A stretch of DNA of 64,000 nucleotides, from NCBI GenBank assembly GCA_964603675.1, contig CAZRVS010000006.1:19587-83586 (forward strand). Reading direction: 5' to 3'. The position numbers were made by a program, and so were the translations under genes. Positions 1 to 64,000 of the stretch are shown here, piece by piece; within the stretch, counting starts at the first letter, position 1, and each line of letters begins with the position of its first letter. Under the pieces are notes generated by a model. The model was not told where the DNA came from. It made no database searches and saw nothing but the letters and a program-made list of their open reading frames with translations. Origin of the DNA: an uncultured Candidatus Bathyarchaeia archaeon (GTDB taxonomy: Archaea; Thermoproteota; Bathyarchaeia; Bathyarchaeales; Bathycorpusculaceae).

Positions 1-12
1 GATTTTCAAGAG

Positions 13-300
13 CTATTCTTTCTTTTTAAGTTTCATTTCCATCTGTTTCGGTGCTGCCCTCTTTGTCAACTCAAAGGCTTGTTCATCGTTGAAGCCTTCT
101 TCCTTAAGCTTGTTGTGGTAAGACCACAGCATCTTAGCCTGTATGCCCATGAGTGCCTCCAAATCGGATCTTGCTTCGGTAAGTTGAGTAATTGCCTTCT
201 TCAGCTTCTCTCTTTCCAATCTGTGATCGCCCCCCTTTACATTTTGTTTCGTATCGTTGAAAGAGTGACTTTCAAACAACACCGATTCCTTATGTGCCAT
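13..300 (-). CDS. hypothetical small charged, probably coiled-coil protein
   Basis: 95-aa ORF with a lysine/glutamate-rich, helix-like composition. The overlapping plus-strand ORF (79-306) has an implausible composition. No family recognised. Confidence 0.4.
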   Translation of the reverse strand: MAHKESVLFESHSFNDTKQNVKGGDHRLEREKLKKAITQLTEARSDLEALMGIQAKMLWSYHNKLKEEGFNDEQAFELTKRAAPKQMEMKLKKKE

Positions 301-351
301 CTTTGAGAACTTAAAACTTGTTAATTCTATACATTAAGTCCTCTAAGACTG

Positions 352-1284
352 ATGTTTCGAAAGAAGTTTAAGAATCTAATGTATTCTTGTCTTATTATGG
401 CAGAACCAACTTTCTTGGTCATAACTACTGCAAAAAACGAGAAAAACGAGGGGCTCCTTGAAGAGACTTTTCAAAACTGGGAAACGGTCAAGCAGTTCTT
501 TGAGAAGAAGATGGGCAAGAAAATAGAATTCGTGATCGTTGACGCAGGAGGAAACGCAGATTTTCCAGAATTGAGCGATTCCAATTTAATAGCTTACGAA
601 ACTTATAAGAAATATAGATCAGGACTCTACAAATCTGGAAAGATCAAGTACAAGTCATGGGATTCTCCTACAATAGGCAGAAACCTCGGTTTTTCTTATG
701 CAAGAGGAAGCATTGTGGTCTTTCAGGATATAGATACCCGATTTTCTAGCGGCACTGAGTTGGATCTTAAGTATGTAACTCCAAAGCTTGACAAATATGA
801 TAACTACTTTGAGGTGATGTATAAGGCGTTAAGAAGTAAGAACATTGTAGGGGCAGCTCTTTCTGCCAGAGCGAGTAACACCCGGAAGCTCAGTCGTAGA
901 TTTGGAACCATTGGGGAGAACCACACTGTTTGGTTTTCGACAAAAATCCCGACCATAAAAATACGGGGCACTCCAATCTCGGGTCCAAGTGTTCCAGGAT
1001 TCAGTATTGCTGTTCTGCATGACGTAGCTCTTAGAATTTGTGCAGATGAGGGGTATCTGTACGATCCAGAATTAGCTGTGGCAGAAGACCACAAGTTTTC
1101 AAGGATTTTAGGCGAGTATGGAAGGGTTTCTTATGAAAAACGGGCAGGCGTATTTACGAGGACTATTAACAGGGTTAGTCCTGGTTTTGATTTGCTGAAA
1201 TCTTTTCTTTATCCTTTCATGTGGATAATTCCTTATTCATTTCCAGATGCTTGGAAATATAGAAGACACACTTTTTCGATATGA
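352..1284 (+). CDS. glycosyltransferase family 2-like protein
   Basis: The N-terminal FLVITTAKNE ... VIVDAGGN and the FQDIDTRF (DxD-like) motif resemble a GT-A fold. The real start may be the internal Met at MAEPTF. Confidence 0.5.
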   Translation: MFRKKFKNLMYSCLIMAEPTFLVITTAKNEKNEGLLEETFQNWETVKQFFEKKMGKKIEFVIVDAGGNADFPELSDSNLIAYETYKKYRSGLYKSGKIKYKSWDSPTIGRNLGFSYARGSIVVFQDIDTRFSSGTELDLKYVTPKLDKYDNYFEVMYKALRSKNIVGAALSARASNTRKLSRRFGTIGENHTVWFSTKIPTIKIRGTPISGPSVPGFSIAVLHDVALRICADEGYLYDPELAVAEDHKFSRILGEYGRVSYEKRAGVFTRTINRVSPGFDLLKSFLYPFMWIIPYSFPDAWKYRRHTFSI

Positions 1285-1527
1285 ATGCATGCCACATAGA
1301 TTGAATGCGCTCGCTAGAAAGAGCCGGCAAATTGCTATTACTTTGAGGTATCGCGTGAAAAGTGACTCTCTGGCTGTAGCCATAGCCAAAGACTCAATCG
1401 CGTGAAAACCCACCAGAAAGCTTAAGAATGAACAGAGTGAAGCATGCACTTTTCCCATGTCAAAAGCGCCTTAATGGAAATTTCAGAGTGCTAAAAAAAT
1501 TTTGCGACTACATATATTGTTCTCCAC

Positions 1528-1563
1528 AGTGTTTAGTTAGTTCAGACTAACGAAACACTTTTT
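1528..1563 (+). terminator. stem-loop followed by a T5 run (terminator-like)
   Basis: AGTGTTTAGTTAG / CTAACGAAACACT pairs at 12 of 13 positions with a 6-nt loop, followed immediately by TTTTT. It lies in a 500-bp ORF-free spacer. Confidence 0.3.
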
Positions 1564-1780
1564 CCGTGGTTTCTCGAGTGTCCGGGGGAAATTCTATTTA
1601 CACGCGCGCGCTAAAACAGGGCGGAAAGTGGAGTGCGGGGGTTCCCAACACACGTTTACCGGTAAAAACTTTTGATTTAAGGTGGAATTACCTGTTCCAA
1701 AGCTCAAATGCGATGAAGCCCAACCATTTGCTTTGCATGCATATAATCTGCCATCTGCAAAATAACTCTGTTACAAACAA

Positions 1781-2125
1781 TTAACTGGCTAATTGTTTGG
1801 CCAGTTCCGCGAAGAAAAGGTCAATTCGCTGCCTTGTTCGTCCAAATTCAACCATCGCCGTAATCGTCGTAATTGGTGTCTCTGCCGCAACTGAAACTCT
1901 CGTCGTGTTCTCGTCTACAGGCACCGCGTCAATTAGAAGTACTGAACTCCATGACATGAGACCTGCTTTCGTCTTTGCTTTAACGTGATGCGCTGTGTCA
2001 TCAATTTGTTCCATATTCCATTCTAGGCTGGTGAGCGCCTTTGGAATAGCCGTCCAAACCTTGTTTACGTGATAATCTATTTCTACTGTCTCCTTCTCTT
2101 TCCGCAGGTAAGCCATCTTATCCAC
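1781..2125 (-). CDS. hypothetical protein (possibly SRPBCC-like small ligand-binding fold)
   Basis: 114-aa ORF with normal composition. The fold guess rests only on the beta-rich pattern followed by a C-terminal helix. Confidence 0.4.
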   Translation of the reverse strand: MDKMAYLRKEKETVEIDYHVNKVWTAIPKALTSLEWNMEQIDDTAHHVKAKTKAGLMSWSSVLLIDAVPVDENTTRVSVAAETPITTITAMVEFGRTRQRIDLFFAELAKQLAS

Positions 2126-2436
2126 AGCAAATCCCTTCGGCGCCTTCTATTTAAAAACTTAGCGCGTGCTAAGAACAAAAAATGATAGAACGCTTTCTAG
2201 AGAATGGAGAAAAATTGGAAAACTGCAAAGTTCTCTTACACCGCTGCCGCGCATCCACAAAACAAATCGGCCAGGACAGAGTTCTTATTCAAAAATTCCT
2301 AGAGAAGGCTTCACTATAGTTCTAGAAACTCCATAGAAGTTTAAAGTCGAATTGTGCGGATGTACGCAGTAATATTGTACCAAATTTTTGCTTTTTTCCT
2401 ATTTCAATCGTGTTACTGCGCACGCGCTCAGTATTC

Positions 2437-3027
2437 TCATTGATTTTTCACCTCCGTTCGATTTTTCTTTTCTTTATTGAGTCCATATCTTCCAAACTCT
2501 TCTAGGCTTACGATTTTCTCCAGTTTTTTCTTTCTTCTGAAGAAATGCAAAACCTTGCTTGCCAAGTCCACTGTCTCACGACGATAACCTAATGCTAGAA
2601 GAGCTACTACTCTGAATCTTTCTGGGATTCTTAGAAGTTTTTTAACATGATCCTCGTTGAAGCTTCCAATCCAGCATGTAGCCAAGCCTTCGCTGGTAGC
2701 GGTCAAAACCATGTTTTGCATAGCAATAGTCGTATCAACCACATGCCAGTTGGGCGACGCTTTTTTATCTCCGCACCCCACCAATACAACAGGTGATTCC
2801 ACCAAGAACTTGGCGTATCTTTCTTTTGACAGCTTCTTCCTTTTCTGTTGGTCGGTGACAACTATGAAGTGCCATGGTTGTATGTTTCCAGCAGAAGGTG
2901 CCAAACGTGCGGCTTCCAAGATTTTTTTCAATTTCCCCCTCGGCACTTCACGGGACAGATATGACCTAACTGAATGTCTCTTTCGGATTGCCTCAAACAC
3001 TTCCATTGGATCTCCCCCATCGAGCAA
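2437..3027 (-). CDS. nitroreductase family protein
   Basis: The N-terminal EAIRKRHSVRSY ... ILEAARLAPSAGNIQPWHFIVV is the classic nitroreductase signature. Confidence 0.85.
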   Translation of the reverse strand: MLDGGDPMEVFEAIRKRHSVRSYLSREVPRGKLKKILEAARLAPSAGNIQPWHFIVVTDQQKRKKLSKERYAKFLVESPVVLVGCGDKKASPNWHVVDTTIAMQNMVLTATSEGLATCWIGSFNEDHVKKLLRIPERFRVVALLALGYRRETVDLASKVLHFFRRKKKLEKIVSLEEFGRYGLNKEKKNRTEVKNQ

Positions 3028-3229
3028 GACTTAGTCCGAATTAACTGATATGTGATTCAGCATGTATTGTGTGTGGGAAGGCTTAAATTTTAACCCCCAA
3101 ACCCAACAATTAGCGCGCGCGACAAAATCGTGCTTGTGGGAAACTTGTTTTATAGTTTCTTTGCGCTTCAATCTTTAAACTGTAGTATGGCATAGGTTAT
3201 TGTTAGTATGAGGTCAGGTTGATGGTTGT

Positions 3230-3577
3230 ATGGACATAGAAAGAGAGATTGTCTCATATCTTGTTAAATATGGAAATACCAAAGAAAGCGACATAGTCGA
3301 TTATGGCGCGAGGAAGTTTAATCACTCTTCAAAGGATATGAAAAAGGTTGTAGATCGAATGGTGGTTAAGGGCCGAATTCACCGTATTGTCCATGACAAG
3401 CTCAAACCGCCTGGAGTTTACGTTAGCTTGAAAGAGCCTTTTCATCCTGATGTTCTGAAAGCTCTAATTGAAGTTGACATATCGGAAGTTGCCGGGAAAG
3501 ACGCGCAGAAAATTCTCGAAGAGGCTGCAGCGATTGCAAAAAAGAGAATCAGAGAGATTGAATCAGCAGATATATAG
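3230..3577 (+). CDS. hypothetical protein, possibly winged-helix
   Basis: 115-aa ORF with plausible composition. No specific motif recognised. Confidence 0.4.
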   Translation: MDIEREIVSYLVKYGNTKESDIVDYGARKFNHSSKDMKKVVDRMVVKGRIHRIVHDKLKPPGVYVSLKEPFHPDVLKALIEVDISEVAGKDAQKILEEAAAIAKKRIREIESADI

Positions 3578-3854
3578 ACTACTTCTTTGGATTGTCAAGG
3601 AGCTAGGTTGCGCACCTGGAGACATAGAAGAAATATAGGCTGTCGTGAAGCGTGAAGCAAAAGAAAAGCCTAAAGCTGCTGAAGGTGAGCAAGCGAAGGA
3701 AAAACCCGCTGAAAAACGTGTAAAACTTTCCCGTTTTGCCTTTGTATGTGGCAAGGAAGGAACTGTTGTTCAAATTGGATAGCGCGTTTGTCTGCTCTGA
3801 ACCAAAGAGTATTTGTGACAAGAACTGCATTGGTTTTGGAGACGAGGTGAAACG

Positions 3855-4589
3855 TTGTTGAAGCAAAAAAGAGGCTACAGACGCGGCTATCCAGTTGCAA
3901 TCTTGACAGTATTAGAGGAGGACCGAGCTGTCTTATGGAAGATCTTCAGCAACGTTGTCAAGCCTGAAAGGACTCTTTGGCTTGACGGAACCAGAGATGA
4001 CCCGAAAGCCTTGTACAACTTTCACGAATCAATCGTCAACGCCTTGAGGCCCACGCTGAAAGAAGGCGTCAGAAGCATAATCCTTGCATCTTCGGCGGGG
4101 AACAATCACACCCAAAGATTCATTGATCACATTCGAGGGCATCATGCATGGCTCATCCAAGGCCCGAACAAGGCCGTATTCTCTGAGGCAACTGGGTCTG
4201 CAGGCACATTGTCTGAAGTAACCGTCCTGACAAGGACTCCTACGTTTCACCGGTTAATCTGCGAAACCACCTCAGAGGAGACAGAAAATCTCATTGAGCT
4301 GCTGGAAAAACGTCTCAACGCTCCAAGTCACGACACGGTTGTGCTGTATTCTCTTGAGGAAGTGGAGGACCTGATCCTTGGTCCGCGGAAGCCCAACAGG
4401 CCTAAGCCTGAATACCTCATGCTCACCGACAAGTACCTTTCGGACAGCAGCGAAAAGAATAGGATACACAGGCTGATGCAGATAGCCACAAACAAAAATG
4501 TCAAAACAAGAATAGTTGACGCAGAATCAACAGCAGGTCTGCGCCTTACACAACTGGGCGGACTTGTCTGTTTAGCACAGTTTGAATAG
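3855..4589 (+). CDS. eRF1/Pelota-like (aeRF1 superfamily) domain protein lacking the canonical N domain
   Basis: TTG start. VRSIILASSAGNNHTQRF, TGSAGTLSEV, VVLYSLEEVEDLILG and the C-terminal ESTAGLRLTQLGGLVCLAQFE follow the central and C-domain pattern of eRF1/Pelota. Confidence 0.5.
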   Translation: MLKQKRGYRRGYPVAILTVLEEDRAVLWKIFSNVVKPERTLWLDGTRDDPKALYNFHESIVNALRPTLKEGVRSIILASSAGNNHTQRFIDHIRGHHAWLIQGPNKAVFSEATGSAGTLSEVTVLTRTPTFHRLICETTSEETENLIELLEKRLNAPSHDTVVLYSLEEVEDLILGPRKPNRPKPEYLMLTDKYLSDSSEKNRIHRLMQIATNKNVKTRIVDAESTAGLRLTQLGGLVCLAQFE

Positions 4590-4709
4590 GCAACCACGGA
4601 ATTATACACGCGTTACATTGTTGGTAGGCCAGAGAAAAAAGGGGGTTGCGCGGGTGATATCTCCACTCGTCTCGGGTTCAAACCCGGCCCTCGGCACCAC
4701 AATGTACCG

Positions 4710-5123
4710 TCACTTGATGTTTTCTTTGAATGTTAAAGCGATATTGATGTGAGGAGTAATTTGAACTTCGCCACTTGGATTCGTTCTTAAAACTTTGAAC
4801 TGCATACTATGCGGGAAGGCTTGAATAATGTCTTCTAAGAAGTCGCTTGGAATTATTCCGACATCTCTGATTTCCAATGGATGCCAAAGCAGAAGGTAAT
4901 ACTTGATTTTTCTTGCTACGGTTCTTAGAATGTTTTCGTAGTGTGGATCTCTATGATGTTCTTGAATTAGATGTCTTTTTGTTGGTGTAGAAGTTAAGTA
5001 ACAGTCATCCAATTCGATAATAACTTCTTCCGCTTCCTTTATTCCAGAAATTCTTTGGTCAATTATTCGACTACTACTATTCACTTGCTGAGCCTTCTTA
5101 AGCGAATCTGAACCTACTGCCAA
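4710..5123 (-). CDS. hypothetical protein
   Basis: 137-aa ORF with no recognisable family. It is bracketed by direct repeats (see findings). Confidence 0.4.
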   Translation of the reverse strand: MAVGSDSLKKAQQVNSSSRIIDQRISGIKEAEEVIIELDDCYLTSTPTKRHLIQEHHRDPHYENILRTVARKIKYYLLLWHPLEIRDVGIIPSDFLEDIIQAFPHSMQFKVLRTNPSGEVQITPHINIALTFKENIK

Positions 5124-5857
5124 TTACTTTTTCGTTTTGTAGAATATGAAGGTAATGTCCAATAAAGAGAAAAGGGGGTTACGCTTGAGGCATCTCGGAC
5201 GGTCATATCTTCCGCCGAACCGTCATATTCTCGGTCCAAGCTCGTTTCTTAGCTGGATTCGAACCCTTTTGGGTATGGGCCCCGTCGGGCCCGCCATCTA
5301 CAGCGCGCTTAACTTATTGATTATTAGCATAGGTCATAATGAACAACCTTGACTGCCCGTAGTAACCTTACCACGTACATCATACCTTTGTATGTACGTA
5401 GTAACGAAAAAAGAGGGGAATCGCGGGAGACATTGCCAAGTGCATCTTATTGAATGCCTATAAATATGAGTTGCAGAAATCAATATGAGTAACTTCTTTT
5501 TCCGACCGATAAATCAGAGTTACTCGGACGGCAACTAGTGGCTAATTCTTACATGGTTCAATCATTGCGCATTTGTTCTCCTTTGAGAAGTGTAGTTTAG
5601 CCAATTTAAAATGCTAAGCGAATGCGCACAATATTACTGTGCGCGCGATGATGTTTTTACCCACAACTCACAAGAACTGAAGCCAAAAATAGCACACCAT
5701 AGAAGTCTCTTTGATTGTGAATAGTCAAATCAGAATCACACAGCAATTTAGAAACAGAAAAATAAGACATATTGATTTTCTAATCAGTTAGAAAAATCTT
5801 CGTTTGAATTTCACTTGTTCAATGAATAACTCCAACTTTGAGATGGGTTCTGGAACT

Positions 5858-6046
5858 TTATGTAACTATCTTTGATGCTTGTTCGCCACGCATTCCCCAG
5901 TTGCTTTTTGGAATCTCATGGATGATTATGTGTAGACTCTCAGCTTTAACGCCGATGCCCTCAAATGCTTTGGTAATTCCTTTTATAAGCTGGGATTTTT
6001 GCTCATCAGTTCTTCCAACCCACATCTCAACTATGACCACAGGCAC
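5858..6046 (-). CDS. 4-oxalocrotonate tautomerase family protein
   Basis: PVVIVEMWVGRTDEQKSQLIKGITKAF is a tautomerase beta-alpha-beta unit. A GTG at 6046 preceded by GGAGGTGA gives the mature Pro1 and about 62 aa. The ATG at 6076 adds 10 unlikely residues. Confidence 0.8.
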   Translation of the reverse strand: MPVVIVEMWVGRTDEQKSQLIKGITKAFEGIGVKAESLHIIIHEIPKSNWGMRGEQASKIVT

Positions 6047-6219
6047 AGAATCACCTCCAACTTTTACACATCTCAAATGGGCTCATACTTAATAAATTAT
6101 TACTTCGAGAATAGTCATGGAAAACGTTTTCATAGCTACGAAAGTTAATTTGCCAGAAGGTTCCGAACACTAGCAACTAACTGTTTATGATAATAGAATC
6201 AGTTGTTACTCAAGAGTTT

Positions 6220-6696
6220 CTAAGACTTCTTTCTCTTCAGGAAATCTGGGCGAGTGGAGTCATATGCAACAGAAGCCTCTTGGTCGCTAACGAGCGGTTC
6301 GAGAAACTTTTGTACATTCAGCCTGTCCCAATCACCTGCGGCCTCATGAGCGTCCACGTAATTCTTAGGCATTGGATGTGTTCCAACGACCACGGGTAGA
6401 CCCACGTAATTCTCGATGTACTGGATGAAATCACGAATATAAGGACATGGCGGATAACCAGCCAAGAATCCTGACGCAAGGTGTATGACCTCGGCTCCAT
6501 ATTTTTTCATCTCTGCAGGACTCGACTCCAAGCGCTCTCCAGGACAGCCACCACACGTCACCCAGCCAACAACCTCAATTGGCTCATCCTTGGAATATCT
6601 CGCGAAAGCTCCAGACCTATCTTTCAAAGCCATGAAACATTTTCCGCCAGTGCACGTTCTGTTCCTTTCACATATCACGATTCCCAGTTTGACCAT
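6220..6696 (-). CDS. CGGC domain-containing protein
   Basis: VTCGGCPG motif with additional conserved Cys residues; length typical of CGGC-domain proteins. Confidence 0.75.
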   Translation of the reverse strand: MVKLGIVICERNRTCTGGKCFMALKDRSGAFARYSKDEPIEVVGWVTCGGCPGERLESSPAEMKKYGAEVIHLASGFLAGYPPCPYIRDFIQYIENYVGLPVVVGTHPMPKNYVDAHEAAGDWDRLNVQKFLEPLVSDQEASVAYDSTRPDFLKRKKS

Positions 6697-6825
6697 GGCG
6701 AATCAAAGCTAATCTAAGAAACCCTCTAATAAATCTTTTTTTACAAGTTGAGCCTTTCTACCGACTATCTTAATATGTTATGATTTCTCAAGCATTTTCG
6801 GTTAAAGCAACACCACCATTACAAG

Positions 6826-7683
6826 CTACCGGTTTAGTATATATATGCCCAATGCAACGCATGAAATCCCTATGACTTCGGTGAAATGAACCGTTTCGCC
6901 TAGAAATAGCCACCCCAGAAACACGGCGAAAACCGGAATAAGGAATTGGTAAGGAGACACTTGAGTGACATCATAGTTTTTGAGCAAATAGAAATAGATG
7001 ATGAAACCCAATGCTGAACTCACGATAGCCAGATAGACTATTATTAGGGCAAGTTGAGGCGTGATTATCAGCGAGAATGTTGTTTGATCAAAAGAACTGC
7101 CAGTTAGGAGGAAAACGCCGCACGTGAGGGATACAACTGAGCTTATAAAAAGCAAATCTTCAGTCTTAATCAGTTTCTTGAACATTATAGTGAAGATTGA
7201 ATAACTGAAAGCAGCTAACAAAACGAGGAGACCTCCGAAACCAGCTAGACCTTCTGAGAGTTCCGCAAAAATTAACACCACTCCTAGAAAACCTCCCAAA
7301 TTAGCAACAGCCTTTTTCCAAGTAAAAGATTCCTTCAAAACAAAAATGGCTAGAACTGCAACCATGATGGGTTGCGTATTGAAAAGTATAGAAGCTGTAC
7401 CACCACTAATGTACTGCATGCCGAAATGCAAAAAGCCAAATTCCAATGTAGCGAAAACGCCCAAGAAAACGGGTACAAACAGCGCTCTCAAATTACTGGG
7501 ATGGTGACCACGAGCAAACATGAGTATCAAGAGTACTGTCCCGGCGAGAAGATAACGTAGGCCTGCAAAAATCAGCGGGGGACTGGTATTGAGACCGAGT
7601 TTTATCGCAACGAACTCAGACGCCCAAATCACAGAAAGCAAAGTGAAAAGGACAGCTAACCTTAGACTTGGTGTCAGGCGCAT
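6826..7683 (-). CDS. EamA/DMT family transporter
   Basis: About 10 hydrophobic segments with a duplicated EamA-like architecture over 285 aa. Confidence 0.85.
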   Translation of the reverse strand: MRLTPSLRLAVLFTLLSVIWASEFVAIKLGLNTSPPLIFAGLRYLLAGTVLLILMFARGHHPSNLRALFVPVFLGVFATLEFGFLHFGMQYISGGTASILFNTQPIMVAVLAIFVLKESFTWKKAVANLGGFLGVVLIFAELSEGLAGFGGLLVLLAAFSYSIFTIMFKKLIKTEDLLFISSVVSLTCGVFLLTGSSFDQTTFSLIITPQLALIIVYLAIVSSALGFIIYFYLLKNYDVTQVSPYQFLIPVFAVFLGWLFLGETVHFTEVIGISCVALGIYILNR

Positions 7684-7822
7684 CGTAATCTACCAATCTA
7701 CATTCAATATTTTGACTTGAAACAATTCTGTGTTTTGCTTCATCATCTTCTAAGACTATTTTTGACGGTAATGATAATTAGCCTTTTAAGTATTTTTCTC
7801 AATAGATATTTCACGATGGCCT

Positions 7823-8284
7823 TTGCGGAAAATTTCACGTGACCAGTTAGATTCTGCTACTATAGAAGCTGCTTTGAAAGGAAAAACTCTCCTTGTATAT
7901 TGGTACCTGTTGCAACAACCCATGCACTCCGTAGGCGTTCGCGAAGTTCAGCGCGCTCTGGACTTTTCCAGTCCAAGCATCGCAGCGCACCACCTTGAAA
8001 AACTGCAGGATTTGAAGCTCGTTGAAAAAAAGGGAACGGGCGATTATGTGCTTGAAGAAGAAGTAAAAGTCGGAATTTTACGGATGTTTACGCGAATGGG
8101 ACGTTTTCTAGTGCCTCGATACTTCTTCTATTCTGTCTTGTTTTCCACCATGCTTGTAGCTTATTTGGTTCTAAGCGTCTTAGGCCAAATAGCTCCTAGC
8201 CTATACGCCGTAGTGTTTAGCTCAATTGCAGTTCTTATTTTTTGGATTGAAACCGTCAGATTATGGAGGGCGAAGCCATTTTGA
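7823..8284 (+). CDS. winged-helix DNA-binding protein with C-terminal membrane segments
   Basis: VREVQRALDFSSPSIAAHHLEKLQDLKLVEKK looks like an ArsR-type wHTH. Two C-terminal hydrophobic helices follow. Confidence 0.55.
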   Translation: MRKISRDQLDSATIEAALKGKTLLVYWYLLQQPMHSVGVREVQRALDFSSPSIAAHHLEKLQDLKLVEKKGTGDYVLEEEVKVGILRMFTRMGRFLVPRYFFYSVLFSTMLVAYLVLSVLGQIAPSLYAVVFSSIAVLIFWIETVRLWRAKPF

Positions 8285-8342
8285 GACTACAACATACTGT
8301 TCTAAAATGTAGACTTAAAAGAAGCCAGTTGCACTATCCTCT

Positions 8343-8624
8343 ATGGAGGCAGACATTTTGAAGAAAATTCTGCTTTACTCTGCGATTGCTGTGGCTCTAG
8401 GACTACTACTAACGTTGGTTCCGCTGACAATACTATTTGAAACTATGGATGAAAGCAAGAGCGCATTTTTCATGGAAAATACGCCTCGCGGAACGATGGG
8501 AGGAAATGGTGACAGCGTTCTGCCCGCACTGAAATTCTCAATCACTGATTTTGGGATTCTAGCCACCAGCTTTGTGGTTGCACTAGTCGCTTACGCACTG
8601 ATTAGGTCAAGAATTCTGCGTTAA
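8343..8624 (+). CDS. small membrane protein
   Basis: 93 aa with an N-terminal and a C-terminal hydrophobic helix. Confidence 0.4.
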   Translation: MEADILKKILLYSAIAVALGLLLTLVPLTILFETMDESKSAFFMENTPRGTMGGNGDSVLPALKFSITDFGILATSFVVALVAYALIRSRILR

Positions 8625-8766
8625 ATATTCCTTCATTAATCTCAGCATAATTTTGAATAGTGATTATGAAGAATTATGTGGCAACAAGGCGCGAAGACAA
8701 AAGACGGCACCCTCAGACTTATAAAGTCTTCAAGAAGATAAGTCGTATCATCGGGGGTGATAATTT

Positions 8767-9264
8767 TTGACTGAGACAGAAAGTGGTAAACCGCCTAAGC
8801 AAGAAGAATTGGCAGGATTGCAGGAAAAAGCGACGCGATATTTCTGTGACCGGCCAAGCAACTTTCCTGTTGGACGACCGTTCAACTGTTGTGAAAGCGT
8901 GCTTTTGACTTTGAAAGATCGTATAGCTACGGAATCTGAGGTGATCCCCAAAGTTGGGACGGGTATCGGCGCAGGAGTATCGCTAAACGGATTGCTCTGT
9001 GGAGCTGTCTCAAGTGTAGTCATAGCAATAGGCCTGAAGTATGGCAGAACTAGCGCAGAAGTAAACCCTCAGCCAGTGTGGAATATGATTGACAAGTATG
9101 TATCAGAATTCAAGGACAAATTTGGCTACGTAAATTGCAGGGAGTTAACTGGTTTAGATATAAAAACTAAAGAAGGCTTAACGGAATACTTCACTAAAGT
9201 TCACGATTATGCCTGTGTTGCAAGACTAAAATTTGCAGTTCAGAAAGCGCTAGAAATTCTTTAG
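8767..9264 (+). CDS. C_GCAxxG_C_C family protein
   Basis: FNCCESVLL ... LCGAVSSVV ... YVNCRELTG ... YACV matches the Cys pattern of this family. TTG start. Confidence 0.7.
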   Translation: MTETESGKPPKQEELAGLQEKATRYFCDRPSNFPVGRPFNCCESVLLTLKDRIATESEVIPKVGTGIGAGVSLNGLLCGAVSSVVIAIGLKYGRTSAEVNPQPVWNMIDKYVSEFKDKFGYVNCRELTGLDIKTKEGLTEYFTKVHDYACVARLKFAVQKALEIL

Positions 9265-9355
9265 AAGCAACTTATCAGACTTTTCAAGATCTCACAAAAA
9301 ACAAATTTACTTATTTTTTATTAATATTAAAGAAAATAGGGTTTAATACTGACGC

Positions 9356-10162
9356 TCAACCCGCACCGCTTATTGCTTTTTGTGGAGGCTTTACAGCTTT
9401 GCAGGCGTGTGTAATGTAGCCTGTGTGCCCAGTCATCAGAGTCTGCGGACGCGTTTTTCCCCGTTCAATCTGCATTCCACGCATCAAGCATTCGACCGTT
9501 TCGATGCCAACAAAACTGTTTTCTTTCAAGGCCTCAACTGTTTTGACGACTTGATCTATCGTCGGGCTGAAAGAAACTATTGTACCTGAAGACTTCAGCG
9601 CTGTTTGAGCGGGTGATATGACGAGCCATGGAGTTGCCAAGTCCAATATTACCGAGTCAACTTCTCTTTCATCTATTCCCGCGGTCACATCTCTGCTTTT
9701 CAGTTCCACAAATTCAAACAGATTAGCGCGTTTCAAGTTTTTCTCCGCCGTTTTCAAGAACTCTTCCCGAATTTCGTAACTGTAGATTTTTCCGCTTGGC
9801 CTAACATAGTGGGCCAAGGCGGTTGTCAATGCTCCAGTCCCTGTTCCAGCCTCGACAACGCGGCTTCCAGGACCAATTCCGCTGAACATAACTATGAGGG
9901 CTATGTCTTTTGGGTATGTTATCTGGGTTCTTCGAGTAGATTTCATGATGTAGTCGCTTAACTGAGGCTTTAGCGCTGTGAACTCTGTGCCCAAACTGCT
10001 TGAAACAGTTGAACCATATTCCTTGCCGATTAAATCGTCAAATTTTATGAAACCCTTGTGCGTATGTAAAGTTTTTGCAGCTTCAACTTTAACCATGTAG
10101 GTTTTCCTCTGGCTTAGACAAAGAAGTACGTAGTCGCCTTCGTTTATCTTCTGATCTGTCAA
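9356..10162 (-). CDS. trmI: tRNA (adenine-N1)-methyltransferase, TrmI/Gcd14 family
   Basis: N-terminal beta domain followed by ITYPKDIALIVMFSGIGPGSRVVEAGTGTGALT (SAM motif I). Confidence 0.85.
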   Translation of the reverse strand: MTDQKINEGDYVLLCLSQRKTYMVKVEAAKTLHTHKGFIKFDDLIGKEYGSTVSSSLGTEFTALKPQLSDYIMKSTRRTQITYPKDIALIVMFSGIGPGSRVVEAGTGTGALTTALAHYVRPSGKIYSYEIREEFLKTAEKNLKRANLFEFVELKSRDVTAGIDEREVDSVILDLATPWLVISPAQTALKSSGTIVSFSPTIDQVVKTVEALKENSFVGIETVECLMRGMQIERGKTRPQTLMTGHTGYITHACKAVKPPQKAISGAG

Positions 10163-10172
10163 TTGCCTGTCA

Positions 10173-11651
10173 CTATGGTGTATATTTAAAGGGATGTTTT
10201 GAGCGATCCTTGTTTTCTATAAGCTCGTCTAGGCTTGGCCTGCCTTCAATCGCTTTTCGGACAGCGTGTCTCATCGCCTTATAATTGTTTATGTAAACAC
10301 GTTGTCTGTCAATAGCCGTTGGATGAACAAACACGTTGGCAATGATAATCAAATCTTCAGCAATCTCTCGCAAAATCGTGCCATCAGCAACGCTATCGAT
10401 AACTGCCTTGGCGACTGCAGTTTGTGCGGGGCCATAAACCATGCTTGCTTGACGCATACTCGTTATAGTGACCGTTGGGACAATTAGGGTCACGGGCTTA
10501 ACTGTTAAGTTTGGTTCCAAAATAGCCAATAATGGTTCATGCCCAGGGGTCGGAGTGGCTTTAGCCTTTACGAATGCTTCACCCACAGGGCCGTCTCTTA
10601 CTCCTATGACAAGGTCTATGTGGGCTACCTCTGCGCCTTGTCCAGCTAAAGCCTCGCCTACTCTCAACTTGAATTCGCTTATTGTTTCAGGTGCTATCTC
10701 GACAGCTGCAAAACGTTCTTCCAAGGGCTTTTCAGCCATTTCAACCTTTACAGGCTTAGGTGCTATCTTGCCTATTTTTTCCAAGTCAAGACGCAATTCC
10801 TCTCTAGCTTCGTAGGTCAATTCTCCGCCCACGCTTAACGGCTTTCTAACTGGTCCAACTTTGATTTTCATCATGTTCAACGCTTCCTTCGTGCCTACAG
10901 CGCCACTTCCAGCGATTATTCTGGCGATCTTCTGCACTTTGTATTGCAACTCACGGGCAGCCTGCAGCTCACCTTTCTTCAAGTGATTGTACATCTGAAC
11001 CCAGACATCCGGAATGACATTGGCGCTTGCCAAAATGGCGCCAGAGCATCCAGCGGCTAATGCTGCCACTACTACCTCGTCGTGTCCGCATAAAACATTA
11101 ATTTTGTCCCTCACTTTTTCCAGTACAGCTAAAATAAGACTTAATTGTCCACTACTGTCCTTTATGCCAACAATGTTCGGAATTTGAGCTAGATCCTCGA
11201 CCATTTGCCAAGGCAACGGCAAGCCTGTGCATTGAGGAATGTTATAGAGAATTATGGGCAAGTCAACCGCGTTCGCTATTGTGTGGAAGTGATCGTAGAT
11301 TCCACGGTCTGCTGGCTTCAGATAGAACGGCGTGACAATTAAGGCTGCGTCTGCACCAACATCTTTTGCGTATTTCGTCATTTCTACAGCTTGATCTGTT
11401 CCGCTGGCTCCTGTACCAGCAACCACAGGGACTTTTTCATTGGCTTCATCCACTACAATTTTGATTACTCGTTTTTTCTCTTCCGTTGTCAAATTCACAA
11501 ACTCGCCTGTCGTGCCGCATGGAACAACGCCGTGAACCCCTAATTCGATGCAGTGGCTAACCAAAAACCGCAATTTTTCTTCGTCAATGTTTTTTCCATC
11601 GTCTGTAAAGGGCGTAACCAAAGCAGGCAGTATTCCTTCAGGTTGGAACAT
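10173..11651 (-). CDS. fusion protein: DHDPS/NAL-family class I aldolase (DapA-like) plus formaldehyde-activating enzyme (Fae)
   Basis: The N-terminal ~295 aa carry GTTGEF, YNIP and IVGIKDSSG (Schiff-base Lys). The C-terminal ~165 aa carry VGEALAGQGAEVAHIDLVIG ... MVYGPAQTAVAKAV ... HPFKY, which resembles Fae. Confidence 0.85.
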   Translation of the reverse strand: MFQPEGILPALVTPFTDDGKNIDEEKLRFLVSHCIELGVHGVVPCGTTGEFVNLTTEEKKRVIKIVVDEANEKVPVVAGTGASGTDQAVEMTKYAKDVGADAALIVTPFYLKPADRGIYDHFHTIANAVDLPIILYNIPQCTGLPLPWQMVEDLAQIPNIVGIKDSSGQLSLILAVLEKVRDKINVLCGHDEVVVAALAAGCSGAILASANVIPDVWVQMYNHLKKGELQAARELQYKVQKIARIIAGSGAVGTKEALNMMKIKVGPVRKPLSVGGELTYEAREELRLDLEKIGKIAPKPVKVEMAEKPLEERFAAVEIAPETISEFKLRVGEALAGQGAEVAHIDLVIGVRDGPVGEAFVKAKATPTPGHEPLLAILEPNLTVKPVTLIVPTVTITSMRQASMVYGPAQTAVAKAVIDSVADGTILREIAEDLIIIANVFVHPTAIDRQRVYINNYKAMRHAVRKAIEGRPSLDELIENKDRSKHPFKYTP

Positions 11652-11825
11652 AGTGAATTTTCTCCTGTTAGACTAACCATAGTATTTCATATCATTTAAG
11701 CTTTGAATTTGCGTATTTGGCACGTTTAACCATCATAAGCGTGTGCGTAAAGCAGCTTGAAATTCGGTTTGCAAACGCTTAAATTTCAAGAGAACTGAAC
11801 AAAATACAGCGCGGGAGGAAACTTT

Positions 11826-13118
11826 TTGAAGAACCTCAGGGAAAAACTGAGAATAAAGGAAGATAACCTTAAGCAAGTTAACGATTTCCTTCTGAGAAAA
11901 GACAATCCCCTCGTAAACAGTTTATTAGAAATCGTTGACAAGTATGGCGGCGTCAACGAGATTAACCGCAAGGCAAAGGAAGCCCGCGAACTTGAAAACT
12001 TAATGGAGAGGCTTAGAAAGAAAAAATCTCCCTTTCTGAAGGATTTGGAGTGGTTAATTAAACAGCGTGACAAGAAAGCTTTCATTAGCATAATTGATTA
12101 CCGCAAAAAAGTCTTGGGAAAAAAAGCCGATTCCATAAAGTTTAACGAGCCATTTGCAGTCACGCTAGAAATCAGCGCATTCAACTTTTTCCCGTGGTTA
12201 TTAGAGGAAGCAAAACATGCGATTAAACAGCAAGACCTCATGCCTAGCCGATACATTCGTGTCCGCTCCATCAAAGAACAAGTTGAAGATAATGACATTC
12301 TCGCCTTCGCAGCCGCAATGCAGATCATAGGTGCCTCTTACGTTCAAACGTTAGACACGAAGGGAACGATGCCCGGACCAGACGGCAAACCAATCAACGT
12401 TCATCTGGGTGGTCCGGAGACCATGACAGGCTATTTCGGCGGAATTGGAATGCCAAATGATTACACTTTAAAGTGGGTGGAAGAGTTCCTTCACTACTAC
12501 ACGGAATACGGAGTTCAGCAAGTGCTAAACACTAATTCGGGCACTGTAATGTTAGGCTATCTGCTCCGCAAACTTGAAATAGACGTAGAATTCAAAATTT
12601 CAGTATTCCTAGGCAACGATAACCCCTACTCAGTCCTTTGGACACTAATAGGCGCAAAACTTTTCAGTTCAGAGGACGGCGTAACCCCCCTCATCGGTTT
12701 TAACCTTTCAAACGCAGTCAACAACGAAACAATTGAATTGACAGCCTACACTCGGAAAGCCTTCAACTTCGAAAACGTTGTCCGCATTGAACATCACATA
12801 ACAGAGGCTTACAAGAGCATTATAAGACAACCCTACGACCGCCTAGAGGAGCTCGTTGAAATTGCAGGACGCGTCAAGAACATAAGTGCCAAACATGAAG
12901 GCGGAGCGCCTGAAATTGAAAAAGTCAGGGAGCACCCATCCGATATATTGGACTATTTCATCCCAAAGAAAGACATCATTGCCAAGGAGTTGATGCCGAA
13001 ACTTCTGGTCAACTATCTTGACAAGCACGACGCAGTGAACAGAACAGCAAAAGCATTGACTGAGCACGGACTAACCTTTATCGCAGCCCAGAACTTGCAC
13101 AAGAAAACATCCGCTTAG
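11826..13118 (+). CDS. conserved-looking hypothetical protein (N-terminal coiled coil plus a ~330-aa globular domain)
   Basis: 430-aa ORF with good coding composition. It is divergent from the DapA-Fae gene. No family recognised. Confidence 0.6.
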   Translation: MKNLREKLRIKEDNLKQVNDFLLRKDNPLVNSLLEIVDKYGGVNEINRKAKEARELENLMERLRKKKSPFLKDLEWLIKQRDKKAFISIIDYRKKVLGKKADSIKFNEPFAVTLEISAFNFFPWLLEEAKHAIKQQDLMPSRYIRVRSIKEQVEDNDILAFAAAMQIIGASYVQTLDTKGTMPGPDGKPINVHLGGPETMTGYFGGIGMPNDYTLKWVEEFLHYYTEYGVQQVLNTNSGTVMLGYLLRKLEIDVEFKISVFLGNDNPYSVLWTLIGAKLFSSEDGVTPLIGFNLSNAVNNETIELTAYTRKAFNFENVVRIEHHITEAYKSIIRQPYDRLEELVEIAGRVKNISAKHEGGAPEIEKVREHPSDILDYFIPKKDIIAKELMPKLLVNYLDKHDAVNRTAKALTEHGLTFIAAQNLHKKTSA

Positions 13119-13151
13119 AAGACTCACGGTTAAATGGAGAAAAAGTGCATT

Positions 13152-13880
13152 TCACCAGTATTCTTTGGGCTTCCGCACGAGCAAATATATTGTTGTACCT
13201 ACAAAGAAGACGGTCGTTACGCCCAGAAGCAACGCCAATTGCCTTGTACTAGAAAATTCGTTCAAGCTCTCCTGAATGACAGTGTAGTTATGGTTAAGCT
13301 CCCAGTAAGTATTGTTAAGCTCGTCAAATAGGTTCTTCAACTGCCAAAAGGTGCTGTTCAACTGGCTATAGCTCTCGTTCAGGTTTTCAAAATCCTCTTG
13401 AAGTTTTTCATAATAGACGTTTCTGACGGTAGTTATCGAAAAGCTTGGGTTATCCTTAAAGTCTGAGCTGAAAATGGATGTTTTCAAATGCATGTCTGCG
13501 TAGGTTGGTCCCCAAACATCAGTTGGCACGAAAACATCGTACGAGTGTTCCTCTGTATAGTTGAAAACTAACGAACTGTTCACTATGACATCAAAATCGC
13601 CTAGCTGAACTTTTTCGAGACCGCCCACAAACCCATAGACACTAAAGTTGAGATAATCAACTTTAACACCCGTCGCAGTGCAATTCACAACCAATTTGAT
13701 AGTCAGATTTTCGCTCGGATCTACCTCTTGCGTGCCGTCAACTCTTATGGAGAGACCAACATAATCTTCTCTAAAGAATGTCGACATTTCGCTTGATGTT
13801 TGAGCGTTCACGCCCCTAACAATCGTTAATCCGAGGATTAATACCATTAGAATCTTGGTTGAAGTCTTATACACGTTCAA
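13152..13880 (-). CDS. secreted, C-terminally anchored surface protein rich in N-glycosylation sequons
   Basis: Signal peptide ending VRGVNAQ, a C-terminal TM helix followed by basic residues, more than 10 N-x-S/T sequons, and L-x3-[YFW] heptads near the C-terminus. Confidence 0.6.
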   Translation of the reverse strand: MNVYKTSTKILMVLILGLTIVRGVNAQTSSEMSTFFREDYVGLSIRVDGTQEVDPSENLTIKLVVNCTATGVKVDYLNFSVYGFVGGLEKVQLGDFDVIVNSSLVFNYTEEHSYDVFVPTDVWGPTYADMHLKTSIFSSDFKDNPSFSITTVRNVYYEKLQEDFENLNESYSQLNSTFWQLKNLFDELNNTYWELNHNYTVIQESLNEFSSTRQLALLLGVTTVFFVGTTIYLLVRKPKEYW

Positions 13881-14008
13881 TGTTTTTCTCCTCTTCTTCT
13901 CTGGATTTGCTTAGATTTAATGAAGGTGTTCTTAAGGTTTGTTGCTTTGCTCAAATATCTTACCAGCCTTTTGAAAACAAGTTTTGGCTTCTAATCTTTA
14001 AAAAGAGG

Positions 14009-14248
14009 CTATCTAACCGAACGGATTAAGCGCTGATATATGTATATGAAGTAAATAAGTGCGAAAGCTGTTAGGGCTATTTCAAATGCTAGTATTGCTG
14101 GGTTTTTCTCAACAGCCATGAAATACCCATGTTGGAGTATATCCGCAAAGACGAGAATTTGTAGGAATATGGCACCGCCTAGACAGCTTAACCCTAAGGT
14201 GTGAAAGAGCACTCGCATTCTGCGGCTAAGCGTTGGACTAGCGTTCAT
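14009..14248 (-). CDS. small membrane protein
   Basis: 79 aa with two hydrophobic helices. Confidence 0.4.
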   Translation of the reverse strand: MNASPTLSRRMRVLFHTLGLSCLGGAIFLQILVFADILQHGYFMAVEKNPAILAFEIALTAFALIYFIYIYQRLIRSVR

Positions 14249-14417
14249 CGCTATTCACGGATATTCAAAGTCTTCACAGTAGCTTATAGATTATGAATTA
14301 GAAAACAAGATGATACGTAATGATTCACGTTCACTTTCAATACACGCAAACAGTAGGCAATCTTAATAGCATTGAGCTAAGCTTGACTTACTCTATTCTT
14401 TTTTCCTGATGCAAATA

Positions 14418-14708
14418 TTAGGTCTGCTCTGCCTCGCTTTGCCTTTTCTCTTTTTCAGTAATGAAACGCTTTAGCTTCTTCGCCATTTTTAACTCGTAAA
14501 CGTGCTCCTTCGCTGGAGGAGGCAAACTTTTCTTCTTGAAGAGCAGGTTCGGACGGACAATACGTCTTCCTCCCATGTTCACCTTCACCTTTTCACCATC
14601 AACAACATCCTCAAATTCCTCCAAGGCTTCCACAATCCAGTATCCTTTACTCTCCGTCACAACCTTAACCTTATGCTTCCCTTTGTAGTATCGAATTTCT
14701 TCACTCAT
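14418..14708 (-). CDS. hypothetical basic protein
   Basis: 96-aa ORF with a beta-rich N-terminus and a Lys-rich tail. No family recognised. Confidence 0.4.
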   Translation of the reverse strand: MSEEIRYYKGKHKVKVVTESKGYWIVEALEEFEDVVDGEKVKVNMGGRRIVRPNLLFKKKSLPPPAKEHVYELKMAKKLKRFITEKEKRQSEAEQT

Positions 14709-14830
14709 AGCCCTTCACATTATAATCTTCGCACAGCGGCCGATATAAAACGCGTGAACTGCTACTTGTAGTAATTAGCCAGAATCAGTGAGTTGTACAC
14801 TAACCATGGGAAATGCTGCAATCCGTCATT

Positions 14831-15640
14831 TCATCCAGTTCCCGCCAGTCCACCACCGTCAACCACTAACGCTGTTCCGGTAACGAAGGATGATGCGTCC
14901 GTAGCCAAGTATAATACTGCTTGAGCAATTTCTTCTGGCTTGCCTATCCTCTGCAGAGGACGTTGCGCCGATTCGGATAAGAATTCATCCTCAGTTTTGC
15001 CTAACTGTTTGGCTTCGTTGCGTAACAGAGGCGTGTCTGTGTCACCAGGACATATGCAGTTGACGCGAATGTTTTGTGCACCGTGATCAAGGGCCATAGC
15101 CTTGGTCAGAAGCACCACTGCCCCTTTTGAAGCGCAGTACACTGCTGCCTTTCGTCCGCCAACCAGCCCCCATCCTGATGCAGTGTTAACGATCACACCC
15201 CCACCAGCGTTAATCATGACTGGAATCGCATATTTCGAGAGCAAAAAAACGGACTTAACGTTGACTGACATCACTCGATCCCATTCTTTCTCGTTCAGCT
15301 CCACAACTGACGCACGTCTGATGATGCCAGCATTATTAAAGAGAATATCTAGTTTACCCAGCTGCTCAACAGTCTGCCGCACAGCTGCTCGGCAGTCTTC
15401 CGCCTTTGACACGTCGGCGCGCAAAAAAATAGCTTTGCCGCCCCCTCCGATTATCTCCTGAACAAGAGCTTCTCCTTGAGTTTTATTCATGTCTACAACC
15501 GCGACTTTTGCACCTTCTCGGGCAAAAAGCAGCGCCGTCGCTCGTCCGATCCCTGAAGCAGCACCAGTGATCAAAGCGACCTTTCCATATAACAGTTCGC
15601 GACTTTGGCAATTTGAAAAATTTGGCATAGATCCAAGCAC
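14831..15640 (-). CDS. SDR family oxidoreductase
   Basis: TGAASGIGRA (TGxxxGxG), NNAG and YCASKGAV (YxxxK). Confidence 0.9.
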   Translation of the reverse strand: MLGSMPNFSNCQSRELLYGKVALITGAASGIGRATALLFAREGAKVAVVDMNKTQGEALVQEIIGGGGKAIFLRADVSKAEDCRAAVRQTVEQLGKLDILFNNAGIIRRASVVELNEKEWDRVMSVNVKSVFLLSKYAIPVMINAGGGVIVNTASGWGLVGGRKAAVYCASKGAVVLLTKAMALDHGAQNIRVNCICPGDTDTPLLRNEAKQLGKTEDEFLSESAQRPLQRIGKPEEIAQAVLYLATDASSFVTGTALVVDGGGLAGTG

Positions 15641-15892
15641 CCTTCGATTTTCATAAAGGTTAGAGTGCGTTATTAAACTTTAATTTCTATGTCTGTTGAC
15701 GCCGAGAAGTGGATAAGATGCAAGAGGGTTGGTGGAGGCGGTGGCTGATAGGTGCAGAAATTTTCAGAGCATTAAAGCAGATGGTAAAGGATGAAATTAT
15801 CAAGACACTTTACCCTACGCCGATACTTCGTATCACCCCTTCCTCAAGGGAGGGGGAACCCTACCGATTTTTAGCGCGCGGTACAATCATAG

Positions 15893-16816
15893 CTATCTTG
15901 TGTGTACGAATTTATCCTTTTCAACTGTAATTTTATAGACTATTCTCTCGTCTATGGATTGCTTCTCAGGGACTGTCTGAGCAGAAATTTCTATGTATTT
16001 ACCAGCTACGCCAGCGGTCAGCTTTTTGTAGAGTACCTCCTCCACTTGGAAGACCCCAGCGGAGTTTGTCATGTTAATTGTTATACCTATTGGTTTTTCC
16101 CTTCCCTTGGCTATCTCTACCTCGCCTATAGACATGGCGGAGACACAGTGAATGTTTACATTCCCCATCTCATAAGGCGTACGTCCTCTTCCCTTAGTCA
16201 TGTCGGTGCCATCAGCTACCTTTACTAAGCTGGCTTCTAGTGTGTAGCTTGGTATGAATTCCATATGAGTGTAAATACAGTGCAAAATGAAACCCCGGAT
16301 TATTCCCCTCTTCCTCTCGTCAACGTATATCGGAGTTATCACATTATTTAGTATTGGTATTGCCAATATTTCGCTGTGTAAGTTGTGATCTGACCTGTTC
16401 ACTTGGTTACCTATGTCATGCAGGAGTCCAGCCGAGAGAATAATGAGGTGGGCATCATCCAGATCTCCACTCTCGACAAGGTCTCCCCACTTTGAAGTTT
16501 CTTGTGTTGCCCTAATGATGTCAGGTTGCACCTCGGCCTCAAGCAAAAGATCCAGCATCTTCAGGGCGTTAGCCGTCACTACCTTTGCATGAATGTCACC
16601 GTGGGCATTGTATCTCATCTTGGTTACTGCGATGTAATCAGACATATCCCACTGAGCCGTCATAAAGGAATCATCGCGAAGTTTATCCCAGACTCTTTTT
16701 GTCTTTGGATACTTAGATACGATATTATCGATGGTCTCTTCAGACCGCATAAGCAAGGACGCATCTACAGTCTCTCTCCACTTACGGATTTCTTCAACCG
16801 ATAAAATCACACTCAC
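15893..16816 (-). CDS. HD domain phosphohydrolase
   Basis: HGDIHAKV ... LLHDIGN supplies the H...HD metal ligands. Confidence 0.75.
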   Translation of the reverse strand: MSVILSVEEIRKWRETVDASLLMRSEETIDNIVSKYPKTKRVWDKLRDDSFMTAQWDMSDYIAVTKMRYNAHGDIHAKVVTANALKMLDLLLEAEVQPDIIRATQETSKWGDLVESGDLDDAHLIILSAGLLHDIGNQVNRSDHNLHSEILAIPILNNVITPIYVDERKRGIIRGFILHCIYTHMEFIPSYTLEASLVKVADGTDMTKGRGRTPYEMGNVNIHCVSAMSIGEVEIAKGREKPIGITINMTNSAGVFQVEEVLYKKLTAGVAGKYIEISAQTVPEKQSIDERIVYKITVEKDKFVHTR

Positions 16817-17112
16817 CCTCTATAATAAATGACAAACAATTTATTTATTTGTAATTGCAATTTCTAAATTCTGTTATAAAACTTGCATGAATGCAATTTC
16901 TGTCTCAGAAGGAGAATAAGATTGCTTGAGTTTTTTCTGGAATCAATTTTCATTAATTCTTCCACCCCTACACAGGATTCTCTATTTTCTGATTGTGAGC
17001 GTTCAAATCCTCCGAGAGAACTGTTCTACGTTTTCGAACATACTGTTCTAAAATGTAGAAATAAGTTCATGAAATTTCTTACCAAGATATAATTAATAGG
17101 AGAATACGTACT

Positions 17113-18192
17113 TTGAAAACGTCTGAACAAACGAACAAATCGAATGTTCCCATTCTAAGTTTTCTAACCATTCTAGCATTCATCTTCACTGTAGCTTTGA
17201 CTTTTGCAACAATAGCGATACCTGGGGTATTGGCAATGATCTTGGCTGGGTACATTCCCGACGTCAACCCGGGGATTGAGCCAGAGTTTGTAGAGAATTT
17301 CATGAAAAGTGCGAGGCCCATAGGCTACGCCTGCCTTGGAGCAGTAATAGCCTTGATAATAGTAGGTTTCGTCACAAAAAGAAAGAAGCTTTCGTCCCTA
17401 GGGGCTTTCTTCTTCTTCTTGCCAACCTTCGGATACTTCGCAGGCTCTATGTTCTTCCTTGCGGGGTTAGGAATTTTGAGAGTGCCATGGATACCGTTCT
17501 GGGAACAATCCACCAACCTCGTCAAATTAGGAGACATAGCCTACCTTCCATATATGATTCTCACCTATCTCCCCGCTCTCGTAGGTCTAGATATCAGATG
17601 GTTCTTAGCCCTCGCAGTGACTGGTTTAGGTTTCTTCATATTTCTGGTAGGTACAATCGCGTGTTTCTACGGGAAACTCCAGAAGAGAGAAACAGTGACA
17701 TTCTGGATATACAAGTATTCGAGACATCCTCAGTATCTTGGTTATATCATTTGGAGTTATGGAGTCATGCTGCAAGCATCCCTCGCAGGATACTCCTGGG
17801 GAGGCACAAACCCTGGAGCAAGCCTGCCCTGGGTAATCTCGTCACTAATCGTGGTCTGTATAGCTTTGAGCGAGGAAATCAAAATGAGCAAGAAGGACAC
17901 AGATAGCTATCTGAAATACAAGGAAAGTGCGCCATTCTTGTTTCCTCTTCCCAAATTCGTAACTTCACTGGTAACCGCTCCTTTCAAAATAATGTTTGGC
18001 AAGGCCCAACCACAAAACAAAAAGGAAATCATCGCAACCTTTGTGGTCTATTATTCGATATTTGTCCTGTTGTCACTACCCTTTGTTCTCTTGAACTGGC
18101 CTCCAGGCGAGTGGTGGAGGTGGCCCTACAACGTATGGCCCTTCTGTGCCTCCCTAGGTCCTGTTCCAAAAATGTTTTTTGTTCCCAGGTAG
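17113..18192 (+). CDS. membrane methyltransferase, ICMT/PEMT-like
   Basis: Polytopic protein with YKYSRHPQYLGYIIW (RHPxYxG motif). Confidence 0.65.
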   Translation: MKTSEQTNKSNVPILSFLTILAFIFTVALTFATIAIPGVLAMILAGYIPDVNPGIEPEFVENFMKSARPIGYACLGAVIALIIVGFVTKRKKLSSLGAFFFFLPTFGYFAGSMFFLAGLGILRVPWIPFWEQSTNLVKLGDIAYLPYMILTYLPALVGLDIRWFLALAVTGLGFFIFLVGTIACFYGKLQKRETVTFWIYKYSRHPQYLGYIIWSYGVMLQASLAGYSWGGTNPGASLPWVISSLIVVCIALSEEIKMSKKDTDSYLKYKESAPFLFPLPKFVTSLVTAPFKIMFGKAQPQNKKEIIATFVVYYSIFVLLSLPFVLLNWPPGEWWRWPYNVWPFCASLGPVPKMFFVPR

Positions 18193-18333
18193 TTGAAGGC
18201 ACTGAAAAAAACCCAAGGCAAATGGAGATATGTCTCCCCAAGGCCCACTTTTTTAACGCGTGTTCTATAATCGCCATAATGGTTTGGGATTGAAGTTTAA
18301 TGCGCTAACGATCAAGTTCAATGCGCAACGTGT

Positions 18334-19473
18334 CTAGTATGATATTTTGTAGATGGTTTCTTCTTTGTATCCAGTTATTACTCTCATATAGCCACTTAGC
18401 ATTCTGTCAACTGCGCGATCACCAGTGTCAACCAAAAGAGGTCGTCCTCTCAGCGAATTGATTTTCTCTGGAGTAGCCACAACTATTATTTTGTCTCTTC
18501 CTACCTTCTTGATAACTTCTGGACTTATCTGCTGATTTCCTCTACCGAACAGGTAGCCTTGGCCTCCTATCGGAGTGATTATTAATTTTGCGTCGTGCCC
18601 CTCGAGAAGTTTGAGTAGTTGAACTTCGTTGACATCAACGCCAACCAATTTTCTTTTTGTTACCACATCTACACCTATCAGCGTCTTGTCCAATCCAAGT
18701 TTTGATGTTATAGCTCTGGTTGTCGTTCCAGGTCCGATGACGTAAATGTAATAGTCTTTCATTCTATCTACGATTTCACAAGCTATTGCATCCATCGCTT
18801 CCGCGTCCTCGCCACCACTCGGAACCTTTGATCCTTGGATCAACCTTCTCTCGAAGGGAACTTTGAGGTAGCCGTAGAGTCTTGAAGATACAACACCATG
18901 ACGAAGAGCATCCTCATCTATGTCTATAACCTCAGCTTCTCGTATTCCACATTTTCCCTGCAGATATAGCACAGCAAGGTCTCCAGCGCTTCTAGGGTTT
19001 GTCGCAAAAACAGCTGAATAAATCTTGACTCCTGTAGGTACACCGAGAGCTGGAATTCCTTGTCCAACTGCATCGTATATGTCCCTTGCAGTTCCATCTC
19101 CACCCGCAAAAAGAAGGAAACTTACGCCTAACCTCAGCATTTCCCTTGCAGCTTTTCTAGTATCCTCTGCAGTTGTTTGACCCTTCCTAATTGATCCAAT
19201 AACAGTGGGTTCAAAACCGCATTTCTCAGCCGCATCTTCTCCCATTTCAGCAGGATAGGTTACTATTTCAAGCGTTCGTTTAAATGAGGTAATTCTCTCC
19301 AGCGTTTGAATCGCCCGATTCAACGATTGCGGTACGGCGCCCAATTGTAGGGCTTTCTTTTGTATTTCTGGCCCGTCACTTCCTTTAAGTCCAACTCTGC
19401 CGCCTATACCTGCAATTGGATTCACGATCAAGCCAAGCTTTTTTCGTTCCACTTTGACTACCACATGGGTCAA
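18334..19473 (-). CDS. ATP-NAD kinase-like protein (COG3199 type)
   Basis: LLFAGGDGTARD is a diacylglycerol/NAD-kinase GGDGT motif; 379 aa. Confidence 0.7.
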   Translation of the reverse strand: MTHVVVKVERKKLGLIVNPIAGIGGRVGLKGSDGPEIQKKALQLGAVPQSLNRAIQTLERITSFKRTLEIVTYPAEMGEDAAEKCGFEPTVIGSIRKGQTTAEDTRKAAREMLRLGVSFLLFAGGDGTARDIYDAVGQGIPALGVPTGVKIYSAVFATNPRSAGDLAVLYLQGKCGIREAEVIDIDEDALRHGVVSSRLYGYLKVPFERRLIQGSKVPSGGEDAEAMDAIACEIVDRMKDYYIYVIGPGTTTRAITSKLGLDKTLIGVDVVTKRKLVGVDVNEVQLLKLLEGHDAKLIITPIGGQGYLFGRGNQQISPEVIKKVGRDKIIVVATPEKINSLRGRPLLVDTGDRAVDRMLSGYMRVITGYKEETIYKISY

Positions 19474-19498
19474 TAAATGTTAAATTGCATATTTCTTC

Positions 19499-21094
19499 TT
19501 ATTTTGGCTCCTTGCGCACTTTTTTGCGATATGCTCTCCAAGTGATTGCCCATCGTGAAGGGGCATCCAACGGCGCGTGATCAATTTTGTGCACAGTGCT
19601 GTTATGAGGTGCTGTTTTAACGAGTTCAGGATTAACGTATGCCTCTTCGGCTATGTGCCTAATTATTTCGATGTATTCGTCAATGTCTGCCTTGGAGTAT
19701 GATTCTGTAGGTTCAAGGGTGCAAGGCTCAGGAACTATCCACGGGTGATGGCTAGTCCAGTAATGGACACCAAAGTCCGCAGCTCTAAGCCCAATTTCTT
19801 CGGAGTGAACTCCAGTGTCCCTTGCCAGTTTCTCCCAGCTATACCTCACTTGCTCAATGCGACGTTTGCCTTTGGCATAAGGTGCGCTTGCTCCAAGTAT
19901 CTCCAATATCTTCTTCAGCAAATAGTTGTTGTTGAGAACAGCGATATCGGAAACTTCTCTCAGTCCTTCTGCGCCGAGACTCATAACCCACGCATATGCC
20001 TTCAGCACGACTGGTGCGACCCCATAAAAGGATCTTACTTTTCCAATGCTTGCTGGCCTATCATAGTTTAAATGATACTTTTTGCCATCGAACTCGATAA
20101 CTGGAATTGGCAAGAATTTCGCAAGTTCTTTTGTGGCACCAATGGCACCTACTGCGGGTCCACCACATCCGTGGGGCGATGAGAAGGTCTTATGCAAGTT
20201 AAAATGGCACAGGTCAAAGCCAGCTTCTCTTGCCCTAGTTATGCCCAATATTCCGTTAGCGTTTGCTTGGTCATAAACGCATATTCCCCCCGCTTCATGA
20301 ACGATCTTGACGAATTCCTCAATTTTCGGGTTAAAAATTCCCGTGTCCTCTGGGTTAGTTATCATCAGTCCAGCCGTACGTTTCGAGGTCGCTGTCTTCA
20401 ATCCCTCAAGGTCAGGATAACCATCTTCATCTGGATAGAGGGTAACAACCTTAAAGCCTGCGGTTTTAGCGCATGCCGCGTTGGAAGGATGAGAGAATAT
20501 CGTAGTGATTATCTCATTTCTTTGGGATAGTTCCTCCCGAGATGCGTGGTAAGCTCTTATGATTGATGCGTTTGCATATATTGCTTGGGAACCCGCGCCG
20601 GGTTGAAGTGAAAACTGGTCCATCCCTGAAATTGCTTTGAGGATTTGCTCGAACTTGTACATTACCTCCAGTATTCCTTGGACGGTATCTTCGTCTTGTA
20701 GTGGATGAATTTCCGTCATCTGGGGCAGTCTGGCTAGCTGCTCGTTGATCTTAGGGCTGTATTTCATTGTGCAAGTTCCTTGGCCCACATCAATGTTCAG
20801 ATCTGTTCCCAAGGTTTCCTGTGATAGCCTTATGTAGTGCCTTAACACTCGTGGTTGCGAAATTTCTGGCAGTTTAGGCATTTGTCTTCGACGCATCTTT
20901 TCAGGTATGGTTGAAATAACATCGTCAACTTCGTTTTTTATTTCATCCTCAACTTCTGGTACGAGGATTCCTCTCTCTCCTTCTTCGCTTAGTTCAAAAA
21001 TTATCGGTTCGTCCCATTTAGCTTGATGAAAACGCCTTAAGTTTGGTTTTCCACTAGTATATCTTTTCTTGGTTACGTCTTCCATTTTACTCAA
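19499..21094 (-). CDS. gcvPB: glycine dehydrogenase (decarboxylating) subunit 2
   Basis: Typical P-protein C-terminal-half sequence, with the PLP lysine context NLHKTFSSPHGCGGP. It overlaps gcvPA by 8 nt. Confidence 0.93.
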   Translation of the reverse strand: MSKMEDVTKKRYTSGKPNLRRFHQAKWDEPIIFELSEEGERGILVPEVEDEIKNEVDDVISTIPEKMRRRQMPKLPEISQPRVLRHYIRLSQETLGTDLNIDVGQGTCTMKYSPKINEQLARLPQMTEIHPLQDEDTVQGILEVMYKFEQILKAISGMDQFSLQPGAGSQAIYANASIIRAYHASREELSQRNEIITTIFSHPSNAACAKTAGFKVVTLYPDEDGYPDLEGLKTATSKRTAGLMITNPEDTGIFNPKIEEFVKIVHEAGGICVYDQANANGILGITRAREAGFDLCHFNLHKTFSSPHGCGGPAVGAIGATKELAKFLPIPVIEFDGKKYHLNYDRPASIGKVRSFYGVAPVVLKAYAWVMSLGAEGLREVSDIAVLNNNYLLKKILEILGASAPYAKGKRRIEQVRYSWEKLARDTGVHSEEIGLRAADFGVHYWTSHHPWIVPEPCTLEPTESYSKADIDEYIEIIRHIAEEAYVNPELVKTAPHNSTVHKIDHAPLDAPSRWAITWRAYRKKVRKEPK

Positions 21095-22505
21095 CCGCCT
21101 CCCTTAGTGCACTGGCTAAACTGTCAATGCCGTCTTTGCTGTGAATTTCGGTGACGCAGTACAGTGCGCTATTTCCCAGTTCTGGAAATCCTTTTATCAG
21201 ATCTTTTCCACCGAAAATTTTCTGTTTTAGAAGCTCCTTGTTAATTTCTGCAACAGTCTTGTCAGTTTTATCAAAGTTCACGACGAATTCTTTGAAGTGT
21301 GTCGCCTTGAAAGCAGGGCATTTGATGCCGGCTATTTTGGATATTTGCCGCATAGCGTAATGTGACCTTTGCATTATGCCTTCGCCGATTTCCCACATAC
21401 CTTGAGGACCCATGAGCGATAGGTAGACGCCGGCTGTTATGCCCATTAAAGCGGCTGCTGTGCCTACGAATTCTTTGCCTTCTTCCCTTAAAGCGAAAGA
21501 GGTTCTCTTGTAAGCTACGTCACCGAATCCATATTCTCCTCCAACCGAAGTCGGAGCTATCCCAAAAAGTCTAGAAGGATATTCCATCACGTACTTTTCT
21601 TCATCACGGGTGGCTATGAAACCAGCATGTCCACCTCCAAATTGCATGTGCATACCGAGTGGCTGTAAATCGCCACACACTATATCAGCGCCATAATCTA
21701 CTGGAGGGTTCAAAATTCCAAGGGAGATCGGATCGACGCCAACGACGCACAAGGCTCCTTGGTCATGGGCAATTCTGGAAATTTCAGCTCCATCAGCCTC
21801 GATAAAGCCGAGGTACGATGGATTCTTAAAATAGACAGCGGCGGTCTTTGAGGAGACCTTGAGTTTCAGGGAATCATGGTTTAATTGTCCTGTTTCGGAG
21901 TGGTAGTCTACCAACTTTACATTTATGTTAGGTTTGCAATAGTCTCTGATTTTTGACAATTCATCGCTGCCAATTGTTTTAGAAACTAACACTTCATAGC
22001 GTCCTGTAATTCTTGATGCCATACGAATAGAAGTAGCTGCTGCTTGAAAGCCATCATATGTTGGAACATTGACAACATCCATGTTTAGAAGTTCACCCAT
22101 CATACTGGCGTACTCGAAAAGAGCTTGAAACCGTCCATGATCGTCGTAAGGCTCGCCTGCGTACGCTGTTAGAAACTCACCCCGCTGATTTACTTCATCA
22201 CATACGGCCGGAACATAGTGTTGCCAACATCCAGCTCCCAAAAAACTGAGGTAATCTTCGCATGTCTTGTTCTTTGATAGAATTCCTTCCACGTGCCTTC
22301 TCAGAGAACATTCGGACAGGAAGGGGTTGGGCAAATCCAAGCTTCTTTTGACTCGGAGTTTGCCAGGGACATCCTCGAAGAATTCATCCACGCTTTTGGC
22401 CTTAACTTCTTTGAGTATCTGATTTTTTACCGCTGGTACAGAATTTGGGATGTATGGATAAACAATCGATTTCTTCTTGTTCATATACGCCATTCCTTTC
22501 TTCAT
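21087..22505 (-). CDS. gcvPA: glycine dehydrogenase (decarboxylating) subunit 1
   Basis: YIPNS ... FLGAG ... EYASMMGEL pattern of P-protein subunit 1. The start could instead be the internal Met at MNKKKS. Confidence 0.93.
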   Translation of the reverse strand: MKKGMAYMNKKKSIVYPYIPNSVPAVKNQILKEVKAKSVDEFFEDVPGKLRVKRSLDLPNPFLSECSLRRHVEGILSKNKTCEDYLSFLGAGCWQHYVPAVCDEVNQRGEFLTAYAGEPYDDHGRFQALFEYASMMGELLNMDVVNVPTYDGFQAAATSIRMASRITGRYEVLVSKTIGSDELSKIRDYCKPNINVKLVDYHSETGQLNHDSLKLKVSSKTAAVYFKNPSYLGFIEADGAEISRIAHDQGALCVVGVDPISLGILNPPVDYGADIVCGDLQPLGMHMQFGGGHAGFIATRDEEKYVMEYPSRLFGIAPTSVGGEYGFGDVAYKRTSFALREEGKEFVGTAAALMGITAGVYLSLMGPQGMWEIGEGIMQRSHYAMRQISKIAGIKCPAFKATHFKEFVVNFDKTDKTVAEINKELLKQKIFGGKDLIKGFPELGNSALYCVTEIHSKDGIDSLASALREAVE

Positions 22506-22664
22506 TTTTGTAAGATCAGTGCCATCGCACTGTTCTAATCAAGTTCGACAAAATCAAACTGGCGCATTTGATATATATTTATGATGCCCACTTGATTGAA
22601 TTTAGGATTCTTTCATAAGTTATAAAAATGATCGAGTGTCACTTACATAAAGTGGTGGCTATAA

Positions 22665-24011
22665 ATGAAGAAATGGTATTTGATCTGCTCGGTACTTGTT
22701 CTTGTGATAGTATTCGAATCGATAGCTCTTCTAAATCTAAATGAGATGTACAATTCACTAGCTTCAGACCATGCTTCGTTCAAGATGGAGTATGAAGCCT
22801 TAAAGCTAACATATGAAAACTTGTCCATGAACTATAGCGATTTGGAGACAAACTATACGAGGCTGAAATTGCAATATGATTGTCTTCAGATTGATTTTGC
22901 GGTGTTGCAATCAAACTATAGCGTTCTAGAAGCAAAATATACCGCAATAGCAACTAACGATAGCGACGTAAGAACACTTTACTATAATTTGTCTATTCAA
23001 TTTGAAGAACTGAAAGACAATTACACTACTCTGAAAAATCAGTATAACCAATTGATTTATGGCTACACAGTTTTAGAAAACGAGTTTAATGAGTTGAAGA
23101 CAAACTACAGTCTCTCACAAGCAATGTACCATGATCTTCAAGAAAATTATACTGACTTAGAAGTTCGGTACAGTTCCCTACAGTCAGACTTCACGTCCTT
23201 ACAAACTCAGTATCAAACTCTTCAAAGCCAGTATAACTTGTTGCTTTCAGACTACTCAACTCTTGAAGAAAGTCACAAAACACTTGAAACTCAATACAAC
23301 TCGTTGCAGGAATTGTACAATGATTTGCAGATTGAGTACGATCGTTATGTAACTGCGTATCAAAATCTGCGGAATATAATAAATCAAAGATCGCTCAAGA
23401 CAGATATAGAATCCTTCATAACACCCCAAAACCCAGACGTAATATCCATTGTATATAACATAACAGGAGGATGGAGCAACTCTTCTGACTGGAACGAATA
23501 TTGGAGTGATGTCAAGACAATGTATATGTGGATTAGAAACAACGTGAAATACAGGTACGACGGATTATATCCCATTCTTCCATCTGATCCAGCAGGTAGT
23601 TTACAGCATTGGGATGAAATGTGGCAGTTTCCAAATGAAACGCTGAGTTTGAGGAAAGGGGATTGTGAAGATCAAGCAATACTTCTTTGTTCTATGATAA
23701 GATGCTACTGCGGCATACAATACCAAGTCGAGTGTATCTGGATAACCAGTACTGAGTCAGGACACGTAGGAGTTCAAATTCCTGTCACGGAGCATAAACT
23801 GGTAATATTCGACCCTGCAGGAGGCTACTACAGCAGTGACGCTTGGGGGAACATAGTTTTCAATGATATTGCCGTAGGGATTAATAACTGGTTGAATTAC
23901 TGGAAACCGATAATGGGAAACGATGTTTACGTTTATCGAGTCTTTTCTGACTATATCGACAAATACTTCACATCAACAAATGAATACATAACATGGATGT
24001 ATAGTAGATAA
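22665..24011 (+). CDS. membrane-anchored protein with a Leu/Tyr heptad stalk and a C-terminal transglutaminase-like cysteine protease domain
   Basis: An N-terminal TM helix is followed by about 27 heptads of the form L-x3-Y-x2, with many NYS/NYT sequons. The C-terminal domain carries GDCEDQAILLCSMI, SGHVGVQ and IFDPAGG (Cys-His-Asp core). Confidence 0.75.
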   Translation: MKKWYLICSVLVLVIVFESIALLNLNEMYNSLASDHASFKMEYEALKLTYENLSMNYSDLETNYTRLKLQYDCLQIDFAVLQSNYSVLEAKYTAIATNDSDVRTLYYNLSIQFEELKDNYTTLKNQYNQLIYGYTVLENEFNELKTNYSLSQAMYHDLQENYTDLEVRYSSLQSDFTSLQTQYQTLQSQYNLLLSDYSTLEESHKTLETQYNSLQELYNDLQIEYDRYVTAYQNLRNIINQRSLKTDIESFITPQNPDVISIVYNITGGWSNSSDWNEYWSDVKTMYMWIRNNVKYRYDGLYPILPSDPAGSLQHWDEMWQFPNETLSLRKGDCEDQAILLCSMIRCYCGIQYQVECIWITSTESGHVGVQIPVTEHKLVIFDPAGGYYSSDAWGNIVFNDIAVGINNWLNYWKPIMGNDVYVYRVFSDYIDKYFTSTNEYITWMYSR

Positions 24012-24136
24012 AGACTCAACTTTGATCACGCGCGCGTTCGACAATGCTTCATTTCTAATGATACTATGAAGAAGCATACTTGTTATATACTGTGGCATTT
24101 TGAAGTGTACTATCAAAACTGAGAGAAAACAGACGC

Positions 24137-24757
24137 ATGGACTTCAATTTTCTGATTAACGGGATCATTCTCGGCTTTTCAATTGCCGCACCCATAGGGC
24201 CAATTGGCGTGCTGTGCATGAGGCGCACGTTAGCCGAAGGACGAGCTTATGGGTTAATTTCTGGATTAGGCGCTGCCACTGCCGACGCCATCTATGGCAG
24301 TATCGCCGGATTTGGACTAACCTTCATCTCAAATTTCTTGATCAGTCAACAAGTGTGCCTACGTGTTATAGGGGGCATTTTTCTGTGTTTTCTGGGCGTG
24401 AGAACTTTCCTATCTAAACCAGCTGAACAGGCAACCTCATTAAAGGAAATAGGATTAATCAACGCTTACACTTCCACATTTCTCCTAACTCTCACAAATC
24501 CAGTGACCATACTCTTCTTTCTAGGCATCTTCGCTGGACTAGGCGTAGGAAGCACGAGTGGAAACTATGCGTCTGCAGCAACCTTAATCCTTGGAGTGTT
24601 TACCGGCTCAGCCTTATGGTGGCTTGCACTAACCGAAAGTGTCAACTTGTTCAGAAGAAAGTTCACTCCCGCCAGATTGCGGTGGGTAAACAGGATTTCC
24701 GGAGTAATTATTGCAGCGTTCGGCGCGATGGCCCTCCTAAGCCTAACAGCTATCTGA
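24137..24757 (+). CDS. LysE/RhtB family amino acid exporter
   Basis: Six hydrophobic segments and an N-terminal PIGPIG motif. Confidence 0.85.
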   Translation: MDFNFLINGIILGFSIAAPIGPIGVLCMRRTLAEGRAYGLISGLGAATADAIYGSIAGFGLTFISNFLISQQVCLRVIGGIFLCFLGVRTFLSKPAEQATSLKEIGLINAYTSTFLLTLTNPVTILFFLGIFAGLGVGSTSGNYASAATLILGVFTGSALWWLALTESVNLFRRKFTPARLRWVNRISGVIIAAFGAMALLSLTAI

Positions 24758-24782
24758 ATTGCCATTGTCTATGAACATATCA

Positions 24783-26126
24783 TTAAATCGCATATTTTTT
24801 ACATTTCTCGGTAAGCGTCACTGGAGTTTTCAGGTCTCTCATGAACTTGGCGAATAATTCTGCATTTTCCGTGTGGACTGGGAAAATCTTTGCAGCGTTT
24901 ATTTCCCTGAGTGCCGTTTTCAGTTGTAGGGGCATTATGTGTCCAGAAACATGCACATGGTACTGCGGCAAGCCATAATGCCTAAGCCAGTTAACAAGCC
25001 GTTCAAAGTCAATCTCCATCTCCTCATTGAAGGGTTCAGATGCAGATAAGACGTAGCAACTACCTGCCGTTGGTTGCAGCGTTACGAGTTCTTCAAAATC
25101 ATAAAAAGATATGGTTAAGACCACTTTGCACTGTCGCTTCGAAACTTCGAACACATCGAGAATTTTGTCTTTACTCGCGTATCGTTCAATTATTTGTCTT
25201 TCCCATTTGTCATATTTTTTCTTCGATTTTCGAAACACCAAAATATCCTCGTCGTTTAAGTCCGGAACCGTTAAGCCCCTATCCCTACGCAAGGCATCCA
25301 GCAAATAAGCTTGTTTCAGTGAAACAGCTAAGCACCGCCTATTTTTCTTGGCGATTCGATAGAAGGAATTCAAACGGTCAACATCTGAATAGGAGAACTC
25401 TGCAAGCACTATACCGTCTGTCTGTGCGATAATGCTGTTCAACTTGCTCTCAACTTCATCCTCAGAAGATACAGACGCACCAGTCATGTTCGTGGCTTCA
25501 GTAACAACCACCACAGGGTCTGTTTCCTTCGCCTTTTCTACAAAATCACGAGTCATCTGAGGTTTGGCACCATGCTCTCTAAAATCGCCTGTATACACAA
25601 CAGCTCCATTCGAAGTGTAAATGACAAAGCCATAAGCGCCAGGGATTGAGTGGTCAACGTGAACGGGCTCAATTTCCAAATTGCCAATGATAATCTTATC
25701 ACCAGTTCTGAAAGCCTTGAACGCTATATCTTCAACGTTAAACTCTAAATCTGCTCGATGAGTTTCGTCTAGCGCTTGCAAAATGATTTTGGTGGTTTCG
25801 CCGCAGTACACGGGAATTTCCCGTTTTACGAAAGACAAGTAAGCGGAATGATCCAAATGTCCGTGGGAAATAAAAACAGCGTCAATCTTAGGAGAGCATG
25901 CGTCAAACTTGTAGATGCCCTCAATTTTTGGCAGAATTCCGAGCTCCTGCAAACTCCTTTCGCTTTTAGGCGAAAGAAACGGTGGCGAGTAAAATTGTTT
26001 TTTCATGGCAAAGGACATGCCGAAATCAAAGAAAACTCGAGTATCACCGTCTTGCAGCAAAATTTTGTTTCCGCCAATCTCGTTTACTCCACCATAAAAG
26101 GTCAGCGTTGTTTTATTCTTCACCAT
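24783..26126 (-). CDS. metallo-beta-lactamase/beta-CASP ribonuclease, aRNase J-like
   Basis: LTFYGGVNEIGGNKILL and ISHGHLDHSAYL (HxHxDH). The start is placed at ATG 26126, preceded by GGTGA and 5 nt after the upstream stop. The longer track ORF overlaps the upstream gene. Confidence 0.75.
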   Translation of the reverse strand: MVKNKTTLTFYGGVNEIGGNKILLQDGDTRVFFDFGMSFAMKKQFYSPPFLSPKSERSLQELGILPKIEGIYKFDACSPKIDAVFISHGHLDHSAYLSFVKREIPVYCGETTKIILQALDETHRADLEFNVEDIAFKAFRTGDKIIIGNLEIEPVHVDHSIPGAYGFVIYTSNGAVVYTGDFREHGAKPQMTRDFVEKAKETDPVVVVTEATNMTGASVSSEDEVESKLNSIIAQTDGIVLAEFSYSDVDRLNSFYRIAKKNRRCLAVSLKQAYLLDALRRDRGLTVPDLNDEDILVFRKSKKKYDKWERQIIERYASKDKILDVFEVSKRQCKVVLTISFYDFEELVTLQPTAGSCYVLSASEPFNEEMEIDFERLVNWLRHYGLPQYHVHVSGHIMPLQLKTALREINAAKIFPVHTENAELFAKFMRDLKTPVTLTEKCKKYAI

Positions 26127-26131
26127 AATTT

Positions 26132-27865
26132 TCACCGAACTGTTTCCGTGTTTCGGCAGACGTTTGAGATGGCAAACATAATAAGTGGAAAAGTGAAGAC
26201 GCTGAAAACTCTCGTGTACTTTGCGTTTCCAGCCTTCTTGATGACATTGATGTCCCCACCAGCGTTTAAATAACCACTGACGAAAGCTTTCGCAATGAGC
26301 TCTGCTTGCCGATTGCCATACAATGGCGGAAGATAGTGCCCAGAGTAGTACAAGAATTCGGCAACATCCCAAACTTTGTCGCCGCTTCTCGAGGCCTGTT
26401 CAAAATCCAAAAAATATACCTCTCCGTTTTTGTCGACCATAACGTTTTCTGGTTTTGTATCCCCCAAGGAAACGTTGATGGCGTGTATTTTAGCAAATAT
26501 TTCGCCCACCTTCATTAGGATGTTCAATTCTTTCTCTACTTTATCTTTGCTCCTCAATTTTGCGATTCGCTTAATAGCCTTATCAAGGCTTTCCCCCTCA
26601 ATATACTCCATAAAAAGTAGACGCTCATTGTGGCTTACAAACAAAATCTTTGGGACATTGAACCCTTGAGAAAGCAAAACTTCGTTTATGGCACATTCCC
26701 TTTCGAGCCTAGATCGGCCTAAGACAGTAAACGTCCGAGCCCCAATGGACCATAATGTGAGCGGAAACCATTTGAAACTCGACCAGTCTTTGAAACGTTT
26801 AACCAATGCTTTTTTTTCTGTGCTATCCGAAAAAGTCTTAATCAAGTAGACATCGTTCAAAACTCCACCAATTTCCTCAATTTCAACCTTTGAACCTTTG
26901 CCAGCCGAAAGTACTTTTCGCGCAAAGGCTTCGATGTCCATCTTTTCTGCCAGAGAGATAAGGCCACGCGCAGTGGGAACGTACAAGTATTTTTGGGGAT
27001 CCGCCAAGTGTCTATTGACGTCTCTTTCCCTTTTGCTCGTAGAATTTTGAAACCTAAGAAATGCTTCCGTGTTCTGCGAAAAGAAATTCAGCATTTGCGG
27101 AAAAATTGCGAGTAAAGAGGTAAATAGGGTTCTAGGCGCGCTTTTTGAAATGTTTATGAAGCGGACTCTGGGGTTTCGGTTTTCTTCCACAAATTTCTTG
27201 GGAATCCTCACGTAACCTTTTGAAACTTCAATCTTACCTTCTGTTTCAAGCTGCTTCAAGGCTTCCAAATATCCACGGAGGACAAATTCTGCTTTCTTTT
27301 CTCGTTCGCTACCATGCATAAAATTTGACAAGCTGTAGGCCAGTGGCGGAAAAACACGAACTCTGTTCAGCATTGCCTCGTACATGAAGTATTGAGGTTC
27401 AATGTGAATTTCGTAGGATAGTTCTGGAAAACTCAAAACAATGTTTTCCAGCAGTTCTAGAGCCAAGCGTTTTTTCAGCTTAACTTCTTGTACGTGCAAG
27501 TAGTTCTCGTTCAGTAATGTTATGTAGGGAAAAATTAGTACGCCAGCTAAGGCTTCACCTAAAAATCCTCGTTCAACATCCCTTTCAAAAACCCATTTAT
27601 CAACAGCGAAAACAACCACATTTCTTTCGTCAACAACTTTTACGTAATTCATCAACCTAGGCTGAAAATCGCGAATCACCAGCAAAACTTCTATTGTCGT
27701 GTATGTTTCCAGTACTCCCAAAGTACAACCACCACATAGAGACGCTGCTGTAATTTCAGAAGAGCCAGCAATATGCCTACAAAAATCAAGAATTTGCGTA
27801 GACACGTTCTCGTTTACGTGCTTTGAATATTGGATCAAAGTTTCACCTTGAATGTTAGCAACCAT
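26132..27865 (-). CDS. fusion protein: uncharacterised N-terminal domain plus a C-terminal RIO/Bud32/Kdo-kinase-like protein kinase fold
   Basis: The C-terminus has LLFMEYIEGESL and LGDTKPENVMVDKNGEVYFLDFEQA (catalytic loop and DFE metal-binding motif). The first ~300 aa were not recognised. Confidence 0.65.
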   Translation of the reverse strand: MVANIQGETLIQYSKHVNENVSTQILDFCRHIAGSSEITAASLCGGCTLGVLETYTTIEVLLVIRDFQPRLMNYVKVVDERNVVVFAVDKWVFERDVERGFLGEALAGVLIFPYITLLNENYLHVQEVKLKKRLALELLENIVLSFPELSYEIHIEPQYFMYEAMLNRVRVFPPLAYSLSNFMHGSEREKKAEFVLRGYLEALKQLETEGKIEVSKGYVRIPKKFVEENRNPRVRFINISKSAPRTLFTSLLAIFPQMLNFFSQNTEAFLRFQNSTSKRERDVNRHLADPQKYLYVPTARGLISLAEKMDIEAFARKVLSAGKGSKVEIEEIGGVLNDVYLIKTFSDSTEKKALVKRFKDWSSFKWFPLTLWSIGARTFTVLGRSRLERECAINEVLLSQGFNVPKILFVSHNERLLFMEYIEGESLDKAIKRIAKLRSKDKVEKELNILMKVGEIFAKIHAINVSLGDTKPENVMVDKNGEVYFLDFEQASRSGDKVWDVAEFLYYSGHYLPPLYGNRQAELIAKAFVSGYLNAGGDINVIKKAGNAKYTRVFSVFTFPLIMFAISNVCRNTETVR

Positions 27866-27916
27866 TAATAGAATTTACAGATCTACAAAATATAGTTACC
27901 GCGTGCTTGCAAAAGC

Positions 27917-28779
27917 TCATGTGTTCGGCAGATATAGTTCTCCTTTTGAAATAATCACCGCGTTGCCAATTAAATCTACCCTACCACTTTTTGGATGCAA
28001 ACACACAGTAAGCGTACCGCCTCGTTGCGATGCCTGATAGGCCAACATTTCCTTTTTCCTAGTATTTTTGACCAGTATAGAGCTAATACCGTGTGGGCTG
28101 ATCCAGTCACGGGATCTTCATTTATGCCAATTCGCGGGGCAAAAAAACGGGACACGAAATCGTAAGGTGGGCGACTTCTCGAAGTTACAATGACGCCCTT
28201 GATTTCTTTCTTTGTTGGCACTGTCTTCATTATTTCAAAATTTGGTTTTAAATTTCTCACCGCATTTTCATCTGGCAAACTAATCAAAAGCAAACCTGTT
28301 CTTCCAACATATTTTGCTTCTTTGAATATTGCAATGCCCATCGCGTCAAGAAGCCCTTGATCGGGATTAAGGGGGACAGACTGTTCCCCTGGAAAATCAA
28401 GAGCTATGCCATCTTTGTCTCTTCTAGCAATTAATTTTCCGCTTTTTGTTTCAAAAATCACTTCATCCCTTGAAATATTGATAGCGTAAAATAAAACAGC
28501 CGCAGTAGCAAGAGTTGCATGGCCACAGAGAAGCATTTCCACCTTTGGGGTGAACCAGCGCAAAGAAAAGGTTTTTGATTCTTTTAGGGGCTTTTCCTCA
28601 AGACTGTAGAAAAAAGCTGTTTCAGATAGATTCATCTCGGCCGCAATAGACTGCAGAACATGCGTTGCTACTGGGCGTTTTAGGACACAAACGGCCGCGG
28701 GATTACCTTTAAACGGTTCGTCGGTAAAAGCATCTACAAGGTAGATTGGAATTCTGTTGTTATTATTTTCTTTTTTCAA
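27917..28779 (-). pseudogene. PhzF family isomerase interrupted by a 1-nt frameshift at an A5 run
   Basis: IPIYLVDAFTDEPFKGNPAAVCVL ... GSAHTVLALYWSKILGK continues in another frame as KEMLAYQASQRGGTLTVCLHPKSGRVDLIGNAVIISKGELYL. The break is at T5, 28053-28057 on the plus strand. Confidence 0.8.
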
Positions 28780-29037
28780 CCCATCACCTTTCTACAGGTT
28801 AATTTTGCCCTTCTTCACAAACCGCTTGTCCAAACCTTTCAATTATGCTACTGTGAATTCTAAGGTTTTTAAGGCTTTAGCAGCGTTCAACGCGAATTGT
28901 AGGGAGATCTACTTGTACTGTCAAGAACTTGTTTCTTCGAGAGAAGACACAGATACGCATCAACTCCCGAATTTTTCAACCTCTGTCAAAGAAATGCTTG
29001 CCCGATCAATGTTCACGAGATTAACCATGTGATTGCG

Positions 29038-29823
29038 TTATTTTTGCGTTTCTTTCATATATACTATTGCTGCAAGTAGAGAGAAAACCAGAGCGAACAC
29101 TACTATATCTATGAACATTGTGGGCGTGAAAGGTGGGTTTCCTAACAGGAAAGCTCTGGTTATATCAGCTCCACAACTTAAAGGGTTGTATTGTGCTATT
29201 ACTACAAGAGGCTGCGGCAAGGCGCTTTGTATCAAGTTTATTGGATAAAACACGGTGCTGCAGAAAAAAAGCAGGTAGTACACCGCGCTTCTGGCAGTTA
29301 TATATTTCTCGAAGCTTGTCGTTGAGGTCGCGAACACTATGCTTAATCCTGAAGTTCCTAGAGACATCAAAAACAATGATACAATGACTAACAACAATTG
29401 CAGAGGAGATGGAACAATTCTTGCGTACATGCATGTTATGGTAAGTGTCGTTAAGAATAGAGGAGCCATGTAGACAATGCCCCTCATGCCTCCTGCTAAT
29501 ACTCTTCCAAAAGCCAATTCCCACCTTTTCACTGGCAAACTCAACATGTAATGCGAAATTTCGCGTCTAACTTCCATGTTTATCTCTCTTCCAATCATGA
29601 ACGCAGCCGCGAACAGAGCTGTAATTGTCAGACCTGGAGCAAAGAAAACGAAGTATGAAATGTAGTCCTTCGTGATTTCCGGATTGACCATCCCTGTGTA
29701 AACTACCGCCATTATGAACAAGTCCGCAAGGTTCATGCTTATCATTCCAGCCAGCCACCACTTATATCGGAAGAAATAACTGAAATCCCTCTCTACGATG
29801 TGCATTATTGCCCTTATTGCCAA
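29038..29823 (-). CDS. ABC-2 type transporter permease
   Basis: Six-TM protein whose start overlaps the upstream permease gene. Confidence 0.8.
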   Translation of the reverse strand: MAIRAIMHIVERDFSYFFRYKWWLAGMISMNLADLFIMAVVYTGMVNPEITKDYISYFVFFAPGLTITALFAAAFMIGREINMEVRREISHYMLSLPVKRWELAFGRVLAGGMRGIVYMAPLFLTTLTITCMYARIVPSPLQLLLVIVSLFLMSLGTSGLSIVFATSTTSFEKYITARSAVYYLLFFCSTVFYPINLIQSALPQPLVVIAQYNPLSCGADITRAFLLGNPPFTPTMFIDIVVFALVFSLLAAIVYMKETQK

Positions 29824-30617
29824 CTGCCACCCTCCAGTCTTCTCTCATGCAAAAATATGCCTAGAAAGGTAAAGATCGAAAAGAACAAAATTATTCCGAG
29901 TGCAGCTATGCCTGGAGAGGTTAGAAGAGCAGATTCGATGCCTGCTCCCCATCTGAAAAGGTCTGCGGCGAAGGTGAGAGGGTTGAATTTGGCTAGGCCC
30001 GCGTAATATGAAGGCATGTAAACGATTGGATATAGTGCGGTGCTCAATCTGACTATTAATGCGTCCAAGACACCCAGTAAGATGTCGAATCTATCAGAGG
30101 ATTTAATGCTTACCGCTAGGGTTATGCTAAGACCTGTTACGCCGAAGCTGAATAGAAAAAGGGATGCTATAGCCACGAGAAGTTGGAACGGATTGAAAAT
30201 TCCAATTAAGTAAAGGACGAAGAGCATAAGGGGGGTAACATACATAAAGCTTCTCAATCCGCCTCCAATGGATCTTCCTAGGACTAGTTCTTTGCGGGAA
30301 ACAGGAACGCTGAGCAGATATTCTATGACTCCATGGTCAGCCTCTTGGTAGATGTCATAGCCTATGAAAATGGCTGCGGAATAAAGCATTGTTGTAATTA
30401 TTCCTGCTGTGTAGAAGTTGAAGTAGTTGCCTCCGACGACCAGTTGAACGTCGGGGCGAAGCATCTTATTGACCACTAAGCCGAAGAGGGCTATTTGAGC
30501 TAGAAACCAAATGGCGCGAATTATTAACAGGAATTTGTATTGCAAAACGTCCGTATGTCTCTTTCTGCAACCGTCCAAACTCTGCGGAGACTTATCATTC
30601 AATCTATGCCTCTTCAA
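29814..30617 (-). CDS. ABC-2 type transporter permease
   Basis: Six-TM paralogue whose start overlaps the ATPase gene. Confidence 0.8.
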   Translation of the reverse strand: MKRHRLNDKSPQSLDGCRKRHTDVLQYKFLLIIRAIWFLAQIALFGLVVNKMLRPDVQLVVGGNYFNFYTAGIITTMLYSAAIFIGYDIYQEADHGVIEYLLSVPVSRKELVLGRSIGGGLRSFMYVTPLMLFVLYLIGIFNPFQLLVAIASLFLFSFGVTGLSITLAVSIKSSDRFDILLGVLDALIVRLSTALYPIVYMPSYYAGLAKFNPLTFAADLFRWGAGIESALLTSPGIAALGIILFFSIFTFLGIFLHERRLEGGSWQ

Positions 30618-31551
30618 TGCTTAGGCCAGTATAATGCACGAAAACATCATCAAGAGAAGGTTCACTCATTTTAATAGACTTCACTTGCACCCGCTCTTTT
30701 GTGAAGAACTCCGTAATTTGAGGCAGAACCTCCTCAGCATGGTTTAGATAAATTTTCAGGCGGTTTAGCTCTGACGCAAAAACATCTGCGACAAAATCTA
30801 TTTTCTTTAATTTCTCGATAGATTTCGATGAGAGATCTTGTTTTAAAAGCACTTCTATGATGTCTCCACCAGGAATTGTGTCCTTCAGTTTTTTGGGTTC
30901 GTCGCAAACCAACAGTTTGCCCTTATGCATTACTGCCACTCTGTTGGAAAGCACATCAGCTTCGTACAGATCATTTGTAGCCAGAAGAATCGTTGAGCCT
31001 TCCTTTCTCAAGTCGCGTATCATATTCCAAATTTTGTGTTTACCAACGATGTCAATCTGCGCTGTAGGTTCATCGATTATGGCAATTTTCGGTCTTTGAA
31101 TCAAAATTTTTGCTATCTCAACCCTTTTGCGCATTCCACCCGAAAAGGTGTGTATGCTTTTGTGTCGTTCATTCCATAATTCTAGTTCTTCTAATGCCCA
31201 CTTGACCCTTTTTTTGCGTTCGTCTGAGGACAATCCGCATACTTTGGCATGCCAGTCCAAAACGCCCCACGGCGTACTAACCCATAACATTTTTGGTTCT
31301 TGGAACGCCATACCAATTAAGGTCCGAGCCTTATCTGGTTCTTTTGCCACATCGAAAGAATCCATAAAGGCTGTGCCAGCGGTAGGCTTAATCACTGTTA
31401 TGAGCATTAGCAGTGCCGTTGTTTTTCCCGCTCCATTGGGGCCTAGGAGACCAAGAATTTCCTGATTTTCAACTTCCAAGTTTAGATGATCAACTGCCGT
31501 TAAGTCTCCAAATTTCTTCGTTAGGTTCACAATACGAATTATCGACGCCAT
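30604..31551 (-). CDS. ABC transporter ATP-binding protein (DrrA/CcmA-like)
   Basis: Walker A GPNGAGKTT, signature FSGGMRKR and Walker B IAIIDEP. Confidence 0.92.
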   Translation of the reverse strand: MASIIRIVNLTKKFGDLTAVDHLNLEVENQEILGLLGPNGAGKTTALLMLITVIKPTAGTAFMDSFDVAKEPDKARTLIGMAFQEPKMLWVSTPWGVLDWHAKVCGLSSDERKKRVKWALEELELWNERHKSIHTFSGGMRKRVEIAKILIQRPKIAIIDEPTAQIDIVGKHKIWNMIRDLRKEGSTILLATNDLYEADVLSNRVAVMHKGKLLVCDEPKKLKDTIPGGDIIEVLLKQDLSSKSIEKLKKIDFVADVFASELNRLKIYLNHAEEVLPQITEFFTKERVQVKSIKMSEPSLDDVFVHYTGLSIEEA

Positions 31552-31610
31552 TTTTGCACCAAAGTGACGAGCAAATACAATAATTGAACGATTAATTAAG
31601 ATTTGCGAAC

Positions 31611-31748
31611 TTATTTCACATTAATTTTTATTCTTGTGATCAAGTCATCAATCGTGGTTGGTGATCTGACATAATCTAATCTATCGTGTTCATCTTCATG
31701 AAAAACACATATTGTTTCTCCATAGTACTTTGCGAAAGCTTCAGCCAT
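31611..31748 (-). CDS. possible 45-aa protein
   Basis: Only the C-terminal part of the 128-aa track ORF (MAEAFAKYYGETICVFHEDEHDRLDYVRSPTTIDDLITRIKINVK) has protein-like composition. A weak GGTAGG lies upstream. Confidence 0.3.
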   Translation of the reverse strand: MAEAFAKYYGETICVFHEDEHDRLDYVRSPTTIDDLITRIKINVK

Positions 31749-32034
31749 TTTGATTCCTACCAGTGTTCTCAACGCAAATGAAAACGAGGTTCTGAATATT
31801 TCCAAGTATCCGCAACGGAGAGAGGACAACGGACTATTGGAGATAGCGAAGTGGCATTGAAAATAGTATCCATGTATACCTTGAATTAACGTAAAAAATG
31901 TGCAAACATGAAGCGGAGTTTCTAGTGATTTGGAAAAGCTGGGCATAGAAGTTAAGTATATGGGTGAGCCTTTGAAAGAACTCTTGAAAAGCAACAATTA
32001 TAGAATAACAACTTTCTATACTAGCAATCGCTAG

Positions 32035-32610
32035 TTATTTAGGAAACTCTTCTTTCAAGTATGGACAGTTTTTATCCTCTATGCGATCGTAATATCCTAT
32101 TTCCCAATGTGTTGTGCTCAATAAGCCGTATTCGGTGCAGCCAAGCATCGAAGACATAACGTGTGCTATTTCGACTCTTTCGCTAGAGTTGAAGTGGCGC
32201 TTCTTAATCATTTGCATGACTAGTTTGCTCATTTTGCTCAGGAAATCACAGAACTGGGTGAATTTCTCAGGTCCAAACTCAGCAATTCTTTTCTCAGGAC
32301 ACCATGCCACGTATTTCTCAAATGGGCTTTCAACGCTTGGATCCACAGCAAACTTGTCCTTAGAGAGTAAAGTTTCAAGTTTGTAAGCAATCTTGCTCTT
32401 TATGACTTCTTTAGCTTTAGGTTCCACTGAAACACGAAAACTGAAAACAATTTCGTCATTCACACGATCCCTAATCAGGAAATGCTGGTCAATCACGCCC
32501 TCAATGTCTTTCACGAAGGCATAAAGATCAAGAAGAACGCTTCTGATGTGTTCTGGCTTACATTTGAAAACAGCAACGCACCAGTCTGCACTTAACATAG
32601 CAACCACCAA
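32035..32610 (-). CDS. hypothetical protein, possibly lantibiotic-dehydratase C-terminal (SpaB_C)-like
   Basis: DWCVAVFKCKPEHIRSVLLDLYAFV ... QHFLIRDRVNDEIVFSFRV resembles the W-x-hydrophobic ... FFIRY-x-D ... hLRLR pattern of SpaB_C / thiopeptide-type bacteriocin biosynthesis domains. This was judged by eye only. Confidence 0.35.
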   Translation of the reverse strand: MVVAMLSADWCVAVFKCKPEHIRSVLLDLYAFVKDIEGVIDQHFLIRDRVNDEIVFSFRVSVEPKAKEVIKSKIAYKLETLLSKDKFAVDPSVESPFEKYVAWCPEKRIAEFGPEKFTQFCDFLSKMSKLVMQMIKKRHFNSSERVEIAHVMSSMLGCTEYGLLSTTHWEIGYYDRIEDKNCPYLKEEFPK

Positions 32611-32670
32611 ATATAGCCCGCTATCTAAGTCATAAAAGGTTAACTATATTTTATTTGAATTAATTGAGAT

Positions 32671-34044
32671 TTACCTTGATAGTAAATCTAAAGCGGTCTT
32701 TTCAGCCTCTTTCGTTACGGTCTGCTCATCCAGAGTTTTCACGTGTCTGTCAGCCATTATGATTTTTCCATCAACTATAACAGTATCAACATCGTTTCCA
32801 CGCGCAGAATAGACTATGCTTGCGTAAATGTTGTGTAATGGTTTTAGATGCGGCTTTGAAAAGTCAATTAAAACTATGTCAGCCTTTTTGCCAACTTCTA
32901 AGAAGCCTACACTATTGTCAAGTCTCAGAGCTTTGGCTCCTTGTATTGTTGCCATTCTTAAAACTTCTTTTGCCGGAAGCATTTTTGGATCTAAATAGAT
33001 GTGTTTTTGAAGCAAGGCCGCAACTTTCATGGTTTCAAACATGTCAAGGGTGTTGTTGCTGGCGGGACCATCAGTCCCTAGGCCCACGTTGACGCCTAAA
33101 TCGACTAGCTCGTTTATTCTTGCTCCGCCTAGACCTAGTTTCATGTTGGCCACTGGAACGTAAGCCACATTGACATTGCGCTCGGCTAGAACGTGCCTGT
33201 CTCTCTCAGACAAGTGAATGCAGTGGGCAACGAGAGTGTGACCTTTGAAAAAACCTATCCTATCCAAGAATTCAACCTCACTGAAATCATGCTCCTTTTG
33301 AACCTTACAAAACATTTTTTCCGATTCTGCCAAGTGCATGTGCACGCCAGACCCGATTTCATCGGCCTTTTCTCTAACCTTCAGGAGTAGTTCAGAGCTG
33401 CAACTATAAGCTGAATGGGGCCCTAGAAGAGTTGTCACCCTGCCATTGGCGTGTTCATGAAACGTTTTGGCAAAATCTGCGCTTGCCTTGAGCATTCTTT
33501 CGCCAAGTACCTTTTTACTAATCCCAATAATGCCTTCTGCCAAGACTGCTCTTAAGCCGCTTTTCTCTACCGCTTTTGCGGCCATGTCTTCGTGGAAATA
33601 CATGTCTGCGAAACATGTTGTTCCGCTTTTTATCATTTCTAAGCAGCCCAAGAGGACGCCAGCATAAATGTCACCTGATTTTAGTTTGGCTTCTAGGGGC
33701 CAGATGACTTCTTTCAACCAATTATCCAATTCTTGATCTTCGGCTATTCCGCGAAAAAGCGTCATAGGCACGTGGCTGTGGCAGTTAATTAGCCCTGGAA
33801 TGGCAACTTTTCCTTCAGCGTTTAACTTTGTTTCCGCGTCTATTTTATTGGCAGCTGAACGTCTGCCAATGTAAGTTATTTTACCATCCTTTATGGCTAT
33901 AGAGCCGTTGTTTATGAATTCTTGACGGGTCATTGGCAGAACCATGCAGCCTTCAATTAAAATGTCTGCTTTTTCCAACAGTTCACCGTAATATGATGAA
34001 AAACTGATAATTAAAAATGTTCTGACCGCACAGACCCATTTCAA
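32671..34044 (-). CDS. mtaD: amidohydrolase, 5-methylthioadenosine/S-adenosylhomocysteine deaminase-like
   Basis: IAIKDGKITYIG ... GLINCHSHVPMTLFRG ... HLAES ... GTDG. The true start is probably the in-frame TTG at 33978, preceded by GGTGA. Confidence 0.85.
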   Translation of the reverse strand: MKWVCAVRTFLIISFSSYYGELLEKADILIEGCMVLPMTRQEFINNGSIAIKDGKITYIGRRSAANKIDAETKLNAEGKVAIPGLINCHSHVPMTLFRGIAEDQELDNWLKEVIWPLEAKLKSGDIYAGVLLGCLEMIKSGTTCFADMYFHEDMAAKAVEKSGLRAVLAEGIIGISKKVLGERMLKASADFAKTFHEHANGRVTTLLGPHSAYSCSSELLLKVREKADEIGSGVHMHLAESEKMFCKVQKEHDFSEVEFLDRIGFFKGHTLVAHCIHLSERDRHVLAERNVNVAYVPVANMKLGLGGARINELVDLGVNVGLGTDGPASNNTLDMFETMKVAALLQKHIYLDPKMLPAKEVLRMATIQGAKALRLDNSVGFLEVGKKADIVLIDFSKPHLKPLHNIYASIVYSARGNDVDTVIVDGKIIMADRHVKTLDEQTVTKEAEKTALDLLSR

Positions 34045-34113
34045 AGAAAGGATTCTTTCGTTTCACCTGTTCCTTAGTAGCCGGAAGCTTTGGGATTTAT
34101 TCTATTCACAGCG

Positions 34114-34584
34114 TTAAATCAAGGATTTTGGGTGTCCAATCTTTTTCAAGATCGGACCTAATGGTGTTTGCTGGGTAGTCTCAACCGTCAAATCTTCTTT
34201 AGCCATTGTCGGAGTGCCTATTTTTCTGCATATTAAGCTAAGCGAGTCTTCTGTGAAGTTTAGCAGATCTTGTCCTTCGCGAGTCAGATTGTACACTTTT
34301 CTAGGTCGCTCGCTGTTCATATTCCATTCGCTTTTGACGTAGCCTTTCTTCTCTAGGGCGCTTAGGAGTGGATATATTGTGCTGGGTCCGAAGTATACTC
34401 CGAAGGATTTGCGGATTTTAGTGATTATTTGGTATCCGTGCATGGGTTGCGTGCTCAAGAACTGTAGGACTATAAGTTCTAGGAGGCCTTTCATCAACTT
34501 GACTTGAACTTCTTTTTGGATGTTAACCATTTTTTTCCCTTCTGTAGTTGTGTTTAACAGTTTTTTTGTTAGACTTGTGTACAA
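34114..34584 (-). CDS. PadR family transcriptional regulator
   Basis: LELIVLQFLSTQPMHGYQI ... GPSTIYPLLSALEKKGYV ... RKVYNLTREG. The start may be the internal Met at 34530. Confidence 0.85.
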   Translation of the reverse strand: MYTSLTKKLLNTTTEGKKMVNIQKEVQVKLMKGLLELIVLQFLSTQPMHGYQIITKIRKSFGVYFGPSTIYPLLSALEKKGYVKSEWNMNSERPRKVYNLTREGQDLLNFTEDSLSLICRKIGTPTMAKEDLTVETTQQTPLGPILKKIGHPKSLI

Positions 34585-34766
34585 TATGTCTTTTCCCAGA
34601 CATATCGCGTGTCTTTATAGAACATAAACGCCAATATAAAGGTTCATGCTTACCGTAAGCATAAAGAAGCATAACAAAGCATACTCTACGCATTCCATTT
34701 CTTACATAACCTAAATAAGCCAAAACATGAACAAGTTCAACATAGAGCCTAACAGAACGTGAAAAA

Positions 34767-35093
34767 ATGACAGAAGACTTCAAAAAGGAAATTGTTCAAC
34801 GCATAACCAAAAACTTGCTAGACATCCAATTACTAAGATTGATCCAAGCGCAGCCTGTATGGGGCTACAGAATAAAAAAGAAAATAGAGACAGAATTCCA
34901 CGTAAAACTCAGACACGGCGCCCTGTACCCCATGCTTAACTCCCTAGAGAAGAAAGGCTTCCTGACGAGCCAAAAGCAGCATCAAGGGGGAAGAGCAAGA
35001 AAAGTCTACACAATAACGAAAAAAGGAAAAGAGTACACCAACACGTATTATAACATATTAAAAGAACAAATAGAAAGAAAAGACATCAAATAG
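34767..35093 (+). CDS. PadR family transcriptional regulator
   Basis: LLRLIQAQPVWGYRI ... GALYPMLNSLEKKGFL ... RKVYTITKKG. It is divergent from the other PadR gene. Confidence 0.85.
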   Translation: MTEDFKKEIVQRITKNLLDIQLLRLIQAQPVWGYRIKKKIETEFHVKLRHGALYPMLNSLEKKGFLTSQKQHQGGRARKVYTITKKGKEYTNTYYNILKEQIERKDIK

Positions 35094-35649
35094 CACACTT
35101 GTCGGTGCATAATGATGTCTACTCAGGATTCTCAATGAAAGCCTCAACTAAGCTGCGCTGTAACAACAGAAGCCCAGAACACTTTCAGAAAATTAAAACA
35201 GGAATACCAAGTTGAGTCTAAGCCTGAGCGATTTGACTTAGTTCAGTTAGCCATGAACTAACCATCGAAATCTGTCCCATTTGATGTTATCTCCTGAGAC
35301 TGACTCCAACAGTCGGTCACTGCACCAGCTGTTCTTTGTCGAGTCGTCCAAGCGTGCTTCTCAACTTGGGTAGACATACTTAGGGGCTGACAGAATATAT
35401 AAAGCTGTTTGTACAGCCGAGCACTCACTTATTTCCGACACTGTGCAAGATTTTTACACAATCAGTGAAAAACGGGTATGCTGTTTTAGAGTCAGAGGCG
35501 ATGTCTATGGTGTCTATTTATAGTGGGCGACGGTTTAGGATTGTGCGATGGCATTGTTCTTGTTGTTTTTTGCTTTATATTTCGTGAAGGTTTTAAAAGT
35601 AGTGGTTGTAACTCAAAAAATTGAGGTTGGATTAACCTAGCTCCGAGGA

Positions 35650-36297
35650 ATGGAAACAAACATGGACAGCAAGGAAAGGTTCGAGCAAGATCTGACATCC
35701 TTAATGTCAAAGCTAGCTCAGAATGTTGGAAAAGAAACAGAAAACAAACTAAATGTGCTGAAGAATCGGCTTACCCAGCTTCAAAAAGAGAATGTTGTGA
35801 AGATAAATCACTCCGTTATGGAACTTGTCTGCGCCAAATATCTCATTTTAAAAGGCTACGAAGTGCTAGTGGAGCATCCCCTAGGCGAATTTTTGACTTG
35901 TGACTTGTATGCTGTAAAAGGCTACGGAGGCCTCATAGTGGAGATAGAAACAGGTTTCATACCGCCCGAACACGCGCTGGACCCGTTGACGTATACTTCG
36001 GCGCGAATAGCCAGCAAAATCATTAGGTACAGCAGTTATGCTGAAAAATTCGCATTAGGCATACCGCCGCACTATATTTTGCCGTTTCCCCCAACATTAA
36101 CGTTAACTCCCAGAGAAAGAACAACGGAAGACATAAAGTCAATCAAAAATCTTTGCGATTTGTACTATCACAATCCGCCAGTAACGATTGAAGAAATTAG
36201 GAACGCTCGCATACACGATATCTATATTATTGGCGTCGACCAAGCGAATGTTCAGGAAGTTGATCCAGAAGCCTACTTTAAACGCACTTTCACATGA
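35650..36297 (+). CDS. hypothetical protein with a YraN/Hjc-like PD-(D/E)xK nuclease motif
   Basis: ELVCAKYLILKGYEVLVEHPLGEFLTCDLYAVKGYGGLIVEIETG fits the E ... D ... E-x-[EK] restriction-endonuclease-fold pattern. An N-terminal coiled coil precedes it. Confidence 0.4.
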   Translation: METNMDSKERFEQDLTSLMSKLAQNVGKETENKLNVLKNRLTQLQKENVVKINHSVMELVCAKYLILKGYEVLVEHPLGEFLTCDLYAVKGYGGLIVEIETGFIPPEHALDPLTYTSARIASKIIRYSSYAEKFALGIPPHYILPFPPTLTLTPRERTTEDIKSIKNLCDLYYHNPPVTIEEIRNARIHDIYIIGVDQANVQEVDPEAYFKRTFT

Positions 36298-36383
36298 AAC
36301 CCGGTAGCCTTAGCTCCCATTTGATTCCTGAACGGCTCAGCAAAACAAGAAAAAAGGGAGGATGAGGTGAGGCGTCTGATAGG

Positions 36384-38537
36384 CTAGTAGGCGCAGAACC
36401 AATAATCTCCGCGAAGAATATGAGGCGCTGCGTTCCAGAAGACGGCCACAAACACGTGTCCTGTGTTCACATATTTTTTCGGAATCGTTAGCGAACCGCC
36501 GCTAAAGTCCCAAACATTGTGAAGCATTCCTGGTTGGAAGTTGATCATCTTGCCAGTGCGTATATTGTAACGAACGCTTGGGTTTCTGTAGGGCTGAATT
36601 CCCGTGACATCTATGACTGCGCCTAGCCAGTTGTTCGGTTCGAGCCCTGTGGTTCTAGTCCAGCCTTCGCTTGTCCAACCATCTTCACCTGGTTCAACGT
36701 CATCAAAGAAGCCGATTTCTGGAATTTCAATGTCATCGATGTAAATTCCTTGTTCGTTGTATGCTCCGTCAGTCCAGTAGACGAAGTATAGGTCTATGTC
36801 GTGTCCAGCAAAAGCCGTTAGATCCATTTCTTCTTGATAGTATCCTGGGCTGAATCCTGTTAGGGCATACCATTTACCAGCAGAGTAGTAGTCCTTTGGC
36901 TCTCGCCCATCTGGTGTGTTCGGATTATCTTGTTCGTGAGGTAAGGTTGAAGTTGTTTCAAGTCCTTCAAGGGTCGTCCACTCGTCGACCGTCTTGTCGT
37001 ATACTTCCACATATGCATAGTCCCAATCCTGTTCAATTTCATAGAAAGTATAAAACATCAGAGTTGCGCCACCGATCGGAATCGAGAACGTTTGACCCAG
37101 TTTTCGCCAAGCCCAGTTGCCCATGCCTCCATACCAGTGATAATCTCCGCTGTAGGCCGATTGCCCAGATATGGCGTCCCCTTCGTAGAGGAAATTGACT
37201 TTTTTTCCTGCTGGAGTGAACCAGAATTCCCAATAGTTCACGGTGTAGGGTTGAACTGTCCCAGGCCACAGAGATGCTTGCCAACTGAATCCTCGATTGA
37301 ACTCCATACCGATCCACCAGTTCCAAAGGAAATATTGAATTGAATAACCCCACGTGTCAGTTGAAGGAATATCTAAACTGAAGTAGCCGTATTTGCCATT
37401 TCCGAGGGATGTATCGTCGATGTAGTTGGCGATGGCCCAGTTATGGAAGACTGTATCAAAAGTGATCGCGTATCCGAGAGAATCGAGTGTATCTTCAATT
37501 CCTTCAATGCCGTTGAGTGGGTTTTGCACAAGTTGTGAAATAAAGTTTGCTCCACCATAGTGTTCAGAGAGATATAGGGTGAACAGGTAGCTGGCTCCAT
37601 AGTCTTCTAGCCCGCCACCCCAGAAGGTCAGGGAAGTGAATGGGTGATAGGCTAAGTAATTTACAATATGGTCCTGTGGATGTCCGTAGCCGCATAGAAA
37701 TCCAGCGAAATCTGAACATCCTTCATTAATCCAGTCATCCTCATCAGAGTCTATATCGAAATGGATTAGATGCTGGAATTCATGTGCCACAACGCCCTCA
37801 TACAAATATGGACGGTACGCAGGGCCTCCCAATGGCGGATTCGGTCCTAATCGCCATGTCAACTCGTACGTGTCAATGTGAATAATGTTCGCATCGTTGA
37901 GTTGACTAACTGCTGACGAGAAGTATCCAGCAATGTAGAATTCTGCTGTCTCAGGAGACCAAAATATCTCATCTCTAATGTTAAAAATCAATATGTCTAT
38001 CTTTGTGTTGCCTGCCGGCCGCTCATTTGGCATGCCGAAGTAGGTGGTGTCAGTTGGATAGATTACCTCGTCAAATTGTTCCAGTATGTACGTCAGGTTT
38101 TCACGGGATATGATATCATGATATCCTTGCCAAAGCCAAGAGGTGCCAGTGTCACTCCAAGGGTAGAAGAAGTGGAAATTTCCTTCAGCATCTTCATAGT
38201 CCGCGACAACAGTTGCGTTTGTCAATGTGATTGAATCGTTCAGTCCAATCCATATTCTTCCATGTTCTCCTTCATACACCAACTCAAAATCTTGTGCATA
38301 TTCGATGCCGAGATAGTCGTCATCTACCATTATGGTCCAGGGGTTCCCAGTGTCTGGCTCCATATTTCCATATTTTAACAAATATGCTCTGTTGTCAATT
38401 TTCGATGTGCCACAAATCCAATCCAAATCTCTTGAAAACGACTGTTCAGTTTCTGCTTGCGCAACCTGAACGAACGCCAACGAAAAGCTTGCAACAAGCA
38501 CCGTAATAGCAACTATTGAAAATAGTTTTTTATTCAA
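36384..38537 (-). CDS. secreted zinc metalloprotease, M6/InhA-like
   Basis: Signal peptide, then VAHEFQHLIH (HExxH) followed by WINEGCSDF. Confidence 0.7.
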   Translation of the reverse strand: MNKKLFSIVAITVLVASFSLAFVQVAQAETEQSFSRDLDWICGTSKIDNRAYLLKYGNMEPDTGNPWTIMVDDDYLGIEYAQDFELVYEGEHGRIWIGLNDSITLTNATVVADYEDAEGNFHFFYPWSDTGTSWLWQGYHDIISRENLTYILEQFDEVIYPTDTTYFGMPNERPAGNTKIDILIFNIRDEIFWSPETAEFYIAGYFSSAVSQLNDANIIHIDTYELTWRLGPNPPLGGPAYRPYLYEGVVAHEFQHLIHFDIDSDEDDWINEGCSDFAGFLCGYGHPQDHIVNYLAYHPFTSLTFWGGGLEDYGASYLFTLYLSEHYGGANFISQLVQNPLNGIEGIEDTLDSLGYAITFDTVFHNWAIANYIDDTSLGNGKYGYFSLDIPSTDTWGYSIQYFLWNWWIGMEFNRGFSWQASLWPGTVQPYTVNYWEFWFTPAGKKVNFLYEGDAISGQSAYSGDYHWYGGMGNWAWRKLGQTFSIPIGGATLMFYTFYEIEQDWDYAYVEVYDKTVDEWTTLEGLETTSTLPHEQDNPNTPDGREPKDYYSAGKWYALTGFSPGYYQEEMDLTAFAGHDIDLYFVYWTDGAYNEQGIYIDDIEIPEIGFFDDVEPGEDGWTSEGWTRTTGLEPNNWLGAVIDVTGIQPYRNPSVRYNIRTGKMINFQPGMLHNVWDFSGGSLTIPKKYVNTGHVFVAVFWNAAPHILRGDYWFCAY

Positions 38538-38718
38538 TTTACTTTCTTCTCCTTCACTCTTATCGGCACCCTATATTCTACCTGAACTTCAATATGACTC
38601 TTATGAAAAATTGTTCTAGACGCTGAGCGTATGAATCTGTGAGACAATTTTATATTGCTCGTCATGTCGCATATTTCTATTTAACAAAAATGACTCTGTT
38701 GTGGAGCGCTGATGATCG

Positions 38719-38970
38719 ATGCCCTATTATGTTTACGTCATATTATGCAAAGGCGGCAGTTTCTATACAGGACACACTAAAAACTTGGACATGCGCATGA
38801 GGCTTCACATGAATGGGAAAGGCGCCAAATACACAAGGATGCATAAGCCCCAGAAACTTGCTTACGTTGAAGAGTTCACCTCTCGAGCAGAAGCGATGAA
38901 AAGAGAGAGAAAAATTAAGAAAATGAATCACCATCAAAAACTTGGATTGATAAACTCGGAGGCTAAATAG
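38719..38970 (+). CDS. GIY-YIG nuclease family protein (UPF0213-like)
   Basis: YYVYVILCKGGSFYTGHTKNL ... RMRLH ... AMKRERKIKK. Confidence 0.85.
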   Translation: MPYYVYVILCKGGSFYTGHTKNLDMRMRLHMNGKGAKYTRMHKPQKLAYVEEFTSRAEAMKRERKIKKMNHHQKLGLINSEAK

Positions 38971-39070
38971 AGAACACCCTATCCTATCATTTTTGGCGGA
39001 TATTCTGTGAAGAGGAAGTCTTGTTGAAGACTTATTAGTAATTGCTGAAAGTTAAGATTGAGGAGAAGTT

Positions 39071-39541
39071 ATGCCAAAAAAGAAAACATGGACTGAAAAA
39101 TTGCACGATAGCAAGGACCTGCCTAAAGTGGAGAAAATTACTGACAAAATGAGCAAAAGATGGGGCACGGGCACAGTAGTTATTCCAGCGCCCATAGAAG
39201 TCAGTGAGATAATGAGAAGAGTGCCCGAAGGAAAACTTTTGACCATTAATGACATCCGCGCGGCCCTTGCCAAGAAACACGGAGCAACAATTGGCTGTCC
39301 AATAACTACTGGCATATTTGCTTGGGTCGCGGCCAACGCTGCTGAAGAACAAAAACAAAAAGGCGAAAAACAAATCACGCCATACTGGCGCACGCTGAAA
39401 AAGGGTGGACAGATAAACGAAAAATATCCAGGTGGCGTTGAAGCCCAAAGGCGACTTCTGGAAAAAGAAGGACACAAGGTAATTCAAAAAGGCAAAAAAT
39501 ACGTTGTTGTAGACTATGAAAAATCACTTGCGCAAATTTAG
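39071..39541 (+). CDS. MGMT-family DNA-binding domain protein (alkyltransferase-like, no catalytic Cys seen)
   Basis: VPEGKLLTINDIRAALAKKHGA ... TPYWRTLKKGGQI parallels the helix-turn-wing and PCHRV region of MGMT, with Tyr-Trp in place of Cys-His. Confidence 0.45.
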   Translation: MPKKKTWTEKLHDSKDLPKVEKITDKMSKRWGTGTVVIPAPIEVSEIMRRVPEGKLLTINDIRAALAKKHGATIGCPITTGIFAWVAANAAEEQKQKGEKQITPYWRTLKKGGQINEKYPGGVEAQRRLLEKEGHKVIQKGKKYVVVDYEKSLAQI

Positions 39542-39598
39542 AGTCACTTTAGCTTCTTTGAATGTCAACATAAATAATTAATTCTGCTCAAAAACTGT

Positions 39599-40843
39599 TT
39601 ACACAATGAAAGTCAGTGCTACACCTGTGATTAGAGGTATTGCAAGATTATCGTTCACTGGCAACGGCAGACACTCTATTATCATGGCTATCGCCGCGCC
39701 TATCATCGCACCTAGAGGGAATATGAAAAACAAACCTCCAAAAAAGGCAAAAAAGAATCCGATTGTTGACCCTACTAAAGTCTTACCTTTATTGAAAGGC
39801 AACGTTGGCCCCCGAAATAGGCCACCAAAAAATGACGCGGCGCTATCTCCAAGTGCAAAGATCGCGATAGCCGCGCTACTCGTCGGAGCAGGGAAGACCA
39901 GTAACGTAAGTAAGATGCCTAGGGCAAAAAATATAGGAGCAGTTGCGAATTCATGAAGTTCCGTTTGCGATACTGCGCGATGAGTTACTGAGGAAATTAA
40001 GGGCAAGTGTCTTTTTTCCATTCTTCCAAACTCGGATATCACGTACAAGATGGTAACGGTCAGGGTTATCAAAGCAAACGTGTAAAAGCCAATCAAGCTG
40101 GATACGGCCGGAACGAAAAAAGCAGAGGCGTGAACTGCCTCTCGAAAAATGTCATTTTTGGAGGGTGAACTTTCTTTCTTTGGCATTCCGCCCACTAAAG
40201 GCATTATATCCAGCAGCTTTCCCGTTACAACGTTATCTGCTCTAGTGCGTATCAAAAAGTCAGGGTTATACCCTATCTTCAGCGCTTTCCGAAGGAACAT
40301 TGATGCGTTGTTTCGATCATCAGCCACCACGATGCAGTCTTTTGGGGTTATCCCTTCCGTTTGCAAGATTCTTGATAGAACCTTGAACTTTCCATTATGC
40401 TTTATGACGTCACCCCAAATCTCACCTGTCAAAACGTCATTTTTAGTTTCTAGCTCAAGACCGAAAGCAAAGTCCGCTTTGAGTGTGCTGGCTAGATCCG
40501 TGACAACTACGCTTGGTAATCCAGAACTTATCAAAGCAGTTTTCCAGCCTTGAATCCTAAGTTTCTCAAAGACCCCTTGCGCGTCAGGCATCAAAGGAAC
40601 TTTTTTAAGAATTCGCACCAGCTCTTCGATTTTGATGCCCTTGAAAAGTTTGAAAACGTGTTTGAGAGCAGATTCTAATGAGATCAGGCCGAGTTCATAA
40701 AGAAAACCGTAAAGGATGATCCTTACCAATTGTGAAAAACCAAGAGATTTGCCGATTTCTAAAAAGTAGCGGTTCTTGGGTATTAGCACTCCTTCAACAT
40801 CGAAGATCACGAGTCTTGATTTGTTGTTTTGTAGCGTCGTCAA
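39599..40843 (-). CDS. fusion protein: HAD (SerB-like) phosphatase domain plus a polytopic dolichol/phytol kinase-like (CTP-transferase family) domain
   Basis: The N-terminus has LVIFDVEGVL (DxD/E HAD motif I) and VVADDRNN. The C-terminal ~190 aa are hydrophobic, with ALGDSAASFFGG ... KGKTLVGS. Confidence 0.65.
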   Translation of the reverse strand: MTTLQNNKSRLVIFDVEGVLIPKNRYFLEIGKSLGFSQLVRIILYGFLYELGLISLESALKHVFKLFKGIKIEELVRILKKVPLMPDAQGVFEKLRIQGWKTALISSGLPSVVVTDLASTLKADFAFGLELETKNDVLTGEIWGDVIKHNGKFKVLSRILQTEGITPKDCIVVADDRNNASMFLRKALKIGYNPDFLIRTRADNVVTGKLLDIMPLVGGMPKKESSPSKNDIFREAVHASAFFVPAVSSLIGFYTFALITLTVTILYVISEFGRMEKRHLPLISSVTHRAVSQTELHEFATAPIFFALGILLTLLVFPAPTSSAAIAIFALGDSAASFFGGLFRGPTLPFNKGKTLVGSTIGFFFAFFGGLFFIFPLGAMIGAAIAMIIECLPLPVNDNLAIPLITGVALTFIV

Positions 40844-40964
40844 TGGGTCTTCACGTCTGATGTCTGTTCTGCTCTTGTTATGTCGTGAATCTTTTTAAAT
40901 CTAACAATTCAGATTAAAACAAATTGGAAGGTTTGCAGATAACTTTGACGGTTCTGACATGGAT

Positions 40965-42311
40965 TTACTGAGCTTGAGCGCAAATGTAATTCTTGTTTTG
41001 CAATTCTAGGGGGCATCCTCCGCCGCAGATTTGCAGTTGTGGGCAGTTCTTGCATTTCGGCTCCACATATCCCCTCTGTCTTATCTGTGTTGCAAGGGGA
41101 TGGTTCCATATTTTTTGCCAGTCATCCTTAAGGATGTTTCCGAGGCTTTCGAAGTAGCTTTGACAGGGGTAAACGTCGCCGTTTGGCCCGACACACATGT
41201 TTATCATTGCGGCTGTGCAGAATTTCACGCCCAAGCCGAGTTTAACAGGATCAAGACGGCAATATTGAGTTGGCGTGTACCATAGAAACTTTAACTCGAG
41301 TTCGTTGGCTTTGTCGCGGATCTTGGGCAAAAGTTCGTTTAGCCTTTCCAATGGCATAGCGAATTCTTCGCTTATGGCGCTTGCCTTTCCAGAGTAGATT
41401 AGGCTGTTGCATCCAAAAGCTGCAATGTCGAGCTCTTTCAGGAAATCTATGGTTTCCAAAAAGTCGGGAGCGTTGTATTTGCTGAGGGTTGTGTTCGTGG
41501 TTACGTATATTTGCGTTTTAACAGCGTTTTTTATTCCGGCCACGCTTTCCTTCCAGTTTCCTTTAGCGCCAGTCATGAAGTCGTGAACCTTGGGCTTATG
41601 GGACTCCAAGGTTACTTGAACAAAGTCCAGTCCAGCTTTTTCCAAAGTTTCAACATACGCTTTGTCCTTTAGTCTTCTGCCGTTTGTGACGAGGCCGGTG
41701 ACCATGCCCTTGTTCTGCGCGTAAAGCAACAGTTCTGGCAGGTCCTCGCGTAAAGTGGGTTCGCCCCCAGTAAAGGTTAAGATGAAGATACCGATCTGGC
41801 TTAGAGTGTTTATCACTTCTTTCCATTGCGCCGCAGTTAGCTCTGGTGTCTCGTGAGGTCCGCCAGAGTAGCAGTGAATGCAGTTGTTTTGGCATCTAAA
41901 AGTGAGCGCCATGTCCATGCGCAATGGTGCTGAAAGCTGTTGGCTGAAGGGCTCAACGCTCTTTACGTCGAGGAAGGATATGGGACAAACCTTCTCAGTT
42001 TGGGCCAGCGTGCCAATCGTGTAAACGAGTTTCTCATAGTCTTCCTTTGCTTTCTCCGGGCCTACCCTGTACATGCGATGGATCTTTTTCAAGACCGCGT
42101 CTTCAGGCATTCCCTGCATGAAATAGTAGGCATAGGCCGTTGCCGTTTCATTAAGATGAAGAACAGTGTTAGCATTGATTACTATGATTCCCAACCCGCC
42201 TGCTTCAACGCGGAGCTGAAGCGCCAAACCTGCAAATTCATCCTTTCCCCTATAGGTATAACGTCCAATGGGAATTTCGGGCGGACGCAAAATCTTCCTA
42301 AAGAAGCTCAT
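40965..42311 (-). CDS. radical SAM/SPASM domain peptide-maturase-like enzyme with an N-terminal PqqD/RRE-like domain
   Basis: CQNNCIHC (CxxxCxxC), GGEPTL, and the C-terminal CTAAMINMCVGPNGDVYPCQ ... CKNCPQLQICGGGCP (SPASM). The N-terminal VLHLNETATAYAYYFMQGMPEDAVLKKIHRMYRVGPEKAKEDYEKLV resembles PqqD. ATG 42311 lies 2 nt after the upstream stop, with GGAGGTG 11 nt upstream. Confidence 0.88.
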   Translation of the reverse strand: MSFFRKILRPPEIPIGRYTYRGKDEFAGLALQLRVEAGGLGIIVINANTVLHLNETATAYAYYFMQGMPEDAVLKKIHRMYRVGPEKAKEDYEKLVYTIGTLAQTEKVCPISFLDVKSVEPFSQQLSAPLRMDMALTFRCQNNCIHCYSGGPHETPELTAAQWKEVINTLSQIGIFILTFTGGEPTLREDLPELLLYAQNKGMVTGLVTNGRRLKDKAYVETLEKAGLDFVQVTLESHKPKVHDFMTGAKGNWKESVAGIKNAVKTQIYVTTNTTLSKYNAPDFLETIDFLKELDIAAFGCNSLIYSGKASAISEEFAMPLERLNELLPKIRDKANELELKFLWYTPTQYCRLDPVKLGLGVKFCTAAMINMCVGPNGDVYPCQSYFESLGNILKDDWQKIWNHPLATQIRQRGYVEPKCKNCPQLQICGGGCPLELQNKNYICAQAQ

Positions 42312-42313
42312 TT

Positions 42314-43939
42314 TCAGCCTACACCTCCGCCTGCACAAGCGCAAGCACATGATACACAAGCACACGCGCAAGCGCATGCTGCGCATGCACAAACGCAACT
42401 TGCATCGTGACGTGCTGGTTCTGATGATGCCTTGGCTGCGGGCGCTGGCAGGATTGCGTTGGCGAACTTTTCCAGATTGGCCACGATGTTGTTCGAAGTT
42501 TTTTCCACGGCAGTTGCAATGTTGTTTGCAAAGTCAGCGCCTGGAACTGTCGGCGGCTTAGCTGATTGGGCGGGCGTCTCCACGTTTGGCTTGTACGTAG
42601 GATTGGGGTGATAATGTTGATAACTGTACCAGTACCAGAACCAAAAGGGACTAGGCTCGAAGGCTCTGTCGCGAAATGCAGTTTGTGTGCGGGATTGATA
42701 GTTTGGATCAAGCAAAAGCCATAACAGTTGCTCATCATAAGCTTTTGAAGCTAATTCAGGCGTCCCAGCCTGTTCCACTTGTTCCCATGCCTTAGCCGCA
42801 ATCTTCCTGTAGTAGTCTACAGTGTCACGTCTGCAGTATCCCCGCAGTTTTTGTTCCACAGTATCTCTTAGAAACATTACTGTTTTGGCTAGCTTTTCCT
42901 CGTCAAGGGTCCCGTCGTTTTTTATTGCGTCGAGAAAGTCGATTTCATAGTATCTAAGCTGCGTTTCTTCAGTTCCAGTTTTTTTCTGAAAAGATGGCAT
43001 AATCTTCAATTTGAGAGCGGGGTTTGTGGATTCGACCCATACGGCCCTTTTCTGTAAAAGGCTGTAAAGCATCTCTGTAACCAATTGCGTTGGTTTCATG
43101 TCTAACAGGTAAGATGCTTCCACCGCCGTCAAACCACGACTTATTCCCAAAGTTTCCATGCTGACCTTAGGCGTCAAATACGGTCGCTTGCGGACCGCAA
43201 CAACCCCGATGCCAACTATAACCACGAACATTCCGATTATCAAAAAGGCAGGCCAGTACCGTTGCAAAAAGACAAGTGCACCAGAAGGCGGCTCGTATTT
43301 CTGCACATAACCTTCTGGAAAAGAAATTCCCACAGGGTATTGCATATCTGGAACAAGACTGTCTTTCTGCCAGTAAACTACCAGTCTCCCATCTTCTACC
43401 GATGTGTTGTTCCAGAATACTTCAGTTGTTTTCACCATTTCTTGAGTAACGTTGGGCGGCAAAACAATGGAAATGCGAAGATCGGAGACTGGAACAGGCC
43501 ACCAAACTGGAATGAATAGCATTCCGTCGTTGCCTGGATTTTTCTCATCCGGCACCACCATGCCTGCAACGTTAGTGATAAGTGTGAACCAGATGGTTTG
43601 TCCAGCTTCTAAGGGTGTGCTGAGGCTAACGTTCGCCCTGTAATTGTCTCCGCTTGACGCGTCTGTAGCTACTAAGCTGTTGCCATACTGGTCTTTGGCT
43701 TCGCCTATGGTGAAGTCGCGCACAGGTTGACCTACGTAAACGAAGTTTATGTTTTTGCCAGAATCAAGCCTAAGTGTAATGTTGTAGAAGAGGTCTATTG
43801 ATCTGTTCTCGTTTATCCATATTTTCACCCATTGATGATCGATGTAATACACTCTTTCTTGTGCTGAGGCAACACTTGCAAGCATTGCAAAAATGAATAT
43901 TACGGATAATGCAATTAGTGGAAGACGCCTATTCACCAT
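42314..43939 (-). CDS. DUF2207-like membrane protein with a C-terminal Cys-Ala repeat tail
   Basis: A signal peptide and a ~200-aa ectodomain are followed by a TM helix (WPAFLIIGMFVVIVGIGVVAV) and a ~290-aa predicted cytoplasmic region ending CVCACAACACACACVSCACACAGGGVG. Confidence 0.75.
   Translation of the reverse strand: MVNRRLPLIALSVIFIFAMLASVASAQERVYYIDHQWVKIWINENRSIDLFYNITLRLDSGKNINFVYVGQPVRDFTIGEAKDQYGNSLVATDASSGDNYRANVSLSTPLEAGQTIWFTLITNVAGMVVPDEKNPGNDGMLFIPVWWPVPVSDLRISIVLPPNVTQEMVKTTEVFWNNTSVEDGRLVVYWQKDSLVPDMQYPVGISFPEGYVQKYEPPSGALVFLQRYWPAFLIIGMFVVIVGIGVVAVRKRPYLTPKVSMETLGISRGLTAVEASYLLDMKPTQLVTEMLYSLLQKRAVWVESTNPALKLKIMPSFQKKTGTEETQLRYYEIDFLDAIKNDGTLDEEKLAKTVMFLRDTVEQKLRGYCRRDTVDYYRKIAAKAWEQVEQAGTPELASKAYDEQLLWLLLDPNYQSRTQTAFRDRAFEPSPFWFWYWYSYQHYHPNPTYKPNVETPAQSAKPPTVPGADFANNIATAVEKTSNNIVANLEKFANAILPAPAAKASSEPARHDASCVCACAACACACACVSCACACAGGGVG
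42332..42397 (-). repeat. coding region for the (Cys-Ala)n tail, 10 Cys in 22 residues
   Basis: The codons are heterogeneous (TGC/TGT; GCA/GCT/GCG), so the repeat is maintained at the protein level and is not a DNA microsatellite. The tail is a local GC-rich island. Confidence 0.8.
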
Positions 43940-44271
43940 TTCGGTTCCTCAGCTACCTCAAAAGTCTGTCCACAATAAGGACAAGTGGCGTATGGCACGC
44001 CCGAAACAATTTTGATTTGGTCAGCGTTAACCGAGGCTGAACAGTTCGGGCATTTGAGCGCCACTGCCTTCATCTGCCCAGAAACTTCCAATCTTTGAAC
44101 TATCGTCTTCGGCTTTCGGGTTATATAATAGGCTATTCCGAAACCAACAATGAACAACATGCCCGCAACAATAAGCCTTGTAAGTTCGTAAACCGACGCA
44201 AGAGCAAAGATTATACCGAAAAAGAAAAGAACTGCAATCGCGATTGCACCCAACACTGTTTTGAGACTCAT
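43933..44271 (-). CDS. membrane protein with a C-terminal zinc ribbon
   Basis: Two TM helices followed by CPNCSASV ... CPYCGQTF. Its stop overlaps the start of the next gene (ATGGTGA). Confidence 0.6.
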   Translation of the reverse strand: MSLKTVLGAIAIAVLFFFGIIFALASVYELTRLIVAGMLFIVGFGIAYYITRKPKTIVQRLEVSGQMKAVALKCPNCSASVNADQIKIVSGVPYATCPYCGQTFEVAEEPKW

Positions 44272-44445
44272 AAATTATTTGATGTACTTCCTCCAAATTT
44301 AATTTTGCCCTTCATCTTACTAGTCAATTTACCATTCTTTTGCTGCTTGCTTAAAATATTTAGCCAGTGACCGTATCGCAAAAAACTATGGAAAAATACT
44401 GCACGCTTCGAAGTGAGTGTGGATGCTGAAATCTGGCTTTGAAAG

Positions 44446-45540
44446 TCACGTTTTCTCAGCTTGCTTTCTTGGGTGCATTGTAGCATACGTGGCAGTTATG
44501 GCAAGTAAGGTGAGTGCTGCTCCCGAGATTGCAACTAAAACCAGTAGGGCTTCCGCCACGTTACCGATTAGCGCACCATCAGGCAACGCGCCTTTCCAAG
44601 TGATCATCACATCCGAAGTTAGCTCGCTTACGTCACCTTCGTATGTCAAGCCATATAACCAAGCACCAGTCTTCATCAGTTCTCCCAGCCTTAGGTCTAT
44701 TTTGGAGATCTCGCTGTTCGAAAGCCAAGTGCTCAACACGCCTTCTTCACCGGAAGTATGATACGTTGTCAGTCGAAGTGGATAGTATTCGTAACTTGAC
44801 TGACTAATGTTAGTTTTAGTGAGAAGGAAGAGGTTTATGTTTGTGTTTCCACCCAAGGGGCTGGTTATTGCCATAGGATAGTAGAGAAAGCTTGTATTGA
44901 ACCAGTAGAGTATGGGCTCAACGCTTTTTTGCTCTGCAGAAACGGTTATTATGTCCAGAACGTAGTATCGGAATCCCCTCGCCATGTATTCTTGAACCAC
45001 TGGCTCAAAGTTCCGAAGAGAAACCTCTTGGGTAATGTTGTTATTTTTCAGAAAACTTTTCATCCAATCCACAAGCTCTGACGAATCACTAGCCATTACG
45101 ATTGTGATGTCGTGCGAGCCAATCTTCTCATGGAAGACAATTTGTGGAGCTTCAATTGCTCCACCTCGACCCATAAAATTGTCCTTGTATGTCTGGCGTA
45201 GCTTTTCATTGAGAATCTCCTGAAGTATTTCGAACGATTTGAAACTCGCAAGCTCCACTCTGCTGGGGTTTGACGGCAAAGGAAGTATTTCCACAACAAA
45301 AGTTTCGCCAGTTGAAAATACGTCGGTGGAAAGAATCAGTATTTCCTCTTTCCCATCCCAAGCGATGATTGCTTTCTGTCCTGGCTCATATATCGAAATA
45401 TCCGTGCTTACGGGGATCAGCCCCCTGTCAGCCTTGACAACTGAGATAGTGGCCGTTAGAAAAATTAGAACTGAGATCAGAAACATTATTTTTGATGTTG
45501 TCTTCAAATAGACCCCAAATAGAATTTGAAGTTGTTCCAT
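44446..45540 (-). CDS. DUF2330-like exported protein with a C-terminal membrane anchor
   Basis: N-terminal signal anchor, then ISIYEPGQKAIIAWDGKEEILILSTD ... VVEILPLPSNP (DUF2330-like onset) and a C-terminal TM helix. Confidence 0.55.
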   Translation of the reverse strand: MEQLQILFGVYLKTTSKIMFLISVLIFLTATISVVKADRGLIPVSTDISIYEPGQKAIIAWDGKEEILILSTDVFSTGETFVVEILPLPSNPSRVELASFKSFEILQEILNEKLRQTYKDNFMGRGGAIEAPQIVFHEKIGSHDITIVMASDSSELVDWMKSFLKNNNITQEVSLRNFEPVVQEYMARGFRYYVLDIITVSAEQKSVEPILYWFNTSFLYYPMAITSPLGGNTNINLFLLTKTNISQSSYEYYPLRLTTYHTSGEEGVLSTWLSNSEISKIDLRLGELMKTGAWLYGLTYEGDVSELTSDVMITWKGALPDGALIGNVAEALLVLVAISGAALTLLAITATYATMHPRKQAEKT

Positions 45541-45623
45541 TATTTAATACTAAAGATTAGAACAGAAAGCACTAAAGGTTAGAACAGAGGGCAAAACCAA
45601 ATCTGCAGAAAGAGCTCTGCGAG

Positions 45624-48419
45624 CTAAGGTTCCAGCTGTTTCTTGAGTGTTTCTTCAGCCTTTTTGACCGCTTCTTGCAGTTTTTCGGGTTGTGTTCCGC
45701 CGCCCTGAGCGAAGTTAGGTTTGCCTCCGCCTCCACCGCCTATGACTGGCGATGCTTCTCCAACTATTTCGCTGGCATCCGCGCCTTTTTCTATAGCGGT
45801 TTTTCCAGCCATGACCATTATCCTAGCGGTTTTTCCATCTGAACCATAAAACATTGCGACTGTTGCCTCATCCCTTTTTATGATTTCGTTTGCCGTTTGA
45901 ACCATGCGGTCGATGTCGATTTCTCGTTGAAAATTGCGCTTCAGAAGTTTTATCCCATTTATCTCCTGAACATCCTCTGCCGAAGCTGTTTCAAAAACCG
46001 TGCTTTCGCGGACTGCCAATTCCTTGATCAACTTTCTTCTCTCGGCGTTTGCTTCCTTCAATTCTTTAACGAGTTTTTCGGCTGTTTTATCGAGTTTCTC
46101 CAATGGCGCATTCAAGGTCTCCGAAACCTTCCACAGTAGCCGTTCGTTTTTCTGCACAGCCTTTAGTGCTGGAATTCCAGAAGAGTACGCAAGTCTTTCC
46201 ACGCCATCTTGAACTCTTTCTGTATAGATGATTTTAATAAACCCAATTTCGCCGGTGCTTTTCAGGTGGGTCCCAGCGCAAGCTTCAACATCCCAGTCTT
46301 TAGTTTTCACGACTCGAATCTCTTTGCCCGGGACTGCTCCGCCTTGATACAATCGGAAACCATAGCGGCTTTCCGCCTCATTTCTTGGCATCCAAGTAGT
46401 CTCAACTTCAATATTCCGGAGAACTGCCTTGTTCGCCAGCGTTTCTATTTTTTGCACTTCTTCGGGTGTTAATCTGCGGTAATGCGAAATGTCAAGCCTA
46501 GAGCTTTCTATTCCCTTTTGTGTTCCAAACTGCCAAACGTGTTGTCCTAGAACGCGCCTCGCTGCGCCACCAACTACGTGAGTGGCCGTGTGACTCTTCA
46601 TTAGGCTGTAACGCTTGTCCCAGTCGATAACTCCCTTGATTTTGTTGCCTTTTCTCGGAACAGTCTTGCCTTTGACTTTATGGACGATTACTCTTCCAAC
46701 TTTCTGAGCATCGACAACCTCTATCTTTGCATCATCAAAAAATAAGTAACCATTATCTGCTGGTTGTCCCCCGCCTTCTGGATAGAAGCACGTTTTGTCT
46801 AAGACAACGTATTCGCCATTTATTACTTTGAGAACTTTTGCTTCAAACTCTTTCATATACGAGTCCGTATGGTACAGTTTCTCGGTTTCGGTAAGTTCTG
46901 CTGTTCCTGTTTTAAGGTTTTCTTCTATGCTGGCTTGTTCTTCCTTTGGTTTAGATACTTGCATGTGCCTTTGCGCAATTAACGCGTAGAAGTTTTCTGG
47001 AATCTTTACTTTCAAACTCTCATTTTCTGCGGTTTGCTTGACAATTTCGGGAGGCAGTCCATGAGAGTCGTATAGTTCTGTCAGGGTTTCGTTCGGGACC
47101 TCATACACGTTCTTTGCTTTTAGCTCAGTGGCGATTCGTTTTACTAGTCCTTCGCCTCTTTTTATGGTGTCTTCGAATTTTTCTTCCTCAACTTTGAGCA
47201 TTTCCATTATTTCGTTTCGCATTGGCTTGATGTGCGGATAGTCTCTTGACCAAAAGTCAATCTGCATATCCATTACGTCATAGAGCCTTTCAGGTATTCC
47301 CAGAATTCTCAAGAGTCGGTATATTCTGCGGAAGAGCAGTCTAGCCAAATAGCCTTCTTGGATGTTCGAAGGAACAACGCCCTCCGAAAGTATGAAACTT
47401 AAGCATTTCGTGTGGTCTGCCACAGCAAAGGCGTTTTCAATTGGGACAAGAACCTTGTCCAGTTCGTTTACGTCCATTCCGACAAGTTCCGCCACCCTTC
47501 TTCGGGCTTCCAATCGATTTGCTGTTTTATCTACGCTCACTAAACCAGAATATTTCGCAACTTCTAACAGTAAGTCATTGTTAATCTTTGTTATTCCAGC
47601 CATTTTGAAAATTTTGTCAAGCAGGCCCTCATAAACAGCGTGAAAACAGCTCGGTGTTCCCTGAGAAAGCCAGGCGTAACGATCTATCCCGTAACCCGTG
47701 TCCACTGTTCGTATGGGCAGTTTGACAAACTCATCATTGACAACCTTGTATTGCATGAAAACGAGAGTGGCAACTTCTAACCCGCGGATGATACACTCAA
47801 CATCTGGACCAGCGTTTCCGCCGCCAACCCAAACGTCCTCCTTGTAGACTACTTCTTCAGATTTCACACCTAAGACTTCAGTGACCAATTCATGATGATA
47901 CCGTACCGTTTGGTCTTTCCAATAAACCTCCTTATCTGGGTAGTTAAACGCGTGATGCCCGCCCATTTCAAAAATCGTCAAGTGTCTGCCAAAAGTTGGA
48001 CCCGTATTGGATATGTCCACAAGTCGAATACAGGGTTGAGCAATCACGAGCGGATTCGCAGGGGGCGGAGCAATCCCCTCAGTTACGTACGGTTGAAAAT
48101 CGATTATGCTAGCGTGAGTTAGATAAATGTCGTCCCTCCACCTTGCTACAACAGGATAGGGTTTTATCCGTCTATGCCCGTACTTTTCGAAAAACGATAG
48201 AAAAAGTTCCCGCATCTCTCGCAGGTCATAACTTCGTTTCGTAGGGGAATTATTTATGAACGTGTAAAAGGCACATTCTTCTGAAGTTGCCTCCCCACAG
48301 GTTTCCTGTTCATGGTTCTGTGTCCAAAAATATTCGCCACATTTAGGACAAAGTTTTCTGACGTAGCCTTCCTCCTTAAAAAAAGGAAGAGCGTACTCTT
48401 CTACAGGAAACCTCTTCAA
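45624..48419 (-). CDS. alaS: alanine--tRNA ligase, archaeal type
   Basis: 931 aa with an N-terminal CPKCG zinc motif, the HxxxH ... CxxxH editing-domain pattern (SHTATHVV ... CAGTH) and a C-terminal GGGGGGKPNFAQGGG DHHA1 tail. Confidence 0.95.
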   Translation of the reverse strand: MKRFPVEEYALPFFKEEGYVRKLCPKCGEYFWTQNHEQETCGEATSEECAFYTFINNSPTKRSYDLREMRELFLSFFEKYGHRRIKPYPVVARWRDDIYLTHASIIDFQPYVTEGIAPPPANPLVIAQPCIRLVDISNTGPTFGRHLTIFEMGGHHAFNYPDKEVYWKDQTVRYHHELVTEVLGVKSEEVVYKEDVWVGGGNAGPDVECIIRGLEVATLVFMQYKVVNDEFVKLPIRTVDTGYGIDRYAWLSQGTPSCFHAVYEGLLDKIFKMAGITKINNDLLLEVAKYSGLVSVDKTANRLEARRRVAELVGMDVNELDKVLVPIENAFAVADHTKCLSFILSEGVVPSNIQEGYLARLLFRRIYRLLRILGIPERLYDVMDMQIDFWSRDYPHIKPMRNEIMEMLKVEEEKFEDTIKRGEGLVKRIATELKAKNVYEVPNETLTELYDSHGLPPEIVKQTAENESLKVKIPENFYALIAQRHMQVSKPKEEQASIEENLKTGTAELTETEKLYHTDSYMKEFEAKVLKVINGEYVVLDKTCFYPEGGGQPADNGYLFFDDAKIEVVDAQKVGRVIVHKVKGKTVPRKGNKIKGVIDWDKRYSLMKSHTATHVVGGAARRVLGQHVWQFGTQKGIESSRLDISHYRRLTPEEVQKIETLANKAVLRNIEVETTWMPRNEAESRYGFRLYQGGAVPGKEIRVVKTKDWDVEACAGTHLKSTGEIGFIKIIYTERVQDGVERLAYSSGIPALKAVQKNERLLWKVSETLNAPLEKLDKTAEKLVKELKEANAERRKLIKELAVRESTVFETASAEDVQEINGIKLLKRNFQREIDIDRMVQTANEIIKRDEATVAMFYGSDGKTARIMVMAGKTAIEKGADASEIVGEASPVIGGGGGGKPNFAQGGGTQPEKLQEAVKKAEETLKKQLEP

Positions 48420-48655
48420 TCTCTGATCGCTCCATGGAACAGTTTGACTTTTATGTTTTCAAATGGTTAATGAGCTACACAGATTTAAACTATTTCGCGA
48501 TCTATGTTCGCAAATAGCGCAACCATCAGAAATTCTTAAAATATCGAAAGCAAAAATTGGACAACTGTATGATGTTTATTGTTATCGATTGGAATCGCAG
48601 ATAAGGAGTGTTTACACTTTCGAAAATGGAACATCATGACGAGCTGACGGCTAAG

Positions 48656-48982
48656 CTACCCTATCTTGAAGCCAAGCAAGAAGGCTACCATGAAGCTCCC
48701 CATAAACGGTATGAGGGATAGCAGACCAATGAACCATGGCGCAAGTTGACCTACAAGACCGAGAAAACCCGTCAATGCGCTCCAAAGGGATTCGTAATTT
48801 ATGCTGATTATTCCACTTGTGCCAAGATATAGCAGAGCAATTATGAATAGGCCTAGTAGAATTATGAGAAGCTTAGTTAATTTCTTGAGCGCATAGCCAA
48901 CTATGAAGCCGCCTACAGCTCCTACACCTAATTGGTAGACAAGTGGTGATATAATTTCGCTCATCGAAGCCTTCCTTTCCAT
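48656..48982 (-). CDS. FUN14-like small membrane protein
   Basis: Three Gly-rich hydrophobic helices (GVGAVGGFIVGYALKK). Confidence 0.45.
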   Translation of the reverse strand: MERKASMSEIISPLVYQLGVGAVGGFIVGYALKKLTKLLIILLGLFIIALLYLGTSGIISINYESLWSALTGFLGLVGQLAPWFIGLLSLIPFMGSFMVAFLLGFKIG

Positions 48983-49083
48983 TATACTAGCAGTACAGTG
49001 TGGTTTAAATGCATTTTGCCCCTTAAAATACTTGAGACATACTAGTAAGGAGGTGAAGAATTACGGACTTAATTGACATATAC

Positions 49084-49314
49084 TTGCTAAATCTGGTGCT
49101 TACTTTGGGCATGTTTGCTGTTTTGATTTTTCGAGCTTGGATTGAACATAGGAACTATCGCATGATGTGGAAAGAACTTGAATGGAAACATACTTACGAA
49201 ACGATGGGGCGCATCTTAAAAGCAGAAAAAGACCTGTTCGCAAAAACGGAAGGCGGCGAAGAATTGTACAAAATATTATGCGAAATTTTCAACGTGGACT
49301 TCGACAGAACCTAG
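49084..49314 (+). CDS. hypothetical small protein
   Basis: 76 aa with one N-terminal hydrophobic helix. Coding status is uncertain. Confidence 0.3.
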   Translation: MLNLVLTLGMFAVLIFRAWIEHRNYRMMWKELEWKHTYETMGRILKAEKDLFAKTEGGEELYKILCEIFNVDFDRT

Positions 49315-50675
49315 GGAAGATGCCAATTTTCAATCAAGCTTTTGATTTTTATGTTGTGTTTCTCCTGTCCGTAACGCCTAAACGGCTTGGTCAGATGCCT
49401 CTGAGACCTCGTTGAAGTAATGTAGAGGCCCTTTCTCATTTCACGTTTCACTATGACTTCGACTTTTCTAAGCTCAGCATGCCTTGAACCACATTTTTCG
49501 CACCTGAAACCTTTGTCCTTTCCCATGGACTTCAATCGTTTACTGCATTTAGGACAAACTGGATTTTGATAGATAGTTTTTCGCGCAAGTTTCAGCAAGC
49601 GTATTTTTTCAAGGTTTATGGTTAAAGGATTGTTATGTGAAGGTTTACGAACACCGCCGTAAACATCCACATAATCTCCTACAATGATTTTGTTTGCAAC
49701 CTTGCGAAGAACGCCCGTGGGTTCATAAGCCGCACAGTCAACTTCTCCAGTTTCATCCCTGACCGAGAAAATCACATGCCTCAACGGAACCATACGCGGA
49801 TTTTTTGAAACAACTCCTTTTGCAATAACCAGATTATACGGTTTTATTTGGCTTAGGTTTTCAGCACGTTTCAGGTGCGCATCTGTCCCCTGATTTGTAC
49901 GGAAAATAACCCATCTTTCTATAGGCTCAAGGGCCTTCACCATTCCGAACGCTTTTTTGACGATTTCTGGTGTTTCCCCTCTTATGCCAAAAAGAATCGG
50001 ATCCGGCCCTCTCGGAGTAATAACGATTCTGCCTTTTTCCAAGTCAACATTGTTAAACGTGTAGGGCTGCGTCACTTCATCCATTTCAAAAATTGAGGTT
50101 TCATCCACTTTTCTTTTCAAGCCGTAGTTTTGCGGAATGCGATACGCGATTATTTCATATGTGTGGTCGCCCTGAAGGGTTTCGCCAATGGCCGCCAAAC
50201 CTCCTATTATCCCTCTGCATTTATTGAAACCTAAAGCTTCAGCTTCAAATTTCTTTATCAGCTTTAGTGCTTCTTTTAGGGTTACGATCCCAGTTATCGC
50301 GTTCCCAGCAAAAACTTCCACTTGTTTTGGAATTTCCGCTTTTTTGAAGAAAACTATTCCTGGATCTGTTCCTCTGAACTCCAAATCTGCTTGCTCTTCC
50401 ACAGCGTCTACCGCAATTTGTTTTATCTCATCTTCAAAGTCTTCTTTGTATTGGAATCTTAGGCATAATGCGCCATTCCCTCGTGTTTTCCACGGCACGT
50501 TGGGATTCAATCTAATCAAGTTCGGGTAGTCTATGAACTTGACATTTAGTTTTTGTAATCTTTCCACGAGGATAGCAGCAACGTAAGTTGTGCATCCTTT
50601 TCTCGTGGAATCTGTGTCGTCCAGTCCTATGTGCATCGTTTTCATGGTTATCAATGGCAACCTGTTCTTTGACAA
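49311..50675 (-). CDS. tiaS: tRNA(Ile2) 2-agmatinylcytidine synthetase
   Basis: MHIGLDDTDS onset, an OB-like middle domain and a C-terminal zinc ribbon (CPKCSKRL ... CEKCG). The start is probably Met at 50645 or 50636. Confidence 0.88.
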   Translation of the reverse strand: MSKNRLPLITMKTMHIGLDDTDSTRKGCTTYVAAILVERLQKLNVKFIDYPNLIRLNPNVPWKTRGNGALCLRFQYKEDFEDEIKQIAVDAVEEQADLEFRGTDPGIVFFKKAEIPKQVEVFAGNAITGIVTLKEALKLIKKFEAEALGFNKCRGIIGGLAAIGETLQGDHTYEIIAYRIPQNYGLKRKVDETSIFEMDEVTQPYTFNNVDLEKGRIVITPRGPDPILFGIRGETPEIVKKAFGMVKALEPIERWVIFRTNQGTDAHLKRAENLSQIKPYNLVIAKGVVSKNPRMVPLRHVIFSVRDETGEVDCAAYEPTGVLRKVANKIIVGDYVDVYGGVRKPSHNNPLTINLEKIRLLKLARKTIYQNPVCPKCSKRLKSMGKDKGFRCEKCGSRHAELRKVEVIVKREMRKGLYITSTRSQRHLTKPFRRYGQEKHNIKIKSLIENWHLP

Positions 50676-50894
50676 GTTTAGAGATTAGACTTTGAAGGAT
50701 AAAAAAGATAAATATTTAGCCAACTCAAAATAGGTTGCTACTAATCCAGAGATGCGTTTTCTTTAATGTTAACGCAAATTTTGGATTGGCGAGCATTAAT
50801 GCTGCAGAGCATGTTCAAGGTCAAGTATCACGATATTATGAGAGAAAGAAATAAAGATGTTGACACCAGTGAAAAGGTTATTGTACCTTGAGTC

Positions 50895-51962
50895 GTGGTT
50901 CTCATGCTATCTCTCAAAATAACATGTTCAGCTTTTTCTTTTGTTTTCCTGGCCCTACTACTTACCAACATTGGTTACTCAGCTACACAGATTACGGTAG
51001 AATACCTCTATTGGGACCCAAGCACGGAGCCTAACTACTGCGATACTTGTCCTTCTTGGGGTACGCTCTATTTCGATTTCATCAATAAGAACAAGACTGT
51101 AACACGTGTTAGCATCTACTATGCTGGAAGAGCCACTTTTGAATGGGTTGATATAACATCAGCTGATGGCATTGCAAGAAAACAATTGTATAATGTTAGC
51201 TCTCCAAACTCGTTGGTTATTAACAGTGAGTATAGGCTGGAAGGCAGCTTCAGTGAAACCACAGTAAAACAAGCAATTGACGCCACATTAGAAGGTTTAG
51301 CACCATCAAATTCAGCACCAACGAACCTCTTGCCTACTATAGCGCTGGCCTTCTCATTTGGTTTTTTTGAGACTTTTTCGCCTTGCCTAATCGCATTGTT
51401 ATCATTCGTGCTGAGCTATAGTATAGGAAAAGATCCCAATTTGCTTTACAATTTCTCAAAAGTCATGCTTTTTGGAGTTGGATTCGTTGTTGCAGCTTTG
51501 ATCGTGGGCCTATCGATGGGATTAACGTTTCTTTCTTTTCAGCCGCTAAACACAATTTCGATGTGGTTAATCTGTATATTTGCCCTCTTTTTTGGCATCA
51601 ACATGATCGGTATCTTTAAAACACCACTCGAAACCAAGCCTCTATTGCGAAAGATTGCAAAAAAGCATGCCTTCACTTTGAGCGGTCTCTTGTTTCTTGG
51701 TTTCATCTTCTATTTCCTTGATCCATGCGTTGCTCCTTTCTTCTTTGCTGCTCTACCTATTCTAGCCGCTAAAGCCTTACCCATCGTTGTCTTATTCTTC
51801 TGTTTGGGAGTTGTTATTCCATTCTTTTTTATGGGGCTTCTCGCAGGGTACATGTCAAGACTTGCTAGGCTAAGTTACAAGCATAAATCTACGATTCGTG
51901 TTATAAGCGGTTTGATATTAATCTCTTATGCTTTCTACATTATTCTTTTCCATATTATGTAA
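50895..51962 (+). CDS. CcdA/DsbD-family thiol-disulfide transmembrane protein with an N-terminal CxxC ectodomain
   Basis: The TM core has FSPCLIALL and FLDPCVAPFF (paired PC motifs). The ~140-aa N-terminal exported domain contains CDTC. Confidence 0.65.
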   Translation: MVLMLSLKITCSAFSFVFLALLLTNIGYSATQITVEYLYWDPSTEPNYCDTCPSWGTLYFDFINKNKTVTRVSIYYAGRATFEWVDITSADGIARKQLYNVSSPNSLVINSEYRLEGSFSETTVKQAIDATLEGLAPSNSAPTNLLPTIALAFSFGFFETFSPCLIALLSFVLSYSIGKDPNLLYNFSKVMLFGVGFVVAALIVGLSMGLTFLSFQPLNTISMWLICIFALFFGINMIGIFKTPLETKPLLRKIAKKHAFTLSGLLFLGFIFYFLDPCVAPFFFAALPILAAKALPIVVLFFCLGVVIPFFFMGLLAGYMSRLARLSYKHKSTIRVISGLILISYAFYIILFHIM

Positions 51963-52024
51963 AAGGCGCACTTTGTGCTTCTCTAAATTTATTGGCATTC
52001 CTTTGGAAAATGGAAAAAAGAGGT

Positions 52025-53431
52025 TTAAATGGGGACGTTTGCTTTTAGTTCTTCCCATTTAGTGACATAGTAGTCATTGTTGTCAGGCATATCGGGTCCT
52101 ATGAGATACCTTGTAGTTTGGAGTTTCTCATCAACCGAGCCCAAATCTCTCAGGTTGCCTTTTGAGTTAGGCGTTCCTGTTCGAGGTTGCTCTCCAGTCC
52201 AGAAATGTCGGAAATATACATCTGGTAAGAATAGACCTTGTTGTAGTCTCTCTGTTAATGAAGCGTATTCTGGATTGTCCGGAAAGACCTCTGACATTAT
52301 GTCTGAGATTGGGGTGTACGTGGCTTTGCCTAAGAAGAACCAGTTGTAGAATTCTTCTCCCATAGAGTTTTTGTAGTCATCCCATTTCCACGCTGGTGAA
52401 GGATAACCTTGCTTAGTGTAGAGAAGCTGCATCCATAGAGATAGCATCCAGTTCATCAACTGATACATATCTTCCAATGCGTCGGTATTGCAGTCTTTAC
52501 TTATATACTGTGCATTGAACCAGACATATGGTCCATTCTGGAGGGCTGCATAATAAGCTGGAACCCCAGCCTTTCTCGTATCGAAACATACGGGTTGCCA
52601 TGTGCTCGCTAGATAGACCTCTTTTGCGCTGAGTAAGTTTACGATGTCGCCATATTTTGACCAGTATGCTCGTATTTGCCCGCTTTTGATGATGGGTAGT
52701 AAGAAATTGTAGACCTGATCAACCTCTTCGTTCGTGAGATTTGATAGCGCCCCTGATACTGATACTTGCCCCGTAGCGTCTAGCTCATTTACCACTTCAC
52801 TAAAGGTCTGGTACCCCTCGTCTTGAAGTCCCGCTCTATCCTTCCACTCAGCATCCCATAGTTCAGAAAATGATATGCTCTTCTGTGCGCCATGCTCCTC
52901 ATACGGTAGGAACTCAGGCAGATATGTCACCGAATCAAAATTCCACATTACTGGCACGCAAATCAGCGATTTGCCCTTCTCATACCACAGTAGCGAATCG
53001 AATCGTTCTGCCTGAGCCGTTTCAAGGTACTTCCCTGCGTCGTTAAAGAAATCGAGCACTTTGTCGGATTGCCATCTCGGAATCTTCTCTATTGGTATGG
53101 GCCTTAGATTATTAGTTGTGACGAGCGGTCGGTGTCTGCAGCTGCTTCCGAAATCCCAGCTGCCCATCTCGGATATTTGTCTATTTGGGAGAATGAAACA
53201 TTCGTCTAAGGTTGCGTCTATTTCTTGTCCAGTTTGAGCCTTCCATTCCTCAATACCCTCTTGAGGCAAATGGAATGGGTAACCTAAAAACCTTAGATTT
53301 GGCTTTGGTTTTGGACCGGTTGTTGACATATACCAGTATGTTCCTCCTGCAACAATAGCTGCACCTACAATGCCGCCTGCAACATATTTCAGATACTTTC
53401 TCCTCGACATCTCCTCTGACAAGTATTTCAC
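52025..53431 (-). CDS. extracellular solute-binding protein (ABC-type), Tat-like signal
   Basis: SRRKYLKYVAGGIVGAAIVAGG leader, with size and composition typical of a family-1 SBP. No cognate permease or ATPase is adjacent. Confidence 0.6.
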   Translation of the reverse strand: MKYLSEEMSRRKYLKYVAGGIVGAAIVAGGTYWYMSTTGPKPKPNLRFLGYPFHLPQEGIEEWKAQTGQEIDATLDECFILPNRQISEMGSWDFGSSCRHRPLVTTNNLRPIPIEKIPRWQSDKVLDFFNDAGKYLETAQAERFDSLLWYEKGKSLICVPVMWNFDSVTYLPEFLPYEEHGAQKSISFSELWDAEWKDRAGLQDEGYQTFSEVVNELDATGQVSVSGALSNLTNEEVDQVYNFLLPIIKSGQIRAYWSKYGDIVNLLSAKEVYLASTWQPVCFDTRKAGVPAYYAALQNGPYVWFNAQYISKDCNTDALEDMYQLMNWMLSLWMQLLYTKQGYPSPAWKWDDYKNSMGEEFYNWFFLGKATYTPISDIMSEVFPDNPEYASLTERLQQGLFLPDVYFRHFWTGEQPRTGTPNSKGNLRDLGSVDEKLQTTRYLIGPDMPDNNDYYVTKWEELKANVPI

Positions 53432-54297
53432 CTAGTCTGCCACAGATTGCCAAGGGGTGATATTTTAAGTTTTTGAATAATTGTATTCAGCAATTCAAAC
53501 GTCATTCTACTCTTTGGCTAGTATGCCCTGTTCCATGAGCCGTTGTTTAGGTATTTTCCCCGTTTGCTTATCCCATCTGTGCAATTCATAGCATTGATTC
53601 ACTCCAAGGCATCGGCCTTGGTCTAAAACAAGAAGTTGATCTCCCTTACTCTTCTGTGACAAGTATCCTTAATTTTGAGTTAACCTTGCCTATCTTCTCA
53701 ATTTTTCGAGTTATGGTCTCCCTTAAGCTTGTCCTAAGTGTCTGCCTTGATGCTTGCAATTTCGAAGTTGGATTTTGAGGTTTAGGCGCCTCTCCACATT
53801 ACGGGGAAACAAAAATTAAATGTGGTTTTCTAAACCCCTCCATCCAACCTTCTAAAAAGTCGCGTGCACCTGCCAATAGTGAGAGTTTCTGATCCAGAAA
53901 GCGTTCTATTGAAGACACCCGGCGACATCTTCAATGTAGTTCCTTTCATGCCCTCACCACTTTTGGGCGCACATTTTTTTATCGTATTTAAAAAAATTTA
54001 AGCCTATGTGACTGTTTCACCACAGTAACAATTATGGCTGAAGGCGTTGTAGCTTTAGGTTTGTCTGTGGTGGGTTGATATGTTCTCATCTCGATTGCTT
54101 CAAAGGTAACGGTTCGTGATTCGTTCAAAACAAGAATACTTGATGAGCCTTTGCAAGGATCATTTAAAATATGGACGTTCTTCCAGCAAGGTTCTAGCTT
54201 ACCCGTATCTAAAGTGATTCAGTATTTTTCACCAGCCTACATTGGGCTTAAGATATCAGAATTACTACGTATTAATTTTAAAGACGAAAAATCAGTT

Positions 54298-54402
54298 TTA
54301 CAATAGCTCTGTTTTTGCATAATGTTTTCTGGCGTGGAGTTCTAGTTCTCTACAGTTTCGGAATGTGTTACCACACCAAGGACATTCAAACTTGTCGCTC
54401 AT
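54298..54402 (-). CDS. 34-aa C2H2 zinc-finger mini-protein
   Basis: Not in the ORF track because it is under 60 aa. Sequence MSDKFECPWCGNTFRNCRELELHARKHYAKTELL has a CxxC-x12-HxxxH pattern. GGGTGA lies 4 nt before the ATG and TTTAAAAAA about 35 nt upstream. Confidence 0.5.
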   Translation of the reverse strand: MSDKFECPWCGNTFRNCRELELHARKHYAKTELL

Positions 54403-54507
54403 GACTTCACCCATAATCGGTAAGTGTGAACAGTTTTTTAAAGTTGTGTGGCTGTAGTATAACAGTCACAGTACGATTTAATTTTTCAGATGATACTCTT
54501 CGAAAAA

Positions 54508-54568
54508 GAAGGGTTTCACGGGGGTCAAGGATAAAGAAGAGGGTTTCAAGTGGTGGAGTTATAAAGAA
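54508..54568. repeat. imperfect 30/31-bp tandem duplication
   Basis: GAAGGGTTTCACGGGGGTCAAGGATAAAGAA is followed by GAGGGTTTCAAGTGGTGGAGTTATAAAGAA. It sits between the Lrp-like gene stop and the C2H2 mini-ORF promoter. Confidence 0.5.
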
Positions 54569-54590
54569 AGGGAAAAATTGGGTACAGCTG

Positions 54591-54827
54591 CTATTTTTCC
54601 TCTACAACGATCATGGTTAATGTTGAGCGGACCTTGTCGAGTCTTCGAATCCGCCATGTCACTATTTCCTTCAGTTTATCCATGGTGTCTGCCTTAACCC
54701 TTGCAACTATGTCATAGACTCCGTAAACAGCGTGCGCTTCCTCAACGCCCTCAACTTTCTTCAAGTCTTTCAGAACATCTGCTTCAGAACCAATTTCCGT
54801 GTTTATCAACACAAATGCTGTTGGCAT
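54591..54827 (-). CDS. stand-alone Lrp/AsnC ligand-binding (RAM) domain protein
   Basis: 78 aa: AFVLINTEIGSEADVLKDLKKVEGVEEAHAVYGVYDIVARV. Confidence 0.85.
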   Translation of the reverse strand: MPTAFVLINTEIGSEADVLKDLKKVEGVEEAHAVYGVYDIVARVKADTMDKLKEIVTWRIRRLDKVRSTLTMIVVEEK

Positions 54828-55154
54828 TCAAATTCCTCAAGTATTGTTCTCTTCTTGTGAATTAAAATGTTTTTCTGCCCTATTGCAAAATTAGCAACGC
54901 AAATTGAAAAATTTCCATGTGAAGCAACGTTTGTGGAATGCGGAGAAGTGGAGGAGGCGGGCCCTATCGGCGCAGAAAAAAGCCAAAAACAGTTCTCCGG
55001 TTCCAGAGCCTCAAAAAAACGATGGGGGGTTATTTCCACAGTCGAAAAGGCCCCTAGGTTGAGGTTTACTTATGTTAGCCTTCGCTTGAAGCTTGTCGCT
55101 TTCATGGATAGGCTTATCTTCTTTTTCTAAGCATTAGATTGTTGGGGTTTAGGT

Positions 55155-56693
55155 ATGCAATCGCAAGATTACGTTACGAGTCGTGAGATGCGCGCGGTGG
55201 AGATTAACGCGGAGTACTATGGAGTTTCTCAGCTTCAATTTATGGAAAACGCTGGGCGCAACGTAGCTCTCGAAATCGCTGCTAGATTTGGACCCGACAA
55301 GACGATTGTCATTTTTTGCGGTTTAGGCGGAAACGGCGGCGACGGTTTCGTAATTGCAAGACACTTGTCATCAATGGGCTTCAAAGTCACGGTTATCCTA
55401 GCAGGAAAAGGCAAGGAAATCTCTCATAAGGCAGCCTTGAAAAACTGGTGTTCCATTCAGTTCTTAAAAGAAAGTATTTCCATTTACGAAGTTGATGATA
55501 GTTCTAGACTACCCTCGGTAGTAGGGGAAATTTGTGTTGATGCACTTCTTGGGACAGGCACAAAAGGGAAACTGAAACCACCGATCCTGCAATTAGTTGA
55601 AAGAATTAACGCTCTAAATGCTTTCAAAGTGGCAGTTGATGTCCCCTCGGGAATAGATTCGGACACCGGAGAAGTTTTAGGCAATGCTGTGAGAGCAAAC
55701 ATGACAATCACATTTTACAAAGCAAAAAAGGGATTGGAAAACGCTAGAGACTACGTAGGAGAACTGATCGTAAAGGACATAGGCTTGCCCAAGGAATTGG
55801 AAAGATATTCTGGACCAGGAGACGTTTCACTGGTGACGAAAACGCGTCCGTCGGAATCTCATAAGGGCGATTTTGGACGCTTATTAGTTGTGGGAGGAAG
55901 CGAAGTTTTCTCTGGGGCACCAACGTTGGTTTCTTTGGCGGCTTTGCGCACAGGTGTTGACATTGCGTATCTTGCGGCTCCATCGAAAACTTCATACGCC
56001 ATCGCTTCCATCTCGCCCAACCTAATAACTCTAAAGCTTGAGGGTGAACATCTAAATACGAACAACTTGCCCAGTTTAAAGCCATACATAGGATTGGTCG
56101 ATGCTGTCGCCTTGGGACCTGGCATTGGTTTGCATTCTGAAACAAAGGAATTCGTCAAGATCTTTATTGATGCAGTTGAAAGCGCTGGAAAGCCTTTGCT
56201 TTTGGACGCAGACGGTCTAAAGGCCTTCGCAGAATTTAAAAAGCCACTAAATATTCCCTTGGTTCTTACACCCCACGCGGGAGAATACGCGATACTCACT
56301 AGCAAGATGCCGCCTGAGAATTTCGGTGAGCGAGTTTTTGATGTGCAAAAAACAGCGACGGAGCTAGGCGCCGTAATATTGATGAAGGGTCCAGTAGACT
56401 TGATTTCTGATGGGAGAAGAGTCAAGCTTAATTTTACTGGTAACGCTGGAATGACTGTCGGAGGCACAGGTGATGTGCTCTCAGGAATTGTCAGTGCTTT
56501 TCTATCGCAGAAGATTGATCCGTTTGAAGCGGCGGTTGCAGGGGCTTTTGTTAACGGTGCCGCTGGAGATTTTGTTTTTGAAGATGTTGGTTTTCACATG
56601 ATGGCCACCGACCTCATTGATTGGATTCCGCATGTGCTAGATGATCCTATGAGCCATCTGAAGGTGCAAAAATCAAGTGCAAAGACTGCCTAG
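55155..56693 (+). CDS. nnr: bifunctional NAD(P)H-hydrate repair enzyme (epimerase / ADP-dependent dehydratase)
   Basis: N-terminal YjeF_N (GLGGNGGDG) and C-terminal carbohydrate-kinase domain (HKGDFGRLLVVGGS ... GGTGDVLSG). Confidence 0.92.
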   Translation: MQSQDYVTSREMRAVEINAEYYGVSQLQFMENAGRNVALEIAARFGPDKTIVIFCGLGGNGGDGFVIARHLSSMGFKVTVILAGKGKEISHKAALKNWCSIQFLKESISIYEVDDSSRLPSVVGEICVDALLGTGTKGKLKPPILQLVERINALNAFKVAVDVPSGIDSDTGEVLGNAVRANMTITFYKAKKGLENARDYVGELIVKDIGLPKELERYSGPGDVSLVTKTRPSESHKGDFGRLLVVGGSEVFSGAPTLVSLAALRTGVDIAYLAAPSKTSYAIASISPNLITLKLEGEHLNTNNLPSLKPYIGLVDAVALGPGIGLHSETKEFVKIFIDAVESAGKPLLLDADGLKAFAEFKKPLNIPLVLTPHAGEYAILTSKMPPENFGERVFDVQKTATELGAVILMKGPVDLISDGRRVKLNFTGNAGMTVGGTGDVLSGIVSAFLSQKIDPFEAAVAGAFVNGAAGDFVFEDVGFHMMATDLIDWIPHVLDDPMSHLKVQKSSAKTA

Positions 56694-57207
56694 GATCACT
56701 ATTTACCATGCAAGACAGTGCGATCCGAAAAAATGCACGGGTTTAAGACTTAAACGTCGGGGGCTGGTGAGATTGGTGAGTCAAATGAAGTTGTTGCCAA
56801 GAAGAGCTGTTGTGCTTAATCCTTTTTCGGAAATTGCTTTTTCGCCTGCTGACAGGCAACGTATGGAAGACTTTGGGCTGGTTGCCTTGGATTGTAGTTG
56901 GGAACACGCCGAGAAAGTTCTGCTAAAACGTGTGAGAGGAACTTCCCGTTGTTTGCCTATTTTAATCGCTGGCAACCCTGTTAATTTTGGCAAGCCAACC
57001 AAACTTACCACGGTCGAAGCTTTGGCTGCGGCCTTTTACATCGCTGGGTTTAAAGAAGAAGCCGTTAAATTACTGTCCATTTTCAAGTGGGGACACACTT
57101 TTATAGAAATAAATCGTGAAATGCTCGAGAACTATGCAACCGCGGAGGATAGTTCTGAGATAATAAGAATACAAAGCACTTTGATTGAAAAAACAGAAAA
57201 GCTGTAG
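56677..57207 (+). CDS. tsr3: 16S rRNA aminocarboxypropyltransferase Tsr3
   Basis: ITIYHARQCDPKKCTG onset and LDCSWEHAE are characteristic of Tsr3/DUF367. It overlaps the nnr stop. Confidence 0.88.
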   Translation: MQRLPRITIYHARQCDPKKCTGLRLKRRGLVRLVSQMKLLPRRAVVLNPFSEIAFSPADRQRMEDFGLVALDCSWEHAEKVLLKRVRGTSRCLPILIAGNPVNFGKPTKLTTVEALAAAFYIAGFKEEAVKLLSIFKWGHTFIEINREMLENYATAEDSSEIIRIQSTLIEKTEKL

Positions 57208-57219
57208 GGAAGATGCAAC

Positions 57220-57684
57220 GTGTCTTCAGAGGATTTGAAGAAATACCTTGAAAAAATAGGCGTTGATGCGAAATTTTTCAAATTTGAAGAGCACACTATG
57301 ACAGTGGACGCTGCTGCGAGTCGCCTGCGCATTGCTCGCGAAAAAATAATCAAAAGCATTCTTTTTATTGACAATTCTGGTCGGCCTGTATTAGCCATAG
57401 TGACAGGAGACAGTAAGGTAGACGAATGGAAACTTGCAAAAGTCTGTGGGGCTCAGAAAGTCAGAAGGGCAAACGCGGCTGAAGTAAAAGAATTCACTGG
57501 GTACGAGGTTGGCCCGGTTTCACCAATTCATCCTAAAAAGCAGGTAAAAACTTTTGTAGACCGGAAAGTTATGCGCTTTGGCATGGTAGTGGGGGGCGGT
57601 GGAGAAATAAATGCGCTTCTTGAAATAGGAACTGGCGATCTAAGAAGACTGACAAATTGTGAGGTCAATGATATAGGAACGTGA
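57220..57684 (+). CDS. YbaK/ProX-type aminoacyl-tRNA deacylase
   Basis: IKSILFID ... PVLAIVTGDSKVD ... TGYEVGPVSPI. Confidence 0.85.
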   Translation: MSSEDLKKYLEKIGVDAKFFKFEEHTMTVDAAASRLRIAREKIIKSILFIDNSGRPVLAIVTGDSKVDEWKLAKVCGAQKVRRANAAEVKEFTGYEVGPVSPIHPKKQVKTFVDRKVMRFGMVVGGGGEINALLEIGTGDLRRLTNCEVNDIGT

Positions 57685-58331
57685 AGGCTGTGGAACCCAC
57701 AATCATCACCGATTTCTATTTGTTTCTGATATCAGTCATTATCATATCCTTGTCAGGCGTCATGACGCCGGGTCCGCTTCTTGCGGTGACAATTGACAAA
57801 GCTTCTAAAAGCAAGACTGTTGGTCCTTTAGTCGCTTTTGGTCATGGAGTAATAGAGTTTCCATTGATGTTTCTCATTTATTTTGGTTTCACTCAGTTTT
57901 TGGCCCCAGAAACTGCCCAAGTAAGTGTAGGGCTGGTTGGTGGTTTACTAATGGTTTACATGGGTATTGAAACTTTTAGAAAAAGAAACAAAACAAACCA
58001 AAAATATGAAAGTTCAAAGCATGGCTCCTTAATTGCGGGGGTTCTAGCGACGGGTGGGAACCCCTTCTTTTTAGTATGGTGGTTAACAATTGGCACTGCT
58101 CTGGTGATAAATGCCAAGCTCTTCGGTTTCATGGGTTTTTCAATATTTGCTGTGACCCACTGGTTCTGTGACTTTCTATGGTACACTTTTGTGGCTCAAA
58201 TAGTTTTCAAGACACAGCGTTTCTGGACCAAGAAAGTGAATCTTGTGATAACTATCTTCTGCTTTGCCGTTTTAGTGGGATTTGGAGTATGGTTTGTTAG
58301 TTCAGCATTGTGGATGCTCATCTCTGTGTAG
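57681..58331 (+). CDS. LysE family transporter
   Basis: Six TM helices with a TPGP motif near the N-terminus. It overlaps the preceding stop (GTGA). Confidence 0.8.
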
Positions 58332-58351
58332 GTATAAAAGAGGTTGAAAAT

Positions 58352-58918
58352 ATGATTAGGAATGAATTCCAAGTTGGAAGGACGAAAATACTGTTGGTTA
58401 AAGGCGATGTAACTGAAATGGAAACAGACGCGATAGTGAACGCTGCTAACTCCACACTCATGGGAGGTGGAGGCGTAGACGGCGCAATCCACCGCAAAGG
58501 CGGATCGAAAATACTTGAAGAGTGCAAAAGAATAAGAGCTACGGAATGCCCTGGAGGTCTTCCCACAGGAAAGGCTGTAGTAACCTCCGGAGGCGATCTG
58601 AAGGCTAAGTACGTCATTCACACGGTTGGACCCATCTGGCGAGGAGGCAACCATGGCGAATCTGAACTTTTGACAGAAGCCTACCGCAACTCGCTCGCTC
58701 TTGCGGTTTCCAAAGGGCTGAAAACCATAGCTTTTCCGTCAATAAGCACAGGCGCATACGGCTACCCAATCGAAAAGGCAAGCAGAATTGCTCAGGCAAC
58801 TGTAAAGGATTTTCTAAAAAAGAAAGACAAACTTGACGAGATAGTGTTCGTTTTGTTCAGTGAACATGACTTGGAAATTTACAAAGAAGCAGCGGAACAA
58901 ATACTGAGACCCATCTGA
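58352..58918 (+). CDS. macro domain protein (O-acetyl-ADP-ribose deacetylase-like)
   Basis: [22 protein letters not shown] ... [14 protein letters not shown]. The start is placed at ATG 58352, after a GAGGT site and downstream of the LysE stop. Confidence 0.9.
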
Positions 58919-59037
58919 AATATTGCAGAAATTTGTCGATTTAAAATAGCGCAAACCAGTCTAGAATATATGTGCATAGGCGTACTGCCTAGAAAAACAT
59001 GCTATCCAGCGCCAAAGCATAACCAAAAGTTCAGTCC

Positions 59038-59155
59038 TTATATAAGAGCGCTATAGTCTTTTTCGAGCAGCTAGTCACAAACCTTCCAGTTCAGTCAAAC
59101 ACTGGTTCTACCTATATATAGAGGGGGTATAGTCTGTTTTTCACGCACTAGTTCC
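59038..59155 (+). promoter_or_regulatory. two ~43-bp imperfect direct repeats, each beginning with a TATA-like box
   Basis: TATATAAGAGCGCTATAGTCTTTTTCGAGCAGCTAGTCAC and TATATATAGAGGGGGTATAGTCTGTTTTTCACGCACTAGTTCC lie about 75 bp apart. Further TAGTCT motifs occur downstream, and the region sits upstream of the COG1395-like regulator. Confidence 0.4.
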
Positions 59156-59269
59156 TAGAATTCTAAAAACATTAGAGGGATAAAGGTCTGATTTTCCATG
59201 GGCTACCTACACAAAGTAGTCTGCAGACAGCACTAGTCTCCCTGCAAAAAGTATTGTTTATATTTTGCA

Positions 59270-60244
59270 GTGCAATGGATATTTCCAGTGGGCTTAATGA
59301 ACCATTGGGAAGCGGAAACCGCAATAGCCTTAGGCATAGCGTTGAAAGAAGCTGGTTTTGATGTTTCCCAAATCTGCTGCTCACGCCCAAGCTGCTTCGA
59401 TTTTGCAGCAAAAAAAGACAAAAACGTAATCTTAGTGAAATTCCACTCAGACGTAGACACCTTTTCTTCTAGCGAATCTCGGGACATAAGAACCATATCT
59501 GGTTGTGTTTCAGCCGCTTCAGTGCTCATAAGTCAAAGGACACATGAAAAACCTCTAGAAGACGATACAGTGTACTCAAGATACGATGTTTTCGCGATTA
59601 CTGCAAAAACCTTCGAAAACATAGCGTCTCGTGGCACATACCCACTGATTCATGCTGGCCCTGGTGGTTATTCCGTTGAGATTGAAGGTGAGTTGATAAA
59701 AAAGAGAAGACAAGAGTTGGGTCTCTCGATTGGCAAACTTGCCGAAATGGTAGGTGTGTCTCGAAGAACCCTTTATGGTTACGAAAAGGGCATGGCAAGA
59801 GCTTCAGTAGGCTCTGCGTACAACCTAGCAAAGACCTTGGGAATACCTGTAGCTCAACCGATAAACATTTTTGAAAAAATGAAAAAACACCATCAATGCC
59901 TCTTTGTAAAGGCCAAATATGCTATTGCCGGAAACGCTCTCCTTCAGAAAATCTTCAGAAAATTCACTCTCCGCGACGTTACTCCTGTCAGAAAGGCACC
60001 ATTCGATTTCATCATAAACTTCCCAAAGGAAAACGACGTAATTATTGGCGGCGTTGCGATGAATAGTGAACAGGAACTGGACAAGCGAGTGGATGAAATT
60101 TTGAGCTTAAGCAGAGTAGTTCAGGCGCATCCGGTTCTCATAACAGAAGGTCAGAAACCGTCAAGCAAGGACATATTTTGCATTCGCAAAGATGAATTAT
60201 CGGAAATCAAGACTCCCAAGGACTTTGTAGAGAGCTTCACATGA
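59270..60244 (+). CDS. archaeal COG1395-type HTH (XRE) transcriptional regulator
   Basis: The central IKKRRQELGLSIGKLAEMVGVSRRTLYGYEKG is flanked by N- and C-terminal domains typical of this ~320-aa archaeal family. Confidence 0.75.
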   Translation: MQWIFPVGLMNHWEAETAIALGIALKEAGFDVSQICCSRPSCFDFAAKKDKNVILVKFHSDVDTFSSSESRDIRTISGCVSAASVLISQRTHEKPLEDDTVYSRYDVFAITAKTFENIASRGTYPLIHAGPGGYSVEIEGELIKKRRQELGLSIGKLAEMVGVSRRTLYGYEKGMARASVGSAYNLAKTLGIPVAQPINIFEKMKKHHQCLFVKAKYAIAGNALLQKIFRKFTLRDVTPVRKAPFDFIINFPKENDVIIGGVAMNSEQELDKRVDEILSLSRVVQAHPVLITEGQKPSSKDIFCIRKDELSEIKTPKDFVESFT

Positions 60245-60911
60245 GCTTTTTTTGAACTGAATCTTTATGGCCTTTGGCTTCTTTTGCTGTTTTCCAAGAT
60301 TTTCTCACAAAATCAGGATATTCGCCGAATTTTTCTATCCACTGTTTAAGGAAGTCAGTGGTTTTGGGGTCTGTTGCGTAGCCACTGCCGAAATCACCGT
60401 ATTTGGCGGCCAATTCTGCTATTTCCTTGTCTCTTTCTACTTTTGCGATGATGGAAGCAGCTGAAACTATGGGGTAATTTCTGTCAGCTTTATGTTCCGA
60501 GATTATTTCTGGTCTGAAGCTCAATCGTTCTAGTATATGCTGTTTGAATCGTTGCTCTAGAACATCCGAAGCATCCACGTAGGCTTTGTCCGGTCTGAGG
60601 CTTTCTATAACCTTTGCCATTGCATGGGCTTCGAGCCTGTTCAGTTTGTGGAGTTTTCTGCCGCTTTCAACAACATCATCTATTTCTTTCGGCAACAATT
60701 TCACCACGGTATATTTTTCTGCCACACGTATGATCTCTGCTGCCAAAATTACACGTCTATGAGGCGATAGAAGTTTTGAGTCTCGAACGCCCAACCGCCG
60801 AAGCTTAGGCAAGTCCCCTTCTTTCATTAGAACCCCTGCAATTGCTAAAGGACCAATCACGCATCCGCGACCCGCATCATCAACACCAGCAACCAACACG
60901 CAAAGCCACAC
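60237..60911 (-). CDS. rnhB: ribonuclease HII
   Basis: VAGVDDAGRGCVIGPL ... DSKLL ... KADRNYPIVSAASIIAKV. Confidence 0.92.
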   Translation of the reverse strand: MWLCVLVAGVDDAGRGCVIGPLAIAGVLMKEGDLPKLRRLGVRDSKLLSPHRRVILAAEIIRVAEKYTVVKLLPKEIDDVVESGRKLHKLNRLEAHAMAKVIESLRPDKAYVDASDVLEQRFKQHILERLSFRPEIISEHKADRNYPIVSAASIIAKVERDKEIAELAAKYGDFGSGYATDPKTTDFLKQWIEKFGEYPDFVRKSWKTAKEAKGHKDSVQKKLM

Positions 60912-61190
60912 CTTTTCTACAAAAAAGCCAGTCTAAGCTTATAAACTAATAACTTTTCAGATCTCAAACAACATAATCAACACATTATCTACGCCAAAGC
61001 GCCTACCACCACCACATACACACCGAACTTCTGGCACACATACCGCTCGAAAATCGCATGTCTAACTTTTAATTAAGAACAGAACATCTCTACATGAAAT
61101 TTACATTACGCCCAGTTGACATTACGTCGTAAGCAAAGAAATGCTTATAGGCTATTGCTGAGGGTTAAAGTTTCAGAAACAACCCTTAAC

Positions 61191-61265
61191 GGGCGGGTAG
61201 ATCAGCTTGGTATGATCGCCACGTTGGCATCGTGGAGGCCGCGGGTTCAAATCCCGCCCCGTCCA
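61191..61265 (+). tRNA. tRNA-Ala (anticodon GGC)
   Basis: A 75-nt cloverleaf folded by hand. Acceptor stem GGGCGGG/CCCGTCC includes G3:U70. D stem GATC/GATC. Anticodon stem CCACG/CGTGG with loop TTGGCAT. T arm GCGGG-TTCAAAT-CCCGC. Discriminator A. No encoded CCA. Confidence 0.93.
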
Positions 61266-61493
61266 CTCCATTTTCTTTTGGAAAAAAGCCTTGACTGAGA
61301 AATTCGAAAAGAATTTTGTAGTCTCTTCCCAAAAAAGTAAGTACAACAAATCAAGCAAAATGCAGATTGAAAACGGCACAAGGCAATGCTTATAACAGCT
61401 GAACAGTCTATGCTAAAAAAGAATCTGATGCCAAACCTAATACATGTCATTGTTGAATAATGAAAAACCAACGCGAAAAAAGGAGGTGAACAA

Positions 61494-61850
61494 ATGGAAA
61501 CACTGACAATAGTCCTCAATGGGGCACCATACGGAGATGAGAAAGTCTGGAATGCTTTGAGACTAGCAAGAGCGCTGGTTTCTTCTTCAATAAAAATTAA
61601 ACTAAGCATTTTCCTCCTTGGAGATGCTGTGTCTGTCGCAAAAAAAGGGCAGAAAACTCCTGAGGGTTATCCCAATCTGGAAAAAATGTTGTGGGAACTT
61701 ATCGAACAAGGCGTAGAGGTTGTGGCATGTAGCACATGCACCAGTGCAAGAGGACTAACTTACGAAGACATAATTGAAGGCGTACAGCCTGGGACTATGA
61801 TGCAGCTTGCACATTGGCTTAAAGAGAGTGATGGGGTTCTGTCTTTTTGA
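61494..61850 (+). CDS. DsrE/DsrF family sulfur-relay-like protein
   Basis: LTIVLNGAPYGDE ... IFLLGDAVSVA ... VVACSTCTSARGL. AGGAGGTGA lies 5 nt upstream of the ATG. Confidence 0.8.
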   Translation: METLTIVLNGAPYGDEKVWNALRLARALVSSSIKIKLSIFLLGDAVSVAKKGQKTPEGYPNLEKMLWELIEQGVEVVACSTCTSARGLTYEDIIEGVQPGTMMQLAHWLKESDGVLSF

Positions 61851-61865
61851 TTCAGTGCATAGCGC

Positions 61866-61907
61866 GCGAGTCCAAATCCCGCCCTGTTCGCTCCATTTTC
61901 TTGGAAA
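61866..61907 (+). repeat. degenerate duplicate of the tRNA-Ala 3' end (T arm, acceptor 3' strand and ~20 bp of flank)
   Basis: GCGAGTCCAAATCCCGCCCTGTTCGCTCCATTTTCTTGGAAA compares with GCGGGTTCAAATCCCGCCCCGTCCACTCCATTTTCTTTTGGAAA at 61241-61285. Confidence 0.7.
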
Positions 61908-62044
61908 GAACGTGGACCAAAAACTGAGAGCTTGTTTCATTATTTTAAGCTTCCAAATAGTTCAGAATTGAGTTTAAGGCTTGTTCAAGATCATCTCGAA
62001 TTGATAGGTAATCCTAAGGGTAAGCTGTTCAGAAAACTAAAATA

Positions 62045-62245
62045 GTGTTCTCTTTTTTATTAGGCCCTGAGGGTGAAAATGCTTTGAAAGAATGGAAATG
62101 CGTTAAGATTGCTCATCACAAAGATGTTGCCAGAACCATCGAGGAGTATCAAGAGAAAGGCTGGAGGCTTCACACGTACACTTGCGCTCAAGCTGGCATG
62201 GGCGAAATAATCAATCATTACTTACTGTTTGAAAAAGGCGAATAA
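62045..62245 (+). CDS. hypothetical small protein
   Basis: 66-aa ORF; the start is uncertain and no family was recognised. Confidence 0.3.
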   Translation: MFSFLLGPEGENALKEWKCVKIAHHKDVARTIEEYQEKGWRLHTYTCAQAGMGEIINHYLLFEKGE

Positions 62246-62482
62246 AACCAAACCATCTCTTTTTTTACAGACGCTACGTGCATAAGATTCTTTGTGCTTG
62301 AGCGAATATCTTGTTAAAGCCTAACGGGGCATGTTTTTCAAGATGTGGTTTGATTTGAGCAAGCCTGAAGAGCGTACTACAAGTTCATCCCAACTAATTC
62401 TACATTTACTTTGAAAATTGAGACTAAATTTTTATATTTCTATCATTCTGTAATTGTTGAGGTAAACTTGAGGTTTGGGTAG

Positions 62483-63916
62483 TTGAAGTTTTCTTTTGTC
62501 AATGCAGGTCCTTATGAAGGATTAGATGAGCGTGAAGCAAGAAAATTTATTGCTTCATTTCCACCTTTAGGCATTTTATATTTGGCTTCTGTGCTCGAAG
62601 AAAGAGGTATCGAGATTTCTGTCTTGGACCAACCAGCGCAAGGTTTTACAATAAATGAAACAGTTAACTGGATAGAGAAAGAAAACCCTGACATTCTCGG
62701 TTTCTCAACATTCTCGAGTTCCGGTCGCACAGCCGCATTAATCAGCGAAAAGGTTAAAGAAAAAAACCCGAACGTCGTTGTCGTATTCGGCAATCATTAC
62801 GCAACATTCAATTCTGAACGGATTCTCCGAAAATACCCTTCCGTTGATATCACGGTTCGAGGAGAAGGAGAAAATACAGTGGTTGACCTTGTCAGTTGCT
62901 TGGCGAACAAAGGTAAGCTCAAACACGTTCAAGGAATTACCTTCAGAAATAACGAAAGCATTATTTCTACCCCTGAGCGTCCACTGATAAGGGATCTGGA
63001 TTCTCTTCCTATCCCTAAGCGTAATTTATTGGACATAGACTATCATTCGGTGGTTGCTGGGGTAAATGTTGCTCCAAAGAAGTTCACAAGTATTGTCTCT
63101 TCACGTGGATGCGTTTATAGATGTCGCTTTTGCAGTTGCACTCAGTTTGCTCGCAACGCATGGAGACCAAGGTCTGTAGAAAATGTTCTGGAAGAACTTC
63201 ATCTTCTTGCTAGTGAAGGATACAAACAGTTCATTTTTGTAGACGACAGTTTTACGCTGAACCAGAAAAGAGTAATCAAGCTCTGCAGAGCTATGAGAAA
63301 GGAAAAAATAGATATGGAATGGATCTGCGAAGGGAGAGTTAACAATTGCTCCTATGAAATGTTGTATGAAATTGCAAAGGCAGGTTGTAAACTCCTATAC
63401 TTTGGCATTGAAAGCGCCAATCAAAGAATTCTAGACTACTATGACAAACAAATAACACCCCAGCAGTCCAAAACTGCTGTGAAAACAGCCAGGAAAGCTG
63501 GAATAGATGTAATAGTTGGGTCTTTTATTGTAGGAGCCCCAGACGAGACAAAAGAAGAAATTCGCAACACAATCGAGTTTGCAAAACAAATTCCGATAGA
63601 TATTCCCCAATTCAACCTATTGGGTATTTACCCTGGAACAGACCTTTGGAGAGAATTCGAAATGAAGGGTCTTATAAATGTAGAAGAGGACTATTGGGAA
63701 ACAGGTATTGCTGTTTCTGAGATATGTTCAACATTAGTACAGCCTAGCGAAAGCAGACAAATGATTCATCAAGCCTTTTATGATTTTTTCCGTCGTCCAG
63801 ACTTCATATTGAAGCAAATAGCAAGAACACTGAGAAGTTCCTACCGAACTCAAATCATACTTAACAGCCTGAGCGGAATAGGGGCAATCCGAGAAAATAT
63901 CCGTAATGTTGCGTAA
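62483..63916 (+). CDS. B12-binding domain radical SAM protein
   Basis: The N-terminal Rossmann-like PPLGILYLASVL ... DILGFS is followed by SSRGCVYRCRFCSC (CxxxCxxC). TTG start. Confidence 0.88.
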   Translation: MKFSFVNAGPYEGLDEREARKFIASFPPLGILYLASVLEERGIEISVLDQPAQGFTINETVNWIEKENPDILGFSTFSSSGRTAALISEKVKEKNPNVVVVFGNHYATFNSERILRKYPSVDITVRGEGENTVVDLVSCLANKGKLKHVQGITFRNNESIISTPERPLIRDLDSLPIPKRNLLDIDYHSVVAGVNVAPKKFTSIVSSRGCVYRCRFCSCTQFARNAWRPRSVENVLEELHLLASEGYKQFIFVDDSFTLNQKRVIKLCRAMRKEKIDMEWICEGRVNNCSYEMLYEIAKAGCKLLYFGIESANQRILDYYDKQITPQQSKTAVKTARKAGIDVIVGSFIVGAPDETKEEIRNTIEFAKQIPIDIPQFNLLGIYPGTDLWREFEMKGLINVEEDYWETGIAVSEICSTLVQPSESRQMIHQAFYDFFRRPDFILKQIARTLRSSYRTQIILNSLSGIGAIRENIRNVA

Positions 63917-64000
63917 TCTTACAAAATCCAAGATTTTTGTGCTTCTAAATGATTGTTTTTGGATTCTTCCGCGCTACATCCTTCTATGTAATTTCAAAGA

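Follow-up and report, generated by a model that had tools for sequence, protein, structure and literature searches.

The window analyzed here is a 64,000-nucleotide stretch of DNA from a Bathyarchaeia archaeon. The ORF list and translation place four minus-strand ORFs exactly where an initial annotation of this DNA had put them (Table 1). In minus-strand order, they encode an exported DUF2330 protein, a small zinc-ribbon protein, a bitopic membrane protein that we call the CA-tail protein, and a radical SAM (rSAM)/SPASM enzyme. The last three genes are tightly packed, as had been annotated: the stop codon of the ribbon gene overlaps the start of the 541-aa gene in the sequence ATGGTGA (43933-43939), and the stop codon of the latter (42314-42316) is separated by 2 nt (TGA-aa-ATG) from the ATG of the rSAM gene at 42311. 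It is this ATG, and not the TTG at 42398, that is the real start of the rSAM gene. Given these junctions, the last three genes would be co-translated. The distance between the DUF2330 and ribbon genes, previously given as 175 bp, is 174 nt when counted from stop to ATG.

Table 1. Position of the genes and of their main features in the window.
Feature	Position	Strand	Basis
DUF2330 exported protein, C-terminal anchor (aa 331-349)	44446..45540	-	PF10092, hydropathy
174-nt spacer upstream of the cassette	44272..44445	-	sequence only
Gene 1 of the cassette, 2-TM zinc-ribbon protein (112 aa)	43933..44271	-	ORF, hydropathy, alignment
Gene 2, CA-tail protein, bitopic membrane protein (541 aa)	42314..43939	-	ORF, homologues, AF2
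Beta-sandwich ectodomain of the CA-tail protein (aa 27-208)	43316..43861	-	AF2, pLDDT ~95
TM helix of the CA-tail protein (aa 221-249), then RKRPY	43193..43279	-	hydropathy, translation
Conserved helical segment VPGADFANNIATAVEKTSNNIVANLEKFANAIL (aa 465-497)	42449..42547	-	AF2, alignments A1 and A4
Cys-Ala tail CVCACAACACACACVSCACACAGGGVG (aa 515-541; 10 Cys)	42317..42397	-	translation, alignments
Gene 3, radical SAM/SPASM enzyme (448 aa)	40965..42311	-	Pfam PF04055, PF13186
N-terminal PqqD-like RiPP recognition element (RRE; aa 29-100)	42012..42227	-	family profile A3
CQNNCIHC, CX3CX2C cluster motif (C140, C144, C147)	41871..41894	-	invariant in 72/72 orthologues
SPASM region, seven Cys (C351, C365, C383, C420, C423, C429, C433)	41013..41261	-	PF13186, orthologues

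Linkage and distribution of the genes

Two sets of loci were compared: the tail motif gave a genome set of 82 loci in GTDB species representatives, and the ribbon DNA motif alone gave a metagenome set of 120 loci. In the genome set, an rSAM orthologue adjoins the tail-protein gene in 71 of the 82 loci, and in 68 of the 82 a ribbon homologue precedes the tail-protein gene. Among the metagenome loci with at least 300 nt downstream of the ribbon gene, the next gene is the tail-protein or the rSAM gene in every case (107/107), and where at least 3.6 kb is available the tail protein is found in 41/41 loci and the rSAM orthologue in 40/41. The tail-protein gene directly precedes the rSAM gene in 106 of 113 loci, the median stop-to-start gap being about -2.5 nt, and the distance matrices of the three proteins correlate pairwise (r = 0.92, 0.82 and 0.82; 87 loci). 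Carriers belong to the Bathyarchaeia, Thermoproteota, Asgard archaea, Methanomassiliicoccales, Halobacteria, Anaerolineae, Planctomycetota and others, and the linkage spans more than 12 phylum-level groups in both domains. Thermoproteota, a Halobacteria MAG and Heimdallarchaeota keep the pair of tail-protein and rSAM genes with no ribbon gene nearby, and at three loci (L027, L042 and L056) the tail protein has no rSAM gene within 4-6 kb. The Anaerolineae loci contain additional partner genes, namely a Cys-less rSAM paralogue and a methyltransferase. The cassette was not covered by any Pfam or NCBIfam model, nor by any paper, in the databases and literature that we searched.

The DUF2330 gene does not share this linkage. 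The identity of its product was confirmed by PF10092 (aa 49-251; 40.2 bits, cut-off 24.7, E 3e-10), and a hydrophobic segment at its N-terminus and the annotated C-terminal anchor are both present; its true start may be the Met at aa 19 (MFLISVL...). The initial annotation had considered all four genes to be one functional envelope unit, and it is true that they are co-directional, that only the 174 nt separate the DUF2330 gene from the others, and that the strain shows the identical arrangement in a second, independent assembly. However, a DUF2330 homologue is present at none of the 82 genome loci and at one of the 120 metagenome loci, where it lies 5.7 kb from the ribbon gene, so that it is adjacent in 0/120. 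In L002, a 68%-identical relative that shares the upstream synteny (TiaS, FUN14, AlaRS), the ribbon gene follows AlaRS directly, with no DUF2330 gene in between. Furthermore, the spacer holds a T5 run (44392-44396) and a T6 run (44380-44385), an AT-rich box TAAATATTTTAA (44351-44362) and GGAGG (44290-44294). Archaea terminate transcription at oligo-T runs and use TATA boxes, and the spacer probably combines the DUF2330 terminator with the cassette promoter; oligo-T runs followed by an AT-rich box would fit a cassette that is transcribed separately. A four-gene unit is therefore highly improbable: the functional unit is the three genes for the ribbon protein, the CA-tail protein and the rSAM enzyme, and the DUF2330 gene is an unrelated, lineage-specific neighbour outside the conserved cassette.

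The two membrane proteins and the Cys-Ala tail

The ribbon protein has the architecture described for it at the outset, with two N-terminal TM helices (aa 6-24 and 33-51 by hydropathy) followed by CPNC...CPYC, a cytoplasmic CxxC...CxxC zinc ribbon. The two CxxC pairs are about 20 residues apart, as in zinc ribbons generally, and C74, C77, C97 and C100 are invariant in alignment A2, as are G65, G91, E108 and W112, while P110 is nearly so; the conserved C-terminus reads EEPKW. Searches of Pfam and NCBIfam returned only sub-threshold matches, to generic or specific zinc-ribbon families.

The CA-tail protein, with at least 1779 homologues (554 clusters at 50% identity) and an AF2 model of pLDDT 82.5, consists of a signal/TM helix, a beta-sandwich ectodomain, a TM helix, a cytoplasmic helical domain and the Cys-Ala tail, and matched no Pfam or NCBIfam family. 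It had been annotated as DUF2207-like. Judged by the Pfam gathering thresholds of the N-domain (PF09972) and C-domain (PF20990) models, this assignment did not hold: neither was found at E<=0.01 or at E<=10, and NCBIfam was also blank. Of 54 diverse relatives, two match the N-domain (best 5.5e-5) and four the C-domain (best 1.2e-4), all sub-threshold, and an Asgard member scores 13 bits against the C-domain cut-off of 33. Close homologues carry the name "DUF2207 domain-containing protein" in some NCBI records. At best, the 541-aa protein is a remote DUF2207 relative of similar layout; a signal peptide, a beta-rich ectodomain, a TM helix, a cytoplasmic region and a low-complexity C-terminal tail (by hydropathy and AF2) are common to both, a resemblance in layout only, whereas the window protein has no profile match. 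A functional study of a DUF2207 protein, SMU.243 of S. mutans, concerns stress tolerance and biofilm (PMC10457818). Our literature search found no other such study, and no paper pairing DUF2207 with "radical SAM".

Foldseek matched the ectodomain to chains of OST complexes (8pn9_E, 6s7o_E, 6ezn_A and 6c26_1; E 1.9e-10 to 8e-8), which we assign to Ost1/ribophorin I. The likeness to Ost1/ribophorin I comprises an ecto beta-sandwich, a single TM helix and cytoplasmic helices, and is one of fold only: no match to Ribophorin_I (PF04597) was obtained with the window protein, with any of the 54 relatives or with the members from Asgard archaea, Halobacteria and Methanomassiliicoccales, and STT3/AglB is not among the recurrent neighbour gene clusters of the cassette. 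The ectodomain was also matched to the N-domain of M1 aminopeptidases/LTA4H (rmsd ~4.5 A over ~210 columns). The cytoplasmic domain alone matched no PDB structure.

The TM segment, helix 221-245 in the AF2 model, is followed by RKRPY, and by the positive-inside rule the C-terminal half of the protein is thus predicted to lie in the cytoplasm. This half contains a conserved helical segment, 18-50 residues N-terminal of the Cys core, whose helices 467-485 and 489-496 are modelled with a pLDDT of 82-88 and in which A471 and a PGxxFA...F...V motif are conserved in both alignments. We propose that this segment may be a leader-like recognition sequence for the RRE.

The Cys-Ala tail, absent from the initial annotation, is the most striking feature of the interval. 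It is almost identical across 120 close homologues, and its final 16 residues, CACAC[A/V][G/S]CACACAGGG, are nearly invariant. In distant homologues it takes the form ...GGGG-CACACACAGCACACAGGGR, and C526, C531, A532, C533, A534, C535, A536, G538 and G539 are invariant. The invariance of the Cys and Ala positions extends over Archaea and Bacteria. The codons of the tail vary freely in 66 loci, with TGT and TGC in a ratio of about 50:50 and each of the four Ala codons represented; this synonymous turnover argues that selection acts on the peptide and not on a DNA repeat. The tail, which comes after the conserved helix, is disordered in the AF2 model (pLDDT 33-40) and has a mean Kyte-Doolittle value of 2.25 over aa 515-533. 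Placed past the TM helix and RKRPY, it would be on the same side as the rSAM enzyme, which has no TM segment. In the rare members P0275 and P0298 the tail is internal, with about 90 further residues behind it.

The radical SAM/SPASM enzyme

The enzyme belongs to the radical SAM (PF04055, E 4e-25) and SPASM (PF13186, 2.6e-11) families, and its homologues in Bathyarchaeia are 77-97% identical. Each SPASM cysteine is retained in 70-72 of 72 orthologues, and these cysteines would bind two auxiliary 4Fe-4S clusters. The A3 family profile of the N-terminus matches the lasso-peptide RRE TfuB1 (E 1.1e-7), as well as TbiB1 and PqqD, and 21 of 27 orthologue N-termini match Pfam PqqD (PF05402; best 5.7e-9); the window enzyme alone matches PqqD weakly (E 0.079), and the RRE call is therefore one made at the family level. 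The solved structures closest to the enzyme are those of the peptide maturases SkfB (3e-19), SuiB (1.5e-16) and PqqE (5e-11). No NCBIfam model attains its curated cut-off. The top scores, in bits against the cut-off, are those of NirJ2 (139.9/500), AhbC (129/650) and AhbD (120.5/500), followed by PqqE (116/381) and MftC (110.5/265), and the thioether synthases score 74/850 (AlbA, NF012164), 81/300 (SkfB, TIGR04403) and 71/625 (StsB, NF045574). The Ornatilinea orthologue reaches 123 bits with PqqE and 85 bits with MftC. By these cut-offs, the enzyme does not fall within PqqE, MftC, NirJ/NirJ2 or AhbC/AhbD. Among lipid-modifying rSAM enzymes, GDGT-MAS and Tes resemble it weakly.

Possible maturation of the tail

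Together, the gene linkage, the invariant tail on the cytoplasmic side and the RRE support maturation of the tail by the adjacent rSAM enzyme. We consider it fairly probable that the enzyme of the cassette matures the Cys-Ala tail of the membrane protein, thioether cross-links being the likeliest product; the tail is assigned as substrate through guilt by association. The lineages that retain the tail-protein and rSAM pair with no ribbon gene nearby agree with this reading, whereas the loci with no rSAM gene close by, the internal tails of P0275 and P0298, the weak RRE match of the window enzyme and the top NCBIfam scores of haem-pathway enzymes speak against it. The initial annotation had proposed that the neighbouring rSAM enzyme matures the cytoplasmic tail of a membrane complex; once the DUF2330 gene and the DUF2207 assignment are removed from this proposal, its core is strongly supported by the comparative data. 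In the mechanism that we propose, the PqqD-like N-terminal domain would dock on the helical segment, and the radical-SAM/SPASM core would modify the disordered Cys-Ala core while it is still attached to the membrane protein. The chemistry would most likely consist of cross-links from Cys sulfur to carbon, as in sactipeptides and ranthipeptides, which could turn a floppy tail into a rigid module or create a protein-derived cofactor or metal site. The role of the ribbon protein is probably to tether either the enzyme or the tail to the membrane.

The maturases of sactipeptides and ranthipeptides (AlbA, SkfB, StsB, CteB and PapB) have the same N-terminal RRE, CX3CX2C core and SPASM domain with two auxiliary clusters, and in these systems a Cys-rich core is likewise encoded immediately upstream; SkfB is also the best PDB match. 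However, the cassette enzyme scores far under the curated cut-offs of these synthases, and in place of a small secreted peptide the "precursor" is formed by the C-terminal end of the 541-aa membrane protein. Apart from Cys, its core holds no residues but Ala, Val, Ser and Gly, no conserved protease or exporter gene is found among the recurrent neighbours, and the cassette is conserved in both domains like a housekeeping set. There are also SPASM enzymes that act on proteins: QhpD introduces thioether cross-links into QhpC, and anSME converts a Cys or Ser of sulfatases into formylglycine. In these cases, too, the enzyme gene is linked to that of its target, which is a functional protein after modification of its Cys, whereas the target in the cassette would be the repetitive, disordered tail of a membrane protein that has no recognisable catalytic domain. 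PqqE/PqqD and the mycofactocin proteins MftC/MftB similarly combine a PqqD-type domain with a SPASM rSAM enzyme, and the residues they modify lie close to a C-terminus. In the cassette, on the other hand, the RRE is part of the enzyme itself, the enzyme scores are sub-cut-off, the core has no Glu/Tyr or Val-Tyr, and the partner genes of those pathways are absent.

An alternative is that the tail could simply bind metal, as an unmodified metallothionein-like or Fe-S site, and that the membrane proteins recruit the enzyme to act on a lipid, a small molecule or another protein. Runs of CxCxC are classic metal-binding motifs, typical of metallothioneins; 7-10 thiols are packed into about 20 residues of the tail, which is unstructured in the ligand-free AF2 model; and the haem-pathway enzymes NirJ2, AhbC and AhbD outscore the thioether synthases, all far below cut-off, next to the weak likeness to GDGT-MAS and Tes. 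We nevertheless regard this as unlikely. The enzyme carries a peptide-binding RRE, which to our knowledge small-molecule rSAM enzymes lack, and at most loci the codons of the tail adjoin its start codon, an obligate linkage that, like the attachment to a large membrane protein, sets the tail apart from metallothioneins. Moreover, only Ala (or Val) alternates with Cys, whereas the non-ligand positions of metal sites are usually free to vary. That strict two-residue periodicity of small residues, combined with the high hydrophobicity, would also suit epimerisation of the tail to a D,L-alternating beta-helix resembling gramicidin or polytheonamide; oxidation of Cys, for example to formylglycine, is another chemistry by which the tail could be modified, and the extra genes of the Anaerolineae suggest several steps. 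YydG and PoyD are known rSAM epimerases and anSME a Cys-oxidising enzyme, but membership of none of these families was found among the matches listed, and the characterised RRE-bearing SPASM enzymes with Cys-rich cores are mostly thioether synthases, so that we hold a non-thioether chemistry to be quite unlikely.

It is also conceivable, but very unlikely, that the real substrate is the C-terminus of the ribbon protein (...EEPKW-COOH), comparable to those of rSAM enzymes that modify C-termini or Lys-Trp pairs, and that the Cys-tail protein has another role. The conserved residues at the very C-terminus would agree with this, as would the fact that SuiB, which forms a Lys-Trp cross-link, is the second-best PDB match, the alignment of the KxxxW-maturase model TIGR04080 to nearly the full enzyme, N-terminal domain included, and the position of the ribbon gene immediately ahead of the rSAM gene in seven loci. 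However, the Lys varies (T, Q and L are also found), TIGR04080 scores 75 bits against a cut-off of 500, and the loci of Thermoproteota, Halobacteria and Heimdallarchaeota that lack a nearby ribbon gene keep the rSAM enzyme together with the tail protein.

Returning to maturation of the tail, a broader reading, which we put forward as a tentative possibility, is that the cassette represents an ancient and so far undescribed protein-tail maturation system of Archaea, including Asgard archaea, and Bacteria, whose RRE-rSAM-SPASM enzyme would give the invariant (Cys-Ala)n tail of an Ost1/ribophorin-I-like membrane protein a novel structure, either covalently cross-linked or resembling a cofactor. 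If true, this would be a RiPP-type pathway that serves a housekeeping function at the membrane and not the production of a secreted natural product.

Composition and distribution of the cassette

The four minus-strand ORFs described in the initial annotation are all present in the ORF listing (see the table). The junctions it proposed are exact: ATGGTGA is common to the ribbon gene stop and the start of the 541-aa tail-protein gene, and TGA-aa-ATG lies between the latter and the radical SAM (rSAM) gene. A gap does separate the DUF2330 gene from the ribbon gene, but it measures 174 nt, not 175 bp. A naive call of the rSAM ORF reaches upstream to a TTG at 42398. We place the conserved start at the ATG at 42311 because each of the 120 homologues listed aligns along the whole query, most of them with a length of 447-448 aa, and we rejected the 477-aa ORF starting at the TTG as an artefact in which the codons of the Cys-Ala tail are read in another frame. 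The +1 frame of these codons (42314-42398, minus strand) gives MRLCMRSMRLRVCLCIMCLRLCRRRC and adds 29 codons to the apparent rSAM ORF, an ORF-calling trap; the database fragment P0369 seems to carry a similarly frameshifted tail.

Features of the locus, in window coordinates
Feature	Residues	Coordinates	Strand	Basis or remark
DUF2330 protein	364 aa	44446-45540	minus	ORF listing
Ribbon protein	112 aa	43933-44271	minus	ORF listing
Tail protein	541 aa	42314-43939	minus	ORF listing
Signal/TM helix, tail protein	2-24			
Beta-sandwich ectodomain, tail protein	30-208	43316-43861 (aa 27-208)		confidently modelled
TM helix followed by RKRPY, tail protein	221-245			
Cytoplasmic winged-helix-like and helical domain, tail protein	272-437			
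Two conserved helices, tail protein	467-496			
Disordered Cys-Ala tail, tail protein		42317-42397	minus	translation CVCACAACACACACVSCACACAGGGVG
rSAM enzyme		40965-42311	minus	
HAD-IB/SerB-like phosphatase domain fused to C-terminal domain with at least four hydrophobic segments	414 aa	39599-40843	minus	
Secreted protein with InhA-like MAM domain and HExxH metalloprotease-like region	717 aa	36384-38537	minus	PF20773, E 6e-22

A scan for the tail motif in one genome per GTDB species yielded 80 loci, to which two were added by exact-protein look-up, and the window proteins were searched against all ORFs of these 82 loci. Their archaeal labels include Bathyarchaeia, Thermoproteota, Heimdall-/Hodarchaeota, Methanomassiliicoccales and a Halobacteria MAG; the bacterial ones include many Anaerolineae (among them the cultured Ornatilinea apprima), Planctomycetota, Myxococcota, Acidobacteriota, Aminicenantes, Hydrogenedentes and Fermentibacterota. 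The ribbon gene was found by HMM in 68 of the 82 loci. In most loci the ribbon gene comes first, then the tail-protein gene and then the rSAM gene; the order is ribbon, rSAM, (paralogue), tail protein in seven bacterial loci, and over all loci the rSAM gene is ahead of the tail-protein gene in 7 of 113 pairs.

Because ascertainment through the tail motif risks circularity, a second set was collected from metagenome contigs with the ribbon gene as the only handle: a degenerate DNA pattern encoding CP[YF]C-x3-[YF][QE]-x-x-EEPKW gave 120 loci. Wherever 300 nt or more of sequence followed (107 loci), the next gene always encoded the tail protein or the rSAM enzyme, and where at least 3.6 kb was available, the tail protein was present in 41/41 and the rSAM orthologue in 40/41. 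Between the tail-protein stop and the first rSAM model position, the median spacing is about -2.5 nt (86% within +/-60 nt). The pairwise-distance matrices of the three proteins correlate (r = 0.92, 0.82 and 0.82; 87 loci), as expected for a co-inherited cassette, and the flanking genes vary by lineage. The functional unit is formed by three genes: ribbon, tail protein and rSAM. Exceptions are loci L027, L042 and L056, in which no rSAM gene lies near the tail-protein gene. Some metagenome loci (L112, L137, L159, L161 and L195) contain two tandem tail-protein genes before a single rSAM gene. Two loci that bear the labels Nitrospirales (L034) and Nanoarchaeia (L011) have Bathyarchaeia-like cassettes (34-41% identity, rSAM 510-539 bits), indicating either that these contigs were mis-binned or that the cassette was recently transferred.

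Genes adjoining the cassette

The assignment of the first protein to DUF2330 was confirmed by Pfam (PF10092, 40.2 bits versus a cut-off of 24.7). Its inclusion in a conserved four-gene unit was not: no DUF2330 homologue occurs in the 82 genome loci, the single one among the 120 metagenome loci is 5.7 kb from the ribbon gene, and in a relative sharing the upstream synteny (TiaS, FUN14, AlaRS) the ribbon gene directly follows AlaRS, without a DUF2330 gene. The four-gene operon was therefore rejected. Within the 174-nt spacer, T5 and T6 runs precede TAAATATTTTAA; we read the runs as a putative terminator and the latter as a putative promoter. The true start of the DUF2330 ORF may be its second Met (aa 19, MFLISVLIFLTATISVVKA|DRG; 45484-45540, minus strand). 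Translation from there yields a clean signal peptide, and the 18 residues before it are hydrophilic.

On the other side, the rSAM gene is followed after 121 nt by the gene for the HAD-membrane fusion. Its motif LGDSAASFFGG...KGKTLVGS, compared by eye, recalls CdsA/dolichol-kinase-type enzymes. We rejected it as a fifth member, since it is found only in the close Bathyarchaeia loci L003, L006, L007 and L064 and in three metagenome loci. The InhA-like MAM protein is unrelated to the cassette. In O. apprima (L040:9135-10295) and 37 other loci, mostly of Anaerolineae, the rSAM gene is followed by a second rSAM-like gene whose product retains a PqqD-like N-terminal region and some of the rSAM fold but lacks CX3CX2C and has just 1-6 cysteines; it resembles a catalytically dead paralogue that perhaps serves as a scaffold. 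A class I SAM methyltransferase gene (PF08241; weakly DVU_1556-like) is present at L040:10282-11052 and in 53 other loci, and in Anaerolineae-type loci it recurs downstream of the dead paralogue, giving a five-gene version of the cassette.

The tail protein and its Cys-Ala end

The key feature of the locus, missed in the initial annotation, is the invariant Cys-Ala tail of the tail protein. It hardly varies among the closest 120 homologues, Bathyarchaeota proteins of about 66-74% identity, and the common form among distant cluster representatives ends in ...GGGG-CACACACAGCACACAGGGR. In an alignment of 54 sequences with a mean column identity of 31%, the invariant tail columns include C526, C531, A532, C533, A534, C535, A536, G538 and G539. 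A microsatellite artefact, a (TGCGCA)n repeat, was rejected: across 66 loci TGT and TGC are used roughly evenly for Cys and all four Ala codons occur, and this heterogeneous, species-varying codon usage together with a fixed peptide implies that the peptide is what is constrained, rather than a DNA repeat. A C-terminal TM helix is also unlikely, as the AF2 model shows no helix (pLDDT 33-40) and the hydrophobic run, made up of Cys, Ala and Val, is only about 16-22 residues long. In the rare family members P0275 and P0298, both cluster representatives, the Cys-Ala block is internal and followed by about 90 more residues, so it does not have to form the very end of the protein.

The anatomy of the tail protein was derived from hydropathy and an AF2 model (pLDDT 82.5). 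In Foldseek searches, the ectodomain plus TM helix matched OST-complex chains (E 1.9e-10), which we take to be the Ost1/ribophorin I subunit; together with the N-domain of M1 aminopeptidases, these chains are the best structural neighbours of the predicted ectodomain. Sequence profiles gave no support for ribophorin membership among 54 relatives and Asgard or other distant archaeal members; Asgard genomes do carry family members (L066, L070, L078 and L079). The cytoplasmic domain, modelled alone, had no significant PDB match in Foldseek (best E 1.2).

The tail protein had been called DUF2207-like. No Pfam family covers it, NCBIfam 20.0 lacks a model for both the window protein and the O. apprima one, and the window protein gave nothing relevant in either database even at E<=10. 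DUF2207 membership was rejected, because no Pfam or NCBIfam match was above threshold for the window protein, 54 relatives or six distant archaeal members; among the 54, the DUF2207 N-terminal model was matched by two and DUF2207_C by four, all weakly. A few homologues carry the NCBI label DUF2207. Given these absent or sub-threshold matches, we take the label to reflect architectural resemblance rather than proven membership. The one functional paper on a DUF2207 protein that our searches brought up deals with the stress tolerance of S. mutans (PMC10457818). When representatives of clusters at 50% identity were searched exhaustively, relatives of the tail protein were present in at least 554 clusters.

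The rSAM enzyme and a proposed maturation of the tail

The rSAM enzyme contains PF04055 and PF13186 (SPASM, its C-terminal auxiliary-cluster domain). Neither the window enzyme nor its O. apprima orthologue reached an equivalog cut-off in NCBIfam 20.0; for the window enzyme the best match was NirJ2 (140/500), followed by AhbC, AhbD, PqqE, MftC and WgkB, and the nearest solved relatives are SkfB, SuiB and PqqE. Across 72 orthologues, C140, C144, C147 and the seven cysteines of the SPASM region show no or almost no variation. A profile of the first 135 residues matches the lasso-peptide leader-binding protein TfuB1 (E 1.1e-7), TbiB1 and PqqD, and Pfam PqqD was matched by 21 of 27 orthologue N-termini. 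The conserved cysteines and this N-terminus, of the RiPP recognition element (RRE) type, together point to the RRE-rSAM-SPASM architecture of peptide maturases. As no hydrophobic segment scores as transmembrane, we assume that the enzyme lies in the cytoplasm, as does the tail. The ribbon protein has two TM helices followed by a cytoplasmic ribbon, with G65, C74, C77, G91, C97, C100, E108 and the C-terminal W112 invariant; it has only generic, sub-threshold zinc-ribbon matches in Pfam/NCBIfam and no model of its own in NCBIfam 20.0.

The best-supported reading is that the enzyme matures the Cys-Ala core of the tail protein. Its RRE would bind the tail protein, plausibly at the conserved helices 465-497, and the enzyme would then modify the core in the cis-encoded fashion of RiPP pathways; unlike in those pathways, the modified product would remain part of the membrane protein. 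Characterised RRE-SPASM enzymes with Cys-rich cores mostly form thioether cross-links, and by analogy with them thioether cross-linking is the most likely chemistry, ahead of alternatives such as epimerisation or oxidation. On the other hand, the tail might bind metal while the enzyme acts elsewhere. In a further rival reading, the substrate would be the EEPKW end of the ribbon protein, an explanation weakened by the facts that its Lys is not conserved and that some lineages keep the tail protein and rSAM enzyme without a nearby ribbon gene. The initial annotation, which suggested a membrane complex with a post-translationally matured cytoplasmic tail, was largely right in its observation and right in spirit in its interpretation; the four-gene unit did not hold, and the DUF2207 label is unproven.

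Full-text literature searches under DUF2207, DUF2207 with radical SAM, the tail motif and its CxCxC variants, or SPASM/RRE/membrane/cysteine-rich found no description of the cassette; text matches to the tail motif were mostly DNA primers, and the candidate PMC9431491 is unrelated to it. We rate the cassette as a probable case of RiPP-type rSAM/SPASM maturation whose target is the tail of a conserved membrane protein. To our knowledge, nearly all known roles of rSAM/SPASM enzymes that carry recognition domains are in making small secreted peptides and peptide-derived cofactors. Here, such machinery seems to be firmly tied to a membrane protein that is large and widely conserved, through its cytoplasmic tail, and the pairing spans Bathyarchaeia, Asgard archaea, Methanomassiliicoccales, Anaerolineae and other phyla. 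A separate second lead comes from the ectodomain, whose fold resembles that of eukaryotic Ost1/ribophorin I. For enzymologists, the locus offers a defined and very unusual candidate substrate, a pure Cys/Ala core, and a cultured carrier in O. apprima; for the family, at least 554 clusters (50% identity) without a Pfam or NCBIfam model, it provides a first functional handle.
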